54,748 nt of DNA from Hadesarchaea archaeon (GTDB lineage: Archaea > Hadarchaeota > Hadarchaeia > Hadarchaeales > WYZ-LMO6). The notes beneath the pieces were generated by a model. It was not told the DNA's origin. It made no database searches and worked only from the letters and a program-made list of their open reading frames with translations. A program made the position numbers and the translations under genes. Of this stretch, positions 1-54,748 are shown piece by piece (the stretch's first letter is position 1; each line of letters begins with the position of its first letter). The stretch is taken from assembly GCA_029259185.1 (NCBI GenBank), contig JAPDJF010000042.1, positions 1 through 54,748 on the forward strand, read 5' to 3'.

Positions 1-1
1 C

Positions 2-127
2 GACCACGTTGCGGCGCTCAACATCGCCGCTAGGGCCGCCGTCAACCGGCCTATTGTTCCGGGGTTTTTGGGACATTTCGGTTCCACCTCGGGGACAAGC
101 CCCTTCCTTTAGGGAGGGGTAGTTGAC
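2..127 (+). mobile_element. tnpB: 3' end of an IS200/IS605-family tnpB plus element right end (truncated by window start)
   Basis: Frame from nt 2 reads DHVAALNIAARAAVNRPIV...TSPFL* (RuvC-III D-x-x-AA-x-NI motif), stop at 110-112. Right-end hairpin GCCCCTTCC-TTTA-GGGAGGGGT is followed by AGTTGAC. Confidence 0.85.
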
Positions 128-338
128 CTTCTAAGCCTTAAACTTCTTTCCACGTGTTGTAGTTCAGATCCCCAATCGACCATCTTTACTTTTTGAGTAG
201 CTTCATCCCCCACGTTGAAAGGAAACGAGATCACTTTTAGGGATCTCTCCCCAAAAACCATTTGAAACCGTCCTCCATATCCGTATTCAGATACCAGATG
301 ATGGCAACCTCAGATGGGAAACGAATCGGTGAGAAGGG

Positions 339-1457
339 TTGAGAAGGGCTGGAATGGCTGAATTGCCTCTTCACTCCGGAACGTGTCCACCTTGGCTCTT
401 CAAACGTATGGTTAAATTGGGGGGAGCTATCTCAGAGATAATCATTCAAGAGTATTCAAGAAAAGAATTCTTGCGTAGGCTTGCAGATCCATTCTTTTTT
501 CAATCCTTGGGATGTGTGATGGGCTTTGATTTTCACAGCTCTGGGCTGACTACCACCACCATGGGTGCACTCAAGGAGGCGATAAAACCGGAGGAACTCG
601 GTATCGCAGTTTGTGGAGGCAAAGGGAGGGTCTCAAGACGTACACCAGATGAGATTCAGGAGGTGGCAGATGTTTTTTCCCTGTCCTCCTCCTTGGTTGA
701 TGAATTGAAGCGTGCCAGCCGGATGACCGCCAAGGTGGACAACGTTTGCATCCAAGACGGCTATCAACTCTACCATCACACTTTCGTGTTGAGTGAGGAT
801 GGAGATTGGGTCGTGATTCAGCAAGGAATGCGCGAGCGTTTCGCTCGACGATACCACTGGCTCTCCGAGCACGTTAATAGCTTCGTCGAAAAGCCCCACT
901 CGGGAATAGTCAGCGACCGTGAGGAAGAAACCGTGCTGGATATGACTGCGGAGGAGAGTGAGGAGGCACGTAAGATGTGCGTGGACCTTACACGGGAGAA
1001 TCCGGAGCGTCTGTTCCACCATCTCAGAGCGGTGAAGCAGCGTTTTCTCGACGAGTACTTGGGTGGCGACCGGGTGAGAAAACTTGTCATGCCCTCTCCA
1101 CACACCATCAGACTTTCTGAGCGGACCGCAGCAGCATTGCGGATGGCGTACGAATTTCAGCCTGAAAACTACGAAGAGCTGATAGCCATCCATGGTATAG
1201 GACCGAAGGCCGTGCGGGCCTTAGCTCTGGTTTCAGAGTTAATTTACGGGAAGCCCCCCTCTTGGAAGGATCCGGCCAAGTTCAGCTTTGCGCATGGTGG
1301 GAAGGACGGGGTCCCCTACCCAGTAAACAGAAAAACCTACCAAAAAACGGTCGAGATACTGGAGAGCGCTATCAATGCGGCAAGGGTAGGGCAGAGAGAA
1401 AAGCTGGCCACACTCAAAAGGTTACACGAGTTCTTGGAAAGAGATCAACAGTCGTGA
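339..1457 (+). CDS. DUF763 family protein
   Basis: LPLHxGxCPxWLF, GFDFHSSGLTT and FSFAHGGKDGVPYPV motifs; HhH-like GIGPKAVRAL. Confidence 0.9.
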   Translation: MRRAGMAELPLHSGTCPPWLFKRMVKLGGAISEIIIQEYSRKEFLRRLADPFFFQSLGCVMGFDFHSSGLTTTTMGALKEAIKPEELGIAVCGGKGRVSRRTPDEIQEVADVFSLSSSLVDELKRASRMTAKVDNVCIQDGYQLYHHTFVLSEDGDWVVIQQGMRERFARRYHWLSEHVNSFVEKPHSGIVSDREEETVLDMTAEESEEARKMCVDLTRENPERLFHHLRAVKQRFLDEYLGGDRVRKLVMPSPHTIRLSERTAAALRMAYEFQPENYEELIAIHGIGPKAVRALALVSELIYGKPPSWKDPAKFSFAHGGKDGVPYPVNRKTYQKTVEILESAINAARVGQREKLATLKRLHEFLERDQQS

Positions 1458-1830
1458 ATTTCTCCTTCCATGAAAATCCTCCTTACCGGGGGTTCGGTTC
1501 TCGTTGGTGGGGATTTTGAGGCTTACGAGCGTAGAGTTCCTAGATAACTCAATTTTGTTAACGCTACCTAGTTTGACGCAACGAGTGGCGGAGGTTGACT
1601 CTGTGTCCTCCAGCTCCGGGCTCATCTCCCAGGCATCCACTGTTAATAAAAATCAAATCCAACCATCGCCGTCAATGTTGTTATTGTTAACAAAGCTAAC
1701 GTTTCAGGCCACTATTGACAAGACCAAGCTACTTACGTGTCCTCGCTTCCATGGATCCGGCGATGGCTAAAGAAGCTCATTTTCCTTTTCCGACGAAGTC
1801 TTAAGAATTTGGAAGCCAAGATTTATTGGT

Positions 1831-1941
1831 CCCGCGGTAACTCAGCTTGGTAGAGTGGTCGGCTGTAGACCCAGACCATGCTGAAACCGACAGGAGTCCG
1901 GATCCCGGGACATGTCGAGGGTTCAAATCCCTCCCGCGGGA
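1831..1941 (+). tRNA. tRNA-Tyr(GTA) with two introns (1869-1885 at 37/38; 1892-1911 at 43/44)
   Basis: Acceptor CCCGCGG/CCGCGGG, D stem ACTC/GAGT, anticodon stem GTCGG/CCGAC, GTA at 1865-1867, T arm GAGGG-TTCAAAT-CCCTC. Removing the two inserts restores a standard cloverleaf. Confidence 0.88.
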
Positions 1942-2095
1942 CTAATCCAGAAATCTGGGAGCATTAGGTTTTGTTGGATCCAAACCGCTGGGGTGGTGCA
2001 TGGTTTTTGGAGTGCCCCGACCGTTCACGGGATTTTTTTCGAGGTTCGGCTCTTCAGTCGGTGAGATTAAATAAAAAAGGGAAAAATCCATTTAT

Positions 2096-2220
2096 TGGTT
2101 GGCGGCCATAGCGGCGGGGAAACACCCGGTCTCGTCCGATCCCGGAAGTTAAGCCCGCCAGCGATCTGGAGTGTACTGTCCTGCGCAAGCGGACGGGAAA
2201 TCCAGGACGCCGCCAACCAC
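2096..2220 (+). rRNA. rrf: 5S rRNA (not linked to 16S/23S here)
   Basis: Terminal helix TGGTTGGCGGC/GCCGCCAACCA; conserved CATAGCGGCGGGGAAACACCCGG and CCGGAAGTTAAGCCC; TATA-like ATTAAATAAA upstream. Confidence 0.95.
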
Positions 2221-2257
2221 TTAGATTTAATTTGGGTTCGGAGACAGTTTCTGTGGT

Positions 2258-2363
2258 GCCCTGGTGGTGTAGCCCGGTCTAATCAGGAGGGAAAAACACC
2301 CCTTGAGACCAAACATGTAGGCCTGTCGAGCCTACGCCTCGGGTTCAAATCCCGGCCAGGGCG
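2258..2363 (+). tRNA. tRNA-Asp(GTC) with a 31-nt D-loop intron (2282-2312)
   Basis: Acceptor GCCCTGG/CCAGGGC; anticodon arm TAGGC-CTGTCGA-GCCTA. BHB motif: GGTC/GACC helix with TA|A and AA|A bulges. Confidence 0.92.
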
Positions 2364-2441
2364 CCTCCCGTTAAGGTTTAAAAACCGGAGGGAGAAAAAC
2401 GAAAAAGATAAATATAATTAATTTTCAGCCTTCCGTTAATT

Positions 2442-2516
2442 GGGCCTGTGGCGCAGTCTGGCTAGCGCACCGGCCTTTTAAGCCGGGAGTCGTGGGTTCG
2501 AATCCCACCAGGCCCG
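2442..2516 (+). tRNA. tRNA-Lys(TTT)
   Basis: GGGCCTG/CAGGCCC acceptor; CCGGC-CTTTTAA-GCCGG anticodon arm; GTTCGAATC T loop. Confidence 0.95.
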
Positions 2517-2537
2517 TACAAAGAGTAGGGTGAGATA

Positions 2538-2780
2538 ATGGGGGGAGAGTTCGACCCGAGGAGGCATGTGCTGGTGCCCAAACATGAAATCTTGTCAGAA
2601 GAGGAAGTAAAAGAAATATTGGCCCGCTACAGGATAAAACCATCTCAGCTCCCTTGGATAAAGAGTTCCGATCCCGTGGTAAAAGCTATAGGAGCGAATC
2701 CGGGTGATATATTAAAAATAACCAGAGAGAGTCCTACAGCAGGGAAGGCGGTAGTGTATAGGTATGTTGTCAAGGGGTGA
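2538..2780 (+). CDS. rpoH: DNA-directed RNA polymerase subunit Rpo5 (H)
   Basis: [20 protein letters not shown] and RESPTAG motifs; first gene of the rpo operon. Confidence 0.97.
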
Positions 2781-5700
2781 AAAGACGGAGACCCTCAGGG
2801 ATCGATGGGCCCTAGTGGAGGCCTTCTTCAAAGAGAAGGGACTGGTCAGGCAGCACCTCGATTCCTACAACGACTTCATCGAGAATAGATTACAACAGGT
2901 TATCGATGACATAGGGGGAATAGATCTCGATATCGAGGGGATCCACGTCGAGTTCGGAAGAGTCGCCGTGGGAGAGCCTTGGTTCCGGGAGGCTGATGGC
3001 TCCCACTCCAGAGACATGGACGCAACACCTAACCATGCTAGGTTGCGTAACATGAGCTACACAGCCCCGATCTATTTGGAGATGAGCATAGTCAGGAACG
3101 GTCATAAGGATCCTCCCCAGACGGTCTACATCGGTGAGATCCCCGTGATGCTTAAGTCCAAAATATGTAAACTCTATCGGAAGACCGATGAGGAACTCAT
3201 AGCGATGGGCGAAGATCCCTTGGATCCGGGAGGATATTTTATAATTAATGGCTCCGAGCGCGTGATAGTTGTCCAAGATGATCTTGCCACCAATTCTATC
3301 TTGGTGGAGCGGGATGAGCGCTTGGGTGTGGAGGTGGCAAAGGTTTTCTCAAGCAGACGTGGTTTCCGTGCTTTGGTTGTAGTGGAGAGAAAGAAGGATG
3401 GTCTCCTCAGGGTTTCGTTTCCAGCGGTTCCAGGTCAGCTCCCGTTTGTTGTCGTCATGCGCGCACTGGGGTTGGTAAGGGATCGCGACATCGTGGAAGC
3501 GGTATCCGATGATCCGGAGATAGTCAGGGAGCTGTTTGAGAATCTGAGGGAGGGAATAGAGATAAAGACGGAGAGGGATGCTCTTGACATAATAGGGAAG
3601 AGAGTGGCCATAGGGCAGGCCAAAAGCTACAGATTACAACGCGCTCAAGAGGTCCTCGATAAATATCTTCTCCCCCACATAGGTTCCTCTCCCGAGGACA
3701 GGATAACCAAAGCGTACTTCCTGGGGAGTATGGTGGAGAAAGTCGTGGAACTTGCACTGGGGAGGAGGAGTGTTGATGATAAAGATCACTACGGAAACAA
3801 GCGCTTGAAACTCAGCGGGGATATGTTGGAAAATATATTCAGGGTGGCGCTGGTCAACCTCATCAAAGACATAAAGTACCAACTTGAGCGCTCCTATGCG
3901 AGAGGGAGGGAGCTAAACCTGAGAACCGCGGCTAGGGCAGATCTCCTCACCGAGCAGATCCGTCACACCCTCGCCACAGGCAACTGGCCAGGTGGGAGGA
4001 CGGGTGTGAGTCAACTTCTGGATCGAACTAACTACATAGCAACCCTCTCCCATCTCCGGAGGATCATATCCCCCCTGAGCAGGAGCCAGCCCCACTTCGA
4101 AGCAAGGGATCTCCACCCCACCCATTGGGGGAAGATATGTCCGTGTGAGACACCAGAGGGTCCGAACTGTGGGCTGGTCAAAAACTTGGCCCTCACGGCG
4201 GAAATCTCAACGGGGACGGACGAAGGGGTGGTAGAAAAAATGCTCTACAAACTCGGGGTCTCCCCCATAAAGAAGGGAGGTGAACGTCGTGGGAAAGCGG
4301 TGGTCTTTCTGAACGGACGTCTGATAGGCACGGTGGAAGATGGAGCGAAGTTCGCAGAGGAGATAAGGAACAAGCGAAGGAGAGGGGAGTTAGACGGGCA
4401 AGTGAACATCAGGTTCAAGAGCGATACGAGCGAGGTGGTAATATGGTCGGATGCGGGGAGGGTGCGCAGACCTCTGATTGTAGTTGAAAAGGGAAAACCG
4501 TTGGTAACCGACCAACACGTGGAGATGGTTAGGACCGGGAGGCTGAGTTGGAGCGATCTAGTCGGGTCGGGCCTGATCGAGTACTTGGATGCCGATGAGG
4601 AGGAGAACTCTCGCATTGCGGTTAACCCCGACGAGCTCACCCCCCAACACACTCACTTGGAACTCCACCCACTCACCATCTTGGGGATAAGTGCAGCGTT
4701 GATCCCGTATGCCGAGCACAACCAGTCTCCGCGTAACACGTATGGGGCCAACATGGCGAAGCAGGCGCTCGGAGTGTTTGCCACCAGCTTTCACGCGAGG
4801 GCTGACACACGCGCTCACTTCCTCCACTACCCCCAGATCCCGATGGTTAGGACGAGGGTAATGGATGTCATAGGATTCGACAAGAGACCTGCTGGTCAGA
4901 ACGTGGTGGTTGCGATTGCGTGCTATGGGGGATACAACATGGAGGATGCGCTGATCTTGAATAGGGATTCGATGGAGAGAGGATTCGGGAGGACGACGTC
5001 CTTCAGTATCTATGAGGCGGAGGAGGGAAGGTACTCCGGTGGGCAGAGGGATAAATTCGAGATCCCAAGTGAGGAAATAAGGGGATATTCGGATGCCTCC
5101 CACTACAGCAACCTGGGGGAGGATGGAATAGTCGAGGTTGAATCGAGGTTAAGCGGGGAGGACGTGGTCATAGGTAAGACAAGTCCCCCAAGGTTCTTCG
5201 AGGAAACAGATGAGTTCGGTGTGAAGGTGGAACAGGGGAGGCGAGAGAGCTCGGTCAGGATGAAGCCAGGGGAGGAAGGGATTTCGGATATGGTTTACAC
5301 CGTGATGACAGCCGAGGGAAATAAATCGGTTCGCGTCAGGGTGAGGAGCCTGAGGATACCGGAGATAGGCGACAAGTTTGCCTCTAGACATGGTCAGAAG
5401 GGAGTGGTAGGTCTTATAATGGATGGTGTGGACATGCCGTTTACCGAAAGTGGAGTGGTTCCGGATATAATCATAAACCCTCACGCCATACCCTCTCGCA
5501 TGTCGATAGGTCAGTTGCTTGAGATGATAGCGGGAAAAGCTGGAGCACTGGCGGGCACGAGGATAGATGGGACGACGTTTGAGGGGGTTTCGGAGGAGGA
5601 GATAAGGAAAATACTCTTGGACAATGGGTTTACTCCTCTGGGCAAGGAAGTGATGTACAACGGTATGACGGGAGAGATCATACCGAGCGAGATATTTATA

Positions 5701-6105
5701 GGGATATGTTATTATCAGAAACTTCATCATATGGCCGCTGACAAGATCCATGTGCGTTCCAGAGGACCGGTTCAAGTGCTGACTCACCAACCAACCGAGG
5801 GTAGGGCGAGAGAGGGTGGGTTACGCTTCGGAGAGATGGAGCGCGATTGCCTCATAGGCTATGGTGCGGCCAGATTGTTGAGGGACAGACTACTGGAGAG
5901 TTCGGACAAGTTTGACTCGCTCGTTTGTGGGAAGTGTGGGCACTTCGCGGTCCACGATAGGAAGAGAAACAGGATGTACTGTCCGTTCTGCGGTGAGGAG
6001 TCTGAGATATACACAGTGGAGATGCCCTATGCGTTTAAGTTGCTCCTCGACGAACTCAGGTCGATGTGCTTGGATACGAGACTGAAGCTACGTGAGAGGG
6101 CGTAG
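2764..6105 (+). CDS. rpoB: RNA polymerase subunit Rpo2 (B), unsplit
   Basis: [36 protein letters not shown] and [10 protein letters not shown] motifs; C-terminal Zn ribbon. Confidence 0.98.
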
Positions 6106-6116
6106 GTGGTGTTGTG

Positions 6117-10206
<4,090 letters not shown>

Positions 10207-10207
<1 letters not shown>

Positions 10208-10635
10208 TGAGCATCAGACTCAGCGAGGAAGAAATGAGGTACATGGCCTTATTCGAAATCCTGAGTGGAGTTAAGGCTCAGGATTGTATCGTGGATGACG
10301 AGAGTAAAAAGCTTACCTTCGTAGTGAAGAAAGAATTCGTTGGGATCTCTATAGGGAGAGGGGGGTCGACCATAAAGAAAATCAAACGACTGGTGGGGAG
10401 GGATGTAGAGGTGGTGGGGTACTCGGAGAACCCGATAGAGTTCTTGAAGATCTTGCTGGCACCGGCTGAGATAAACAATTTGACGTTCTCGGAAGAGGAT
10501 GGCAAGAAAATCGCGATCGTGGAGGTTCGACAACAGGATAAAGGGCTGGCGATAGGGAGAGGTGGTGGGAGGATCAAGAGGGCGAAGAGGCTCGCTCAGC
10601 GACATTGCGGGATCCACAACATCGTGGTGAAGTGA
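10207..10635 (+). CDS. nusA: Archaeal NusA (KH domains)
   Basis: Two KH GxxG loops (IGRGG); position after L30e. Confidence 0.95.
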
Positions 10636-10667
10636 TTTAAACCGAGGAAAAGGAAAGTGGGGTGAAT

Positions 10668-11096
10668 ATGGGCAAAGGAGAATTCGCCGCTAGGAAACTG
10701 AAAGCCGATCGACGAAGATTCAGGTGGAAGGATCCTAGCTATAAGCGACGCATGCTCGAATTAGACAAAAAGGCGGATCCTCTCGAGGGCTCACCCCAAG
10801 CTAGAGCGATAGTCCTAGAGAAGGTGGGTATGGAGGCCAAGCAACCTAACTCGGCGATAAGGAAGTGCGTTCGGGTTCAGATAGTCAAAAACGGCAGACA
10901 GGTCACGGCTTTCGCACCCGGGGAAGGGGCAATAGGTTTCATCGACGAGCATGATGAGGTGATCATCGAGGGCATAGGGGGATCGAAGGGAGGGCCGAAG
11001 GGAGACATTCCAGGTGTTAGGTATAAGGTGGTTAAGGTCAACGGAGTTTCCCTGAATGAGCTCATCAAGGGTAGGAAGGAGAAGCCCACTAGGTGA
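10668..11096 (+). CDS. rps12: 30S ribosomal protein uS12
   Basis: [16 protein letters not shown]; [10 protein letters not shown]. Confidence 0.98.
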
Positions 11097-11707
11097 GTGG
11101 GATGGGGTTTAAGTACTTCGGCAGGTGGTCTGCTGACGATGTGGTCGTAAAGGATCCCGGGATGCAGCGGTACATCCGACTGCAGCCACTACTCGTTCCT
11201 TGGTCTGGTGGGAGACAGGCATCTAAGCCTTTTGGGAAAACGGAGGTTCCGATAGTGGAGCGTTTGATCAACAAAATAATGCGTTCTGGTCCTGGGGCTA
11301 GGAAGTTGGGGGGGAGAGTCATCCGGGGGGGCGGGGCATGTGGGAAAAAACATAAGGCCTACAACATAGTTAGAAAAGCGTTTGAAATAATCGAGGAACG
11401 CACGGGGAAAAATCCCGTGCAGGTTCTGGTGGATGCCATTCATTTCTCCGCCCCTAGGGAGGAGACCACTCGAATAACCTACGGGGGGATAACCTATCAC
11501 GTTGCGGTTGACACCTCACCTCTCCGGGGGATAGATATAGCCCTACGAAACATAGCAGCTGGTGCGTTCGCGACATCCTTCCGGAGCAAGAAACCGATAG
11601 AGGAGTGCCTAGCTGAAGAGATAATTATGGCCTCGAATTATGATTTAAAGAGTTTTGCAGTCGCCCGTAAAGAGGAGATGGAAAGGATAGCAGAGAAGGC
11701 TAGGTAA
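11093..11707 (+). CDS. rps7: 30S ribosomal protein uS7
   Basis: [22 protein letters not shown] and KEEMERIA motifs. Confidence 0.97.
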
Positions 11708-11796
11708 TCGGTGTCGTCGATGACGTCGAGCAGATATCTAACTTGATGGCATGCAGATTTCCCCACTTTTAGTCCACCCCATACCCTCCATGTGGA

Positions 11797-12896
11797 GGTG
11801 AGTAACAGTTGCCGATAACTTCACAAATACTAATACAATTGATGGTACTAATGAGAATGAAGGAGGCCGCCGAGTACACGGGATTACACCCCCATACGCT
11901 ACGGAAGTACATCGATCAAGGAGTGATAAGGGGAGTGAGGATTGGAAAACATCGTGGAGAAGGCGGAGCTGGACAGATTGATGGGTGTTGTGGAAAGAAG
12001 ACCCGCCGGAGTGGCCATTTACCCGAGGGTCTCGGCAAAGAAACAGCAGGATGCCGGGAACCTGAACAGGCAGAGAGAAAGGCTGCTGAGCTACTGCGTA
12101 ACAAACAAACTGGAAGTCGTCGATGTAATCGAAGACGTGGCTTCTGGGGTAAACGAGAACAGGAAGGGATTGAAGAAGCTGTTCGAACTCGCCAGAAGGG
12201 GCGAGATAGATACGGTTGTGGTGGAGTACAAAGATCGGTTGGCGAGATTCGGCTTCGAATATCTGAAGGAAGCTCTCGCTTCCTATGGCGTAAAAATCAT
12301 AATTGTGGAGGAAGACGAATCAAAAAGCCCGAACGAGGAACTCCTCGAGGATCTAGCGATAGTAACTTCATTTTCGGCGAGGCTCTCCGGGAAGCGTGGA
12401 GCAAAAAAAAATTGTGCAGGCGATAAAGGAGGAGCACCATGTCTAAGATAACAATCCCCGGCGCGCTTGTGCGCATTGATCCACGCGATGAGGTTCGCCT
12501 GGAAGAACTCTACCGCCGCTTAGGCAACGCTAGGCGGCGAGCGTACATCTTAAACAACGCGGCGTTCCGAAAGCCGAGATCGAGCGGATTTTGCAGGAGC
12601 AGCTGGGGCTGAACTTCCGGTACGCAAAAGATGCCTACCGATGCTCATCTTCGGATGAGATCCCGTGTGGTGTCGCGTCGGATGAGGGCGATGGAAGTCC
12701 GAGGCGCTGGCTAAGCGCGGGAAGCGGGCTTACCGCCCTGCATCAGGCCGAAAGCTTGGTGCACGATGAAGTTGCGGTTAGCTGCAACGGAGGCTACCCG
12801 GAAATCCCTGGTATCCGGGGGCTTCGCTTTTTGCGGAGCTTGAAAACCAACCTACCATGTCTTCAGGTGGAGATATGTTAGGTTTCGGTGACCAGG
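11797..12896 (+). mobile_element. Degenerate IS607-family element (frameshifted tnpA, internally deleted tnpB)
   Basis: MerR-type HTH plus serine recombinase, followed by a tnpB N-terminal remnant (MSKITIPGAL...ERILQEQLGLNFRYAKDAY) and a structured 3' region. Putative GG-bounded ends (GG|TGAGTAAC ... GTGACCAGG); end positions are inferred. Confidence 0.75.
11851..12451 (+). pseudogene. tnpA: IS607 TnpA serine recombinase, frameshifted near 11955
   Basis: MRMKEAAEYTGLHPHTLRKY HTH in one frame; IYPRVS...DVASG...KDRLARFGF catalytic domain in another. Confidence 0.88.
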
Positions 12897-13560
12897 TTCT
12901 TCGCGAGCCTAGACGATGCCGAGATCGCAATGGGGGCAACTACTACTGGCAATCCGTCTACGAGTTGCTCGAGGAGCTGGGATACCACGTTAGCCTAGCC
13001 CACCCGATGCGAACGCGAATCATCGCCAGCGCCCGCATCAAAACCATGTTCGTGATTCAAGGCCTTGATGCGCCTGCTGGAACTCAACTGGTTGCCCGAT
13101 GCTTACTGCCACCCAAAGAGATCCGCGACCCGCGCGAACTCGCACGCCTACACGCTTCCTGACGTGCGAGGCTGTGCGCTTGAAAAATACACGCGGAACT
13201 GGCAAAGCTGGGCCCGAGGCACGAAGGCAATCACGGAGCGCGGCAGGCGCTGGTTGAGGAATCTGAACTCGAGACCAACGTATGCCCGGATGTGCTCGAT
13301 GTGGTTGAGCAGAAGCCGGTGCGCAAGAAGGGAAAGCGGGCGGCGATTGTGGCAACGGCACGCAAGCTGCTCGCGGCAATCTACCACATGCTCCTGCACG
13401 GAGAGATCTTTCGTGGCTGAAGAGGGGGCAGGGGCACCCCGGTTTTCGACGTGAGGGCACAACCCCGAGGGTTTGATCGGGGCTCCTCGAGCGCAGCACC
13501 ATAGGGGGGCATAGATCCGGATAGGCGAACGGTCGACATTCGATCAAACTCCCCACGAAC
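12897..13560 (+). mobile_element. IS110-family transposase remnant plus 3' non-coding end
   Basis: Fragments across frames: YYWQSVYELLEELGYHVSLAHP...IASARIKT, LLELNWLP..Y.PPKEIRDPRELAR, and C-terminal AIVATARKLLAAIYHML (stop 13418-13420). Confidence 0.8.
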
Positions 13561-13566
13561 GAACAC

Positions 13567-13580
13567 AAAAAGATTTAAAT
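13567..13580 (+). promoter_or_regulatory. BRE/TATA promoter candidate for EF-1alpha
   Basis: AAAAAGATTTAAAT about 40 nt upstream of the ATG; GAGGTGG SD-like motif. Confidence 0.6.
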
Positions 13581-13620
13581 CCCGACTAAAGAGTAAATCG
13601 AGACTAAGAGGTGGAAAGAC

Positions 13621-14883
13621 ATGACGAAACCACATCTGAACTTGGTAACGATGGGGCATGTGGATCACGGTAAGTCCACGCTCCTAGGGAGATTGCTCTT
13701 TGAAAAAGGGGCGGTGAAGGACGAGGACTTGAAGAAATTTGAGGCAATGGGTGATAAAGGGAAAACTTTTAAATTTGCTTGGGTTTTTGACAACCTGAAG
13801 GAGGAGCGGGATAGGGGGCTGACGATAGATCTGGCCCATCGGAAGTTTGAAAGTGACAAGTATTATTTCACACTCATAGATGCCCCCGGCCACAGGGACT
13901 TCGTGAAGAACATGATAACGGGTGCTAGCCAGGCCGATGCGGGAGTCTTGGTGGTGGCTGCGGACGACGGTATAATGCCCCAAACGAGAGAGCATGCTGC
14001 ACTCGCTTTCACCTTGGGGGTTGGACAGTTGGTGGTGGCAGTGAATAAGATGGACTTGGTGGATTACAAACAAGATGTGTATGAAAAACTGAGGTCAGAG
14101 GTTTTGGACATGCTTCGGGTGGTGGGTTACAAGAATGCTGATAAGTTTCCCTTCGTACCCACGTCCGCGTTTTACGGAGAGAACGTGACCAAACCCAGCG
14201 AGAAGATGAAGTGGTACAATGGACCGACTGTGCTGCAGGCACTAGACACATTTACCATCCCCCCCAAGCCAATCGACAAGCCTTTGCGGATTCCGGTTCA
14301 GGATGTGTACTCGATAACCGGAGTTGGTACGGTGCCAGTTGGGAGAGTGGAGACCGGTACATTGAAGGTGGGGGACACGCTCGTATTTGAACCTACAGGA
14401 AAGACCGGAGAGGTGAAATCCATTGAAATGCATCACGAGAGTATTCAGAAGGCAGAACCAGGAGACAATGTAGGATTTAACGTTCGTGGGATTGCGAAGA
14501 ACGAGTTGAGGAGGGGTGATGTCGCGGGCCTACCGAGTGCCCCACCCACCGTTGCCAGTGAGTTCGTGGCTCGAATAGCCGTGCTGCAGCACCCGACAGC
14601 CATAGCAGCTGGATACACTCCGGTGTTCCACGTTCACACCGCTCAAGTCGCATGCCAGATAGTGGAAATCATAAACAAGCTCGACCCGAAAACTGGTGCG
14701 GTGGTGGAGGAGAATCCTAGCTACATAAAGAGAGGGGATATGGCCACGATCAGGGTTAGGCCGACCAAACCGTTGGTGATAGAGAAAGTTTCTGATATCC
14801 CCCAACTCAGCAGGTTCGCCATACGTGACATGGGAATGACGGTAGCCGCAGGAGTTTGCATAGACGTGGTCAAAGCGAAATGA
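13621..14883 (+). CDS. tuf: Translation elongation factor EF-1alpha
   Basis: [33 protein letters not shown] and RFAIRDMG motifs. Confidence 0.98.
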
Positions 14884-14919
14884 ACCGTTTTTTAATCGTT
14901 TAGCGATTTAGGATGGGTG

Positions 14920-15234
14920 ATGGGTTTGCAACGAGCGAGAATACGTCTTTCGAGTACAGACCATAAGAAGCTGGATCAAATATGTTCCCAGATAAAAGAA
15001 ATAGTCCAGCGCACGGGGATAAGGATGTCTGGTCCCATTCCACTCCCAACTAAGCGAATAGTGATCCCGACTAGGAAGTCACCTGATGGGGAGGGAACAG
15101 CCACTTGGGATAAGTGGGAGCTACGAATACACAAGCGACTGATAGACATGGAAGCCGATGAACGTGCCATGCGTCAGTTGATGCGTGTTCAAGTGCCCCA
15201 AGAGGTGCATATCGAAATAGAGCTCAAGGGTTAG
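14920..15234 (+). CDS. rps10: 30S ribosomal protein uS10
   Basis: [15 protein letters not shown] and RIHKRLID motifs. Confidence 0.98.
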
Positions 15235-15367
15235 AGACATCCACCGGAGAAACCGATCTTGAGCGAGCAACGATTGAAATCCGTGAATGGAGGCGCTGTC
15301 CAGTATCCACTTCGATCTAGTTAGACCTTTTGAATGGATTTTATTTGGCTCTCGAATATGTCTAGAT

Positions 15368-15452
15368 GCCGGGGTAGCCAAGCCAGGTAAGGCGCACGCC
15401 TTGAGAGCGTGTGGCCCTTCGGGCCTCGAGGGTTCAAATCCCTCCCCCGGCG
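15368..15452 (+). tRNA. tRNA-Ser(TGA)
   Basis: GCCGGGG/CCCCGGC acceptor; CACGC-CTTGAGA-GCGTG; long variable arm GGCCC-TTC-GGGCC. Confidence 0.95.
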
Positions 15453-15564
15453 CTTACGGGGTAGAGGCCCCATCTCCACAGGCGTTCGCTCGGGCCGTCC
15501 CAGCTCCATGTGTCGATCCAGAGCGCGCTCGGCTGTCTTTGAAGGATACAGGCGGAACCTGTGG

Positions 15565-15697
15565 CTAAGCACGCCCCTGCCCCACTTCTTTCTTCATCAG
15601 CTCCGCTATTGCTTCATTGATGGTCTTGTCCTTCGTTATGGTCCGCTTGAATTCCTCCCCCCAACCTATCTTCAACCGTGATGGTGTATTTCGTCAT
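15565..15697 (-). pseudogene. Ribbon-helix-helix-like small regulator, +1 frameshift in a G run
   Basis: Removing one G gives MTKYTITVEDRLGEEFKRTITKDKTINEAIAELMKKEVGQGRA* (beta strand plus two helices), overlapping the tnpB start. Confidence 0.6.
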
Positions 15698-15711
15698 CAC
15701 AATATGTTACT

Positions 15712-15746
15712 ACAAACTACTAACAAACTACTATATACAAACTACT
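15712..15746. repeat. Three direct repeats of ACAAACTACT
   Basis: Perfect 10-mers at 15712, 15723 and 15737, just upstream of the RHH gene. Confidence 0.9.
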
Positions 15747-15819
15747 CTATATATGCGTTCCACCTCTCATCTCCTCCCTTTCGGAATGGACTTCCCGGCG
15801 GTGGAGTTAAAACAGGCAA

Positions 15820-17051
15820 TCAGGCTGTTTCGGGTTCCAAATCTTTAAACCCTGAAACTTCTCCGCTCCCCTCCGCCGGGTTCACCTCATCGCTTATGCT
15901 CGAACACCCCGGCCTCACGGGATGCATCGCGGAGCTATCGGGGTAGCCTGGGATCCCCTCATCCTTGGCTCTTCTCAGCAGATTTATGCAGGCGTTCACA
16001 TCTCGATCCAACCCGCACCTAGGGCACTCCTTCAGGGAACCTATCTCGCCCCCGCATCTGGAGCAAACCTTGGACGTGTTGTGCGGGTTGACATATGCCG
16101 GCACCAGCCCGCTGAGCCTGAACTTGTAGTCGAGCAGGGACTGAAGCCTTCTGAAGGGCCAAGAGTTCAGCCTCCGCTTCAAGCGCTTGGATCTTTCCGA
16201 AACAGGCTGAACCTTTCCGGTGCGGCTGTTGAAGCGTTTGGACTTCCGGTTGACCGATTTCCTCACGTGCTTCAGGTTTTCGAGCACGGGCTTTAGTTTC
16301 TGATCTCCGCAGAGTGAAGCTATTTTCTTACTCGATTTATGGAGCACGTCGTCCACCCTGCGCTTCTCCCTCCTGCCGTACTTCGCCATAAGCCGTTTGA
16401 ACGATTTCGACTCCCTCGGCAGTTTCGCTTGGATGCGCTCCCTTTTCCGGCGTAGGTCTCCCGTATTCTCCTGATCTCCGAGAGGTCGACTCTGAGGGAT
16501 CCGCCACTCGTATCCACGCCCGTGACGTTCGTCTCGTTCAGGTCGAGCGCAAGCAGGCCTCTCGGTTCGGCCGGTGAAATTTCCCGCTTGAACGGGATTA
16601 TCACGCACTCGTCGTTCAGGAGGATTTCCCCCGTCCTCGCCCCTGACTCTAGGAACCTCCGTTGGTAGTCTCCGACGACCAGCTTCAGGGTTGCGAACTC
16701 CTTCGGCCTGACCGAGACCCTGAGGGTTCCATCCGGGTTCAGCTTTGTGACCAGCTTCGAGAGCCTGATGATCGGACGCTTGGCCACGGGGATCCCTTTG
16801 TGCTTGTGCTTCCTCCACGACCTGACAATGGAGAGAGCTGTTCGATATGCCGTAACCAAAAACTGGGTGTTGTAGTCGTATCGCTTTTTGAGCTTCGCGT
16901 AAGTAAGGTGGTGAATTCTGCCCAAGGAAGTTACTCTTGCCTCTACCGCCGCCCGGATGCAGGAGTTCACCATATCCAGGTAATCTTTCAATAACTGCCG
17001 AATCTGCTCGTTCGGTTCATATCTGAACTGAACGGATTGGATCACTTCCAA
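15820..17051 (-). pseudogene. tnpB: TnpB/Cas12f-like RNA-guided nuclease (~410 aa), single frameshift near 16451
   Basis: RuvC-I LALDLNE, RuvC-II VLENL, Zn finger CSRC..CPRC and RuvC-III DRDVNA. The two ORFs join at ETY|RRKRERIQ. Confidence 0.88.
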
Positions 17052-17109
17052 TTTTATCCCAAGGTAAATACGCCTTACAGAAAAGCTTATTTGAACTTGA
17101 AACAGCCTG
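15821..17109 (-). mobile_element. tnpB-only element with terminal inverted repeats and target-site duplication
   Basis: Left end CAGGCTGTTTCGGGTTCCAAAT; reverse complement of right end CAGGCTGTTTCAAGTTCAAAT. Flanking direct repeat ACAGGCAAT at 15812-15820 and 17110-17118. Confidence 0.85.
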
Positions 17110-17696
17110 ACAGGCAATGATAGGTTATCGTGAAGTGATGGCATATCCTGTGACCGGTGAGCACGAATTTTCGGGAAACGGTTGTGGTTCTGGGGTGAGG
17201 ATGTTTTACCCCGTGTACTCCCCGAGGAAAATCTCTTAGAAGGTTCTGTAGAGGTACCCGGAGGAAAACTCTGGCGTTTCGGAGTTCCAGTCAGTCCGTT
17301 TTACAGTTCACGTTTCTTCAAATACTCCGGAGGTGGACAAAAACGTGTTTCAGGGCACTCGTGGACTACCAAGTGATCAGTGCAACATGTTGGACGGGAG
17401 CGCGTGAGATGCTCACAGCGGCGTGTTCTCGGTTTTAGGCAAGACAAGTTCTAAGTTCTACTCGTTACCTTCTTTAACCAATTGATTCGCTCGTTAGCGA
17501 ACCTTGCCGATCCGCAGGAATGGGCGGTTGAGATTCGAGCAAAGTTTAATTAGGGTGTTACATTGTAGAGCATAGTTGGATGTCAGATTTGGAGTACTCT
17601 ATACCTAGGAGAGAAAGAGGAGACATAGTTTTTAGCATGTGGGCTGCAGGTGATCGCGGTGCTTGCACTTGTATTCAAATCGTGTGAGGCCGGCTG

Positions 17697-18122
17697 ATGA
17701 AACCATTCAAGTGGGTTGAGCACCCCAGTGACATAGGGTTTCGGGCATATGGACGCAACCTTGCGGAGGCCTTTGAGAATGCTGCGCTAGCTTTTTTCGA
17801 GGTGATGGTGGACACTAGCGGAGTCAGACCGGTGGAGGAAGTCGAGATAGAGCTGGAAGCCGAGGATGAGCAAGCTTTGCTCTATGACTGGCTTGATAGG
17901 TTGCTCTATTTCCACGATGCGCATGGTTTGGTGATGTCCAAGTTCGAGGTCAGGATATCGGAGTCCTCACAGGGATTCAGGCTCAAAGCGAAAGCTTGGG
18001 GCGAGCATTTCGATCCAGAAAAACATTCTCCTCGAACGGCCATCAAATCTGTGACGTATCACATGATGGAGATAGAGCGGAGAGGTGATCGATGTGAGGT
18101 TCAGGCAGTGGTGGACATTTGA
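17697..18122 (+). CDS. Archease (RtcB cofactor)
   Basis: EHPSDIG, AFENAALA and IKSVTYH motifs; C-terminal VVDI; upstream of rtcB. Confidence 0.95.
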   Translation: MKPFKWVEHPSDIGFRAYGRNLAEAFENAALAFFEVMVDTSGVRPVEEVEIELEAEDEQALLYDWLDRLLYFHDAHGLVMSKFEVRISESSQGFRLKAKAWGEHFDPEKHSPRTAIKSVTYHMMEIERRGDRCEVQAVVDI

Positions 18123-18304
18123 GGCCTCAAGAGCGGTGGCCAGCGGTTTCTTTCAATTCGCTCAAGAGTGGCGAAAATCTAACGAACTTCATCTCGACCA
18201 CTCCAAGGACTCAGGATTATCTCCATCCACAAAAATGGCTAAAAGGGTAAACCGGACCTGAATTTATAGAGCAGTAGCTTACTCAGTTATTCTAGGTGGA
18301 AATA

Positions 18305-21121
18305 ATGCCTTGGACCGGTAAGCTGAGACAGATAGATGAGGTGCGGTGGGAGATCCCGAGGGACTATAAGCCAGGCATGCGTGTCCCCGCTCGGATCTAT
18401 GCAGATACCGAGCTACTGAACGAGATGCGTAGAGACCTAACGCTTGAGCAAGCCGCTAACGTCTCTTTCCTCCGAGGTATCTACAAGTACAGCATCACGT
18501 TGCCCGATGGGCATCAAGGTTACGGGTTCCCGATCGGGGGAGTGGCGGCCACCGACGCTGAAACCGGTGTCATCAGCCCAGGGGGCGTTGGCTACGATGT
18601 GAATTGTTTGGTCCCCAGCACCCCCGTTCTCACCCGTGATGGGTATCGCCGGCCCATAGGGGATTTGAAGAGTTGTTGGGCTCATTCTAAACTCACGGTT
18701 TTCGATCTAAACGACCATAAAGCAGAGAGTGCTCCGGTGTTCAGATTCATAGAAATCCCCCCAAACACAGAACTCTACCGCCTACGCACGGTTAACGGTA
18801 GAGAGATAACTGCCACCGGCGACCACCCAATTTTAACATCCGACGGGATGCGCTTGGTGCGTGAAATAGATCAGGGTACCTTAGTAGTTGTTTACCCGTT
18901 CGAAGGAGTAGATTATGACCCGCCACCTGATGAAACAGTACTAGAGGAAAAGGATTTTGAACCCCTTGTCGCCAGGGAACTGAAAAAACGCGGTCTTCTG
19001 CCTCTCCGCATGAACCATCCGAAAATTGGCGTATTGGCGCGATTGGTTGGTTACATACTCGGAGATGGTTGGTTCGATACTTTGGTGGGAAGGCGTGAAA
19101 AGGGGAGAAACCCACGACATAGGGTGGTAATCAGCATATCTGGCGAGATCGATGGTCTAGAGAAAATCAGAGAGGATATTAGAGATCTTGGATTTAGACC
19201 CTCTCGTATTTATTCGGAGAATCGGAGGCGCACGGCAAAAACTCTGGATGGCTCATCCGAAACCACTTGCCACTGTATCCGTGCGTCTTCCAGACCATTT
19301 GGCCTATTTATAAACAAGTTGGGGGTCCCGCTCGGCGAAAAGATCGTCGCCGATTTCGAGGTTCCTTCTTGGATAAGAAAAGCCCCCCTCTGGGTCAAGA
19401 GAAACTTTTTAGCTGGTCTCTTCGGTGCAGAGCTATCCAAACCGTGCACGTCTAGAGAACACCCATATACTTTCAACGCGCCTTCAATAACGGTTCCAAA
19501 GAGAAAGGATCTCAAAGATTCGGGCTACAAGTTTTTGAGTCAGATCCGTGAGTTGCTTGGGGAGTTTGGAATAGACACTTTTGACGTTTATGAGATTCCG
19601 TTAACCACCAACACCGTGGGTCTCAGGTTATCCATCTCAGGAAACGATGAAAATCTTTTGAAACTCTGGTCGAAAATCGGCTATGAATTTAATGAGGAAC
19701 ATCACTTCCTCGCAGCATTGGCAACCGAATACTTACGTCTGAGGTTAAAATACAAAAGAGGATCAGAAAACAGATCAAAACCGACCACTTTTCCGACTTT
19801 CGACGAATACGTCAAGAAAATAAGAACAGAGCTTGGTCGCTCAGGATTGGTGTACGACACCGTTGCGAGAAAGGAAGTTATCCGTGGATTTAGAGGATTT
19901 GTGTATGACTTTACAATTGATCACAAGGATCACAACTTCGTTGCAAATAGCTTTGTTGTTTCCAATTGCGGAGTTCGTCTCCTCCGAACAGATCTCGATA
20001 AAAATGATGTCACACCCAAGCTCCACCAGCTCATCGAAACCCTCTTCCGAAATGTTCCATCAGGATTGGGAAGCACTGGTCACATCAAGCTCACCCCAGC
20101 TCAGCTGGACTTGGTCTTGGAGAACGGTGCGCGGTGGGCGGTCGAGAATGGATTCGGATGGGAAGAAGATCTGGAGCGACTGGAGGAGGGGGGGTGTCTG
20201 GTGGGGGCTGACGCGAAGCGGGTAAGTTCCCAGGCCAAGCAACGCGGGTTCCCGCAGCTCGGCAGCCTAGGCTCCGGAAATCACTTCTTGGAGGTCCAAA
20301 TAGTCGATCGCATCTTCGATCCAGAAGTTGCACGCAAGTTCGGTTTGACCCACCAAGGACAGGTTACGGTAATGATTCACACCGGGTCACGGGGTCTTGG
20401 GCATCAAGTTTGTTCCGATTACCTGCGCACGATGGAACGCGTGGTTAGGCGGTACGAGGTATCACTACCGGACAGGGAACTCGTGAACGTTCCTTTCAAG
20501 TCTGAGGAAGGACAAGCTTATTTCTCCGCGATGGCATGTGCCGCTAATTACGCTTGGGCAAACCGCCAGATGATAACCCACTGGACGAGGGAGTCCTTCG
20601 AGCAAGTTTTCGGGAAGGAAGCTGAGCACTTGGGCCTGCACATAGTTTATGATGTGGCCCACAACATCGCGAAACTTGAGGATCACGAGGTAAACGGTGA
20701 GAGGAAGAAAGTTGTGGTACATCGTAAAGGTGCCACTCGGGCATTTGGACCCGGGCATCCAGAAATTCCATCGATTTATCGGGAGGTCGGACAGCCGGTG
20801 ATCATCCCGGGGGATATGGGGACTGCCTCTTACCTCCTAGTCGGTACCCGCCGAGCTATGGAGGAGACCTTCGGCTCGACGGCACACGGGGCGGGGAGGC
20901 ACTTGAGCAGAACCGCAGCGCTGAGGCAGTTTAGGGGGGAGGAGGTGAGACGGAATCTCAGCTCTCGCGGGATTTTCGTCCGCGCTGCCAAGCTCTCGGT
21001 GATAGCTGAAGAGGCTCCCGATGCCTACAAGGACATAGATAGGATAGTAGAGGTCTCCCACAGGGCCGGGATAGCTCGAAAAGTTGCGAGGCTCGTACCC
21101 CTAGGTGTAGCCAAGGGTTAA
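18305..21121 (+). CDS. rtcB: tRNA-splicing ligase RtcB, intein-containing
   Basis: [18 protein letters not shown][intein][24 protein letters not shown] and STAHGAGR motifs. Confidence 0.97.
18605..19966 (+). mobile_element. Intein (454 aa) with LAGLIDADG homing endonuclease in RtcB
   Basis: Begins CLVPST; block B ATGDHP; LVGYILGDG and LAGLFGAE; ends VYDFTI...FVVSN followed by extein Cys. Confidence 0.93.
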
Positions 21122-21125
21122 TCGG

Positions 21126-21962
21126 ATGGCTGAGATATCTGTTCTGCTTCCCGTATCGCTCGTGGCCGATGGGCAGGGGCTGTTAGATAAAACGATCAAG
21201 GTGGGGGTGGTGGCACGTGCTCTAGCGATATTCAGGGTGAGAGAAGTAGTGGTCTACGACGATAGGGATCCTCACCTTACGGATCCGAGGGAAGAAGCAC
21301 GGTTGATAACCACGATCCTCCGATACATTGAGACCCCCCAGTATCTCAGGAAGTACCTCTTCCCCAAACGAAAGGAGCTTAGATACGCTGGAATGCTTCC
21401 CCCCCTCCGCACCCCCCATCATCCCCTTCGGGGTGAAAAAGAGTCTCCGGGCGACTTCAGAGAGGCGGTGGTCGTGAGAACGGAGGCGAGGCGGAGCATT
21501 TTGGAAATGGGGCTGGGTGAGAGGGGGGTGTTGGGTGAAAGGGTGAGGGTGGGGGAGAGGCTAACGGTTAAACTCGGGAGGAAGATCGGTGGAAAACGCA
21601 TTTTGGTGGAAAGGGTATCCAAAGAAGAGAGTGGGGAGTACTGGGGATACGAAGTGACCTCGGAGGGGAGCTTAGCGGACACCCTAAAGCGTTTTAAGGC
21701 TTATTTTAAAATAGGGACATCGAGATACGGTAAAAAATTGGAGGAGCTCATCCGGGAGCTCACGGAGAGGAAGCCCGAACGAGTTGTGGCGGTGTTCGGA
21801 GGGCCGCGTCAGGGGCTGTACCGAATATGTGAGAGGGAAGGGAGGAAGGCGGATGAGCTTTTCGATATCGTGGCGAACACGATACCGAACCAAGGCACGG
21901 CCACCGTGCGAACGGAGGAAGCCGTGTTCGTAACGCTAGCACTGATCAATGCGGTGATGTGA
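21126..21962 (+). CDS. SPOUT-family RNA methyltransferase (DUF171)
   Basis: YIETPQYLRK, LPPLRTPHH, YWGY and NTIPNQGTATVRTEEA motifs; conserved position before L3. Confidence 0.92.
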   Translation: MAEISVLLPVSLVADGQGLLDKTIKVGVVARALAIFRVREVVVYDDRDPHLTDPREEARLITTILRYIETPQYLRKYLFPKRKELRYAGMLPPLRTPHHPLRGEKESPGDFREAVVVRTEARRSILEMGLGERGVLGERVRVGERLTVKLGRKIGGKRILVERVSKEESGEYWGYEVTSEGSLADTLKRFKAYFKIGTSRYGKKLEELIRELTERKPERVVAVFGGPRQGLYRICEREGRKADELFDIVANTIPNQGTATVRTEEAVFVTLALINAVM

Positions 21963-21963
21963 G

Positions 21964-22965
21964 ATGGGAAAACGTGCGCACAGACCGAGGCGGGGTTCCC
22001 TTGCGTACACGCCGAGGGTGAGGGCTCCTCGACCCATCGCCCACGTGCGGGCATGGCCAGCCGATACCAGCCCGCGTTTGCTCGGTTTCGTGGGGTACAA
22101 GGCTGGCATGACCCATGTGTTCTATATAGACGATAGGAAAACGAGCCTAACCTCGGGGCGCGAGTTATCCACCCCCGCGACCGTGATCGATGCCCCCCCG
22201 ATTATGGTGTGCGGCATTCGTCTCTACGCCAAGAATACGCGTGGTCTCAGGACGCTGACCGAAGTCTGGACCACTCCCCCAGAGGACCTGAAGAGGGTTA
22301 TCTCCTTACCCAAGAGGGTGGACCTTCAATCCCAGATACAAAAAGCTGAAGAGCTCGTGAAATCTGGAAGGGTGGAGGATATGAGGGTGATCGCTTGCAC
22401 CCAACCTAGGCTCTCCTCGGGCCCGAAGAAGAAGCCAGATCTGGTAGAGATAGGGGTGGGTGGCTCGAGCGTGGCGGAGAAATGGGAGTACTGCAAGGGT
22501 TTGCTCGGGAAAGAGGTTCGGGCTCTTGAAGTGTTGAAGGCTGGGGAGTATGTGGATGCGATAGCGATAACGAAGGGTAAAGGGTTTGAGGGCCCCGTCA
22601 AACGTTGGGGAGTAAAAATATTGCCCCGCAAGACGGATGAGGGAAGACGGCAAGTCGGCACGCTCGGTCCTTGGACTCCTTCGAGGGTAATGTGGACGGT
22701 TCCAGCTGCGGGACAAATGGGATACCATCAGAGGACGGATCTGAACAAGCGGATTTTCAAAGTTGGCACGAGGGGGGAGGAAGTAAGCCCCAAAGAGGGA
22801 TTCAAGAGGTGGGGCCCGGTAAGAGGTGATTACATCTTGGTCTCCGGTTCCATTCCCGGGCCGACCAAGAGGCTTATTCACTTGCGGTCGGCGATCAGAC
22901 CTCCGAAGGAGTCAGGCCCCGCCCCAACGATAACCTACATCGCGAGTACGGGGGGAAGTGGATGA
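21964..22965 (+). CDS. rpl3: 50S ribosomal protein uL3
   Basis: RPRRGSL, GYKAGMTH, TKGKGFEGPVKRWG and AGQMGYHQRT motifs. Confidence 0.98.
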   Translation: MGKRAHRPRRGSLAYTPRVRAPRPIAHVRAWPADTSPRLLGFVGYKAGMTHVFYIDDRKTSLTSGRELSTPATVIDAPPIMVCGIRLYAKNTRGLRTLTEVWTTPPEDLKRVISLPKRVDLQSQIQKAEELVKSGRVEDMRVIACTQPRLSSGPKKKPDLVEIGVGGSSVAEKWEYCKGLLGKEVRALEVLKAGEYVDAIAITKGKGFEGPVKRWGVKILPRKTDEGRRQVGTLGPWTPSRVMWTVPAAGQMGYHQRTDLNKRIFKVGTRGEEVSPKEGFKRWGPVRGDYILVSGSIPGPTKRLIHLRSAIRPPKESGPAPTITYIASTGGSG

Positions 22966-23741
22966 AGGTTTCGGTCTTCTCCTTGGATGGGAAGAGAGCG
23001 GATGAGATCGAACTCCCCGAGGTTTTTGAGGAGGAGTATCGACCCGACCTCATCAAGCGAGCGGTCATCGCAGCACAAACGGCGAGACTCCAGCCCAAAG
23101 CCGTGGATTCCATGGCTGGCAAGCGGACATCCGCGGAGACGTGGGGAAAGGGGTATGGTGTCGCTAGGGTACGTAGGGTAAAGGGAAGCAGGTATCCAGC
23201 AGCGGGCAGGGGAGCGTTTTCCCCCCACACGGTTGGGGGGAGGAGAGCTCATCCTCCGAAAGTGGAGAAGGTTTTGAAGGAGAGGATAAACAAAAAGGAG
23301 CGCCGTTTGGCGTTGCGCTCGGCGGTGGCAGCTACCGGAGATAGGATGCTTGTGAGTTCGCGTGGCCATAGACTGGAACACGTACCCGAGCTTCCACTCG
23401 TGGTTGACGATGCGTTGGAGGAACTCAGAGAAACGAAGCGCGTGAAAGAGGTCCTCCAAAGACTAGGATTGTGGGAAGATGTTGAGAGGGTGATCAACGG
23501 TGTGAAAATCCGTGCGGGTCGAGGGAAAATGCGGGGAAGGAAATACAGACGCCGTGTGGGTCCGCTGATCGTAGTTTCAGATGATAGGGGAATATCGTTG
23601 GGGGTGAGCAATCTCCCGGGCGCGGAGGTAGTCAAGGTAAGAGATCTGGGCGTGGAGCGACTAGCACCGGGGGGGGTTCCAGCTAGGCTGACGGTGTGGA
23701 CGAGGTCCGCCGTTCAGAAGTTGGGGGCGATGCTCTCATGA
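22962..23741 (+). CDS. rpl4: 50S ribosomal protein uL4
   Basis: RPDLIKRAV, SAETWGKGYGVAR and GGRRAHPP motifs. Confidence 0.98.
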   Translation: MKVSVFSLDGKRADEIELPEVFEEEYRPDLIKRAVIAAQTARLQPKAVDSMAGKRTSAETWGKGYGVARVRRVKGSRYPAAGRGAFSPHTVGGRRAHPPKVEKVLKERINKKERRLALRSAVAATGDRMLVSSRGHRLEHVPELPLVVDDALEELRETKRVKEVLQRLGLWEDVERVINGVKIRAGRGKMRGRKYRRRVGPLIVVSDDRGISLGVSNLPGAEVVKVRDLGVERLAPGGVPARLTVWTRSAVQKLGAMLS

Positions 23742-24001
23742 AGGATCCTCACAAAGTGTTGCTGTATCCGGTCACCACGGAGAAGGCCGTCAGACTGATA
23801 GAGTCTGAGAATAAATTGACGTTTGTGGTTTCCCCCGATGCTACCCGCAACGATGTGAAGCGCGCGGTAGAGGTGCTCTACGAGGTGGAAGTCGAAAGTG
23901 TGAGGACGGAACGAACCCCAGACGGCAAAAAGCGTGCATACGTGAGACTCACACCAAAATTTATTGCGGATGAGGTAGCATCTAAGCTTGGAGTGATCTA
24001 A
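23738..24001 (+). CDS. rpl23: 50S ribosomal protein uL23
   Basis: PVTTEKA, ENKLTFVV and GKKRAYVRL motifs. Confidence 0.97.
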   Translation: MKDPHKVLLYPVTTEKAVRLIESENKLTFVVSPDATRNDVKRAVEVLYEVEVESVRTERTPDGKKRAYVRLTPKFIADEVASKLGVI

Positions 24002-24706
24002 ATGGGAAAGATAATCAGAGCTCAGCGGATAGGTAAGGGGTCACCCACCTATCGGGCCAAGAGTTGGCGGAGGGTAGGGGAGGCCAAGCTCCCCCCCCAA
24101 GAGGTGAGGAAAGGGGTGGTGGTAGATATTCTCCACGAGCGGGGGGGGAATTCTCCAGTGATGGAGGTGAGACTCGATAACGGTGAGAAAATTGTCATGC
24201 TCGCCCCAGAAGGTATAAGGGTGGGCGATGAGATAGAGTGCGGACCCGGGACCCTGCCTAAGCTGGGGAGTGTGATGACGCTGGCGGATATCCCCGAGGG
24301 CACGAAAATTTTCAATGTGGAGTCTAGACCCGGAGACGGGGGCAAATTCGCTAGGTCATCCGGCTCCCACGCTGTCTTAGTGGCACGGGAAGCTGGGAGG
24401 GCGATGGTTCAGTTACCCTCCGGAGAAATCCGCGCATTGGATCTGAGTTGCCGTGCCGTGGTGGGCACGGTTGCGGGTGGAGGGCGAGTCGAGAAACCGT
24501 TCCTCAAAGCTGGAAAGAGATATCATGCGATGCTGGCGAAGGGCAAACCCTATCCACGCGTCAAGGGGGTGGCGATGAACGTGGTCGATCACCCATTCGG
24601 TGGGGGAAGGGGAAGACATGCGGGAAGACCCAAGGTGGTCTCCAGACGTGCTCCGCCGGGCCAAAAAGTTGGCCTGATAGGGGCTAGACGAACCGGGAAG
24701 AGGTAA
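24002..24706 (+). CDS. rpl2: 50S ribosomal protein uL2
   Basis: [12 protein letters not shown]; [14 protein letters not shown]. Confidence 0.98.
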
Positions 24707-24710
24707 GTCC

Positions 24711-25109
24711 ATGCCGAAGAAATTCACCTATCGGGGATACACGCTTGATGAGCTCCGGAAGCTCTCCATGGAAGAATTCTCAAAGCTCCTCCCCTCACGC
24801 CAGCGGAGGTCGCTGCACAGCTTAACGCCCGCCCAGAAGACCCTGCTCAGGAAGGTGAGGAAGGTTTTAAAGAGGGGGGATGGGAAGAACGTGATCATCC
24901 GCACCCATTGTCGAGAGATGGTCATTCTCCCGGAGATGGTCGGTTTGAAGTTCGGAGTCCATAACGGGAAGGAATTCGTGGTGGTGGAAATAAAGCCGGA
25001 AATGATTGGGCACAGACTTGGCGAGTTCAGTCAGACGAGGAAGAGGGTGATCCACGGTACCCCGGGGGTGGGGGCGACTCGGAGTTCCATGTACGTGCCG
25101 TTGAAGTGA
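24711..25109 (+). CDS. rps19: 30S ribosomal protein uS19
   Basis: [20 protein letters not shown] and HRLGEF motifs. Confidence 0.98.
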
Positions 25110-25113
25110 TACG

Positions 25114-25563
25114 ATGCCAAAGATCGGTTATTCAGCCCGAGTTGAGGAACCGTGTAGCAGGGCCATGGGAAGGGAGATGAGGATCTCGCCCAAGGACGCG
25201 GTGGAAGTATGCAGGGCCATAAGGGGGATGAGACTTAAGGACGCGAAGTCGTACCTAGAAGAAGTGATGAAGAAGCAGAGACCGGTTCCGTTCAGACGCC
25301 ACCGCAAAAAACTTGCCCACACGCGAGGCGCGGGAGGGGCAGGCGCATATCCGGTCAAGGCCGCGAGAGCCGTGTTGAAGGTTTTAGAAAACGCGGAAGC
25401 GAATGCGAGCTACAAGGGGTTAGAAGTCGATAGACTCCGTATCGTACATGCGAGTGCGAAGCGAGGGTTTACCATTCCAGGGTTTCTCCCCCGGGCCTTT
25501 GGCCGCGCCACCCCATACAACAGGCCACTCACAAATGTGGAGATAATTCTCAAGGAGGCATGA
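25114..25563 (+). CDS. rpl22: 50S ribosomal protein uL22
   Basis: ISPKDAVEVC, YPVKAA and PRAFGRATP motifs. Confidence 0.97.
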   Translation: MPKIGYSARVEEPCSRAMGREMRISPKDAVEVCRAIRGMRLKDAKSYLEEVMKKQRPVPFRRHRKKLAHTRGAGGAGAYPVKAARAVLKVLENAEANASYKGLEVDRLRIVHASAKRGFTIPGFLPRAFGRATPYNRPLTNVEIILKEA

Positions 25564-25569
25564 GGGAAA

Positions 25570-26253
25570 ATGGAGGTCGAAAAATTCTTCGTCAAAAAAG
25601 TGATCGAACTCGCTGAGCTGGACGAGTACTTGGAGGAGGAGCTGGAGCATGCCGGGTATGGGGGGGTGGAGATAGGGAGGATCCCCACGGGGACGAGGGT
25701 GACTTTGTACGTGGAGCGTCCCGGGGCGGTCATAGGTAAAAAGGGAAGGACGATTCAGGAGCTCACGGATGAATTGGCGCAGAGGTTTGGGATGGAGAAT
25801 CCCCAGGTGGAGGTGGTGGGGATCGAAAAGCCGGAGCTTAACGCGCAGATAATGGCGAAACGGATAGCCTTTGCGCTGGAGAGGGGATCACGGGTGAGAT
25901 CAATCGGTCATGCCTTTCTGCGCAGGATAATGGAGGCGGGAGCAAGGGGGGCCGAGATAGTCATTTCGGGAAAGATAGTCGGTGAAAGAGCTAGGAGGGT
26001 GAGGTTCTACCAAGGATACTTGAGCAAAGCCGGTGAACCTGCGGAGAAACTCGTGAGCAGGGGCTACGCCTATGCCAAGCTTCCTCCGGGGGTGGTTGGA
26101 GTGAAGGTGCGGATAATGCCACCGGTTCCGACGCCGGATGAGATAAGGATCGGACCGGAGGAGCCAGAGGGGGAGGCACTTCGGGTGACGGAAACGGGTG
26201 GAGAACCCGAAGAGAAAGTGGAGGGAAAGGATGGCGGTGCTGAGGGCGGATGA
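25570..26253 (+). CDS. rps3: 30S ribosomal protein uS3
   Basis: KH motif RPGAVIGKKG; GARGAEIVISGK; GVVGVKVRI. Confidence 0.98.
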   Translation: MEVEKFFVKKVIELAELDEYLEEELEHAGYGGVEIGRIPTGTRVTLYVERPGAVIGKKGRTIQELTDELAQRFGMENPQVEVVGIEKPELNAQIMAKRIAFALERGSRVRSIGHAFLRRIMEAGARGAEIVISGKIVGERARRVRFYQGYLSKAGEPAEKLVSRGYAYAKLPPGVVGVKVRIMPPVPTPDEIRIGPEEPEGEALRVTETGGEPEEKVEGKDGGAEGG

Positions 26254-26443
26254 AGTGAGGAGCATGAGTCTAGATGAGCTTAAGGCTAAGCTCCGTGAGT
26301 TACGTGCGGAACTCGCTAGAGAGAGGGCGATGGCTAGGGGTGGAACTTCGTCCGACAACCCGATGAAAACGAGGGAACTGCGACGCACGATAGCAAGGAT
26401 TTTAACCATAATAAGAGAAAAAGAAAAGGTGAAAGTTCACTGA
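26231..26443 (+). CDS. rpl29: 50S ribosomal protein uL29
   Basis: MAVLRADEVR...RRTIARILT. Confidence 0.96.
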   Translation: MAVLRADEVRSMSLDELKAKLRELRAELARERAMARGGTSSDNPMKTRELRRTIARILTIIREKEKVKVH

Positions 26444-26754
26444 TGCAGGAGATTTGCCCGCGGTGTGGTCTTCCCAAAGAGCTTTGTGTCTGCAGGGAGA
26501 TAGCACGAGAACAGCAGAAGATAACGGTTTATTCAATTAATCGGAAGTTCGGAAAAACGGTGACCATAATAGAGGGGATAGATGAAAAGGGGAAGGATTT
26601 GAAGGAATTGACGAAGAAACTCAAGTCGAGGATGGCATGCGGTGGAACCGTCAAGAACGGGGTCATCGAACTCCAAGGTGACCACAAGGACAAGATAAAG
26701 GATGTATTGATCGAAATGGGTTTTTTGCCTGATTCCATCGATATCAGAGAGTGA
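26443..26754 (+). CDS. SUI1/aIF1 translation initiation factor
   Basis: CxxCGLP..LCVC; ACGGTVK; IELQGDH. Confidence 0.96.
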   Translation: MQEICPRCGLPKELCVCREIAREQQKITVYSINRKFGKTVTIIEGIDEKGKDLKELTKKLKSRMACGGTVKNGVIELQGDHKDKIKDVLIEMGFLPDSIDIRE

Positions 26755-26756
26755 GC

Positions 26757-27026
26757 ATGCCGATAACCAAGCACAACTTCATGCGTCATGAGCTGATAGG
26801 GTTGGAGGTGGTGGTCTTGGAAAGCTCGGATCCGAGTCTTAAGTCTCTCAAGGGTATCGTAGTAGATGAGACCAAAAACATGCTCAAGATCGAGGCGGGG
26901 GAAAAAGTAAAAAGCGTTCCAAAATCAGTAGTCCATCTGAGGTTCACCTTGCCCAATGGAGAAGATGTGGAGATAGAAGGGATCAGATTGGTTGGAAGGC
27001 CGGAAGATAGGGTGAGGAGAGGATGA
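26757..27026 (+). CDS. rnp1: RNase P protein component 1 (Rpp29)
   Basis: [17 protein letters not shown] and RPEDR motifs. Confidence 0.95.
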
Positions 27027-27355
27027 AGGTGGAAAGGACGGTGCTTGGCGTCAAACCTCCGGGCGAATCGTGCTCCGATCCTAGGTGCCCATTCCACGGT
27101 ACCCTCTCGGTTAGGGGGAGGGTTCTGGAGGGGACAGTCATCAGCGATAGGAGGGCGAAGACGGTAACGGTTGAAATCCCCCGTGTACACAGGGTGCGAA
27201 AATACGAGAGATTCGAGAAGAGGACCTCGAAGTTGCATGCTCACAATCCTCCTTGCATAAACGCACGCGTCGGGGACAGGGTCAGGATAGCCGAATGCAG
27301 AAGATTGAGTAAAACCAAATCCTTTGTCGTGATTCAGAGGGAAAAGGGGGCTTGA
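27023..27355 (+). CDS. rps17: 30S ribosomal protein uS17
   Basis: CPFHG; [13 protein letters not shown]. Confidence 0.98.
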
Positions 27356-27356
27356 G

Positions 27357-27785
27357 ATGGGCAAGAGGGCAGTCGCCACAGCTTCGATCGGAGCGAGTCC
27401 CGTGACCCCCGTGCGTGCACTTCCGATCGGTGCGAGGCTCGTCTGTGCGGATAACACCGGGGCCAAGGAGGTCCAGATAATTTCGGTCGTCGGGTATAAG
27501 GGAAGGAGGAGAAGACTAGCGTCTGCGGGGGTCGGAGATCAAGTGGTGGTATCGGTTAAAAAAGGTACACCCGAATTCCGGAAACAGATAATGCGGGCGG
27601 TGGTGGTAAGGCAGAAAAAACCGTACAGGCGTATCGATGGGATGAGGGTGAAGTTCGAGGACAACGCGGCCGTGATCATAACCACGGAGGGAACACCAAA
27701 AGGGTCGGAGATCAGAGGGCCGATAGCGAGGGAAGCTGCTGAGCGCTGGCCGAAGATAGCGGGGATAGCATCGATGGTGGTTTAG
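27357..27785 (+). CDS. rpl14: 50S ribosomal protein uL14
   Basis: CADNTGAK; FEDNAAVI. Confidence 0.98.
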
Positions 27786-28141
27786 TGAAGAGCAGACAAC
27801 CGAGGAGGCAAAGGTTGGAGCTTTACACCCTCCCCCTTCACCGAAGACGTAAGCAGCTTGCGGCTCCCCTGAGTAAAGAGCTGCGGGAGAAGTTTCGTAG
27901 ACGTTCCCTCCCGGTAAGAAAAGGTGACAGGGTGAGGATCATGCGGGGGGACTTCAAGAAGCTGGAAGGAGAAGTGCTGGAAGTGGATACGAAGAGGAGG
28001 GCGATAGTCGTGGAGGGTGTGACGATAAGAAAAATAGACGGATCAGAGGTGCCCCGGAGGCTCCACCCCTCCAACGTGATGATCACCAGACTCGCCACCG
28101 ACGAACGGAGAGAGAAATCACTCAAGAGGAAAATCTCATGA
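27785..28141 (+). CDS. rpl24: 50S ribosomal protein uL24
   Basis: KOW motif [12 protein letters not shown]; HPSNVMI. Confidence 0.97.
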
Positions 28142-28196
28142 AGGATGTTGGTGGCGAAATGGCATCGAATCTGAAAGGTTCAGAGTGGGAGGAAAG

Positions 28197-28856
28197 ATGC
28201 GTATAGATCTTCATGTTCACTCGTTACTGAGTGACGGCGAGGTTTTACCCAGCGAACTCGCTAAGAGGGCTGAGGAGAAGGGCCATGTGGCCATAGCCAT
28301 CACCGACCACGTGGACGGTTCGAATCTAGAGACCATCGTTCCTCAAGTGGTGAGGGCTGCTGAAGAGTTGAATCGTTACATGCGGATCAAAGTGATTCCC
28401 GGGGTTGAGCTCACCCACCTCCCTCCCCGGAGCATCCGGAGAATGGCCAAGTTAGCACGGGAGCTGGGAGCGGCAGTAGTCGTCGTTCATGGGGAAACTC
28501 CGGTTGAACCCGTGGCGAAGGGGACGAATGAGGCAGCCCTGGCATGCGGTGATGTAGACATACTGGCGCACCCGGGTTTTCTGACGCTTCGGCAAGCGGA
28601 ACGTGCTAGGGATTCTGGGGTCTACCTAGAACTGACTTCGAGGAGGGGGCATTGTCTTGCCAATGGGTGGGTTGCCAAAGTTGCACTCAGTGCAGGAGCA
28701 ATGCTTCTCGTAAATACGGATGCTCACGCTCCAGAGGAACTCCTCACGTTTGAGGAAGCGATGGATGTGGCGATGGGTGCGGGGTTGGATAGGAACGAAT
28801 CCAGGAAGGTGGTTGTCAAGAATCCGAAAAATTTTATCAGGGAGCTGGGATGGTGA
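28197..28856 (+). CDS. PHP-family phosphoesterase, probable histidinol-phosphatase
   Basis: DLHVHS..SDG, ITDH, GVELTH, LAHPG and NTDAH metal ligands; first gene of the his cluster. Confidence 0.8.
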   Translation: MRIDLHVHSLLSDGEVLPSELAKRAEEKGHVAIAITDHVDGSNLETIVPQVVRAAEELNRYMRIKVIPGVELTHLPPRSIRRMAKLARELGAAVVVVHGETPVEPVAKGTNEAALACGDVDILAHPGFLTLRQAERARDSGVYLELTSRRGHCLANGWVAKVALSAGAMLLVNTDAHAPEELLTFEEAMDVAMGAGLDRNESRKVVVKNPKNFIRELGW

Positions 28857-29929
28857 GAGCACTTTCGATCAGAACGAGAAGACTTTTGAGATCCGGAAAA
28901 CCGTATCCCTTCGCTGGGGGGTATGGGGAGACGGCTAGGGGGCTCATCAACATGGCCTCCAATGAAAGTCCGTTCGGCCCCTCCCCGTCCGTCTTGAAGG
29001 CGATTAGGAGAGCGGTTTCGTTGATAGGATTTTATCCCGATCCAGGAGTCGATGGATTAAAGAAGAAGGTGGCAGGATATTTGGGAATAGGGAGCGACCA
29101 CCTAGTTTTCGGGAATGGTTCAGATGAGCTCATCGATATCGTTTGTAAATCCTTTCTGGACATGGGAGACAAAGTTTTGATTCCCCTCCCGACCTTCAGT
29201 TTCTACGAGATAGCGAGCAGGGTGAACGGAGGGGTCCCGAAGTTCATGAAGCTCCGGGGCTTCCGCTGGGATTCAAGGGAACTCGTTTCTGCTGCTAAGG
29301 ATGTGAAACTTGTTTTCATCGGGAGACCCAACAATCCAACTGGGAATGGGGTGGACGTGGGGGGTATTGAGGATTTGCTCGATGCGGGCAAGGTAGTGGT
29401 TGTGGATGAAGCTTACGCAGAGTTTGCTGGGTACTCGGTCATCGGTCTGGTGAGGAGAAGAGAGAACTTGGTCGTGCTCAGAACTTTTTCGAAAGCTTTT
29501 GGTTTGGCCGGTCTGCGCGTAGGGTACGCGGTGGCTCACCCCAACATCGCCGAGGTGTTTGAGAGAATTCGGCAGCCATTCAGCGTCAACGTGCTTGCAC
29601 AGGTCGCGGCTGAGCGAGCCCTGCTTGACCAAAGATACCTGCGGTGGGTGGTGTCCGAGGTTAGGAGGGGGAGAGAATACTTGTACGAGGAGCTGTCCGG
29701 ATTAGGGATGCGCGTCCTGCCTTCGGATGCGAATTTCTTGATGGCCAACGTCTCCAACTTTGGAATGGGGGCTCGTGAGTTCTGTGATTTTCTCCTCGAA
29801 CATGGCATCTTGGTGAGGGATCTTTCAGGTTTCAGAGGTATTGGCCCGGATTGGGTCAGGATAACGGTGGGAACTAGAGAGCAAAACGAAAAACTCATAC
29901 ACGTGCTCAAAAAATTGGAGCAGAGGTGA
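28850..29929 (+). CDS. hisC: Histidinol-phosphate aminotransferase
   Basis: GNGSDELI, PNNPTG, DEAY and RTFSKAFGLAGLRVGY motifs. Confidence 0.95.
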   Translation: MVRALSIRTRRLLRSGKPYPFAGGYGETARGLINMASNESPFGPSPSVLKAIRRAVSLIGFYPDPGVDGLKKKVAGYLGIGSDHLVFGNGSDELIDIVCKSFLDMGDKVLIPLPTFSFYEIASRVNGGVPKFMKLRGFRWDSRELVSAAKDVKLVFIGRPNNPTGNGVDVGGIEDLLDAGKVVVVDEAYAEFAGYSVIGLVRRRENLVVLRTFSKAFGLAGLRVGYAVAHPNIAEVFERIRQPFSVNVLAQVAAERALLDQRYLRWVVSEVRRGREYLYEELSGLGMRVLPSDANFLMANVSNFGMGAREFCDFLLEHGILVRDLSGFRGIGPDWVRITVGTREQNEKLIHVLKKLEQR

Positions 29930-29933
29930 TGGT

Positions 29934-30800
29934 GTGAAGTTAAAGATAAGCGTACCCAAAGGGCATCTGGAGGAGCCGAGTGTTAGGTTACTTCAGACTT
30001 CAGGTATAGGAGTGCTCGGGAGGGATAGCAGGCAACTCTTCGCACGGACCAATGATCCCGATATCGAACTCGTGTTCGTGAGGGCTGAAGATATCCCTGA
30101 CTTCGTAAGTGGGGGTGCTACCGATTTGGGCATAACGGGTCATGACTTGGTGTGTGAGAACGAAAGGGAGAACGAGGTAGTGGAGCTTCTCGACTTAGGC
30201 TATGGGTTCACCCGGATGGTAATCGCAGCAGCTGAGGGGACTGGAATAAATTCTCCAACTGATTACAGGGAAGGAATGAGAGTGGCGACCGAATTCCCGA
30301 ACCTGACCCGTCGTTACTTCACCAAGAAGGGGGTGAAAGTTGAGGTGGTCGATATCACGGGTGCTGCGGAGATCGCTCCCTTGATCGGGGTGGCCGATCT
30401 GATAGTGGATGTCACGAGCACCGGGACCACACTTCGAACCCACCGTCTTAAAGTCGTTGACACGATCTTGGAGAGCACGGCAAGGCTCGTAGCGAATCCC
30501 GAGAGCTTGAAAATGAAGCGCGAGAAAATCGAGGAAGTCAAGACGGCGCTTCAAAGCGTGATCGCAGCCGAAGGAAAAAAGCTGATTCTTTTGAACCTCC
30601 CGGAGTCAAAGCTGGATGAGATAAAGAGGGTGCTGCCGGGAATGGCGGGGCCAACGGTTTCGAGGGTTGAGTCTGAAGAACCGATGCTGGCGATCCAAGT
30701 GGTGGTTGACGGGGCGGAGGTCTACCGCATAGTCAGAGCGGTAAAGCGGATGGGTGCAAGGGACATCCTCGTCGTCCCGATAGAAAGGATCCTCCCGTAG
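29934..30800 (+). CDS. hisG: ATP phosphoribosyltransferase (long form)
   Basis: VPKG, DLGITGHD, ATEFP and DVTSTGTTL motifs; C-terminal regulatory domain. Confidence 0.96.
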   Translation: MKLKISVPKGHLEEPSVRLLQTSGIGVLGRDSRQLFARTNDPDIELVFVRAEDIPDFVSGGATDLGITGHDLVCENERENEVVELLDLGYGFTRMVIAAAEGTGINSPTDYREGMRVATEFPNLTRRYFTKKGVKVEVVDITGAAEIAPLIGVADLIVDVTSTGTTLRTHRLKVVDTILESTARLVANPESLKMKREKIEEVKTALQSVIAAEGKKLILLNLPESKLDEIKRVLPGMAGPTVSRVESEEPMLAIQVVVDGAEVYRIVRAVKRMGARDILVVPIERILP

Positions 30801-31526
30801 GTGCAGGTCTTGCTCGTCGTGCCCAGCGTAGATATCCGCAGGGGGCGATGTGTTCAGCTAAGAGGAGGGAGACTGGCAGAGGAAAAAATCTATGGAGATC
30901 CAATCGAGTGGGCGGAGAGATGGGTGGGAGAGGGAGCACCACTGCTTCATGTGGTAGACTTAGATGCGGCGATGGGCAATGGGGACAATCTCGAAGTCAT
31001 TCTAAAGCTCTTAGACGAGGTCGACGTTGAAGTGCAGGTTGGTGGTGGGGTGCGTTCGCTGGACCGCGCCGAAGAACTCGTTAAGGGGGGGGCGAGTAGG
31101 GTGATCGTTGGAACACTCGCTGTGAAGAATCCGGATCTCGTGCGAGAGTTCGTGGAAGTACTCGGAGGGAAAAGGGTAATGGTCGCGGTAGATGCTAGGT
31201 CGGGGAAGGTCGTGATAGAGGGGTGGCGGGAGCAGACGGGTCGAAGTGTTGTTGAGATGGCGAAGGAGTTCGAGGGTGTGGGGGTGGGCTATTTACTCTT
31301 TACCGATGTGGATGTGGAGGGTAGTATGGGGGGGCTCGGCAGGGAACGCATTCGCGAACTCGTAGCTTCGGTGCACATCCCCGTTTTCGCGTCCGGGGGG
31401 GTCGGCTCACTTAGAGACATACGCGTAGCCAAAGCTACAGGGATAGCAGGGCTCGTGGTGGGCACAGCTCTTTACGAGGGAAAGTTCACGTTAAAACAGG
31501 CTATGGAGGTAATTCGATGCGGATGA
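30801..31526 (+). CDS. hisA: ProFAR isomerase
   Basis: PSVDIRRGRCVQL, LHVVDLD, QVGGGVRS and ASGGV motifs. Confidence 0.95.
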   Translation: MQVLLVVPSVDIRRGRCVQLRGGRLAEEKIYGDPIEWAERWVGEGAPLLHVVDLDAAMGNGDNLEVILKLLDEVDVEVQVGGGVRSLDRAEELVKGGASRVIVGTLAVKNPDLVREFVEVLGGKRVMVAVDARSGKVVIEGWREQTGRSVVEMAKEFEGVGVGYLLFTDVDVEGSMGGLGRERIRELVASVHIPVFASGGVGSLRDIRVAKATGIAGLVVGTALYEGKFTLKQAMEVIRCG

Positions 31527-32095
31527 GAAGATGTGAGATGGGGAGGAAAACCAAGGAAACGTTTGTGAAGGTGAACCTGAACTTGGATGGTTCGGGTAAA
31601 GTCGAGGTGAACACAGGGATTAAGTTCCTAGACCACATGCTCGCGAGCTTCGCCAAGCACGGGTGCCTTGACCTCAAGGTGGAGGCGGCAGGAGACATGA
31701 AACATCACGTGGCCGAGGACGTGATGATCGTACTCGGAAAGTGTGTCGAGAGGGCGTTGGGGAATAGAGAAGGGATAAGGCGGATTGGGGATGCTATCGT
31801 CCCGATGGACGATGCTTTGGTGCTCTTGGCTTTGGACCTTAGTGGTAGAGGATATTCGTGCGTGGAGGTTAAGTTCAGGGGCAAGAGGCTGGAGGATATG
31901 GATAGTGAGTTGGTGGAGCATCTGCTCCATACTTTTGCCGTGAACGGCCGTCTCAATCTGCACGTGCGCGTGTTGAGTGGAAGGAACGATCATCATAAGG
32001 CAGAGGCGATCTTCAAAGCTCTGGGCTTGGCATTCCAACAAGCTGTCCACAAGTGGGGGATAAAGGGTGTCCCGAGCACGAAGGGAGTGGTGTAG
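31517..32095 (+). CDS. hisB: Imidazoleglycerol-phosphate dehydratase (monofunctional)
   Basis: FLDHML, HHVAED, PMDDA, NDHHKAEAIFKA and PSTKG motifs. Confidence 0.96.
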   Translation: MRMRRCEMGRKTKETFVKVNLNLDGSGKVEVNTGIKFLDHMLASFAKHGCLDLKVEAAGDMKHHVAEDVMIVLGKCVERALGNREGIRRIGDAIVPMDDALVLLALDLSGRGYSCVEVKFRGKRLEDMDSELVEHLLHTFAVNGRLNLHVRVLSGRNDHHKAEAIFKALGLAFQQAVHKWGIKGVPSTKGVV

Positions 32096-33417
32096 TGTTT
32101 CGAACGATTGACCTCGGGAAGAACCCTGGGGTTAGGCAGAGGTTGGTGGATAAGTCCCGACCGAGCTTGAATGTCGTGATTCCAAAAGTGAGACGAATAA
32201 TAGAAATGGTTCGGAGGGAGGGAGATGCGGCCCTCCTCGAACTCACCAAGAAATACGACCGGGTAATGCTAAAACGAGGAGAAATTCGGGTGAGCAAGGA
32301 TGAAATAGAATCCTCTTACGACGAGATCGATCCGGGGGTCTTGTCGGCCATCCGGGAGGCCGCCGAGATAATCAGACACTATCACTCTAAGCAACTTCCC
32401 AAGGAATGGAACACCGAAGTTGTCCCAGGGGTCAGGGCTGGGCAGATACTTCGTCCCTTGGATAGGGTTGGGATATACATACCCGGTGGGTTGGCGAGGT
32501 ATCCCTCTACCGCCCTTCACACGATCGTTCCAGCCAAGGTCGCAGGAGTGGAGCACATCGTGGTATGTACTCCCCCTAGCCGAGATGGGAGGATAGACCC
32601 AGTTACATTGGTGGCTATAGATATAGCGGGAGGTGGAGAGGTTTACAGGGTAGGCGGGCCCCAAGCGATAGCCGCCATGGCGTGGGGAACGGAGACGATT
32701 CCTAGGGTGGACAAGATTGTCGGACCGGGGAATGTGTATGTGACGGTAGCCAAACTCTTGGTTTCGGTGAGAGTGGGAATAGATTTCCCCGCGGGACCCA
32801 CCGAACTCGTGATCCTGGCGGACTCTTCTGCTGATCCCGCATGGGTGGCATGGGATATGGTGGCACAAGCTGAGCATGACCCCAACGCGACGGTCATCCT
32901 CCTGACACCGTCCAGAAAGCTCGCGTTCCGGGTGCTCGAGAGGATAAATGGAATTTTGAAGGAACTCCCGAAGGCGAAGGCGGTGCGAACAGCCATTCAC
33001 AGGCATGGGGGGTTCGTGGTCACGAAGAGTCTAGCGGATGCGATAAAGTTCGTGAACGAGTATGCCCCAGAGCACCTCCAGTTGATGATCCGGAACCCCC
33101 GAGAGGTTTTGAGGTATGTGAGGAGCGCTGGAACGATCTTGTTGGGACGATGGTCCCCACCAGCCGCTGGAGATTTCGCCGTCGGTCCGAGTCACGTTCT
33201 TCCCACCGGAGGGGTAGCCCGGTGGAGGGGGGGTTTGACGGTGCTCGATTTTCTCAAGTTCTTGAGTATCCAAGAGTTGAGTCGAAATGGTTTGAGGAGG
33301 ATAGCACCGATTGCGGAGAAGATAGCAGAGGCGGAAGGATTACATGCGCATGCATGGAGCGTGCGGAGGGAAGTGTTATCAGCCACCCCAGTGAAAGGGA
33401 CTCGTAGGGGCCCATGA
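32095..33417 (+). CDS. hisD: Histidinol dehydrogenase
   Basis: GIYIPGG, VGPGN, AGPTE, AQAEHD, APEHL and GPSHVLPT motifs. Confidence 0.96.
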   Translation: MFRTIDLGKNPGVRQRLVDKSRPSLNVVIPKVRRIIEMVRREGDAALLELTKKYDRVMLKRGEIRVSKDEIESSYDEIDPGVLSAIREAAEIIRHYHSKQLPKEWNTEVVPGVRAGQILRPLDRVGIYIPGGLARYPSTALHTIVPAKVAGVEHIVVCTPPSRDGRIDPVTLVAIDIAGGGEVYRVGGPQAIAAMAWGTETIPRVDKIVGPGNVYVTVAKLLVSVRVGIDFPAGPTELVILADSSADPAWVAWDMVAQAEHDPNATVILLTPSRKLAFRVLERINGILKELPKAKAVRTAIHRHGGFVVTKSLADAIKFVNEYAPEHLQLMIRNPREVLRYVRSAGTILLGRWSPPAAGDFAVGPSHVLPTGGVARWRGGLTVLDFLKFLSIQELSRNGLRRIAPIAEKIAEAEGLHAHAWSVRREVLSATPVKGTRRGP

Positions 33418-33477
33418 TGTTCGGGAGTCGATTCTCCTCTCAACCTTTTTTCAGAGGAGGTCCTCGAGGTGGTTGAG

Positions 33478-33930
33478 ATGAGGCTGACACCAGCCGAAGC
33501 CAAAGCTATCGTTAAACGGATAAAGCTTTCTGAAGGGTTCGTGACGGCGGTTGTCCAAGACTGGAGAACAGGGGAAGTACTGATGGTGGGCCACCAAAAC
33601 GAGGAGGCGGTCATCAAAACCCTCACGAGTGGTTTGATGCACTACTGGAGCCGCTCTCGGAATAAGCTTTGGTTGAAGGGAGAGGTCTCCGGTCATCACC
33701 AAGAACTCAAGGCGGTGAGGGTCGATTGTGATGGAGATGCCCTTCTGTACAGGGTCGAGCAGATCGGAGGGGCTTGTCATGAAGGGTACAGGTCGTGTTT
33801 CTATCGCGAGCTCAGGGGGGGCAAACTCGTGCACGTGCTTAAACGAGTCTTCAGGCCGGAGGATGTGTACGGGGATAAACCGAGTCGGAGGAAATCGTCG
33901 AGGTCCCGGCGGGATCCCCCCTTCGTTTAA
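33478..33930 (+). CDS. hisI: Phosphoribosyl-AMP cyclohydrolase
   Basis: YWSRSR..LWLKGE.SGH, DCDGD and ACHEGYRSCF motifs. Confidence 0.96.
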   Translation: MRLTPAEAKAIVKRIKLSEGFVTAVVQDWRTGEVLMVGHQNEEAVIKTLTSGLMHYWSRSRNKLWLKGEVSGHHQELKAVRVDCDGDALLYRVEQIGGACHEGYRSCFYRELRGGKLVHVLKRVFRPEDVYGDKPSRRKSSRSRRDPPFV

Positions 33931-34116
33931 CCGATGCGGGCGGGAAGTTCGAAAGGGAGGGGATGAGAGCCCGCAATTCATATATACACTTTTGGTGACA
34001 TATTTTGTCGGGGACGCCTCTGGGACAGAGGTCTCCGTAAAGGGTCCCGTGCTGGAGTTCCCCAAGCCGTGAAGGCACGGTCGGAGAAGCTCCTTCCGTG
34101 AGGAGGGGTAGTTCAC
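33931..34116 (+). mobile_element. Non-autonomous IS200/IS605-derived mini-element (~186 bp) with omegaRNA-like scaffold, copy 1
   Basis: Follows TTTAA. Left-end motif GGAAGTTC..GGGAGGGGATGA; internal hairpins; right-end hairpin TCCTTCC-GTGA-GGAGGGG then TAGTTCAC. Near-identical to 54632-54748. Confidence 0.85.
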
Positions 34117-34298
34117 TAAAGACCGCTCACCAAATGGTAAAGATATGAACGTGCTTCCCTATGGGCTTCCGATGGGGCTTGTTGAAAACCACCCCCCAAA
34201 GATCCTAAGGTTTGAGATGAGGTTCTCCGCGAGCGGAATCGTCAACGTTCGGGCTCCGTCTCCCCGGGGTAAGGGGCGGCTCAGGAGGGTTTGAGAAG

Positions 34299-35507
34299 TT
34301 GGGTAGCAGGGGCTTGAAGTACATCGTAGTGCTCGGGGACGGGATGGCCGATCACCCGGTCAGGAAGTTGGGCGGTAAGACTCCATTGGAAGTGGCGCAT
34401 AAACCAAACATGGATTCGATAGCGAGGGAGGGAAGGATGGGTGTCTTGAAAACCGTTCCGAATGGCATGCCTCCGGGTTCGGATGTGGCCAATCTCTCAA
34501 TACTCGGTTATAAACCGGAATGCTGTTACACCGGTAGAGGTCCACTCGAAGCAGCTGACATGGGGATAAAGCTGGGTGCCAAAGATGTAGCCTTTAGGTG
34601 TAATCTGATCACTGAAAGAGAAGGGAGGATGCACGACTACTCAGCGGGCCACATAACCACCGAGGAGGCGAGGGAACTCATAAAGGAGCTCGGCCGTAGG
34701 TTCAGGATAGGAGAGTTCTATCCGGGCATCACCTACAGGCACATATTCGTACTTAGAAATTGTAATCCGGAAATACAAACAGATCCGCCCCACGAGATCC
34801 CTGGTGAACCCATCTCAGAGCATATGATCAGACCCCGAATGAACGAGGTGGCCAAAAAGCTGAATAAGTTGATGTTGGATTCTAGGAAAGTTCTTTCGAG
34901 CCACATCGTGAACTTGGTGAGGGAAAAACAGGGAAAGAATCCCGCGAACATGATATGGCTTTGGAGCCATGGAAAAAGACCCAAACTCGAAAGCTTCAAG
35001 AAAAAATACGGGCTGAGGGCGGCAATGATCTCGGCAGTTCCCCTCATAAGGGGGATAGGGGTGTACACAAAGATGAGCATAATAAACGTTCCCGGAGCGA
35101 CCGGATACTTCGACACGAACTACGAGGGAAAAGCCGTTTACGCCTTAAAAGCACTGGAGGATCACGATTTCGTGTACTTGCACGTCGAAGCCCCCGATGA
35201 GGCAGGACACGAAGGTGATCTAGAGATGAAAATAAAGACGATAGAAGACTTGGATCGGCGGTTGATCGGGCACCTGCTCGACGGACTCCCGGAGAACTCT
35301 AGGATAGCCGTCCTTCCTGATCATCCTACTCCGATTGAGGTTAAAACCCATGTGGCAGAGCCCGTTCCCTTCGCGGTGTACGGTCCGGGTCTGAAGGGGG
35401 ACGGGTTGAGTTTCACGGAGAAAAATGGCAGGCGGGGTTCGGTGGGGTTCTTGGTCGGCGATCAGTTCATGCGGTTTCTCTTCCAAAAAGTTAAAACTCC
35501 TGCATAG
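34299..35507 (+). CDS. apgM: Cofactor-independent phosphoglycerate mutase (archaeal type)
   Basis: [33 protein letters not shown] and PDHPTP motifs. Confidence 0.93.
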
Positions 35508-36591
35508 CCTCGATCACAGCATCGGCCATCTGGCTCGTGCCCACCGCTGAGGGGTCATTGGGATCCTTTTTGAGGTCATAGGTTACATCTTTGCCCTCGG
35601 CTATCACCCGGGCCACAGCATTTTCCAGCTTTGTAGCGGCTTTCTCCTCCCCCAAGTGTTCGAGCATGAGTGCCCCGCAGAGGATGGCGGCGGTAGGGTT
35701 CGCCTTGTTCATTCCAGCGTACTTCGGGGCACTCCCGTGAACTGGCTCGAAAACGGCTATCCCCTCTCCAACGTTCATGCTCGGTGTTATCCCGAGTCCG
35801 CCAACGAGTCCAGCACAGAGATCGGAGAGAATATCCCCATACAAGTTAGGACATACCAGCACGTCGTAGACTTCGGGTTTCTGCACCAACTGCATACACA
35901 TGTTATCCACTATGCGATCCTCGAACTCTATGTCCGGGTACTCTCTTGCTACTTCCTTTGCCGCTTCGAGAAAAACACCGTCCGAAAATTTCATGATGTT
36001 GGCTTTGTGGACGGCCGTGACTTTTTTCCTTCCCCTTTTCCTAGCGTACTCAAACGCGAACCGAACTATACGCTTGGAGGCGGTTCGAGATATGAGCTTG
36101 AGGCTTATCCCCGAATCACTTCTGAGGTTTCCGCCTTTTTTTCTGAGGATCTCGATGAGTTCCTGCGTGTCACTCGCTCCCAACCGGAACTCTATCCCAG
36201 CATACAGGTCTTCAGTATTCTCTCTGATGACAACGAGATCCACTTCTGAGTATCTCGTCTTGGCTCCGGGATACAATTTGCACGGCCTCACGTTAGCGTA
36301 AAGGTCAAGAGACTTCCTGAGGGCGACGTTCACGCTCCTGAAGCCCCCTCCAACGGGCGTCGTTATCGGACCTTTGAGTGCGACCCGGTTCCTCCGGATC
36401 GAGTTCAGAACCTCCTCCGGAAGGGGATCTCCGACACGCTCGAACACTTTTTCCCCAGCTTCCACGATTTCCCAGCGGATCGAGACCCCTGTGGCCTCTA
36501 CACACCTGCGTGCAGCTTCAATTACTTCAGGCCCAATCCCGTCTCCGGGTATGAGGGTTACGGTATGCAAATGTCTCCCTCGAATCATCAA
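35491..36591 (-). CDS. Isocitrate/isopropylmalate dehydrogenase family (likely isocitrate dehydrogenase)
   Basis: [36 protein letters not shown] and EPVHGSAP motifs. Confidence 0.88.
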
Positions 36592-37892
36592 ATCTCGAAT
36601 CCGACTTTACGAGCGTATTGTTTGAACTCTTCGTTCTTGAGGGGAGATCTGCGGTTCCCGTTCACGAACTTCGTCTTTATGAGGTCGACGAGTTGAACTA
36701 ATCTCGGGTCATTCTCATCCACGTGTTTGCCCAACAGCTCTTGGAGCTTGAGCTTGACTCCGTGCTTGCCAGATCTTTTCCCAATCACTATCGTCCTCCT
36801 CTGCCCGACGAGCTCGGGGGGGAAAGGTTCATACATCAGGGGGAGGGTTGAGACCCCATGCACGTGAATGCCTGATTCATGTGCGAATGCCGCATCACCT
36901 ACTATGGCCTTGTTTAAGGGGAGCGTGTACCCGGTGCTTGAGGCCAGCAGAACCGCCAGCTCCCTGAAAAGACTTAGGTTCCACTTGTTGATATCGTGGT
37001 GAATGTAGCAGTTCAGGATGATTTTTTCCGTTTCAGCGTTTCCGGCCCGATCCCCTATCCCCAGAAACGTCGTGCTGGCGTAAACTTTATCGTAAAGACC
37101 AGAGGCAGCCCTGATCGTAGCCATCGTGTTTTCCACCGCATTCCCGAAATCATCGTGAGCGTGAATTTCTACATAGGGTATCTTGGTTTCCCTCCTTATG
37201 TGTCGGACCTTCGCAGGTATCCCGTTGGGGAGAGTCGCGAGGGGGTCAGAGAGTCCACACCCCACCGTGTCACAGATTCTGTACACCTTCGCCCCAGCCT
37301 CCGCCACCGCATTTATAAAGCTACGTTCGAATTCCCAATCCGCCCGGGTGCTGTCCTCCCCATGAACGAAGACGGTGAGGCCATGGTCCACTGCGTAGGA
37401 CACGACCCCCGCCACGAGTTCGGTGAGTTGCTGGGGAGATTTGTCAGGCCATTTCTCGAAGTGAATGTAGGAGACAGGGTGAGATATCCCGACTTGATTG
37501 AAATCAAGTTTTATCGCCATGTCTACGTCCGCCTTGGAGGCCCTGCACCACGCTGCGAGCATCTCCCCCAGCCCCTCATCCCGCATGAGTCTAATCGCCT
37601 CTTGATCGGTTTTGGTGTAGGTCAAGACCTCAAGTCGCTCTATCCCTATATCCCGAAGTAAACATGCTATGCGACATGTGTTTTCAGGTTTTGGGGTCGT
37701 GAGTCCGGCCATTTGCAGACCTTCTCGGAGGGTGGTGTCATCTATCACCACATCCACGTTGAGGGGGGTTGGTCGATAAACCAGTTTGCGGAGTTTTTCC
37801 CACTTCTCTCGATCGAAGTACGGAGCCGAAAGCTCTCTTATCGAGGAGAGTTCTCTTTGCCTGTGTTTTTCCGCCGTACTGAGATCCTCCAC
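36588..37892 (-). CDS. DRE-TIM metallolyase, Re-citrate synthase-like / homocitrate synthase family
   Basis: [24 protein letters not shown]...P...LP..IP, HAHDD, GDRAGNA and HESGIH motifs. Confidence 0.75.
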
Positions 37893-37947
37893 CTTTTATC
37901 CCCACACATTCCGTCTTTTCGATGGTTATATAGGTTGGTGCTTTGTT

Positions 37948-39033
37948 TTAATCGAAGTTCGATCCGCGAGTGAGGCCCCTCCCCTCTACCGATATTCTTC
38001 CAGGCTCTCCTAGTTTTCCATCGATTTCGAACTTCACCCCTAGGATCTTCTCTACGAGTTCCACATTCGTTAGGGTATGGGTTGTCAACTCGGTACTCCA
38101 GATCTCCGACCTCCCCTCCGCTAGTGCGATGTACGGGATGAGCTGGTCGGTGAGGTATCTGTCAACTGCAAAACCGGTTTTCAACTGAGCCACAAGGGAA
38201 GAGGCGGCCTCACGTCCAACTCGTTCCGCCGGTTTCCCCGGTTTCCCTAAGGAGCTACTACCAAGTATCGCACCGCTCTCGGTTTCAGCCCAAATGGTAA
38301 TCCCGCTTCCCGGTCCTAGGTGTGGATCGCTGGAGGGATCATAGGTTTCGATGCTTATCTTCGCATTATACCCAGCCTTCAGCAAGGTCAGCTTCGCCGC
38401 ACGCGCTTGTCTCGTACCCACATGAGGGGGGAGTTTAACACAGTGGGATATCCCAGCTATCCTCAGAACTTTTCCAGCCTCGGTGAGGTGGATCGCTTGA
38501 AGTTTTTCAACCGGAAACGTTCGGGCCCTTATTCTTCCACCTCCTCTCGGGTAATGCCCACGCTGGAGACATTCTACCTCGACTCTGTAACCGAGCTTGA
38601 AGATGATGGGCAGAGTGACATGCTTTAAAAAATCTACGGGTGGAGCGAAGGGGTTATCGGTTCCTCCTCTTATCTCTACCTCCGCGGGTTCGGACGCGAA
38701 GGCTAGTGCCGGCATGAGGATTTGTAAAATCAAAGTGGTGCTTCCCGCTGTTCCTATGTCGAACTTATATTTCCCACCCCTAGTTTCGGAGGGTTCGAAG
38801 AAGAGCTCTGTGGAGTTCAGCTCCATCCCCCGAACCCTCGCCCCGGTGACCGTGGCTAGGGCCTCGACCCCCTTCAAGTGTTGAGGTTGCAGGCCAGGCT
38901 TTTTGCGCTTCGCTCGAATGTGGTGGATCCACACCGGCATTCGGTTGACAGCTCCCAGTGCCAGCGCGGTCCGCAGGACGGCGCCTCCACCTTCCCCCAT
39001 CGAACCATCTATCTCGATGAATCTTTCAGGCAT
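37948..39033 (-). CDS. rtcA: RNA 3'-terminal phosphate cyclase
   Basis: DGSMGEGGG, GTAGS, GGTD, YPRGGG, DQLIP and HTLTN motifs. Confidence 0.95.
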   Translation of the reverse strand: MPERFIEIDGSMGEGGGAVLRTALALGAVNRMPVWIHHIRAKRKKPGLQPQHLKGVEALATVTGARVRGMELNSTELFFEPSETRGGKYKFDIGTAGSTTLILQILMPALAFASEPAEVEIRGGTDNPFAPPVDFLKHVTLPIIFKLGYRVEVECLQRGHYPRGGGRIRARTFPVEKLQAIHLTEAGKVLRIAGISHCVKLPPHVGTRQARAAKLTLLKAGYNAKISIETYDPSSDPHLGPGSGITIWAETESGAILGSSSLGKPGKPAERVGREAASSLVAQLKTGFAVDRYLTDQLIPYIALAEGRSEIWSTELTTHTLTNVELVEKILGVKFEIDGKLGEPGRISVEGRGLTRGSNFD

Positions 39034-39087
39034 GTTCTCCTCAATAATCGAGATCCTTAAGGACTAATACGAATAGGGTGAGTTTTG

Positions 39088-39471
39088 ATGATGGGGTTCA
39101 AGCTTAGGGTTCTGGAACTCGTCCGATTGGTTCCTAGGGGGAAGGTAACCACCTATAAGGAGCTCGCGAGAGCGGTTGGAAAACCGCTGGCTTGGAGGGC
39201 TGTGGCACGGGCCTTGGCCCAAAACCCACATCCGGTGGAGATCCCTTGCCATCGAGTGGTGAGATCCGATGGGGGGGTGGGTGGATACAGCTTGGGGGTC
39301 GGAAGGAAAATCCGACTCCTCAGGGCGGAGGGCGTGGTGGTGGAGCGGGGAAGAATCGACTTGGGGAAACTCTTCTTCAGATTTGACGTTTCCTCTTCGG
39401 TTTCAGGAGATAATCGGTCTTCGAGAGGTCCCGCATCCGGTCGACGGCGTCTATCTCCAGCATTATCTTGA
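39088..39471 (+). CDS. ogt: O6-methylguanine-DNA methyltransferase (C-terminal domain only)
   Basis: VPRGKVTTY, RAVA and active-site PCHRVV. Confidence 0.9.
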   Translation: MMGFKLRVLELVRLVPRGKVTTYKELARAVGKPLAWRAVARALAQNPHPVEIPCHRVVRSDGGVGGYSLGVGRKIRLLRAEGVVVERGRIDLGKLFFRFDVSSSVSGDNRSSRGPASGRRRLSPALS

Positions 39472-39928
39472 GTACGGGTTTCGGCACCAAGTGTTCCCAT
39501 CGTTTTCCTTCGATCATGTGCTTCCTTATCTTGGTTCCATGGTACTCTTGTCGATTATACAAGGGGGGAGCTCGCACGTCAAAGCCGGCTTCCTTAAACA
39601 GTCTTTGAACGAGCGGGTTACCCGAGTACACGATGGAGAATGGAGGTGAGAAAGAAATCACGTGGGAGACCCAGAGGGAATTATTGTTGACATCAGGAAT
39701 AGGGACTATATGCACCCGAGATGTGTCGATCCCCGTCTCAGCCAGTGCCTTGCTCAGCATCAACATCCTCTCTCCGGCGGTGAAAGGATTTTCGATGGTG
39801 TGACTCTCTTGGGCACTTCCTATCCCTATTATGAGTTCGTCCACTTCTTCCAGTATCTTCTTGAATACCTCTAAATGGCCTTTGTGGGGGGGTTGGAATC
39901 GACCTATAAAAATAGCCCTCTTGAGCAT
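39377..39928 (-). CDS. nadM: Nicotinamide-nucleotide adenylyltransferase
   Basis: GRFQPPHKGH, GIGSAQESH and NPFTAGER motifs. Confidence 0.95.
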   Translation of the reverse strand: MLKRAIFIGRFQPPHKGHLEVFKKILEEVDELIIGIGSAQESHTIENPFTAGERMLMLSKALAETGIDTSRVHIVPIPDVNNNSLWVSHVISFSPPFSIVYSGNPLVQRLFKEAGFDVRAPPLYNRQEYHGTKIRKHMIEGKRWEHLVPKPVLKIMLEIDAVDRMRDLSKTDYLLKPKRKRQI

Positions 39929-39964
39929 TGGTACACGTTGTAGTTAGCCCCTCCCTAGTTTTAA

Positions 39965-40450
39965 CTTTACCGCCTGGAAGTTCTCTTCCGTAAGGGAGGG
40001 GATGAAAAGGCGGGGCACACATACAGACGCGCTGAAGAAACACGTAGAGGCAGGGGCCATGCTTAGCCACAGGTTCCGCCTGTATCCTTCAAAGACAGCC
40101 GAGCGGAAGCTGAACCGTCAGATGGTACTTTGCAGGAGGGGAAGGGGCTGGTTCAAGACGCTGAACTACAACCAGTCGGGCTTCAAGCTTGAGAGCGGAA
40201 AGCTCGTGCTCTCGAAAATCGGTGAGATCCCCATCAAGCTTCACCGAAAGATTAAGGAAAAAGTGAAGGGGGTTATCGTCAAGCGGGAAGGAGAGGTACT
40301 TCGCAGAACGTCCCTGAGGGATTCGATAGGGAGCTGGAACGGCCCGAGCGAACGCCTGTGGAGATGGGGCCTCCACCCCGCGTTCCGGCGCAAGCCGTGG
40401 TCGCTGGGCATGTTCCGGCGCTGAGGCAGGAGCCATGCACAAGTGCGGTA
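39965..40450 (+). mobile_element. IS200/IS605 remnant with internally deleted tnpB
   Basis: TTTAA then left-end hairpin TTCTCTTCC-GTAA-GGGAGGGGA; MLSHRFRLYPS, YNQSGFKL and LSKIGEIPIKLHR fragments; 3' part shared with 15456-15510. Confidence 0.82.
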
Positions 40451-40708
40451 TTCCATTCGTGGATTTTTCGTCGGATTCGTATTCGTCAGATTGTCGATCG
40501 CGTTCATCTCTTTTCATCGACTGTTCCGACTTAGAACCTCAGGCGGGTGTGAATCTAGGTTGGGCCATTGTCCTTGCCTCTACGAAAGCTCATGCGGTTG
40601 TCATGCTTTGAGTTACACATCGCTGGCTCGAGGGGGTGGACATTTTGTCTCGGGAGGAGAACTCTCAAAACTTTATTTCCACCTTCTTCACAAGGGAGTA
40701 AGAAGACG

Positions 40709-41992
40709 ATGCAAGTGGAGGAGGCTAGGAAAGGAAGGGCGACCCCAGAAATGGAGGCTGTGGCGAGAGATGAGGGTCTTCCTCTGAAGTTCGTGCTCCG
40801 GGGTGTGGCACGGGGGAGGATAGTGATCCTCAGCAACCCTAAGCGCAAATCACGCGTGTTCAAGGGGATAGGTGAGGGGCTGAGGGTCAAAATCAACGCG
40901 AACGTAGGATCGTCACCGGATTACGTTAGGGTGAGGGAGGAAGTTAGGAAAGCCAGGATCGCAGAGGAGTACGGGGCCGATACGGTCATGGATCTGAGCA
41001 TAGGGGGGGACTTGAACAGGATAAGGAGGAGAATCATCGATGCCACGAGGATCCCGATAGGTACCGTGCCAATTTATCAAGCTGGCATAGAAGCGGCGAA
41101 GAAACGGGGAAGCATAGTGGATATGGATTCGGATGACATCTTTAACACGATTCGGAGACATGCTGAGGACGGGGTGGATTTCGTCACGGTGCACTGCGGT
41201 GTGACAAGAGGAGTCGTTGAGGAGCTGAGAGGGGTGAAAAGGTTGCTGGGGGTCGTGAGCAGGGGCGGAGCTTTTCTTGCAGCGTGGATAATCAAGACGG
41301 GTAGAGAGAATCCCCTCTACGAGGAGTTCGACTACTTACTGGAAATCGCGCGGGAATACGACCTGACATTGAGTCTTGGGGATGGCATGCGTCCAGGGGC
41401 GATAGGGGATGCGTCTGACATCCTCCAGTTTCGAGAGCTCTTCGAACTAGGGAAGTTGGTGAAGAGGGCGAGGGAGAAGGCAGTACAGGTTATGGTTGAG
41501 GGTCCGGGGCACCTACCGCTGGATCAAGTTGAGTGGAATGTTAAGATCGAAAAGACCGTGTGTGATGGAGCACCCTTCTACGTGCTAGGTCCGATCGTCA
41601 CCGATATCGCCCCAGGTTACGACCACATAGTTGGTGCGATAGGGGGAGCGGTGGCAGCGTTGGCGGGTGCGGATTTCCTCTGCTATGTCACCCCCTCGGA
41701 GCATCTCTGCCTTCCCTCCCCAGATGATGTGAGGGAGGGTGTGATCGCGGCAAGGATAGCAGCTCACGTGGCGGATTTGGCTAAGGGTGTGGATAGGAAG
41801 AGGGACATCGAGATGGGCGAAGCACGTGGGAATCTCAACTGGAATAAACAGTTCGAGCTCGCTTTGTACCCCAAAAGGGCCAGAGAGCTCAGGAGGAAGA
41901 GACCGCCTTCTATAGATTTGAGGACTTGCAGTATGTGCTCCAAACTTTGCGCGATAAAATTCCTAGCCGAATTTTTGAGGGGGGAAACTTAG
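40709..41992 (+). CDS. thiC: Phosphomethylpyrimidine synthase ThiC
   Basis: KINANVG, ADTVMDLS, VSRGG, EGPGH, CYVTPSEH and CSMCSKLC motifs. Confidence 0.92.
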   Translation: MQVEEARKGRATPEMEAVARDEGLPLKFVLRGVARGRIVILSNPKRKSRVFKGIGEGLRVKINANVGSSPDYVRVREEVRKARIAEEYGADTVMDLSIGGDLNRIRRRIIDATRIPIGTVPIYQAGIEAAKKRGSIVDMDSDDIFNTIRRHAEDGVDFVTVHCGVTRGVVEELRGVKRLLGVVSRGGAFLAAWIIKTGRENPLYEEFDYLLEIAREYDLTLSLGDGMRPGAIGDASDILQFRELFELGKLVKRAREKAVQVMVEGPGHLPLDQVEWNVKIEKTVCDGAPFYVLGPIVTDIAPGYDHIVGAIGGAVAALAGADFLCYVTPSEHLCLPSPDDVREGVIAARIAAHVADLAKGVDRKRDIEMGEARGNLNWNKQFELALYPKRARELRRKRPPSIDLRTCSMCSKLCAIKFLAEFLRGET

Positions 41993-43053
41993 ATCCCGAG
42001 TACCTCTCCGAGACTTTCGAGCATCGAATCTATGTCCTCCAGCGTGATGTACCCCATATTCCCTATCCTGAAGGTTTTCTCTTTCAGCCTTCCGTATCCT
42101 CTAGCCAGCTCGAATCCTCTTTCCCTCATCCGCTCATAAATCTCGATCCCGCTGATACCGGGCGGGGCGTTTATGCAGAAGATGGTTGGACTCTCATACC
42201 CCTCTTCAGTGAAAAGCGTTAGACCGAGCTTTCGGATCCCGTCTGCTATTCTCTTACCGCGACGTGAGTAAAATCTGAAATATTCTCTCTTTCCCCTCTC
42301 CTCTATCATCCGCAGGACTCGATTAAGGGCTAGGATGAGTGGTATGGGAGGGGTCGTGGGGGTCTCGTTTTTCATCTGGGATCTCTCGAATCTCTTGAAA
42401 TCGAAATACCATCCCTTGTTCTTCACCAACTCGGCTTTCTCCATAGCTTTTGAACTCACGACGGCTATGGCCAGACCCGGTGGGAGGCCTAAACACTTCT
42501 GAGATCCGGCGAAGCAAACGTCTACACCCAGCTCGTCCGGATGAATTTCGATTCCGCCCATGGCACTGACGGCATCTACGAACAGGAGCTTCTCGTGTTC
42601 TTTCACAACTTTTGCGAGTTCTGGGAGAGGATTCAAGAGTCCGACACTGGTTTCACAATAAGTGACAGTAACAGCCTCGACGTCGGGGTGTTTGGAGAGT
42701 TTCTCGTCGAGGAGTTCGGGGGTAATAGGCTTCCCTGGTTCGGTTTGAAGGATCACCACCTTCCTCCCGTTGGCTTCTCCGACTTTAGCGTATCTTTCCC
42801 CGAATTCTCCGCTCACCGTGCACAGCATACACCTCTCCACACAATTGCGGACAGAAGCTTCCATCAGTCCGGTGCTTGAACTCGGGAAGAGGAAAACTCG
42901 ACAATCTTCGATTTCAAGAAACCATCTAAGTCTTTCCACGGTGTCCCTGTGTAATCTGTGGTACTCCTCGCTGCGATGGCTGAACATCTGGTGTCTCATC
43001 TCCTCTAGAACCTCTGGGTAGCAAGCTACAGGACCTGCGGTGAAGAGTTTCAT
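41989..43053 (-). CDS. Class V PLP aminotransferase (serine/alanine-glyoxylate-like)
   Basis: LFTAGP, SHRS, VDAVS, GSQKCLGLPPG and FRIGNMG motifs. Confidence 0.92.
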   Translation of the reverse strand: MKLFTAGPVACYPEVLEEMRHQMFSHRSEEYHRLHRDTVERLRWFLEIEDCRVFLFPSSSTGLMEASVRNCVERCMLCTVSGEFGERYAKVGEANGRKVVILQTEPGKPITPELLDEKLSKHPDVEAVTVTYCETSVGLLNPLPELAKVVKEHEKLLFVDAVSAMGGIEIHPDELGVDVCFAGSQKCLGLPPGLAIAVVSSKAMEKAELVKNKGWYFDFKRFERSQMKNETPTTPPIPLILALNRVLRMIEERGKREYFRFYSRRGKRIADGIRKLGLTLFTEEGYESPTIFCINAPPGISGIEIYERMRERGFELARGYGRLKEKTFRIGNMGYITLEDIDSMLESLGEVLGI

Positions 43054-43371
43054 CTCAATCCCTGCAGCGAGATTTCGTTTGTGAGGGGGGAGAAAGGGGG
43101 AGTTACGGGTGGGATGATACCCAACACATCAAGTTGAGCGGTCAGGAAACTTGAGCACCGCTTGGATGTCAAATTCACAGTTCTCAGCGCGATGTGGGCA
43201 TGTTCACGTGCTCGGAATCGGTGGGGGAGTTTGTCACTGTTTATGGATGGTTGGGCGCGTGGAGTCTCGAGCATCTTGATTTCTGAGACCCTCATTCGGT
43301 GGAGCTGGATGGTTAGCATTTCCATCGTCCCGGATATCAACTTAAAGGGAGGAAAGAGGTATAAAAAGATG

Positions 43372-43449
43372 GGGGCCGTGGGGTAGCTTGGTCTAGCCTT
43401 CCAGCTTGGGGTGCTGGCGACTCGAGTTCAAATCTCGACGGCCCCACCA
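43372..43449 (+). tRNA. tRNA-Pro(GGG), CCA encoded
   Basis: GGGGCCG/CGGCCCC acceptor; CCAGC-TTGGGGT-GCTGG; TCGAG-TTCAAAT-CTCGA. Confidence 0.95.
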
Positions 43450-43733
43450 CTCGGATTACTAAATAGTCCACCGATCCGCAAGCCCATATTTTGGAGCGGT
43501 TAGTTAACATCTATGGAAGTCGTTGAGCATTTCAGATAGCGGCGGCCTATCAAGATTGTTCGTGAAGACCGCGGGTCACTCAGCAGCGGTTAAGGTTCCA
43601 CTCGGTTGACCTATGGAAGTTTCGGTAGGGTTTTTCAAGGGAGTTGGCATCCTCCCGGGCGTGGCTAGCTTTGATTCATAAATAGTTTTAACTGTTGCGA
43701 CGAGAAGTCTCCCAGCACGAGCGAGGGGATGAG

Positions 43734-44111
43734 ATGTTAATAGACCGATTTGAGCTCCCAAGGGGTTACAGATACATCCTGTGGAACGAGTCTGGGAGCG
43801 TGGTGATAGGTAGCGCGGTGATCGAGCGCTCGGAGGATTCAGTTTTGTTGAGGGATATAAACCTTGGCCGGGAGTTCAGGGGAGAGGGAGTGGGGACTCG
43901 CCTTCTGGAGTACATCTTAGAGGATCTCGGGGAGTTTGAAATAAGGGTTAGGACATTCAGGGGAAGAGTAGGTTGGTACGAGAGGCACGGATTCCAAAGG
44001 ATACGTGAGATCGGGGAACTCGTAGAGATGAGGAGGCCCCCGAGACGAGTTTCGATGAGAGGTATGTGCACCTTTTGGTATGAATTGTCTCACGACCGTG
44101 CCCCCCGATGA
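43734..44111 (+). CDS. GNAT-family acetyltransferase
   Basis: Motif A FRGEGVGTRLL; WYERHGF. Confidence 0.85.
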   Translation: MLIDRFELPRGYRYILWNESGSVVIGSAVIERSEDSVLLRDINLGREFRGEGVGTRLLEYILEDLGEFEIRVRTFRGRVGWYERHGFQRIREIGELVEMRRPPRRVSMRGMCTFWYELSHDRAPR

Positions 44112-44160
44112 AGGTGATTTTTCCACATAGCTCTAAAGCCCCGAATCCAGAAGTAAAACG

Positions 44161-45021
44161 ATGGATGTTCTGAGGGAGTTCGACCCATGGAGAGATCCCC
44201 TCTGCACTTGTCCGCCCAAGTTATCCCTAAATCCTTACACGGGATGCGATCACGCATGCGTGTACTGCTATATCACTTCATACATTCCCCGTGCCTTCGA
44301 GTGTAGACCGAAGACGGATTTGATCTCAAGGTTGAGGCGAGACATCGAAAAGGTTAGGGAGGGTACACTCGTGAGCATGTCCAACAGTAGTGATCCGTAT
44401 CCACACATCGAAAGGAACTTAGGTTTGACGCGGGAGTGCCTAAAGCTCCTCTCTCAAAAGGATCTCAGAGTTCAAATAATAACGAAGTCAGATCTAGTCG
44501 TGCGAGACTTAGATTTGCTCTCAAAAATGCGATCGGTCGTGAGCTTCACCCTGACTACCTTAGACCCACTCGTGAGCAAGAGGCTTGAGCCGGGAGCACC
44601 CCCTCCCGAACGCAGGTTGAAAGCGCTCAGAAAACTTACCGAGGCGGGTTTGCCCGTAACCGTGCGTTTGGATCCGGTTATCCTGGGGCTGAACGATGAT
44701 GAGATCGAGAGGATAGTGAGATCCGTCGCAGGGGTCGGCGCAAAACACGTGACCTCCTCCACCTTCAAACCACGGCCTGATAGTTGGCACAGGATAAAGC
44801 TAAAGTTTCCAAAAGTAGCACGCGAGCTGGAGCCTCTCTATTTTGAGTTTGGCACCAAGCACCGGAGCAGCTTCTACCTCCCAAGCCATCTCAGGGAAGA
44901 GCTAATGAAGAGGGTGAGAGACGCCTGCATAGCAAATGGCCTGACGTTCAGTTCTTGTAGAGAAGGTTTAAAGAAGATCAGCACGGGGGATAGTTGTGAT
45001 GGAACACATTTGATCGAGTGA
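44161..45021 (+). CDS. Radical SAM protein (SplB-like)
   Basis: LNPYTGCDHACVYCY (CxxxCxxC), SDPY, ITKS and RLEPGAP motifs. Confidence 0.9.
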   Translation: MDVLREFDPWRDPLCTCPPKLSLNPYTGCDHACVYCYITSYIPRAFECRPKTDLISRLRRDIEKVREGTLVSMSNSSDPYPHIERNLGLTRECLKLLSQKDLRVQIITKSDLVVRDLDLLSKMRSVVSFTLTTLDPLVSKRLEPGAPPPERRLKALRKLTEAGLPVTVRLDPVILGLNDDEIERIVRSVAGVGAKHVTSSTFKPRPDSWHRIKLKFPKVARELEPLYFEFGTKHRSSFYLPSHLREELMKRVRDACIANGLTFSSCREGLKKISTGDSCDGTHLIE

Positions 45022-45033
45022 TGGTTTTTCTGG

Positions 45034-45561
45034 GTGGAAATCGGAGATGATTCGGTGACGAAGCAGGAAATAGGGCGAGGAAAAGGGATAGTTGGATTGA
45101 GCAGATGCTTCAAGCGGGTTCTCTTCGATATCGGGGGCAGACAGAAGCGAGTGGTCTTCGTGGGCTCTGAATCCACATGTTTGCCGATAGCGGAACTCCT
45201 AGCGTACGCTGGTAGGGAGATGGATCATTCATGGTATTTTATCCCGAACGGTCGGAAACGGGATGCTCGGAGGTTGGAATTCAAGCCCGGATACGGGTTT
45301 CAGTTGGGGGATGAAAAATTTTCTGGTAAAGCGGGGATCGTCGTGCTGCTGGGTGGGCTCGCCATGCCCAGCTCCCGGGTTAACTCCGTGGAGATCGGCC
45401 GACTCGTTTCAGAAATTTTGGATCGCGATGGAAAGGTAGTGGGGGTGGGGTTCATGGGGATATTCGAGAGATCCGGTTGGGTTGGAAAAGTCAGATTCGA
45501 TTACCTCATGGACGTGTTGATAGAATCGGTGAAAGTGGATAAATTCGCTAGCACTCAGTAG
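45034..45561 (+). CDS. DUF2124 family protein (methanogen-associated)
   Basis: VFVGS..TC.P.AELLAY, VLLGGLAMP and FM.IF...GW motifs. Start uncertain. Confidence 0.75.
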   Translation: MEIGDDSVTKQEIGRGKGIVGLSRCFKRVLFDIGGRQKRVVFVGSESTCLPIAELLAYAGREMDHSWYFIPNGRKRDARRLEFKPGYGFQLGDEKFSGKAGIVVLLGGLAMPSSRVNSVEIGRLVSEILDRDGKVVGVGFMGIFERSGWVGKVRFDYLMDVLIESVKVDKFASTQ

Positions 45562-45651
45562 GTAGCTCAACAAACCTCTTCGAACCCGAAATGGAGATAT
45601 TCGGCCGGTAAAGTTAAATTTGATTGTCTATTGAGTTTGATAGGTGAGAAA

Positions 45652-45708
45652 TTGGCAAAGAAAAAGGCGAAAGCTAAGAAATCGAAAGCGAAGAAGAAAA
45701 AGCGCTGA
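45652..45708 (+). CDS. Putative 18-aa Lys-rich peptide MAKKKAKAKKSKAKKKKR
   Basis: AGGTGA SD spaced just before TTG; TTAAAT upstream; hairpin and T-tract downstream. Confidence 0.6.
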   Translation: MAKKKAKAKKSKAKKKKR

Positions 45709-45735
45709 TCTATTCTCGGATGACTTTTTGAGTCC

Positions 45736-45766
45736 GGTGGGCGCCACCAAATGTTTTTCTTTTTTG
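45736..45766 (+). terminator. Hairpin plus T-tract terminator
   Basis: GGTGG-GCG-CCACC followed by TTTTTCTTTTTT. Confidence 0.6.
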
Positions 45767-45814
45767 GATTCTGGGTAGTGGAAAGCATGTTTTTGCTTCA
45801 CCGACCCGACTACT

Positions 45815-46753
45815 TCAGGGTGGAACCGAACTCCTAGCACATGTCAGGATGAGCACTCCCACCATGAGCGCGAGTGTACCCATCACCCCATACGCGTAGG
45901 CCCTTCTGGACAATCCCTTGAACTCCCCGTAGTAGAAAATCCCCCAAAACATCGCCGTGATCGTGCTCAGCAATCCGATAGGGAAGGCGGTCGCCACGCC
46001 TAAGGTGGGGGCGGATGCAAAGTTCAATAGGTTTCCACCCATCCAGAGCATCCCAGCACATATCCCCAAAAAGTGCTCGTGCTTTCCCCCGCCGATCCAC
46101 CTCCTGAACCTCTTGGGATCCGATCCCGAATAGAAAAAATAGAGGAATGTGGCTCCCGTGGCCGCGAGCGCGCAATAGGTGGTGGGGCTCAGGCCCAGCC
46201 TTAGGGACGCTGCTATGCATCCCCCACCGAAGGTGCCGAAGCACAGGGCAGCGACCACCGCGTGGAGAGTTCCTCTTCTCGTTTTCCCACTTCTCGAGGA
46301 TTCAAGCGATCTCGAAGCCATAAAAGCACCGAGGGTCATCACAGCCACACCCGACCCTGCCAGCAGCCATACCCACTCCCCCGCCCCCGCGGTTCGCATC
46401 TCCCCGAATGCTCCGACCCCCCAGAAGAAAGCGACTATCCCACAGAGGTTTATTATCGGATAACTGCGTGCGAGACCGAGTTCCCGCACGGCTACAAGAC
46501 TTCCGTAGTTTCCCACTCCCCACGTTATTCCCCCTATCAACGCAACGAGCGTCCCGAGTCCCCAGTTTGGAATTTCCTTCTCCACAACGAGTGAAACGAA
46601 CCAAGCCAAGCAAAGGGCACCTATCAGGAGACTGTTGGAGAACTCGATTTCCCCGAACTTTTTGACGTGCTTGATGAAATTACAGTAGGTTCCCCACATC
46701 ACCGCTGAGCCCAAGCACAGGACGATCGCCACGGAAAACGAAAGTTCAGTCAT
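45815..46753 (-). CDS. DMT superfamily GRP/RhaT-like sugar transporter
   Basis: About 10 hydrophobic segments in a duplicated unit; WGVGN, LGLARSYP and WGIFYYGEF. Confidence 0.75.
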   Translation of the reverse strand: MTELSFSVAIVLCLGSAVMWGTYCNFIKHVKKFGEIEFSNSLLIGALCLAWFVSLVVEKEIPNWGLGTLVALIGGITWGVGNYGSLVAVRELGLARSYPIINLCGIVAFFWGVGAFGEMRTAGAGEWVWLLAGSGVAVMTLGAFMASRSLESSRSGKTRRGTLHAVVAALCFGTFGGGCIAASLRLGLSPTTYCALAATGATFLYFFYSGSDPKRFRRWIGGGKHEHFLGICAGMLWMGGNLLNFASAPTLGVATAFPIGLLSTITAMFWGIFYYGEFKGLSRRAYAYGVMGTLALMVGVLILTCARSSVPP

Positions 46754-46802
46754 AAAGCAGTTTCATCCTCTCTAACCAAAAGAGTTGGATGGATGTACCG
46801 GT

Positions 46803-47495
46803 TCACAATTTGTGAACTTTCATAGGTTTGGGGAGGAGTACCGTAACTTCTGGCAGTTCACTTCTGACTCTTCGTTTGAACTCTGATGCTTCATCTTCCG
46901 TACAGTGGATTGGCACCACCCTTTTACATTGCGTAGCTTTCACCATGTTCAGGGCATCGTCCACCGAAGCCGTTGGGGATGGGGTTCCGACCGGGACGAA
47001 CGCAACGTCTGCGTAGCGGTTTTCAATCGCCGGGGTATAAGAGGAGTCCGATCCATGGAATATTCTAATGTCCCCACTCTTCACCAAGAACATGAGGGGT
47101 TCATCCGCCGGGTGATTGGCTTCAAGTCCTGTGACTTCCAAACCGTCTATTTCGATGGATTCTCCTCCTTTCAAGGTCCTGAGTTTTTCCCCGCTTATCA
47201 CTCCTTCCAAGGAGGAGCGACTCCCAGGGTTGCACACTACCCACGCATCGGTGTCTCGGTGTATCTCGGCAATAGTAGGCACATCTAGATGGTCGAAATG
47301 CTCATGGGTTATCAGGATCGCGTTTATCCGCCGTCCCGCCAGGCTCTTCCCCTTGAGAAAATCCGCGGGATCAACCACGAGGCAGTGGCTCTTCGTCTTC
47401 ATGGCGAGAGCGGAAAACCCCATGAAGATGAATCCTATCTCGCCTTCCGCTATCGGGATTTCGATGAGTTCGTCTATAGCTTTTAGAACACTCAT
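46803..47495 (-). CDS. MBL-fold metallo-hydrolase
   Basis: THEHFDH, FHGSD and VPIH motifs. Confidence 0.88.
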   Translation of the reverse strand: MSVLKAIDELIEIPIAEGEIGFIFMGFSALAMKTKSHCLVVDPADFLKGKSLAGRRINAILITHEHFDHLDVPTIAEIHRDTDAWVVCNPGSRSSLEGVISGEKLRTLKGGESIEIDGLEVTGLEANHPADEPLMFLVKSGDIRIFHGSDSSYTPAIENRYADVAFVPVGTPSPTASVDDALNMVKATQCKRVVPIHCTEDEASEFKRRVRSELPEVTVLLPKPMKVHKL

Positions 47496-47569
47496 CTTTT
47501 AAGTTCGATTTCTGGTTATAAAGGGGTTCCCTTAAATCGGCTCCGGACAAGTTGGAAGGGGGAGGCGTG

Positions 47570-48436
47570 ATGTCTCCGATCACTCAAGCACAGGTCGAGA
47601 GGGCTTGTTTCGAGCTGTTGAAGAGTGCCAGTACGAGATTGCCTCCGGATGTTGAGAGGGCTCTTCGAAGGGCCTTCGAGGAAGAAACGAGTGAAACGGG
47701 TAAGATGAATCTGCAAGCTATACTGGAAAACGTGAGGCTGGCAAAAAGACAGTGCATACCCTTGTGTCAGGACACAGGAACACCGATATTTTACTTCCGG
47801 ATCGGAACGAAAGCTGATTTGAGGGCCGATCTCGAGAGGGCGGCGAGAAAGGCGGTTCGAGACGCGACGAGACTGGGTTTTTTGCGCCCGAGTATCGTTC
47901 ACCCCATTACTCGTGAAAACCCGGGAACGAATCTGGGAAGGGGAGTTCCTTGGGTAAGCTATGTGCCCCTCAGGGAGAAAGATTGGGTCGAGGTGGTCCT
48001 TTTGCTCAAGGGCTCAGGCTCGGAAAACATGAGTAGGTTTACAGTGTTGGATCCCGCTCTGGGTGTGGAGGGGGTAAAGAAATTCGTACTCGAGACGGTA
48101 ATAGCTGCGGGGGGGAAACCGTGTCCGCCGATCATCGTGGGAATTGGGATAGGTGGAACATCGGATGGTGCGATGAACTTGGCGAAGCTCGCGCTCCTGA
48201 GACCACTCGGTGAGTCCCATCCCGACGGATCCATCGCGAGGCTCGAGAGGGAACTCATGGAGGCGATAAACGAAACGGGCATAGGTCCGATGGGTTTGGG
48301 TGGCAAAGTTACGTGTATCGGGGTGAAAGTGGAGTACGCGTATACCCACACAGCGAGCCTTCCAGTGGGTGTGAATATCCAGTGCTGGGCCGCTAGGAAG
48401 GCTTCGGTCCGTCTCAGGAGTGAGGGGAGGAGGTGA
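47570..48436 (+). CDS. Fe-S fumarate hydratase / tartrate dehydratase alpha subunit
   Basis: PLCQDTG, KGSGSEN, KPCPP, GIGPMGLGG and QCWAAR motifs. Confidence 0.92.
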   Translation: MSPITQAQVERACFELLKSASTRLPPDVERALRRAFEEETSETGKMNLQAILENVRLAKRQCIPLCQDTGTPIFYFRIGTKADLRADLERAARKAVRDATRLGFLRPSIVHPITRENPGTNLGRGVPWVSYVPLREKDWVEVVLLLKGSGSENMSRFTVLDPALGVEGVKKFVLETVIAAGGKPCPPIIVGIGIGGTSDGAMNLAKLALLRPLGESHPDGSIARLERELMEAINETGIGPMGLGGKVTCIGVKVEYAYTHTASLPVGVNIQCWAARKASVRLRSEGRR

Positions 48437-48440
48437 GACA

Positions 48441-49022
48441 TTGGGAGAATTTACGCTCTCCCTACCGATATCGGGAAAGGATGTGCGGAAGCTCAAGGTT
48501 GGCGATGTCGTGTACCTAACCGGAGTGCTCGTGACCGCGAGGGATCGTGCCCACCACCGGATCCTGAGATTTCTCTCGGAGGGAAAGAAGCTACCGGTCA
48601 GGATGGAGGAAGGGGTGATTTACCATTGTGGTCCTCTCGCTAGGAAAGAGGGCAGCGGGTGGAAGATCGTTTCAGCCGGTCCAACCACGAGCGAGAGGGT
48701 CGATGCCTTCCTCCCTCAGATCATAAGGGCTCTCAGAGTTAGAGCAGTCGTTGGGAAGGGTGGGGTGAGGAGAAAGACGGCCGAAGCCATGAGGGAGATG
48801 AGATGTGTGTACTTAGCTTTCCCGGGAGGATGTGGCGCACTGGCGGCCCAAAGGGTGAAGGGGGTAAAGAGAATATACTGGAGTGACCTGGGTTTGCCAG
48901 AGGCCCTCTGGGTTTTGGAGGTTGAGGACTTTGGCCCCCTCTTCGTTGGAATAGATACAAAGGGAAAAAACCGTTACGAAGAAGTCAAGCGGGAAGCGGT
49001 GAGGAGGCTTAGGTCCCGGTGA
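48441..49022 (+). CDS. Fe-S fumarate hydratase / tartrate dehydratase beta subunit
   Basis: TARDRAH, YHCGP, GPTTS and GKGG motifs. Confidence 0.92.
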   Translation: MGEFTLSLPISGKDVRKLKVGDVVYLTGVLVTARDRAHHRILRFLSEGKKLPVRMEEGVIYHCGPLARKEGSGWKIVSAGPTTSERVDAFLPQIIRALRVRAVVGKGGVRRKTAEAMREMRCVYLAFPGGCGALAAQRVKGVKRIYWSDLGLPEALWVLEVEDFGPLFVGIDTKGKNRYEEVKREAVRRLRSR

Positions 49023-49033
49023 GGTGATCACGG

Positions 49034-49789
49034 ATGGTCAAAGGATACGTAGGGGAGATCTTCAATTCCATCCAGGGAGAGGGGATCCTCGTTGGGAGGA
49101 GACAGATTTTCATCAGATTTGCGGGGTGCTCTCTCAGGTGTTTCTACTGCGACAGCAAGGAGTACAGGAACTTCAAGCCCTCCTCGTGTAAAGTTGAGAG
49201 ATCTCCTGGGGGGGAGGTCAGCTTCGTTTCAAATCCCATCTCCCACGAGGAGGTTTTAGAGCATGTCGAGAGGCTTAGAACTCCAGATCTACACAGCGTT
49301 TCACTAACTGGGGGAGAACCATTGGAGTCTAGAGGGTTTCTGGTGGAGGTGGCGGCGGCTTGTAAGAATGCAGGTCTTAGAATATATCTTGAGACGAATG
49401 GGGGGAGCTGCATGTGGATGCGCAGGGTATTGCCCTATCTGGATTTCGTTTCCTTGGATATCAAGTTGCCAGATCATCGTGCGGTTCCAAGACACGAGTG
49501 GCCGAAGCTCTTCGGAGAAGAAATAGAGTGTGCGAGGATAGCATCGTCTGGGGGGGTGGAGGTTTTCGTGAAGGTGGTGGTGACGAGGGCATCAAGCTTG
49601 CCCGATTTCGAAAGAGTTTGTGACGTGGTGGCCGAGCTCGATCTCCCCCTCGTGCTCCAGCCCGTTGACTCGAGAAAAAAAAGCCCGCTCTGGAGAAAGA
49701 TCTTCACATTCTCCGGTAAAGCTGCCGAGCGAGGGGTAAAGGAGATAGCGATTATACCTCAGGTACATAAGTTGGTGGGGATGAAGTGA
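49034..49789 (+). CDS. queE: 7-carboxy-7-deazaguanine synthase
   Basis: EIFNSIQGEG, RFAGCSLRCFYCD, TGGEP, ETNG and PQVHK motifs. Confidence 0.93.
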   Translation: MVKGYVGEIFNSIQGEGILVGRRQIFIRFAGCSLRCFYCDSKEYRNFKPSSCKVERSPGGEVSFVSNPISHEEVLEHVERLRTPDLHSVSLTGGEPLESRGFLVEVAAACKNAGLRIYLETNGGSCMWMRRVLPYLDFVSLDIKLPDHRAVPRHEWPKLFGEEIECARIASSGGVEVFVKVVVTRASSLPDFERVCDVVAELDLPLVLQPVDSRKKSPLWRKIFTFSGKAAERGVKEIAIIPQVHKLVGMK

Positions 49790-50244
49790 AAATAGAACTT
49801 AAAGAGAAGTGTTTTTCAGCGGTTCACTTCATAGTGGAGCACAAGAAATGTGAGCGTTTGCACGGCCACAACTGGTGTGTTAGGGTCGTAGTCGAAGGAG
49901 AGCTCGACGAGAGGGGGATGGTGGTAGACTTCATCGAGCTGAGGCAGATCTTGGAGGAGATATGTATGAAGTACGACCATCGGGTTCTGCTACCTGAGAA
50001 CAGTCCAGTAGTGAAGTGCTCGGTGAAGGGGAGGAGCGTGCGCGTGAGGGCAGGGGGGAGGGAATTCGAGTTTCCACGCAGTGATGTCGTTTGGCTTCCC
50101 GTCGTTAATGTGACGGTGGAGGAGCTGGCCAGGCTGATAGCGGGAGAACTCGCTGTGAAGTTACGTCATCCGAACCTGAGGAAGCTCGTGGTTTTTGTCT
50201 CCGAGGCCCCTGGACAAAGCGCAGTGTTTGAGCACGAGTTCTAG
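49786..50244 (+). CDS. queD: 6-carboxytetrahydropterin synthase
   Basis: CERLHGHNW, MVVDF and NVTVEELA motifs; adjacent to queE. Confidence 0.92.
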   Translation: MKIELKEKCFSAVHFIVEHKKCERLHGHNWCVRVVVEGELDERGMVVDFIELRQILEEICMKYDHRVLLPENSPVVKCSVKGRSVRVRAGGREFEFPRSDVVWLPVVNVTVEELARLIAGELAVKLRHPNLRKLVVFVSEAPGQSAVFEHEF

Positions 50245-50309
50245 AAGTAGCCTATTCCGGGTGCCTCTTGGCATCAATAAATCTAAATTCGTTCCAGAGG
50301 AAACTTTTC

Positions 50310-50424
50310 GGGGTCGTAGGGTAGCTTGGTCTATCCTTCTGGCTTAAGATCTTCAGATCTGCCGAATGGGACGGGCCAAGCGAAAAAGCCAGAGACCTGG
50401 GTTCAAATCCCGGCGACCCCACCA
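50310..50424 (+). tRNA. tRNA-Pro(TGG) with two introns (50346-50366 at 33/34; 50371-50386 at 37/38), CCA encoded
   Basis: GGGGTCG/CGACCCC acceptor; body matches the tRNA-Pro at 43372; CTGGC-TT[..]TGGG[..]A-GCCAG; BHB motifs at both inserts. Confidence 0.9.
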
Positions 50425-50461
50425 CTCGATTTTAATCCTCCTCGCCTACCTAGGAAATGAT

Positions 50462-50815
50462 ATGACCGCGCTCGTGTTGCTGGTTTTGGGTTTGGGTGCA
50501 GGAGTGCTGAGTGGAATGTTAGGAATAGGAGGTGGATCTGTGCTAGTTCCGGTGTTGGTCGCTTTGGGTTATAAGGCCCATGTGAGCATCGGAACTTCGC
50601 TGGCCGTGATAATCCCGGTAACCCTAGTGGGGACACTGGTGTACCATGCGCATGGAAATGTGGACTTTGAAGTCTTCGCCATGGTGGTGTCTGGGGCGAT
50701 CGTGGGTGCGTTGGTGGGGGCAGAACTCGCTCAGAGCATTCCCTCCGCCGTGCTCGTTCGTGTCTTCGGTGTGGCTCTGACGCTCATTGGTCTAAAGATG
50801 GCGCTCTTCGGGTAG
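50462..50815 (+). CDS. TauE/SafE (TSUP) family membrane protein, half-length
   Basis: GMLGIGGG..LVP and SIGTSL motifs; four hydrophobic segments. Confidence 0.85.
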   Translation: MTALVLLVLGLGAGVLSGMLGIGGGSVLVPVLVALGYKAHVSIGTSLAVIIPVTLVGTLVYHAHGNVDFEVFAMVVSGAIVGALVGAELAQSIPSAVLVRVFGVALTLIGLKMALFG

Positions 50816-51028
50816 GCCTAAGGGTAATCGGGTTTTGGCTCGTTCACCCAAGAACCCTCGGCGAGATGTTCTAGTTTAGTTTCACCACCGGGTCCCCCGA
50901 CGGAAGCGAGAGCTAGGAAGAGAGGTTTTTGGCTAGAACGGTTCGAGTCCATGTGAATCCTCGGATCCTTTATGACTTCTTCGGCGGGGTCGAATCCGGT
51001 GGGATGGGAAAACCTGTGAAATCCGAAT

Positions 51029-51334
51029 TTATGATCTTTTCCCAAGTGATTCACGTTTTGCAGGTTTCGTGCGGAGTTTTCTCAGCTCCGCGTCGATCGT
51101 TTTCGCTATTTCTACCGATCCGACAAGCACACATGGTACCCCCCTCAAACGGGCAAGATCCGCGACTTTTTGCTCTTGAGTAACCAGCACGAATCCATTG
51201 TTTTTCGCGCACTCAACGACTTCTTCATCTTCGGCTCCCTTCAGCCCGATTTCATCTACGGTGTGGATTTCCCAACCGAGGGCCTTCAGGAAAGGTTTAA
51301 GCCCGGTATACATCTCGTCTAGGAGGATCTTCAT
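51029..51334 (-). CDS. DUF5615/Mut7-C-like PIN-domain protein
   Basis: MKILLDEM, GAEDEEVV and VLVT motifs. Confidence 0.8.
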   Translation of the reverse strand: MKILLDEMYTGLKPFLKALGWEIHTVDEIGLKGAEDEEVVECAKNNGFVLVTQEQKVADLARLRGVPCVLVGSVEIAKTIDAELRKLRTKPAKRESLGKRS

Positions 51335-51423
51335 CCGCCCCCTTTACACTTCTGGTGTGGATGTTATAGTTTTTTGGAAGGTAACGATGGGGTGATGTAG
51401 CTGCTACCTAAAACAATACTGCA

Positions 51424-52026
51424 ATGCGCGAGGAAAAACTGTACTCAACCGGCAAAGCCGTCAGACTGCTGGGTATTCATTTCAACACGATGAAGAAGTG
51501 GATCTACGCTTGTAAGGTCGATGCGATAAAGACACTCGGAGGGCAATACCGCATCCCCGAAAGCGAGATCAAGCGTTTGCTCGGCCAGCCGGCGCCGAAA
51601 AATCAGGCGATAATCTATGCGAGGGTATCGTCCGCAGACCGGAAAGACGATCTGAAGCGCCAGCGGGAAATGCTTCGGGAGTACGCAAAAGAAAGAGGGT
51701 ACAAAGTGGTCGCGGTCTTCGAGGACGTGGCGAGCGGGCTGGAGGACGATAGGCAGGGGCTGAAAAAAGTGTTTGATGTGCTTCGAGCGGGCGGAGCGGA
51801 TGTTGTACTCGTGGCTTGGAAGGATCGCCTTACGCGGTTCGGTTTCGGTTATCTGAAAAATCACGCCGAGGAACTCGGCGCTAGGGTGGAGGTCGTGAAC
51901 GAACGGGAGGAACACACACCCCATGAGGAGCTGGTTGAGGATCTTCTAGCTATCGTCACCAGCTTCGCAAGTAAACTCTACGGTATGCGCTCGAACAAAA
52001 CAAAAAAAAGTGGTGGAGAGCGTTAA
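51424..52026 (+). CDS. tnpA: IS607 TnpA serine recombinase
   Basis: MerR-type HTH; IYARVSS, DVASG, KDRLTRFGF and ELVEDLLAIVTSF motifs. An A8 run near the end may shift the last codons. Confidence 0.92.
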   Translation: MREEKLYSTGKAVRLLGIHFNTMKKWIYACKVDAIKTLGGQYRIPESEIKRLLGQPAPKNQAIIYARVSSADRKDDLKRQREMLREYAKERGYKVVAVFEDVASGLEDDRQGLKKVFDVLRAGGADVVLVAWKDRLTRFGFGYLKNHAEELGARVEVVNEREEHTPHEELVEDLLAIVTSFASKLYGMRSNKTKKSGGER

Positions 52027-52028
52027 AC

Positions 52029-52379
52029 GTGCGATCCGTTAGTTCGGCCCGATTTGTTACCCCGCCCTTGACACGGCGGAAACAAGAGGTGCTAAAACAA
52101 TTGCTCGACCGGTTCGCGGCCTCGGTGAACTTTTGCATTTGGAAGTGCCTTGAGCACAAGGTCACCTCTCGCGCCTCGCTGCACCGCGTTGCCTACGAGG
52201 AGTGGAAGTCGAAGTTCAACCTGGCGACTCACTGGTTCCACTCGGCCGGGCAGGCCGCCACACAGATGCTCCGCTCTTGGCGAAAGCTCTGCCGCCAGGG
52301 CCAGGCCGATCCGAACCCGCTGGCAGAGGCGCAAAAAATCCCGTGTCAGACTGGTGTACAGTTTGATACGGAATTTTAG
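52029..52379 (+). pseudogene. tnpB: IS607 TnpB N-terminal fragment
   Basis: VNFCI..KVTS..LH..Y..RSWRK aligns with the N-terminus of the 15820-17051 TnpB; no RuvC motifs. Confidence 0.8.
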
Positions 52380-52451
52380 GACGGTCCAGCTTTGAAACTC
52401 GGGGCAGCGAAAAATCTTCAAGGTTTTATTCAGGATCCGTTGGGGGTGAAG

Positions 52452-52883
52452 ATGAACACCAGAAAGGTCCCAGGCTGGGAGAACGCACCAGTCCCGATAT
52501 GTAAGGGGGGCGATCCGAGAGCACTCACTTTCTGCTGCAAGCCAGGATATACACTCACCTTCTCCGATGTGTGTAGGAGAGATGCGGTCTTGAAGGAGCT
52601 CGGTGTGGCCCCATCTGAGTTCGTGAGGATAAAGGATGAGTTCTCTAAACGCAACGGTTGGGACGACCCGAGGGTTTGTTTTGGCTCTCTCTCCTATTGT
52701 TGTATGAGGCGGAGCGGATGCCCGTTCAGGGACGAAGTACTTCTGGAGATATATCCCGGAAAAAGTTATGAAGGGGCGTTGGAGAAATACTTCAAAAAGA
52801 AGAGAGAGCTGGCGGAGCTCATCCTCAGATTCGCGGAAGAAAAAAGATCTAGAAATTGCTCGCTGGCGGACGGTAATGAGTAA
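52452..52883 (+). CDS. Methanogenesis marker 9 domain protein (Cys-rich)
   Basis: WENAP..ICKGGDPRALTFCC and CFGSLSYCC...CPFRD motifs. Confidence 0.82.
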   Translation: MNTRKVPGWENAPVPICKGGDPRALTFCCKPGYTLTFSDVCRRDAVLKELGVAPSEFVRIKDEFSKRNGWDDPRVCFGSLSYCCMRRSGCPFRDEVLLEIYPGKSYEGALEKYFKKKRELAELILRFAEEKRSRNCSLADGNE

Positions 52884-52914
52884 ATAGAGTGGGGAAGAGG
52901 TTCTTGGGGGGAAT

Positions 52915-53691
52915 TTGCCTTTCGCAGACGTGAAGGGGTTAAGGATTTACTACGAGTCCGAGGGAAACGGACTTCCCCTTTGCCTCATTCACGGTGCGGC
53001 GTCAACCCACTCGATATGGAAAAATCAGATCAAAGTTTTTTCCGCAGGATACAGAGTGATAGCCCCGGACCTTCCAGGGCATGGGAGATCGGGCCCCTTC
53101 GACGATTCCTCACGTATATCAATCAGGCAGTATGCGGGTCATGTTCGAGAATTTCTGGAGACTTTAGGCGTGGAAGAAGCGGTAATGGTGGGACACTCGA
53201 TGGGTGGAGCTGTGTGCATCCAGCTCGTTCTGGACTCCCCTTGGGTGGTTCGGGGCTTGGGCTTGATAAACACCGGGGCAAAACTTAGAGTCTCCCCCCA
53301 CCTTCTCTCCGCACTCCGGGAAGACTTCCGCGGGACGATGGAGAAGGGTTGGGAGAGCATGTTTGGCGAGAAGGGAAAGAGGATACTGCATTGCCTTGAA
53401 GGATTGAAAGAGGAGATGGTGGGGATAGACCCTGTGGTCGGAGTTGCGGACTTCGAGGCTTGTGATGAGTTTGACTGTAGAGAGAGACTTGGAGAAATCG
53501 AGAAACCCACCCTAATCATTGGAGGGACCGAGGATATCCTCACTCCTCCTTGGTACCAGGACTACTTGCATAAGCGTATAAAAAACTCAGTGCTGGTGAT
53601 CATGGGAGGGGTGGGGCACCTCTCGATGGTGGAAGATCCGGAGGAATTCAACGGAGCCCTATTGAGCTTCCTGCAGCATTCAGTCCGGTGA
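52915..53691 (+). CDS. Alpha/beta hydrolase
   Basis: HGA, DLPGHGRS, GHSMGG nucleophile, D in GTED and GHL. Confidence 0.92.
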   Translation: MPFADVKGLRIYYESEGNGLPLCLIHGAASTHSIWKNQIKVFSAGYRVIAPDLPGHGRSGPFDDSSRISIRQYAGHVREFLETLGVEEAVMVGHSMGGAVCIQLVLDSPWVVRGLGLINTGAKLRVSPHLLSALREDFRGTMEKGWESMFGEKGKRILHCLEGLKEEMVGIDPVVGVADFEACDEFDCRERLGEIEKPTLIIGGTEDILTPPWYQDYLHKRIKNSVLVIMGGVGHLSMVEDPEEFNGALLSFLQHSVR

Positions 53692-53752
53692 AGCACTTGT
53701 ATCCTGCTAAGGATCGTTCCTCGGGCGATCCTCCAAAACCTCTTGAGGTGAC

Positions 53753-54643
53753 CTAGCAGGATACATGATCGCGACCGGTGTTTTGATCACCCGACGTATC
53801 TCCTCCAACGGATGACTTCATCAGGAGGTTCGATATCTCCCCCAATTTTTCGGGAGGTAATTCAACGACTCGCGCTTCCGCGAGTTCTTTTGGCAAGTGG
53901 CTCAGGATAGTTTTACGTTCTCCCTTTTGGATGGACGTGTCTGGAAATATCTCGGTGAAGGAATGGTAGAGGGCGTTTCGTACTTTTTGCTTTCGATGTT
54001 GGAAAAGGGCCCTGACTACTCTGAAGAACATCTCTTCGTTTTCGACTTCGAATGGGGGTTTTGCTCGGGGCACGATCTTCACGATGGCAGACCTGATTCG
54101 CGGTCTGGGGTAGAATGCCATGGGGGAGACCTCTTCGAGTAGCTCGATATGTGCACGGTAAAAGGCATTCACCGTTAGTCGGCTGTATTCTTCAGATCCC
54201 ACCCTCGCAAAGAGCCTCTTGGCGAACTCTAATTGATACATCATTACTCCAAGATCGAAATCGTATTTCAGGAGTCTAAACGTGATGTCAGAGGAGATCG
54301 AGTAAGGAAGATTCGAAACCACTTTGTTAAAGAATGGGAACTCCATACACAGCGCATCCGAACAGAAAATTTCTACGTTGTTGAATCTCCGCAAGTTCTC
54401 CCTCAGGAGTTCTACCATCTTCGGATCTCTCTCCACAGCGATCACTCGCTTCGCCCTCCGGGCGAGCAAGCGCGTGAGTCCTCCGAGCCCCGCACCTATT
54501 TCCAATACTACATCTCTCTTCGAGACCTCTCCGTACTCCACCATCCTTTGAAGGATTCGTTCGTCAACCAGTAGGTGCTGTCCATATCTCTTTCCGAGCT
54601 TGATCCCCCGCTCCCTTAGGAAGGCGATCTTCCCGCAGTTCAT
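53753..54643 (-). CDS. rsmA: 16S rRNA m6,2A dimethyltransferase RsmA/KsgA (Dim1)
   Basis: GQHLL, LEIGAGLG, SNLPYSIS and YSRLTV motifs. The apparent start lies inside the repeat element. Confidence 0.93.
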   Translation of the reverse strand: MNCGKIAFLRERGIKLGKRYGQHLLVDERILQRMVEYGEVSKRDVVLEIGAGLGGLTRLLARRAKRVIAVERDPKMVELLRENLRRFNNVEIFCSDALCMEFPFFNKVVSNLPYSISSDITFRLLKYDFDLGVMMYQLEFAKRLFARVGSEEYSRLTVNAFYRAHIELLEEVSPMAFYPRPRIRSAIVKIVPRAKPPFEVENEEMFFRVVRALFQHRKQKVRNALYHSFTEIFPDTSIQKGERKTILSHLPKELAEARVVELPPEKLGEISNLLMKSSVGGDTSGDQNTGRDHVSC

Positions 54644-54748
54644 ATACACACTTTTGGTGACATTTCTTTGTCGGGGACGCCTCTGGGACAGAGGTCTCCG
54701 TAAAGGGTCCCGTGCTGGAGTTCCCCAAGCCGTGAAGGCACGGTCGGA
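54632..54748 (+). mobile_element. IS200/IS605-derived mini-element, copy 2 (left end missing, truncated by window end)
   Basis: Matches 33970-34085 with a few differences in the first 35 nt and is identical over the last ~80 nt. Confidence 0.88.

What the first reader, a model, noticed from the sequence alone, without database searches (positions are those of the whole stretch)
15812..17118. TnpB nuclease carried inside a TIR/TSD-bounded element: a candidate prokaryotic DDE-mobilised OMEGA system
Seen: a 1,289-bp unit containing only a TnpB gene, with all three RuvC acidic residues and the Zn finger present and one frameshift. It is bounded by inverted repeats (11/11 terminal match CAGGCTGTTTC, extending imperfectly to about 21 bp). 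It is flanked by an exact direct repeat ACAGGCAAT (9 bp, or 7-bp CAGGCAA if the TIR begins TCAGG). The ORF stop lies at the very end of the element, and a hairpin (TTTCAGGGTTT...GAACCCGAAA) includes the TIR, so flanking DNA would follow as guide. Its N-terminus aligns with the IS607 TnpB fragment at 52029. Established: IS200/IS605 (HUH) and IS607 (serine recombinase) elements make no TIRs or long TSDs, whereas DDE transposases do; eukaryotic Fanzors derive from TnpB captured by other transposon types. Inference: an IS607-type TnpB was captured by a non-autonomous TIR element mobilised in trans by a DDE transposase, a Fanzor-like capture in an archaeon.
Basis: partly seen in the sequence, partly recalled or inferred. 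Interest (0 to 1): 0.85.

Follow-up and report, generated by a model that had tools for sequence, protein, structure and literature searches.

The report
Solo tnpB element with inverted-repeat ends
This is a real, multi-copy jumping gene in an archaeon that carries only the RNA-guided nuclease TnpB yet has the inverted ends and duplicated target site typical of a different class of transposons, and the enzyme that moves it is not found.

Summary
Window 15821-17109 is a 1,289-bp element with only a frameshifted tnpB. It has an 11/11 terminal inverted repeat (15/18 extended) and an exact 9-bp direct repeat abutting both ends. The genome holds at least 4 right-end and 3 left-end copies, each in different flanks.

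The pattern recurs. Related solo-tnpB elements (45-50% protein identity and lower) in other archaeal MAGs and metagenomes also have terminal inverted repeats and abutting 6-9-bp repeats of unrelated sequence. These include a 124-bp MITE and a 29-bp ends-only element. Typical IS607 and IS605-like elements in the same genome lack these features.

The right-end repeat lies inside a covarying terminal hairpin of the presumed omegaRNA.

- No transposase lies in cis in about 120 loci.
- No element with matching ends encodes one.
- No tested DDE family is shared by the six host genomes.

The idea is also not new in kind. DDE-linked TnpBs with inverted ends, and solo copies moved in trans, are already in print, as are Fanzors in TIR/TSD elements. 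I read this as a new archaeal variant of a known kind, with an open question about what moves it.

The parts
15812..15820 (.). Direct repeat copy 1 (target-site duplication, 9 bp). It is also the first bases of the would-be guide.
   Evidence: Identical to 17110-17118 and abuts the end.
15821..15838 (-). Right-end (tnpB 3' side) terminal inverted repeat. The first 11 nt are perfect.
   Evidence: 15/18. Homology with 3 other copies starts here.
15821..15865 (-). Terminal stem-loop of the presumed omegaRNA. Its 3' arm and tail are the inverted repeat.
   Evidence: MFE fold. The stem arms differ but stay complementary in relatives, read by eye.
15821..15960 (-). omegaRNA-like structured region overlapping the 3' end of the ORF.
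   Evidence: The nucleotide alignment of 11 relatives gives two helices. Nine of 12 pairs show a two-sided change that keeps the pair.
15820..15822 (-). tnpB stop codon TGA, completed by the first flanking base.
   Evidence: ORF 15820..16818 includes the stop. All 4 right-end copies are followed by that base.
15823..16449 (-). tnpB C-terminal reading frame (RuvC-II, zinc finger, RuvC-III).
   Evidence: Translation P0001, Pfam TNB, alignment.
16445..16447 (-). Frameshift site: one base missing relative to other copies.
16446..17051 (-). tnpB N-terminal reading frame (WED/REC, RuvC-I). The likely TTG start is at 17049-17051.
   Evidence: Translation P0002. The start aligns with the Met of P0003-P0005.
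17092..17109 (-). Left-end (tnpB 5' side) terminal inverted repeat. The last 11 nt are perfect.
   Evidence: Homology with copies on C12 and C3 ends at 17109.
17110..17118 (.). Direct repeat copy 2.
15457..15811 (-). Context, not part of the element: an internally deleted copy of a different, IS200/IS605-like repeat family ('B'). Element A landed within a few bases of its end.
   Evidence: About 16 copies with a hairpin end and differing flanks.

Best explanation
The region is one decayed copy of a 1.29-kb insertion sequence. Its only cargo is tnpB plus the structured RNA region at the gene's 3' end.

Shown:
- It has true terminal inverted repeats and sits between two copies of a 9-bp target sequence.
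- It is multi-copy, with different flanks at each copy.
- It belongs to an archaeal clade of solo-tnpB elements, many of which have terminal inverted repeats and abutting 6-9-bp duplications of unrelated sequence (mostly 7-8). These include miniature derivatives without tnpB.

Inferred:
- Insertion goes through staggered cuts in double-stranded target DNA. That is the hallmark of DDE-type (or similar) transposases acting on both ends, and it differs from the Y1 (IS605) and serine (IS607) routes used by other tnpB elements in the same genome.
- The enzyme is supplied in trans and remains unidentified.
- TnpB and its RNA would read out of the right end. The guide would then be the duplicated bases plus the following flank.
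- A T-A-(A/T)-C-like motif just 5' of the duplication on the left side would then serve as the TAM of the empty site, letting the nuclease cut unoccupied alleles (homing or retention).
For: Ends and repeats:
- TIR, direct repeat and unit size.
- Copies: 4 right ends and 3 left ends in different flanks. Contig depth is about 3.5x at the right end and 2.7x at the left end relative to single-copy flanks.
- The C12 left end and C41 right end share 7 of 8 flank bases in register. The other cross-pairings give at most 4 of 8.

Generality:
- Among 28 unique homolog loci with a detectable TIR, 9 share a string of 6 nt or more between the two flanks. Only 2.4% of mismatched pairs do, and 0 of 5000 permutations reach the observed mean.
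- In 13 hand-picked complete elements, 10 have an exact abutting repeat of 6-9 bp.
- A 29-bp ends-only element has a 7-bp repeat (L142). A 124-bp MITE matches 6 of 7, counted by eye (L184).

Contrast within the genome:
- IS607 copies end in GG with no repeat.
- Element B has a hairpin end, an invariant TTAA before the differing flanks, and no TIR.

RNA:
- The right end folds into a terminal hairpin in 9 of 10 relatives.
- Upstream helices covary.

TAM-like bias, counted by eye:
- In 8 CAGG-type elements the four bases before the repeat are T in 7 of 8, A in 7 of 8, A or T in 8 of 8, and C in 5 of 8.
- The base after the repeat on the other side is G in only 2 of 8.

Precedent: DDE-linked and solo TnpBs with inverted ends (PMC10691335, section 9).
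Against: - No transposase gene lies between the ends or recurs next to tnpB. Among 605 neighbouring ORFs of loci L008-L100, the largest cluster is 4 ORFs from 2 loci. I did not run Pfam on them.
- No other element type carries these ends in G000. In G044, the 9 listed of 10 exact matches are tnpB-element ends.
- The DDE genes found in G000 have unrelated ends. These are IS4/5-like on C51 and C15, IS630-like on C1 and IS6-like on C4.
- G044 had no hit to any of five DDE families.
- Each tnpB subclade has its own TIR sequence. A trans enzyme would therefore have to co-diverge with tnpB without ever being linked to it.
- Repeat length varies from 6 to 9 bp even among close relatives.
- One large subclade shows only 2-4 matching bases.
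- No empty site was recovered.
- The assemblies are incomplete, and repeats are often left unassembled.
Confidence: 0.55

Rival explanations
1. The elements are autonomous. TnpB, whose RuvC domain has the same RNase-H-like fold as DDE transposases, acts alone or with its RNA to cut and join the ends, or at least chooses the target.
For: - tnpB is the only gene in every element.
- TIR sequence changes together with the tnpB subclade.
- The right-end TIR is part of the RNA that TnpB would bind.
- The duplication appears anchored to an asymmetric TAM-like motif on the tnpB-upstream side (by eye).
- No host-wide co-occurring transposase was found.
- A published puzzle points the same way: solo tnpB elements move in a Haloquadratum strain in which all IS200-type tnpA genes are pseudogenes (PMC3119063, passages).
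Against: - Experiments on IS608, ISDra2 and IS607 found TnpB dispensable for or inhibitory to transposition (as cited in PMC6188088, passages).
- No strand-transfer activity of TnpB is known (recalled).
- Miniature copies without tnpB show only that action in trans is possible.
- The TAM-like bias rests on 8 elements and was seen post hoc.
Confidence: 0.12
2. It is an IS607- or IS605-type element moved by the serine or Y1 TnpA genes present in the genome. On this reading the flanking repeats reflect target preference or recombination at short homology, not staggered cuts.
For: - The genome has about 10 serine-recombinase hits and a Y1 gene.
- The TnpB is closest to IS607-linked ones.
- IS607 elements have subterminal inverted repeats (PMC6188088, passages).
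- A neighbouring solo-tnpB clade has IS607-like right ends that finish in GG (read by eye).
Against: - Genuine IS607 copies in the same genome end in GG, have no terminal IR and no repeat.
- Here the IR is exactly terminal at both ends, and the repeats are 6-9 bp of unrelated sequence at each site.
- A 2-bp crossover or single-strand insertion does not produce that pattern (established mechanism; PMC6188088 and PMC13565253, passages).
- The left end lacks the hairpin that Y1 enzymes need. This is my reading; the left end was not folded separately.
Confidence: 0.1
3. A trans-acting enzyme of another class moves it, for example a Cas1-type integrase or an undescribed nuclease or recombinase that recognises inverted ends and makes staggered cuts.
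For: - The same TIR and repeat evidence applies.
- No DDE partner was found.
- Cas1-linked TnpBs flanked by repeats exist in Asgard archaea (PMC10691335, section 9).
- One host here is an Asgard MAG (Jordarchaeales, record title).
Against: - No candidate gene recurs next to the elements.
- Casposon duplications are longer, about 14-15 bp (recalled).
- Cas1 was not searched for in these genomes.
Confidence: 0.15
4. The inverted repeat and direct repeat are chance features of an ordinary immobile tnpB pseudogene.
For: Only one copy in this genome has both ends on one contig. The gene is frameshifted.
Against: - Homology between copies stops exactly at the repeat ends.
- The flanks differ at each copy.
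- The same architecture recurs in unrelated genomes.
- 0 of 5000 permutations reach the observed flank sharing.
Confidence: 0.02

Closest known systems
DDE-transposase-associated TnpB branches (DDE-1 to DDE-6) and their solo derivatives (Altae-Tran et al. 2023, PMC10691335; section 9 and passages read)
   Same: - A prokaryotic tnpB sits inside an element with inverted terminal repeats.
- The tnpB 3' end lies within 250 bp of the element end.
- Solo copies are inferred to be moved in trans.
   Different: - No DDE gene is linked in any of about 120 loci examined here.
- The review PMC13565253 (passages) names ISL2, IS630 and IS1031 partners. As I recall, those make 2-3-bp duplications, whereas these are 6-9 bp.
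Fanzor2* and Fanzor1 in non-autonomous TIR/TSD transposons of eukaryotes and their viruses (Yoon et al. 2023, PMC10711439; passages read)
   Same: - The element encodes only the nuclease.
- It has clear TIRs and short TSDs.
- The TIR is folded into the 3' end of the guide-RNA scaffold.
- The nuclease lineage is related to IS607 TnpBs.
   Different: - This element is archaeal and the protein is an ordinary 405-aa TnpB.
- The duplicated bases differ from site to site, so they would be guide rather than scaffold.
IS607 family (serine recombinase TnpA plus TnpB)
   Same: The TnpB is related: 31-33% identity to IS607-linked TnpBs in the same genome.
   Different: - No tnpA in cis.
- The ends do not finish in GG.
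- The inverted repeat is terminal.
- A target duplication is present. Genuine IS607 copies in this genome show none of these.
IS200/IS605 family, IS1341 group (solo tnpB) and PATE-type derivatives
   Same: Solo tnpB of about 1.3 kb, a subterminal hairpin at the right end, and miniature derivatives.
   Different: - IS605-type elements have no TIR and no TSD, and insert directly 3' of a 4-5-nt motif.
- Element B beside this one behaves that way. Element A does not.
IS6 family (DDE; ends starting GG; 8-bp duplication, as recalled)
   Same: - The duplication length is similar.
- An IS6-like IS with a 9-bp repeat exists in this genome (C4:8346-9533).
- One distant tnpB subclade (L033 type) shares its first 6 end bases.
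   Different: - Element A's ends show no significant likeness to it (shuffle p 0.06-0.99).
- IS6-type transposase was found in only 2 of 6 host genomes.

Membership tests
TnpB / OMEGA RNA-guided nuclease | RuvC D-E-D triad and CxxC...CxxC zinc finger in a TnpB-type protein | tested here: met
   - The residues align with invariant columns D170, E258, D351 and the four Cys of 14 homologs.
- Pfam TNB scores 56.1 bits against a cut-off of 26.3.
- NCBIfam guided_TnpB scores 95.2 for P0003 (cut-off 100) and 118.7 for P0008.
- The window copy itself is frameshifted.
TnpB / OMEGA RNA-guided nuclease | Structured RNA encoded at the 3' end of tnpB, running to the element end, with the guide taken from the flank | tested here: inconclusive
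   - A terminal hairpin is predicted in 9 of 10 relatives.
- Two helices have 9 of 12 covarying pairs.
- No RNA run holds the locus, so no transcript ends are known.
TnpB / OMEGA RNA-guided nuclease | RNA-guided, TAM-dependent DNA cleavage | not testable with these tools
   There is only a post-hoc T-A-W-C bias 5' of the repeat in 8 elements (by eye).
IS200/IS605 | No TIR, no TSD, and insertion directly 3' of a short target motif | tested here: not met
   TIR 11/11 and a 9-bp repeat lying between any motif and the left end.
IS200/IS605 | Y1 (HUH) TnpA in cis or matching ends on a tnpA-bearing copy | tested here: not met
   The Y1 hits are on C9, C1, C34 and C53. None of the 16 TIR matches lies at those places.
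IS607 | Serine recombinase tnpA upstream of tnpB | tested here: not met
   The left end lies 58 bp upstream of the start codon, so there is no room for another gene. The serine-recombinase search of homolog loci hit only the distant L124, L133 and L137, plus a weak hit in L068.
IS607 | Ends finishing in GG, insertion at GG, no duplication | tested here: not met
   Compare (genuine IS607 here).
TIR/TSD transposon moved by a DDE transposase (non-autonomous member) | Terminal inverted repeats at both ends | tested here: met
   The feature is conserved in relatives.
TIR/TSD transposon moved by a DDE transposase (non-autonomous member) | Target-site duplication of near-constant length and site-specific sequence | tested here: met
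   - 9 bp here.
- 6-9 bp in 10 of 13 hand-picked elements.
- 9 of 28 unselected loci against 2.4% of controls.
- The length is less constant than usual.
TIR/TSD transposon moved by a DDE transposase (non-autonomous member) | An autonomous partner with the same ends that encodes the transposase | tested here: not met
   None was found in G000 (94.9% complete) or G044. No DDE family is shared by the 6 hosts. The assemblies are incomplete, so absence is not proven.
IS6 family | Ends like those of a resident IS6-type transposase gene | tested here: not met
   Alignment of A's ends with the C4 IS6-like ends is no better than shuffles.

The most novel reading that the evidence does not exclude
An old and widespread archaeal clade of tnpB-only elements transposes without any classical transposase. 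TnpB, an RNase-H-fold nuclease, would act with or without its RNA to recognise the inverted ends (one of which is its own RNA scaffold sequence) and help make the staggered target cut next to its TAM. An RNA-guided nuclease would then double as the transposase, or at least as the target selector.
Probability: 0.1. Interest if true: 0.95.

Novelty: new variant of a known kind. Interest (0 to 1): 0.6.

Why it matters
TnpB is usually described as the passenger of IS605 and IS607 elements, which leave no inverted ends and no duplications. This window shows three architectures side by side in one small archaeal genome. The third, with inverted ends plus 6-9-bp duplications and tnpB alone, is shared by elements in Bathyarchaeia, an Asgard MAG, Thermoplasmata and others.

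That is the prokaryotic look-alike of the Fanzor-bearing TIR elements of eukaryotes. It could therefore inform how TnpB lineages moved between transposon types.

It also poses a concrete question that can be answered at the bench: what moves these elements, given that no partner transposase can be found. Because the duplicated bases differ at each site, the guide would begin inside the duplication, and the target choice of the unknown enzyme should be tied to the TAM. That coupling is testable.

Tried and rejected
Tried without result:
- DNA search of the element in 40 relatives found only a 29-nt chance match.
- A profile search of the whole class (65 genomes) found A-type copies only in G000.
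- The plasmid collection held nothing above 27% identity.
- Rfam matched only the tRNA.
- No RNA holder was listed among 8 runs.
- Contigs of 4 runs showed no joint that skips the element, so no empty site was seen.
- The supplements of PMC10691335, which list the ends of the DDE branches, could not be opened.

Considered and rejected:
1. A 16-nt inverted repeat on C15 looked like the sister-clade TIR (12 of 16). It is an inverted duplication of the 5' part of IS607 tnpA.
2. A 14-nt internal complement of the right end (16197-16210) is not conserved in relatives.
3. The IS6-like IS on C4 as partner: its ends are unlike A's.
4. A 14-nt end pattern in 401 genomes of G044's class: 35 genomes had a match. 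Apart from G044 (10 matches, none for the reversed control), genomes had 1-2 matches each, much like the scattered hits of the reversed control.
5. The pairing of C3 with C22 as one copy is weak, 5 of 6.
6. The automatic TIR labels in the tree are unreliable. L009 is labelled noTIR although one search shows 14 of 18. I did not use them.

Literature searches for an archaeal solo tnpB with TIR and 7-9-bp TSD found none.
Full report
What is there

Window 15821-17109 (1,289 bp) carries one gene, tnpB, on the minus strand.
- Its first 11 bases are the exact reverse complement of its last 11. Read 18 nt inward, 15 of 18 agree.
- The 9 bases at 15812-15820 recur exactly at 17110-17118, abutting both ends.
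- The protein has the TNB domain (56.1 bits, cut-off 26.3).
- Aligned with 14 intact homologs, it keeps the RuvC D, E, D and the four zinc-finger cysteines.
- The reading frame breaks once near 16446. Copy C19 reads through there. In contigs of two public runs a variant with one extra base exists beside the window's form, and the contig at single-copy depth has the window's form. That run may be the sample the genome came from, so this is not independent.
- The stop codon is completed by the first flanking base.

It is a mobile, multi-copy element

The genome is 1.27 Mb in 54 contigs and 94.9% complete.
- It holds four right-end copies (C5, C19, C41, C22) and three left-end copies (C5, C12, C3).
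- Likeness stops exactly at the inverted repeats, and every flank differs.
- All copies other than the window's are cut by contig ends, and C19 is truncated at its 5' side.
- Contig depth suggests about 3.5 right ends and 2.7 left ends per genome.
- The C12 left flank and the C41 right flank agree in 7 of 8 bases in register, while the other cross-pairings give at most 4 of 8. These two are probably one copy with an 8-bp duplication.

The same genome holds the two classical tnpB element types for comparison

- IS607: its copies start and end in GG and show no terminal inverted repeat and no flanking repeat. One copy lies in the window at 51389-52386, with an intact serine recombinase gene at 51424-52026.
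- Element B: the left flank of element A, 15457-15811, is an internally deleted copy of a family with about 16 members. It has a hairpin end and an invariant TTAA before the differing flanks. This is IS200/IS605-like. The published Sulfolobus islandicus TAM is TTTAA (PMC10640517, passages).
- Element A fits neither type.

The architecture is a property of a clade, not of one locus

- A word-index search found 29 relatives. Three are 76-79% identical and the rest are mostly 44-50% identical.
- Collection scans gave 80 metagenome loci (of 162 confirmed) and 13 genome loci from Bathyarchaeia, a Jordarchaeales (Asgard) MAG, Nitrososphaeria, Alkanophaga and Thermoplasmata. Thirty more loci came from five of those genomes.
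- Many of these loci have inverted repeats placed 40-100 bp upstream of the start codon and just after the gene.
- In an unselected test on 28 unique loci with a detectable inverted repeat, 9 share a string of 6 nt or more between their two flanks. Only 2.4% of mismatched flank pairs do. The observed mean was reached by 0 of 5000 permutations.
- In 13 complete elements that I picked by hand, 10 have an exact repeat abutting both ends: one of 6 bp, four of 7, four of 8 and one of 9. All differ in sequence.
- Two of the three exceptions (L072, L092) fit an 8-bp repeat with 1-2 mismatches if the element runs 3 nt beyond the detected repeat (my reading).
- The third exception is a 124-bp MITE with 6 of 7, counted by eye.
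- A 29-bp element made only of the two ends has a 7-bp repeat (L142).
- Against this, one large subclade shows only 2-4 matching bases, and I could not settle its true ends.

The right end is also RNA

- The last 40-70 nt fold into a terminal hairpin in 9 of 10 relatives. Its 3' arm plus a 6-nt tail is the inverted repeat.
- The stem arms differ between relatives but stay complementary. I read this by eye.
- Further upstream, RNAalifold finds two helices in which 9 of 12 pairs show a two-sided change that keeps the pair.
- This is what an omegaRNA scaffold ending at the element boundary should look like. No RNA data exist for it.
- The left end holds only the inverted copy. An AT-rich, TATA-like stretch lies between it and the start codon, so I infer that the left repeat acts as DNA rather than RNA.

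Where the nuclease would aim

- The guide would start at the first flanking base, which is inside the duplication.
- In an empty site the bases just 5' of the duplicated segment would therefore be the TAM.
- Counting by eye, in the 8 CAGG-type elements the four bases there are T (7 of 8), A (7 of 8), A or T (8 of 8) and C (5 of 8).
- The first base after the repeat on the other side is G in only 2 of 8. The bias is therefore asymmetric and follows the orientation of tnpB.
- The sample is small and the pattern was seen post hoc.

What moves it

- No second gene fits between the ends.
- Among 605 ORFs within 2.5 kb of tnpB in loci L008-L100, no family recurs. The largest cluster is 4 ORFs from 2 loci. 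I did not run Pfam on them.
- Serine recombinases sit beside only the distant homologs L124, L133 and L137, with a weak hit in L068.
- G000 has IS4/5-like DDE genes on C51 and C15, an IS630-like gene with a stop on C1, and an IS6-like IS on C4 with its own inverted ends and a 9-bp repeat.
- None of these has ends like A's. No match with 3 or fewer mismatches in 14 was found, and shuffle p values are 0.06-0.99.
- PF04693, PF12762, PF01610 and PF00872 gave nothing in G000.
- Across the five other host genomes, PF01609 hit one broken gene in G042 and PF13610 hit G041. PF12762, PF01610 and PF00872 gave nothing.
- G044 has at least 9 such ends and a MITE, yet had no hit to any of the five families.
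- MAGs often lose repeats, so this weakens the trans-DDE reading but does not exclude it.

Relationship to IS607

- The N-terminus matches the IS607-linked fragment at 52029 (24 of 73).
- The closest paralog in G000 is the IS607-linked gene on C11, at 31% identity.
- In a FastTree of 87 TnpBs the A-type trio is a fully supported group. It lies in a polytomy with the other solo clades and apart from the recombinase-linked clade.
- The tree is unrooted, so 'capture of an IS607 TnpB' is plausible but not shown.
- In the class of G000, 9 of 65 genomes have a profile hit at E of 1e-40 or below. Only G000's hits are A-type, which suggests recent arrival by transfer.

What is already known

- PMC10691335 (section 9 and passages read) reports six DDE-associated TnpB branches, all with inverted terminal repeats, and solo TnpBs with nearly identical ends inferred to move in trans.
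- The review PMC13565253 (passages read) names ISL2, IS630 and IS1031 partners.
- PMC10711439 (passages read) describes Fanzors in non-autonomous TIR/TSD elements, with the TIR and TSD folded into the guide-RNA scaffold.
- Four full-text searches found no description of an archaeal solo-tnpB clade with 6-9-bp duplications. The supplements that might list it were closed.

Verdict

- The DDE attribution is the most economical reading but lacks its key witness, the partner transposase.
- The concept is a variant of a published kind.
- The open and interesting point is the missing transposase, together with a possible TAM-anchored target choice.

Noticed in passing
window 15457-15811, with a second copy at about 39958-40380: Repeat family 'B'. 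It has about 16 copies in the genome, including 120-130-bp ends-only forms. It has a hairpin end and an invariant TTAA before the differing flanks. It carries a remnant of a tnpB N-terminus at about 15572 and abuts tRNA-Ser (15368-15453). It looks like an IS200/IS605-type element with PATE-like derivatives.
   Followed up: partly
window 51389-52386 and about 11786-12897: Two IS607-family copies. The first has an intact serine recombinase gene (51424-52026) and an internally deleted tnpB. Copies across the genome end in GG with no flanking repeat.
   Followed up: partly
window 18296-21121: A 941-aa RtcB-like ORF that appears to be interrupted by a large insert, probably an intein.
   Followed up: no
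G000:C4:8346-9533: An IS6-like insertion sequence: a 294-aa DDE_Tnp_IS240 ORF, inverted ends starting GGTTCT, and a 9-bp flanking repeat. A distant tnpB subclade (L033/L111) shares its first 6 end bases and has 8-bp repeats, as does L125 by eye. This is a lead for a possible IS6-type partner of those subclades.
   Followed up: partly
L142 (G045:C51, about 106421-106449): A 29-bp element made only of the two inverted ends, flanked by a 7-bp direct repeat. It is either a minimal mobile unit or the remnant of an internal deletion.
   Followed up: partly
L184 (G044:C14:27-150): A 124-bp MITE made of about 100 nt of a tnpB-element left end and about 25 nt of a right end.
   Followed up: partly
G000:C15, about 2000-3700: A 75-bp or longer inverted duplication of the 5' part of an IS607 tnpA gene brackets a DDE_Tnp_1 ORF (2986-3516). 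This may be an IS inserted between two inverted IS607 fragments.
   Followed up: no
G000:C19:24496 and L021: The C19 copy of element A is cut off at its 5' side at the same point in a metagenome contig from another data set. Unrelated sequence with short palindromes follows upstream. This may be another insertion.
   Followed up: no
L009, L010, L074: just upstream of the tnpB start codon: A conserved 15-nt palindrome sits between the left inverted repeat and the start codon in the sister clade. It may be an operator or promoter element.
   Followed up: no
L115, L121, L128, L136, L138 (right-end regions printed): A neighbouring solo-tnpB clade has right ends that finish in GG, with the inverted repeat set back from the end. 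That is IS607-like, so solo IS607 derivatives and TIR/TSD elements occur in related TnpB lineages.
   Followed up: no
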